A program made the translations under genes and the position numbers. The notes under the pieces are model-generated. The model was not told the DNA's origin, searched no databases, and was given only the letters and a program-made list of their open reading frames with translations. DNA of 7,142 nt from a virus. The stretch spans positions 1 to 7,142 of IMG/VR virus record IMGVR_UViG_3300002838_000029. One strand, 5' to 3'. Shown here piece after piece: positions 1 to 7,142 of this stretch (positions are counted from its first letter, which is position 1; the number at the start of each line of letters is the position of its first letter).

Positions 1-114
1 GCGGTGCTGATGATCCTGGGAGAGCGGCAGAGAGAAGCCCAGGAGCGGTTCCATTTGGGTAGATCGGGGCGCGGGTTGAGGTAGTGGCGGGACAACGGGA
101 CGAAGATCGCGAGA

Positions 115-153
115 AGCCTCCAGAGGGCCATACAGGCCGCTGGGGGCTTTTTT
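115..153 (+). terminator. Rho-independent terminator (plus-strand orientation), copy 1; possibly weakly bidirectional
   Basis: A 9-bp stem pairs AGCCTCCAG (115-123) with CTGGGGGCT (140-148), with one G-T wobble at 119/144. An inner 4-bp GGCC/GGCC stem flanks an ATACA loop. The hairpin runs straight into T6 (148-153). On the minus strand the wobble becomes an A-C mismatch and only TTCTCGCGATCTT follows. Confidence 0.6.
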
Positions 154-270
154 GTGGGTCGATGGTTGCGGCCCCTTCGGGGGTATCGTCGCAGGCGCTA
201 TGCAGCACGACAGGAGGCAGTGCAGGCGACTAATCGCCGCGAGCGGCGAGGTCGAGGCCAGGGGGACCGA

Positions 271-501
271 TCAGAGCTGGTGAATGCGGTCAGCGATCTG
301 GCGAAGCTCTTCCAGGATGGAATCGAGTTCAGCTCCTTCCTGGTCGAGTTGGTCAACGCGCTTTCGAAGCTCGCGGATCTCGCGGACGAGTCGGGGATAG
401 TCCTCGAGCAACCAGCTGACGGCATCAGCTCCCTTTCGTCCAGGAGCGTAAAGCTCAGCGGTTTTCACCAGGTGTGATTCGAGATCAATAGCGCATCGCA
501 T
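271..501 (-). CDS. Hypothetical 76-aa protein with a predicted C-terminal coiled coil (VREIRELRKRVDQLDQEGAELDSILEELRQIADRIHQL)
   Basis: ORF track 271..501. It has an ATG start and protein-like composition, unlike the Arg-rich plus-strand ORF opposite it. It is on the same strand as the structural operon and directly downstream of Zot. A weak SD (AGGG) sits 6 nt upstream. The start codon lies inside the XerC-like arm of dif-like site A. Confidence 0.5.
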   Translation of the reverse strand: MRCAIDLESHLVKTAELYAPGRKGADAVSWLLEDYPRLVREIRELRKRVDQLDQEGAELDSILEELRQIADRIHQL

Positions 502-520
502 AATCGGCCCTATGTTACGC
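493..520 (+). other. dif-like XerC/XerD site A (6-nt central region)
   Basis: GCATCGCATAA-TCGGCC-CTATGTTACGC compared with E. coli dif recalled as GGTGCGCATAA-TGTATA-TTATGTTAAAT. The XerC arm matches 8/11 (CGCATAA core intact). The XerD arm matches 7/11 (TATGTTA core intact). Confidence 0.7.
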
Positions 521-553
521 GCCGCCTGGAGCCGGAGGCAGTTTCCAGACGAC

Positions 554-586
554 GCTCAACATAAGGCCATTCTCATTATGCGAAAC
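554..586 (-). other. dif-like XerC/XerD site B (11-nt central region), inverted relative to site A
   Basis: Minus strand 586->554 reads GTTTCGCATAA-TGAGAATGGCC-TTATGTTGAGC. The XerC arm matches E. coli dif 9/11 and the XerD arm 8/11. The central region is 11 nt instead of 6. Confidence 0.7.
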
Positions 587-592
587 GCCCAA

Positions 593-1510
593 TCAAAGCG
601 GCGGGTAGTCAGGGCTGTACGCGATCCGAAGCTGCTCGGCACGATGCTGACGCGCCGCACGAAGCTGGTTGGCGTGGTGCTCAAGCCAGACAGATCGAAA
701 CGCGATCCGCAGGCAGGATTCCCGGTCAAGCATCATCCACGGCGCAATGATCGGCCAGACGGCCAGCTTGAACAGGAAAGCACCAAGGCGCTTGCGCAAC
801 GGCACATGGTAAGGCAGCGGCGGCAGATAACGGCCCTTGAGGTGCCAGCCGCTAAGCATGGTGTAGGAAGCGCGCATATCAACGGGACCGCTGGCCAAGT
901 ACTCAACACCATCGCGGAACACCTGTCGCGTGTCATACGTCGAGTACAGATCAGCGCCCTTGTAGGTCCAGCGCTCCACCCTGACCTCAGTGCTGCGTCC
1001 GTAGTACACGTTTGCAATGTGCATCTTCGGAAGGCTGATGCCCATGACCTTGAAGCGGTCCATACGGCGACAGACGACCAGATGCTCACACAGCGAGCGG
1101 ACGATCTGCGCATCACATGACTCGATGTCCTGAATCAGGAACATGACGTCCCAACGATGTTTTCGAGCGTGAAGGAACCAGTCGATCAGCTTGCGTCGTT
1201 CCTTGTCGTTCCATTCCCGGCTGTTCAGCCACGTACCACACTCATCGAGCACGATCAGGCCGAAGCGCTTTTCGTCGTAGTCACGGTCATCGTCGGCATC
1301 GTAGCCCGGACCTAGCGCTGCCAAATCTTCCGCCCTGGGCTTGTCAGGTAACCGAACGGCTGGCGACTTGCAGTAAGTGAACATCTGATCCAGCTCGAGA
1401 TCGAGGTTGGTTGCTACCCGGCGTCCATCGGAGAGGTAATCGCGAATTTTGGAGACACACGCGAGGGACTTGCCGGAGCCGAGTTTGCCAGTAACGAAGT
1501 AAACAGCCAT
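593..1510 (-). CDS. Zot-like / gene I (pI) phage assembly P-loop NTPase, 305 aa
   Basis: N-terminal Walker A (VTGKLGSGKS) and Walker B (LIVLDECGTW). One TM segment (LGAFLFKLAVWPIIAPWMMLD) is followed by a short C-terminal tail. It occupies the gI position after gVI. A GGAG SD lies 9 nt upstream of the ATG at 1510. Confidence 0.93.
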   Translation of the reverse strand: MAVYFVTGKLGSGKSLACVSKIRDYLSDGRRVATNLDLELDQMFTYCKSPAVRLPDKPRAEDLAALGPGYDADDDRDYDEKRFGLIVLDECGTWLNSREWNDKERRKLIDWFLHARKHRWDVMFLIQDIESCDAQIVRSLCEHLVVCRRMDRFKVMGISLPKMHIANVYYGRSTEVRVERWTYKGADLYSTYDTRQVFRDGVEYLASGPVDMRASYTMLSGWHLKGRYLPPLPYHVPLRKRLGAFLFKLAVWPIIAPWMMLDRESCLRIAFRSVWLEHHANQLRAARQHRAEQLRIAYSPDYPPL

Positions 1511-1533
1511 GACGGGAACTCCAAGGGAGGTGT

Positions 1534-1571
1534 CCCCTACCCCGGCCCCCTAAAGGGGGCCACGGTAGGGG
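1534..1571 (-). promoter_or_regulatory. GC-rich 17-bp stem-loop in the gVI-gI intergenic gap
   Basis: Arm CCCCTACCCCGGCCCCC (1534-1550), loop TAAA, arm GGGGGCCACGGTAGGGG (1555-1571). On the minus strand it has 15 WC pairs, 1 G-U wobble and 1 mismatch. No U-run follows, so it is not a canonical intrinsic terminator. Confidence 0.55.
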
Positions 1572-1577
1572 AAAGCT

Positions 1578-1901
1578 TCAGATGCGAGCCTTGACGGATG
1601 CAGCGTGAATGCCGGTGACGTAGAGCCAGCAGGCGGCGCGGGTGGCTGCAATTGCCGCGATGCACCCTCCGGTGACGGACGGAAGCAAACCAAGCGCGGT
1701 CTCAACGACCGGATGAATGCCACCGGCTAGGGATATCAGACCGGTCAGGACGCCATTGACGGTGGCGGTGACGGTGGCCAGAAGGCCTATCCAGACGGCG
1801 ACGAGAGCAAGGCGAATGCCGTACTTCGCTCCGAGCTTGGCGACTACGAAGTTCGCGAAATAGGCAAAGATACTGAGCAGGAATTGCGCCAGAGCTGCCA
1901 T
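1578..1901 (-). CDS. pVI-like minor coat / membrane protein, 107 aa
   Basis: Strongly hydrophobic multi-TM sequence of about the size of Ff pVI (112 aa). It sits between gIII and gI. Its ATG overlaps the gIII stop (TAATG at 1899-1903). Confidence 0.8.
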   Translation of the reverse strand: MAALAQFLLSIFAYFANFVVAKLGAKYGIRLALVAVWIGLLATVTATVNGVLTGLISLAGGIHPVVETALGLLPSVTGGCIAAIAATRAACWLYVTGIHAASVKARI

Positions 1902-3283
1902 TACATAGGCCTCGCTTGTGTGACGGCTTCAGACCAGAGTTCACGGCAGTAATGCCAAGTGAACACAACGAATATGAACGCAAGTATTGGCCGAACCCAG
2001 TCATAGATATATGGGCAATAGTTGGTTGACCACGATCCGATTATAGGAAGTTCAGCCGTTATCTCGGAGCAGCCACCACCAAACGAATACCAAGCGGACC
2101 ACCCAATCGGAGAAACTACAGCGGGAGGCGCTGATACATCTGTCTTTATGTCGTTTAGCTTATCGATATATGACTTATAGAGATCGGTTACAGCAGGCAT
2201 ATCCTCGGGCTGCTCTTCCTTCGGCTCCTCGGTATCCGGCTCGGTTTCTGTTGTGGTCTCGGTAGTTCCATCTGGCTTGGTGACAATCGTTGTTTTGGTC
2301 TTGCGGTAGTCGTAGTAGTTATCACCATATGTAATGTCGATTTTGGTGCTACTGGTCGTCGTAGTAGTGCCCGCTGGAGATGTAGTCGTGCTGGTTGGAC
2401 CCTGTTCCGTGACAATGGATGGTCCTTCGAGCTTGACGCTATCACGAAGGGACTCATAACACGCCTGGGGGTTTAAGCCGCCCTCACAATGCTCGCGCAG
2501 GCGGTCTTTAAGCCACTCAGAATCCTTAGCGGCTGCCGCTGCTTCCATGAGGTCATAGTCTGAATCTTCAGCAAGGCGAGAACCGGTAGCAGTTTCGCAG
2601 CCGCCAGTGGACGCATTGTAGGAGGAGCCAACAGGACACGACGAACCCTTTCGCTGGACTATGCCGAAGTTTGCACCGGTTAACTGACCATCACGCCTAA
2701 GCCGACACTCAGCTTGATCGGCGGAAACAAATGCGATATCACCTGAATAGTCATCGTACCCCTGCCCCTTATAGTAGGTACTAACGTAAGACAGGCCCCA
2801 ACGCACAGAGCAAGCTGACGGTGCTGTGAGGTGCTGCTCAGGATCAGTTCCATAAACCCAATAATAGCCACCAGGGATAGTCTGGACAGACGGAACCCGC
2901 ACCTTACCAGCATCATCTAAATAACCATCGACTTGATCCAACATATACTCAAGGCCAATAGTCAAGGCCATGCCGGGGACACCGCCCCGGAGCCTTCCTG
3001 CCATGCCCTTAATAGTGCGAGGAATGGAGTAGTCATAACGGACTTTGACGGGCAACTTAGTACCCCTAGAACCGCCACCATATGAAGATGGAATGTATTC
3101 GGTTTTACCATCACCGGGCACGTGCAGCGTGTCGCCGCTTCTAGACGAACCGTTACCGGAGCCAATGACCTGACCGTCAGACGGCATGGACACATATTTC
3201 CGAGTGGCCGCATGCGCAGAAACGCTAACCCCAGAAAGTAAAAGGGCGACCGAAGTCGCCAGTACTAGAGCCGCCCTTTTCAT
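1901..3283 (-). CDS. pIII-like adsorption / minor coat protein, about 460 aa (alternative upstream start at 3307)
   Basis: Signal peptide MKRAALVLATSVALLLSGVSVSAHA. A Cys-containing N-terminal domain is followed by a Thr/Glu/Pro-rich linker (TSTTTSPAGTTTTTSST...TTETTTETEPDTEEPKEEQPED). A C-terminal TM anchor (ILAFIFVVFTW) ends the protein. The ATG at 3281-3283 overlaps the coat-gene stop (TAATG). Confidence 0.85.
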   Translation of the reverse strand: MKRAALVLATSVALLLSGVSVSAHAATRKYVSMPSDGQVIGSGNGSSRSGDTLHVPGDGKTEYIPSSYGGGSRGTKLPVKVRYDYSIPRTIKGMAGRLRGGVPGMALTIGLEYMLDQVDGYLDDAGKVRVPSVQTIPGGYYWVYGTDPEQHLTAPSACSVRWGLSYVSTYYKGQGYDDYSGDIAFVSADQAECRLRRDGQLTGANFGIVQRKGSSCPVGSSYNASTGGCETATGSRLAEDSDYDLMEAAAAAKDSEWLKDRLREHCEGGLNPQACYESLRDSVKLEGPSIVTEQGPTSTTTSPAGTTTTTSSTKIDITYGDNYYDYRKTKTTIVTKPDGTTETTTETEPDTEEPKEEQPEDMPAVTDLYKSYIDKLNDIKTDVSAPPAVVSPIGWSAWYSFGGGCSEITAELPIIGSWSTNYCPYIYDWVRPILAFIFVVFTWHYCRELWSEAVTQARPM

Positions 3284-3528
3284 TACTTGGCCCCTTTCTT
3301 GATCCACTTCTTGACGAGGGTCATGCCCACGTCCGGTGCCAGAGAAGCGGTCAGCAAGGCAAAGCCTGCGGCGATCGCCAGACCGATATAGGTCAGGATA
3401 GTGGTCTGAGCTTCGGTGATGCCGGCTTCGACCTCACCAGCAGCGAAGGCCATCGGGGAGGCAGCAACGCCAACGAGCAGAGCGGTTTTGGCAACGCGCT
3501 TGGCGAGTTCTTTTTTGGACTGGTACAT
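3283..3528 (-). CDS. Major coat protein (pVIII-like, Pf1-style precursor), 81 aa
   Basis: The internal start of ORF 3283..3678 is preferred: ATG at 3526-3528 preceded by AGGAGC with about 7-nt spacing. The leader ends AFA, then comes an acidic N-terminus (AGEVEAGITEAQ), a hydrophobic core and a basic C-terminus (KKWIKKGAK). This is the classic inovirus coat layout. Confidence 0.88.
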   Translation of the reverse strand: MYQSKKELAKRVAKTALLVGVAASPMAFAAGEVEAGITEAQTTILTYIGLAIAAGFALLTASLAPDVGMTLVKKWIKKGAK

Positions 3529-3548
3529 GGTGTAGCTCCTTGCGTGAG

Positions 3549-3668
3549 TTATCGGGCGCCTTTGCTGAACAGTCGGATGACTGTCTTTTTCATGCGACCC
3601 ATGCCATAGCCGGTGAACCAGCAGACGATGCAGGCCCCGGCAACTTGCACAGCGAGTGCGACGCTCAT
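3549..3668 (-). CDS. 39-aa hydrophobic micro-protein (pIX-position minor coat candidate)
   Basis: Hand translation gives MSVALAVQVAGACIVCWFTGYGMGRMKKTVIRLFSKGAR. Its ATG overlaps the stop of the preceding micro-ORF (ATGA at 3665-3668). It ends 20 nt before the coat gene. It is not in the supplied ORF track. Confidence 0.6.
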   Translation of the reverse strand: MSVALAVQVAGACIVCWFTGYGMGRMKKTVIRLFSKGAR

Positions 3669-3760
3669 AACGAGGCACCCGCCGTGAATCCGTGCCCGAA
3701 GCAACCGACCATCGCGACGGCCGCGATCAGGAAGTACAGGTCGCTAAGGGTGATTTCCAT
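3665..3760 (-). CDS. 31-aa hydrophobic micro-protein (pVII-position minor coat candidate)
   Basis: Hand translation gives MEITLSDLYFLIAAVAMVGCFGHGFTAGASL. Its ATG overlaps the ssb stop (TGATG at 3758-3762). Size and position match Ff pVII/pIX (33 and 32 aa). It is not in the supplied ORF track. Confidence 0.6.
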   Translation of the reverse strand: MEITLSDLYFLIAAVAMVGCFGHGFTAGASL

Positions 3761-4110
3761 CAGTTAGCCCCTGCGGCCTTCTGCTGAGCCGTTGCAGCTG
3801 GGTTCGGCGCAGGCTGAGGGCGAACCTCTTGCAGGCGCAGCGGTGTGCCAGCCAGCAGGTAATCAATGTTGTGATAACGGTCGTTCACCTCGCAGGTGAC
3901 CGGCATGTAAACCTCAACACCGACCTGCTGCCGGTAGGAGTTGTGCAGCCCGTTCTTGATCGAGTCACCGAACACGCGCGCCTTGACAGTGGTGGTGACG
4001 TCGAAGCCGTCGCGATCCTTGGCCGAGGTTTGAAGCGCAACGATGGCCCAGCGCTTGTCCGCTTCGCCTTTGTCTACTACGCCGAGGACGGTGCCTTTGA
4101 TGATGTGCAT
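3760..4110 (-). CDS. gpV-like ssDNA-binding protein, 116 aa
   Basis: The internal start at 4110 (MHIIKGTVLG...) is preceded by GGAGATCACC. The core is beta-rich and OB-like, ending LAGTPLRL (compare Ff gVp ...IDRLRLVPAK). It has a Pro/Ala/Gln-rich C-terminal tail, as I recall for Pf1 gene 5 protein. It sits immediately before the pVII/pIX/pVIII block. Confidence 0.72.
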   Translation of the reverse strand: MHIIKGTVLGVVDKGEADKRWAIVALQTSAKDRDGFDVTTTVKARVFGDSIKNGLHNSYRQQVGVEVYMPVTCEVNDRYHNIDYLLAGTPLRLQEVRPQPAPNPAATAQQKAAGAN

Positions 4111-4124
4111 GGTGATCTCCAGAG

Positions 4125-4358
4125 TCAGAAGCCGAACAGCTCGGCTACACAGGGGGTGCCTTTGGCCTCGAATTCGAGGAACCACTGGCGTTCGGGCTTG
4201 GTGCCCTGGTCTTTGCGCTGATCGAGAGCAGCGAAGGTTTCGGCGACCTGCTGTTGCAGGACGGACGTGTTAACGGTCGCCTGAGTGCGGCGGTACTGCT
4301 CGAGGCGTTCGCGCTGGGAGCGAGTGAGCTGACCGCCCTGGAAGCTGACGGTCTTCAT
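4125..4358 (-). CDS. Hypothetical 77-aa soluble protein
   Basis: The internal start of ORF 4125..4532 is preferred: ATG at 4356-4358 preceded by GGAGTTCCGTCC, overlapping the stop of the 28-aa ORF (ATGA). The sequence MKTVSFQGGQLTRSQRERLEQYRRTQ... is hydrophilic and helix-prone. Confidence 0.65.
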   Translation of the reverse strand: MKTVSFQGGQLTRSQRERLEQYRRTQATVNTSVLQQQVAETFAALDQRKDQGTKPERQWFLEFEAKGTPCVAELFGF

Positions 4359-4441
4359 GGACGGAACTCCAAACGCACGAGGTAGAGCGCGATGGCGCCA
4401 CCGGCGAGGGTGGCCAGCAGAGAGAGCGTCGGTGCAATCAT
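4355..4441 (-). CDS. 28-aa single-TM micro-protein (MIAPTLSLLATLAGGAIALYLVRLEFRP)
   Basis: This is the last 28 codons of ORF 4355..4681. Its ATG at 4439-4441 overlaps the stop of the 38-aa ORF (ATGA). Its stop overlaps the ATG of the 77-aa ORF (ATGA). An alternative start lies 4 codons upstream (MVRRM...). Confidence 0.45.
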   Translation of the reverse strand: MIAPTLSLLATLAGGAIALYLVRLEFRP

Positions 4442-4554
4442 GCGACGAACCATCCAAATAACTTGCCGATGTAGAAAGCAGCGATGAACCAGCCAGCAAT
4501 GGCGCCGCCAATAAAGAAAAACTGGCAAGCAAAGGAGTAGAGGGCGCGCATCAT
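4438..4554 (-). CDS. 38-aa aromatic-rich single-TM micro-protein (MMRALYSFACQFFFIGGAIAGWFIAAFYIGKLFGWFVA)
   Basis: Hand translation. Its ATG at 4552-4554 overlaps the rep stop TGA at 4551-4553 (GCATGATG). It is not in the supplied ORF track. Confidence 0.5.
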   Translation of the reverse strand: MMRALYSFACQFFFIGGAIAGWFIAAFYIGKLFGWFVA

Positions 4555-5786
4555 GCGGCCACCTGCAAATGGTTCGGGCGGCGGTACCAGGTCGGCATCG
4601 GGAGCACGTCAACCGGGATGACTTCGCGGCTGGCGGTGTGAACGATTGGGCGGACTTTGAGCGCATCGCACGGGTTCGCAATGTCGATGCCGATGCGGCG
4701 CAGGCGGGCGCGGTGCGTCTTGACCGACGACTTCTCGAAGTCGAACTTGGCTTTGCCTGTCATCCAGAGCATTGCGTATTGGGCGGTCGTGTATGCCGCC
4801 TTGGTGCTGGTCACGATCTTCTCGGAAATGAGGTGATCCGCGATGGTTTCATAATCCATAGCCGTTACCTTCAGTCGGTCGTCTATCTTCAAAAATGCGT
4901 CATGTATGGTCTGGAAGCGGGCCTCATCGAACATGCCCCACCACGCGAGGCCTTCTCGAAGCAGGTATTCGCGCTTTAGCTCTTGCTCCATGCGAACAAC
5001 GCCGTGTTCTTCGCAGTAGGCGATCAGATCGCGCAGGTACTGGACCTCTGGCGAATCGTCACCGAAGTTGCGGCGCGCCTTGGGTAGCAGGAATTTCAGG
5101 ATGGCTTTGGCCTTGATGTAGGCCTTCCGGTACTGGTCACGGGCCTGCCAATCGACAGTGCAACCGTCTTCGTAAAGCTTGCCGACCTTGTATCCGGCCC
5201 GCTGGGTGCTCAGGGAGGACACATACTGAAGTTCGTTGCCCTTCCCTACTGCGCGGTTCGTGGTGAGGTCGATACGCGTGATGCGCATGCCGTCGCCGAT
5301 GGTGGTGTGCTTGTGCGCCTTCTCAACAGTCTTGATCCAAGCGCCCGCGTCCCCTTCCCTTTCGGCCTGCTCAACGGCGGATGACTTGCCCATGATCTTG
5401 CGACTGACGACGCGGGAGGACTCAGCCTGCATGAAGTCGAGCCGAGTGCAGCGCGTAAGAGCAGGCAAGCCGTACTCAGCAAGGATGCGGTTGTAGACCG
5501 CGACGCACTGATCGACGGTGCGGAAGCCGAACAGGTTGTCGAGGCGATCAACAGCGCTCGGATTGCCCTGGACAATCAGCTTGCGACCATCGACACGGAT
5601 GCTGATCGACGTTGTGTAGGAGCCTTCATGCTTCCAGCCGGGCTGGGTGACGCTGAGACGTTCACCGGTTCGGGCGCAATAGCGCTCGATGGTGATATCA
5701 GCGACTTTAGGCAGATCGAACGGATACACCTGCTCTACCGATAGGTAGTCGATGAACATCCGTGACTGTTGATCTGCTGGAGACAT
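4551..5786 (-). CDS. Replication initiation protein, Ff gene II-like (rolling-circle nickase), 411 aa
   Basis: Colinear similarity to M13 gpII as I recall it. N-terminal MFIDYLSV resembles MIDMLVLRL. LIVQGNPSAVDRLDNLFGF resembles VEIKASPAKVLQGHNVFG. MRITRIDLTTN resembles TTISRIDATF. VVRMEQELKREYL resembles LVRFEARIKTRYL. C-terminal PTWYRRPN resembles PDWYNEPV. It is the first gene of the operon and divergent from the repressor. An alternative start is Met10 (5759). Confidence 0.9.
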   Translation of the reverse strand: MSPADQQSRMFIDYLSVEQVYPFDLPKVADITIERYCARTGERLSVTQPGWKHEGSYTTSISIRVDGRKLIVQGNPSAVDRLDNLFGFRTVDQCVAVYNRILAEYGLPALTRCTRLDFMQAESSRVVSRKIMGKSSAVEQAEREGDAGAWIKTVEKAHKHTTIGDGMRITRIDLTTNRAVGKGNELQYVSSLSTQRAGYKVGKLYEDGCTVDWQARDQYRKAYIKAKAILKFLLPKARRNFGDDSPEVQYLRDLIAYCEEHGVVRMEQELKREYLLREGLAWWGMFDEARFQTIHDAFLKIDDRLKVTAMDYETIADHLISEKIVTSTKAAYTTAQYAMLWMTGKAKFDFEKSSVKTHRARLRRIGIDIANPCDALKVRPIVHTASREVIPVDVLPMPTWYRRPNHLQVAA

Positions 5787-5914
5787 GCCTGAAATCCGTC
5801 AAGGCCCACATATGGGTCGCAAAGCTACCGCATATGGTTTGAATGCGTCAAGCCGTATGCGGTCTGTAGAATGACCACATATGGCGGACGCCAAAAACGC
5901 AGGGGTTAGCATCC
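5787..5914. promoter_or_regulatory. Divergent rep/repressor control region with an operator-like CC(R)CATATGG array and candidate promoters
   Basis: Motif copies: CCACATATGG 5806-5815, CCGCATATGG 5828-5837, inverted CCGTATGCGG 5853-5862 (1 mismatch) and CCACATATGG 5875-5884. Start-to-start spacings are 22, 25 and 22 nt. The candidate rep promoter on the minus strand has -35 TTGACG (5851-5846), an 18-nt spacer and -10 TAGCTT (5827-5822), with the second motif copy in its spacer. The candidate repressor promoter has -10 TAGAAT (5867-5872) but no good -35. Confidence 0.55.
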
Positions 5915-6280
5915 ATGGACACCGAAAACACTCAGAGTCAGACGGACATGTCAGTCGCCAACAACATACGAAAGGCGCGGGAAAACAAGGGCTTAACAGT
6001 GGAAGAGGCAGCGTCCATATGTGGTGTTCCGATTGGCAGCTACCGGAAATACGAGAACGGACAGTCACAACCGACCGCAGTCCCGATCAGGGCAATAGCA
6101 AAAGGTCTTGGGGTTTCAACGGATGAAATCCTGATGGAACCTGACGAACGGTCTGTAAAGGCAGAGCTGAGGCGTCTATTCGGAGCGATAGCAGAGCTTG
6201 ATGATCAACATCAGGCGGAGGTAAAGCGGGCAATTAAAGGGCTGCTGATGGTGTTTCAGCAGGAGGAACTGTCCGAGTAA
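5915..6280 (+). CDS. XRE-family (Cro/CI-type HTH) transcriptional repressor, 121 aa
   Basis: The HTH_3-like segment NIRKARENKGLTVEEAASICGVPIGSYRKYENGQSQP is followed by a helical C-terminal region. It is divergent from rep, as rstR is from rstA in CTXphi. An alternative start is Met12 (5948). Confidence 0.88.
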   Translation: MDTENTQSQTDMSVANNIRKARENKGLTVEEAASICGVPIGSYRKYENGQSQPTAVPIRAIAKGLGVSTDEILMEPDERSVKAELRRLFGAIAELDDQHQAEVKRAIKGLLMVFQQEELSE

Positions 6281-6282
6281 AA

Positions 6283-6324
6283 GTATGGGATTCCATACCA
6301 AATTGGGGGTGTTACAGCACCCCC
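6283..6324 (+). other. Two tandem small hairpins downstream of the repressor gene
   Basis: The first is GTATGG-GATT-CCATAC (6283-6298). The second is GGGGGTG-TTACAG-CACCCCC (6305-6324). Neither has a following T-run, so their function is unclear (attenuator, RNA stability element or origin element). Confidence 0.35.
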
Positions 6325-6349
6325 ACCCCATTCAGCCAGGGAGAGCGTC

Positions 6350-6514
6350 ATGGGATTGCAAGACAGAGACTGGTTCAACGAGCGAAAGCAGAAGCCGAGC
6401 AAGCCGCTGAAACAGCCTCAGCAAGGCTGGAAAAAGCCCCGTAGCGACAACTTCTGGACCGGCGTGGCAATGGCAGTAGTGGCGGTCGGAATCGCGCTGT
6501 ACCGGCTGCTGTAA
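6350..6514 (+). CDS. 54-aa tail-anchored membrane protein (basic N-terminus, C-terminal TM)
   Basis: Hand translation gives MGLQDRDWFNERKQKPSKPLKQPQQGWKKPRSDNFWTGVAMAVVAVGIALYRLL. A GGGAGAG SD lies about 7 nt upstream of the ATG at 6350. It is on the same strand as the repressor, downstream of it and upstream of the 6671-6709 terminator. It is not in the supplied ORF track. Confidence 0.6.
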   Translation: MGLQDRDWFNERKQKPSKPLKQPQQGWKKPRSDNFWTGVAMAVVAVGIALYRLL

Positions 6515-6670
6515 AAGCACGGCTGAACCATCGCAACTATCGTGACCTAACCGTCGGCGGTGCTGATGATCCTGGGAGAGCGGCAGAGAGAAGCCCAGGA
6601 GCGGTTCCATTTGGGTAGATCGGGGCGCGGGTTGAGGTAGTGGCGGGACAACGGGACGAAGATCGCGAGA

Positions 6671-6709
6671 AGCCTCCAGAGGGCCATACAGGCCGCTGGG
6701 GGCTTTTTT
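6671..6709 (+). terminator. Rho-independent terminator ending the plus-strand repressor/ORF54 transcription unit (copy 2, contiguous with those genes)
   Basis: Identical hairpin plus T6 as at 115-153. It lies 157 nt downstream of the ORF54 stop at 6514. Confidence 0.65.
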
Positions 6710-6826
6710 GTGGGTCGATGGTTGCGGCCCCTTCGGGGGTATCGTCGCAGGCGCTATGCAGCACGACAGGAGGCAGTGCAGGCGACTAATCGCCGCGAGC
6801 GGCGAGGTCGAGGCCAGGGGGACCGA

Positions 6827-7057
6827 TCAGAGCTGGTGAATGCGGTCAGCGATCTGGCGAAGCTCTTCCAGGATGGAATCGAGTTCAGCTCCTTCCTGGT
6901 CGAGTTGGTCAACGCGCTTTCGAAGCTCGCGGATCTCGCGGACGAGTCGGGGATAGTCCTCGAGCAACCAGCTGACGGCATCAGCTCCCTTTCGTCCAGG
7001 AGCGTAAAGCTCAGCGGTTTTCACCAGGTGTGATTCGAGATCAATAGCGCATCGCAT
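6827..7057 (-). CDS. Second copy of the 76-aa coiled-coil ORF (inside the terminal repeat)
   Basis: Its translation is identical to that of 271..501. Confidence 0.5.
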   Translation of the reverse strand: MRCAIDLESHLVKTAELYAPGRKGADAVSWLLEDYPRLVREIRELRKRVDQLDQEGAELDSILEELRQIADRIHQL

Positions 7058-7142
7058 AATCGGCCCTATGTTACGCGCCGCCTGGAGCCGGAGGCAGTTT
7101 CCAGACGACGCTCAACATAAGGCCATTCTCATTATGCGAAAC
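7047..7142 (-). other. Second copy of the dif-like hairpin (truncated by the window end at the position equivalent to 586)
   Basis: Part of the terminal repeat. Site A copy is 7049-7076 and site B copy is 7110-7142. Confidence 0.7.

Follow-up and report, generated by a model that had tools for sequence, protein, structure and literature searches.

A dif-like forked hairpin as the probable CTXphi-type attachment site of an integrase-less filamentous phage

Introduction

The locus described here raises the question of how a filamentous phage with no recognizable recombinase of its own could enter a bacterial chromosome. The DNA analysed (hereafter the window) is a stretch of 7,142 nucleotides from the IMG/VR virus record IMGVR_UViG_3300002838_000029, and it contains a 98-nt segment in which two sites similar to bacterial dif face each other in inverted orientation. 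The original prediction, made from the letters of the window, was that this segment corresponds to the attP(+) site of CTXphi, the phage of Vibrio cholerae that represents the CTX-type IMEX (Val et al., 2005; reviewed in PMC3089051 and PMC4246890). The mechanism as such is not new, since the CTXphi scheme has already been proposed for the CUS-1 and Ypf phages outside Vibrio (PMC3089051; PMC4266046), and the novelty implied by the prediction was in this respect overstated. In Pseudomonas-group hosts the CTX-type mechanism has been unrecognised so far within the searchable literature, although a prior description is possible: no account of a CTX-type site in Pseudomonas was found in the searchable full-text literature, which leaves out most subscription journals.

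The Phage and Its Gene Content

The window comprises a unit of 6556 bp plus a 586-nt terminal overlap, in accordance with the 6.56-kb unit originally described, and its GC content is 57.3%, somewhat below the first estimate of 58–60%. The minus strand encodes pII, the coat protein, pIII, pVI and Zot (Table 1). In inoviruses, the sense strand is the one that is packaged. The HTH repressor, antisense to the other genes, occupies the position of rstR in the gene map of CTXphi. All ORFs of at least 70 aa on both strands, together with two shorter ORFs on contig L053, were scanned against Pfam and PHROG. No integrase, serine-recombinase or transposase domain was detected, which bears out the claim that the phage is devoid of a recombinase. 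No match was obtained in an Rfam scan of the window.

When the complete unit was compared by megablast with 50,697 phage records, the sole match was one of 48 nt, to Pseudomonas phage 36-2; the window phage is not a described isolate. An exact look-up of the Zot protein retrieved only circular-looking contigs of about 6.7 kb, so that this exact phage has no known integrated copy. Its host is probably a Stutzerimonas-type bacterium; the suggestion that the host may lie outside Vibrio agrees with the distribution of the relatives (Pseudomonadales, Cellvibrio and Alteromonas).

Table 1. Coordinates of the features discussed (numbering of the 7,142-nt window).
Feature	Position	Strand	Remarks
ORF76 (76 aa)	271..501	-	PHROG 13909 (unknown function); start codon provided by the TTATGCG of the site A XerC arm
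Forked hairpin, candidate attP(+) (98 nt)	491..588	-	folds on the gene-sense strand, presumably the packaged one
Site A (attP2-like)	493..520	+	its complement forms the 3' hairpin arm
Site A, XerC arm	493-503	+	GCATCGCATAA
Site A, central region (6 nt)	504-509	+	TCGGCC
Site A, XerD arm	510-520	+	CTATGTTACGC
Segment separating sites A and B, extended stem plus apical loop (33 nt)	521..553	-	alignment columns 32-41/60-69 covary
Site B (attP1-like), 5' hairpin arm	554..586	-	read from 586 to 554
Site B, XerD arm	564-554	-	TTATGTTGAGC
Site B, central region (11 nt)	575-565	-	TGAGAATGGCC
Site B, XerC arm	586-576	-	GTTTCGCATAA
Bulge GAGAA (5 nt), extra central bases of site B	570..574	-	in the minimum-energy fold
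Predicted XerC cleavage/strand-exchange point, sense strand	575..576	-	between 576 and 575; prophage breakpoint in relatives
zot/pI	593..1510	-	Pfam Zot, E = 9e-28; last gene ahead of the attachment site
pII-type rolling-circle replication protein	4551..5786	-	Pfam G2P_X_C; PHROG 702, E = 1.5e-86
HTH repressor, antisense to the other genes	5915..6280	+	Pfam HTH_3, E = 6e-14
Ultra-conserved element	6273..6329	-	candidate (+) origin/pII nick site near 6314/6313
Second hairpin copy	7047..7142	-	part of the 586-nt terminal overlap; truncated at the outermost base of the XerC arm of site B

Architecture and Folding of the Dif-Like Hairpin

The sequence reads exactly as originally described with respect to both sites (site A on the plus strand, site B on the minus strand), and re-reading also confirmed their central regions of 6 and 11 nt and the inverted arrangement 33 bp apart. 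The pattern CGCATAA-N4-14-TATGTT occurs four times in the window (two sites in each of the two overlap copies) against 0.00 occurrences expected from 200 shuffles, which excludes a chance origin of the dif-like pattern. Both sites have good XerD arms, that of site B being identical to the first 10 of the 11 nt of the CTXphi attP1 arm TTATGTTGAGG (arm taken from PMC3089051).

When the region 480-600 was folded with DNA parameters, the minus strand reached -33.3 kcal/mol (z = -7.1, with no shuffled sequence folding as well) and the plus strand -24.4 kcal/mol (z = -3.3). The fold is thus favoured by 9 kcal/mol on the sense strand, as had been proposed on the basis of six stem positions (564/510, 557/517, 552/522, 549/525, 569/505 and 585/494), each of which, checked base by base, is an A/C mismatch on the plus strand and a T.G or G.T wobble on the minus strand. 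The asymmetric internal loop first placed at 570-575 opposite 504 required a correction: these site B bases do include an unpaired stretch, but 575 pairs with 504, leaving the 5-nt bulge listed in Table 1. The experimentally validated site of CTXphi, folded as a control with the same tool, behaved similarly, with -41.5 vs. -36.3 kcal/mol and a 5-nt top-strand bulge directly after the XerC arm.

Conservation and Covariation Among Relatives

Thirty distinct hairpins of the same design were found on the pII-sense strand of related integrase-less inoviruses. The sense fold is the more stable one in 27 of these, the 5' arm invariably has the longer spacer (8–14 nt, vs. 6–8 nt on the 3' arm), and a bulge of 3–6 nt is present at the equivalent place, as it is in the CTXphi control fold. 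In all of the relatives the outer edge of the XerC arm marks the start of the stem, and even where the stems differ elsewhere the XerC and XerD cores are preserved.

In a 17-sequence alignment RNAalifold recovered 30 pairs, 14 of them with compensatory changes. With the window structure laid on the alignment, 91% of cells were paired, as compared with 34–39% in controls with slid partner columns; changes on both sides occurred in 19 of 39 stem pairs, and the covariation score was 0.386 vs. about 0.06 in the slid controls. The compensatory substitutions that would be expected of a functional fold in related phages are thus present. At stem positions of the related hairpins, read on the sense strand, G.T wobbles outnumber A.C mismatches by 63 to 9. 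The alignment also revealed a conserved unpaired motif, GGA-N-AAT, in the apical loop.

Integration of Relatives at Chromosomal Dif

The window phage is represented by a circular contig, and the expectation of integrated copies at dif was examined in its relatives, the prophages of which sit exactly at this site. They include elements of Stutzerimonas kunmingensis, Ectopseudomonas mendocina and a Cellvibrio genome as well as the Pseudomonas aeruginosa prophage Pf 36-2; in all four the breakpoint falls where the XerC arm meets the central region. In the related prophages both halves of the hairpin are located at one end while a canonical dif is regenerated after zot at the other; junction comparisons show that zot directly adjoins the regenerated dif, and a canonical dif on the same strand just past zot was identified at seven loci (L002, L006, L007, L011, L021, L043, and L051). 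Site A is intact in every prophage examined, inside the left end and next to site B.

The closest integrated relatives of the window phage are L002 (pII 93% identical, hairpin identical at 89 of 94 positions) and L060. In L002, from S. kunmingensis, the prophage is bounded past zot by the canonical dif GCTTCGCATAA TCTATA TTATGTTAAAT and at its other end by the hairpin. An empty dif in S. stutzeri (L058) is bordered by the AraC-family gene that flanks the L002 array, and the same gene lies beside a near-identical hairpin in the MAG L060. In E. mendocina, L004 maps at 2.43 Mb of the 4.79-Mb chromosome, i.e., at its midpoint. The XerC arm of the first copy of this locus, GATTCGCATAA, is of host type and identical to that of P. 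aeruginosa dif (PMC2731167), and the second tandem copy has the phage arm, GCTTCGCATAA, which is the order that successive integrations predict. Tandem or composite arrays are present in L002, L004, L007, L009, L017, and L020.

The phage-phage and phage-host junctions of L007 and L002 diverge directly after the XerC arm plus T, in line with the breakpoint anticipated near 576/575, and a 99-nt terminal repeat in L001 ends at the same base. Together, the junctions (L001/L007, L002, and L004) place the crossover at the border between XerC arm and central region. In Pf 36-2 the terminal repeat, TTCGCATAATGT, matches the P. aeruginosa dif (PMC2731167) over its XerC arm and the TGT that follows. Site A opens with TC where the host dif has TCTATA (Stutzerimonas) and with TG or CG where it has TGTATA. 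Pairing of the att central region with dif on the XerC side, which would stabilise the exchange at a CTX-type site, could involve 1–4 Watson-Crick or wobble pairs per strand; for the window and a TCTATA dif the number is limited to 1 and 2, vs. 3–4 for CTXphi.

Proposed Mechanism and Alternative Explanations

Since the phage has no integrase, its hairpin mimics dif and its integrated relatives lie exactly at dif, a CTXphi-like integration is proposed for it, and there are good grounds for confidence that positions 491-588 are the attachment site of an integrase-less filamentous phage which uses host XerC and XerD in the manner of CTXphi attP(+). In the packaged gene-sense ssDNA, site B with its 11-nt spacer would pair with the complement of site A, the spacer of which has 6 nt, to yield duplex XerC and XerD arms, a central region equivalent to 6 bp between them and the 5-nt bulge. 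XerCD would bind this folded dif mimic, XerC would swap one pair of strands between the hairpin and the chromosomal dif at 576/575, and the resulting pseudo-Holliday junction would be turned into a prophage via replication. The left prophage end would then contain the host XerC arm, the long-spacer site B and the inverted site A, and the right end, past zot, would join the phage XerC arm to the host central region and XerD arm, restoring a working dif. Sites A and B are each expected to be unusable as duplex DNA. On this scheme, integration would depend on XerCD, would involve catalysis by XerC only and would be irreversible; the production of fresh phage ssDNA would need rolling-circle replication across tandem copies. 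Spacer lengths, covariation, the wobble bias and the analogy with CTXphi point to ssDNA, rather than duplex DNA, as the predicted substrate.

The prophage junctions on their own would look the same if duplex site B were the substrate, with XerC exchange followed by replication. According to this alternative, the dsDNA replicative form integrates via site B alone, identical junctions are predicted, and the hairpin with its inverted site A serves another role of the ssDNA, such as a packaging signal or minus-strand origin; any functional ssDNA hairpin of this kind would likewise covary and show a G.T bias, and the apical loop keeps an unpaired motif that is not needed for integration. Such a scheme is nevertheless improbable, given that the variable spacers of site B (8–14 nt) are always accompanied by an opposite arm that restores about 6 nt, that the start of the stem coincides with the XerC-arm outer edge in every relative, and that attP1 of CTXphi, with a 12-bp spacer, has been reported not to be a substrate for Xer as duplex DNA (PMC4246890). 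The first central bases of site A also track the host dif, a point which matters only if the bottom strand joins the strand exchange.

Site A has a spacer of the normal 6 bp and taken alone resembles a complete 28-bp dif-like site; reversible recombination of the duplex replicative form at this site would make the phage a VGJ-type element. This is very hard to reconcile with the prophages, where site A stays intact beside site B, the crossover is the one at the XerC border of B and the orientation fits B, not A; these features, with the presence of two inverted sites, contradict a VGJ-type IMEX. Least credible of all, to the point of being negligible, is a chance palindrome or a transcription terminator that is dif-like by accident. 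The hairpin does lie 5 nt past the zot stop codon, but its dif-like pattern is not expected even once by chance, the stem has no T-run following it, ORF76 starts inside the stem, both Xer cores persist where the stems of relatives otherwise differ, and the prophage ends map to the hairpin.

Comparison With Known Systems

The similarity to CTXphi extends to most aspects of the site. Both phages lack an integrase and have two inverted dif-like sites (spacers of 12 and 7 nt in CTXphi, 11 and 6 nt in the window) of which the long-spacer one is 5' on the gene-sense strand, and both sites fold with duplex XerC and XerD arms and a 5-nt top-strand bulge. The XerD-arm variants, TTATGTTGAG and TATGTTACG, are nearly alike. 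In both gene maps the site is located between the last morphogenesis or cargo gene and the antisense repressor, followed by Rep (hairpin, repressor, Rep ... zot). In prophages (in the present case, those of the relatives) the two half-sites remain together at one end, dif is re-formed at the opposite end, and tandem arrays are common. On the other hand, the hairpin of the window is smaller (98 nt, with a 33-nt spacer) than that of CTXphi (about 150 nt, the spacer having 90 nt); its XerC arms resemble those of the Pseudomonas dif (TTCGCATAA) and not of the Vibrio dif (TGCGTATTA); toxin genes are absent; an additional small ORF, ORF76, has its start codon within the site A XerC arm; the hosts are Pseudomonadales; and the site is known from sequence alone. 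The pII protein had no detectable similarity to RstA of CTXphi in a BLASTP comparison (E = 2), and the likeness is therefore one of mechanism, not of lineage. On the same evidence, common descent of the whole lysogeny module with CTXphi is unsupported. Assignment to the genus Affertcholeramvirus was also rejected, as no similarity of the replication module to RstA was detected and the megablast match is limited to the 48 nt shared with Pseudomonas phage 36-2.

Ypfphi of Yersinia pestis (PMC4266046) and CUS-1phi of E. coli O18:K1:H7 (PMC3089051) are integrase-less inoviruses found at dif in tandem repeats, and their inverted pair of XerC/XerD binding sites has been read as a CTX-like ssDNA substrate (PMC4266046; PMC3089051). 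The comparison with the window, drawn from the published descriptions, shows that they differ in their Enterobacterales hosts and their larger genomes (8.7 kb).

Relatives of the window phage also include filamentous prophages of P. aeruginosa from cystic-fibrosis isolates, namely Pf 36-2, 42-1, 97-1, and 17897, which were described as the integrase-less "groups 4–7" (Evseev et al., 2023; PMC10675462). In that work the integration site was called "intergenic," a participation of host integrases was only suggested, dif and the hairpin went unrecognised and the mechanism was left open. These groups and WX_Y share with the window phage the gene order and the absence of an integrase, and their terminal repeats have 11–12 nt. 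The pII proteins of 36-2, 17897, and WX_Y are 47–53% identical to that of the window, and a forked hairpin of the same kind is present in these three, which were the members examined. A different small att-adjacent gene replaces ORF76 in Pf 36-2 and its kin.

VGJphi- and TLCphi-type IMEXs also lack an integrase and depend on XerCD of the host for insertion at dif. The VGJ type, however, uses one duplex site, which leaves two prophage ends competent for recombination, and can be excised, in contrast to the two inverted sites and the crossover at long-spacer site B described here. TLC-type elements have a degenerate XerD arm, in effect no XerD arm, and encode the activator XafT (DUF3653); this type was rejected because both sites of the window have good XerD arms and no Pfam match suggesting XafT was found among the ORFs. 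Pf1-like Pseudomonas prophages encode their own tyrosine integrase and use tRNA, tmRNA or direct-repeat attachment sites (PMC7549136), and a Pf1-like identity was discarded in view of the missing integrase and of the attachment site of the relatives, which is dif.

The comparison supplies a concrete mechanism, open to experimental test, by which the filamentous prophages of P. aeruginosa Pf groups 4–7 (36-2 and 17897 being those examined) would integrate although they lack an integrase, and about 30 natural variants of a CTX-type site that are usable to define what XerCD need in a folded substrate. It also shows that arrays of IMEXs, a miniature satellite among them, arise at dif in hosts other than Vibrio. 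Prophage finders keyed on integrases or direct repeats will misplace the borders of such elements, which a search for dif plus hairpin would place correctly.

ORF76 and the Origin-Like Element

An ORF of the ORF76 family with an equivalent start accompanies 18 of the 30 related hairpins. A homologue is encoded in a 1.46-kb satellite within L002, and this is the sole phage-like gene that the satellite has in common with the phages. PDB sequence searches with ORF76 and with the protein encoded beside the att site in Pf 36-2 yielded nothing beyond coiled-coil noise, and a single-sequence AlphaFold model of ORF76 consists of a short helix and a long helix. A wider reading, advanced tentatively and with more doubt than conviction, is that a large clade of inoviruses without an integrase, spread over several bacterial orders (P. 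aeruginosa, Stutzerimonas, Ectopseudomonas, Cellvibrio, and Alteromonas), may share the folded-ssDNA route as its usual way of integration, which would then not be a peculiarity of the cholera phage. The att module of this clade may combine the hairpin, the att-linked coiled-coil ORF76 and an apical loop motif with a second job, e.g., in packaging or complementary-strand priming; ORF76 could be a putative cofactor or regulator of Xer, similar to XafT.

The ultra-conserved element (Table 1), a candidate (+) origin, would be required to regenerate ssDNA from tandem prophages. Its hairpin core of about 24–30 nt is 96–100% identical in nearly all relatives, the pII proteins of which are 49–98% identical, and the full 45–57 nt are identical in the closer ones. 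The junction of an internal duplication in L002 falls in the hairpin loop of this element.

The predicted attachment site

The hairpin at 491-588 (minus strand) was originally predicted to be an attP(+) of the kind used by CTXphi, the Vibrio cholerae phage, and independent comparative evidence from related sequences now argues for this reading. The two inverted dif-like sites that compose it (see table) are present as described, 33 nt apart, and a pattern with two dif cores occurs four times in the window (two sites in each of two overlap copies) vs. 0.00 expected in shuffled sequence. Folding of 480-600 with DNA energy parameters gave -33.3 kcal/mol (z = -7.1) for the minus strand vs. -24.4 kcal/mol (z = -3.3) for the plus strand, which bears out the proposed strand preference, and each of the six wobble positions previously listed proved on individual inspection to be A/C on the plus and G.T on the minus strand. 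The 6:1 internal loop that had been proposed (570-575 opposite 504) has to be corrected: in the best fold 575 and 504 are paired, so that a 5-nt bulge (570-574) remains. The experimentally established CTXphi site, folded with the same tool as a positive control, yielded -41.5 vs. -36.3 kcal/mol and a 5-nt top-strand bulge right behind the XerC arm.

The window comprises a 6556-bp unit plus a 586-nt overlap (1-586 = 6557-7142) and its GC content is 57.3%, slightly lower than the earlier estimate of 58-60%. The exact Zot protein was found on MEGAHIT contigs of ~6.7 kb, one of which measures 6697 nt, that is, 6556 plus a 141-nt k-mer overlap, indicating that the window derives from a circular or tandem metagenome assembly. 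The unit is a small inovirus, in which the ORF assigned to PHROG 35243 occupies the usual position of the inovirus ssDNA-binding protein gene. No recombinase domain was detected by Pfam and PHROG scans of the window ORFs of at least 70 aa on both strands and of two shorter ORFs called on the metagenome contig L053. The permutation of this contig differs from that of the window, whose 586-nt overlap stops precisely at the outermost base of the XerC arm of site B (window 7142/586).

Features of the phage unit and its predicted attachment site
Feature	Position	Strand	Remarks
ORF76	271-501	minus	PHROG 13909, function unknown; ATG inside TTATGCG of site A XerC arm
Site A	493-520	plus	GCATCGCATAA TCGGCC CTATGTTACGC
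Site B	586-554	minus	GTTTCGCATAA TGAGAATGGCC TTATGTTGAGC
Zot/pI	593-1510	minus	
pVI-like protein	1578-1901	minus	
pIII-like protein	1901-3307	minus	
Small coat protein		minus	
ORF, PHROG 35243	3760-4185	minus	function unknown
pII-type replication protein	4551-5786	minus	
HTH repressor	5915-6280	plus	opposite to other genes

Related hairpins and covariation

Relatives were sought with pII (single protein, then alignment) in genomes, viral contigs and metagenomes. Named genome hosts are Stutzerimonas kunmingensis, Ectopseudomonas mendocina, Pseudomonas sp., a Cellvibrio MAG and a gammaproteobacterial MAG. By pII the nearest deposited phages are P. aeruginosa 36-2, 17897 and WX_Y (47-53% identical), bird-cloaca phages (49.6 and 45.1%) and Alteromonas phiAFP1 (40%). 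The forked hairpin occurs in the deposited phages WX_Y, 36-2, 17897, phiAFP1 and bird-cloaca silverpheasant213 (L054, L055, L061, L062, L064).

The pII-sense strand of the relatives' loci contains 30 distinct hairpins of like build. Each of them opens at its 5' end with a XerC arm (NNNNCGCATAA) and a single paired T, after which come a bulge only a few bases long, a stem (XerD arm plus extension), a loop and the complementary arm. Their central region measures 8-14 nt in the 5' arm and 6-8 nt in the 3' arm, and the sense fold is more stable than the antisense fold in 27/30. Seventeen sequences (89-95 nt) were aligned, and the RNAalifold consensus has 30 pairs, 14 of them with two-sided changes that keep pairing. 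With the window structure on this alignment, 91% of cells are paired vs. 34-39% in controls with the partner column shifted by 1-3 positions, and the covariation score is 0.386 vs. ~0.06 in such controls. The compensatory substitutions anticipated in related phages were found as two-sided changes in 19 of 39 stem pairs, and covariation extends into the XerD arm (e.g., at columns 26/76, T-A to C-G in 8/17 sequences). Stem positions of the family hold 63 G.T cells vs. 9 A.C, an excess that is a sequence signature of selection for sense-strand pairing.

Integration of relatives at dif

Copies integrated at chromosomal dif, as the original prediction required looking for, were found among relatives, together with an empty site. 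S. kunmingensis BUN14 (L002) carries an array of 12 kb whose start lies ~70 nt past an AraC-family gene; its left end consists of XerC arm, long spacer, XerD arm, loop and inverted site, and its right end, directly past zot, is a canonical dif (GCTTCGCATAA TCTATA TTATGTTAAAT). S. stutzeri (L058) has the orthologous AraC-family gene (84% identical) and then an empty dif (AGTTCGCATAA TCTATA TTATGTTAAAT) without phage. In a MAG (L060) the AraC-family gene (98% identical) precedes a hairpin and an ORF76 homolog; stem and 3' arm of this hairpin are identical, with differences only in the bulge, the loop and the host-derived XerC arm. A same-orientation canonical dif ends the prophage at six more loci.

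The breakpoint can be read from L007, in which the circular-looking L001 is found integrated and in tandem. Its phage-phage and phage-host junctions are the same through GGTTCGCATAAT and diverge at the following base, and the L001 terminal repeat ends on the same base as this divergence, which places the breakpoint at the XerC-arm/central-region border, equivalent to window 576|575, where it had been expected.

The E. mendocina chromosome (L004) carries two tandem copies at 2.43 of 4.79 Mb. The XerC arm of copy 1 is GATTCGCATAA, the same as in P. aeruginosa dif (PMC2731167), and that of copy 2 is the phage arm GCTTCGCATAA, the exact product that would be expected of successive integrations into regenerated dif. 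Immediately upstream of the first hairpin lies a degenerate dif-like remnant at L004 4419-4444, TTCGCACATAA CGCA TTATGTTAAGG, which may be the scar of an earlier element. Pf 36-2, a deposited P. aeruginosa prophage, has a forked hairpin at its left end and is flanked by TTCGCATAATGT, which corresponds to the XerC arm of the P. aeruginosa dif and the three central bases that follow it.

Phages whose host has a dif centre of TCTATA carry TC as the first bases of the site A central region, and those with a TGTATA host carry TG or CG there, which appears to fit the known pairing rule of CTXphi. Since window site A starts with TC, its sequence points to a host of Stutzerimonas type. The window and L002 hairpins differ at 5/94 positions, all in the bulge, loop or host-derived XerC arm.

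Tandem and composite arrays are frequent in relatives, which would fit a non-excising phage making ssDNA by rolling-circle replication across adjacent copies. Composite arrays, in which distinct elements share one site, are represented by contigs with two different hairpins ~2-8 kb apart, namely L009 (3066, 10696), L017/L035 (443, 7591) and L030 (1353, 3215).

Proposed mechanism

Sequence and comparative analysis make the CTXphi mechanism the best explanation of the window hairpin. The packaged sense strand would fold, its duplex arms would be bound by XerC and XerD, XerC would swap a single pair of strands with dif where arm and centre meet, and replication would complete the insertion. One prophage end would then hold two unusable sites and the opposite end a working dif. 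It is improbable, by comparison, that site B recombines with dif as a duplex while the hairpin is kept for packaging or priming. Such a hairpin would show some of the same traits as a folded-strand site, and the prophage junctions are expected to be alike under both models. Site B has a long spacer of variable length, the spacer in the other arm stays at ~6 nt, the stem starts right at the XerC arm, site A tracks the host dif and the wobbles are strand-biased, all of which favours the folded strand. The prophage junctions contradict integration via duplex site A.

Comparison with known systems

CTXphi attP1 (AGTGCGTATTA TGTGGCGCGGCA TTATGTTGAGG) and attP2 (AATGCGTATTA TACGCCA TTATGTTACGG) are separated by ~90 nt and form a 150-nt forked hairpin (PMC3089051; PMC4246890). 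The window hairpin has the same plan on a smaller scale, and its XerC arms match Pseudomonas dif. Unusual XerD-arm variants are common to both (TTATGTTGAG in site B, 554-564, and attP1; TATGTTACG in site A, 510-520, and attP2), a similarity that suggests either that both converged on one XerD-binding solution or that the att module was exchanged. BLASTP found no similarity between pII and the CTXphi replication protein RstA; given the shared plan, the window phage would thus work like CTXphi from outside the CTXphi lineage.

The idea of ssDNA integration outside Vibrio is not new, as reviews state features for it in CUS-1phi and Ypfphi (PMC3089051; PMC4266046). For the integrase-less P. aeruginosa prophages of "groups 4-7," an intergenic site and 11-12-nt repeats were described in 2023 and host integrases only suggested (PMC10675462). 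Neither dif nor an attachment site is mentioned in that paper, which covers Pf 36-2 and 17897, or in the phiAFP1 paper, which does not discuss integration, and a full-text literature search, with subscription journals mostly outside it, found no description of a CTX-type site in Pseudomonas. The folded-strand reading would explain a group of clinically relevant prophages and provides natural variation for the study of folded Xer substrates.

Additional elements

The candidate nick site, the satellite, ORF76 and the conserved loop motif described here may be worth further study. A 57-nt element (GGGGTGGGGGTGCTGTAACACCCCCAATTTGGTATGGAATCCCATAC...) is located at 6273-6329 (minus), right 3' of the repressor gene. 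Its hairpin core (~24-30 nt) has 96-100% identity in nearly all relatives, among which pII identity is just 49-98%; in closer relatives all 45-57 nt are identical. L002 contains an internal duplication of 2344 bp, and its junction, CCTGT|AACACC, falls within the loop of this hairpin. The element probably serves as (+) origin and pII nick site, with the nick near 6314|6313.

At dif in L002, ahead of the phage, are two tandem 1461-bp satellite-like elements (5086-6546 and 6547-8007), each with its own forked hairpin, an ORF76 homolog, a 118-aa ribbon-helix-helix protein and a 125-aa ORF, and without Rep, morphogenesis genes or the origin-like element. This satellite is a miniature IMEX (XerCD-exploiting integrative element) reminiscent of RS1 or TLC.

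An ORF of the ORF76 family begins at the equivalent point in 18/30 related hairpins, and ORF76 may have a connection with the attachment site; a single-sequence model of ORF76 consists of a short and a long helix. In the apical loop (window 540-548, alignment columns 39-47) an unpaired GGA-N-AAT motif is kept, with G42, A43 and T47 invariant in 17/17 sequences, which suggests a second, sequence-specific role of the hairpin, e.g., in packaging or complementary-strand priming.
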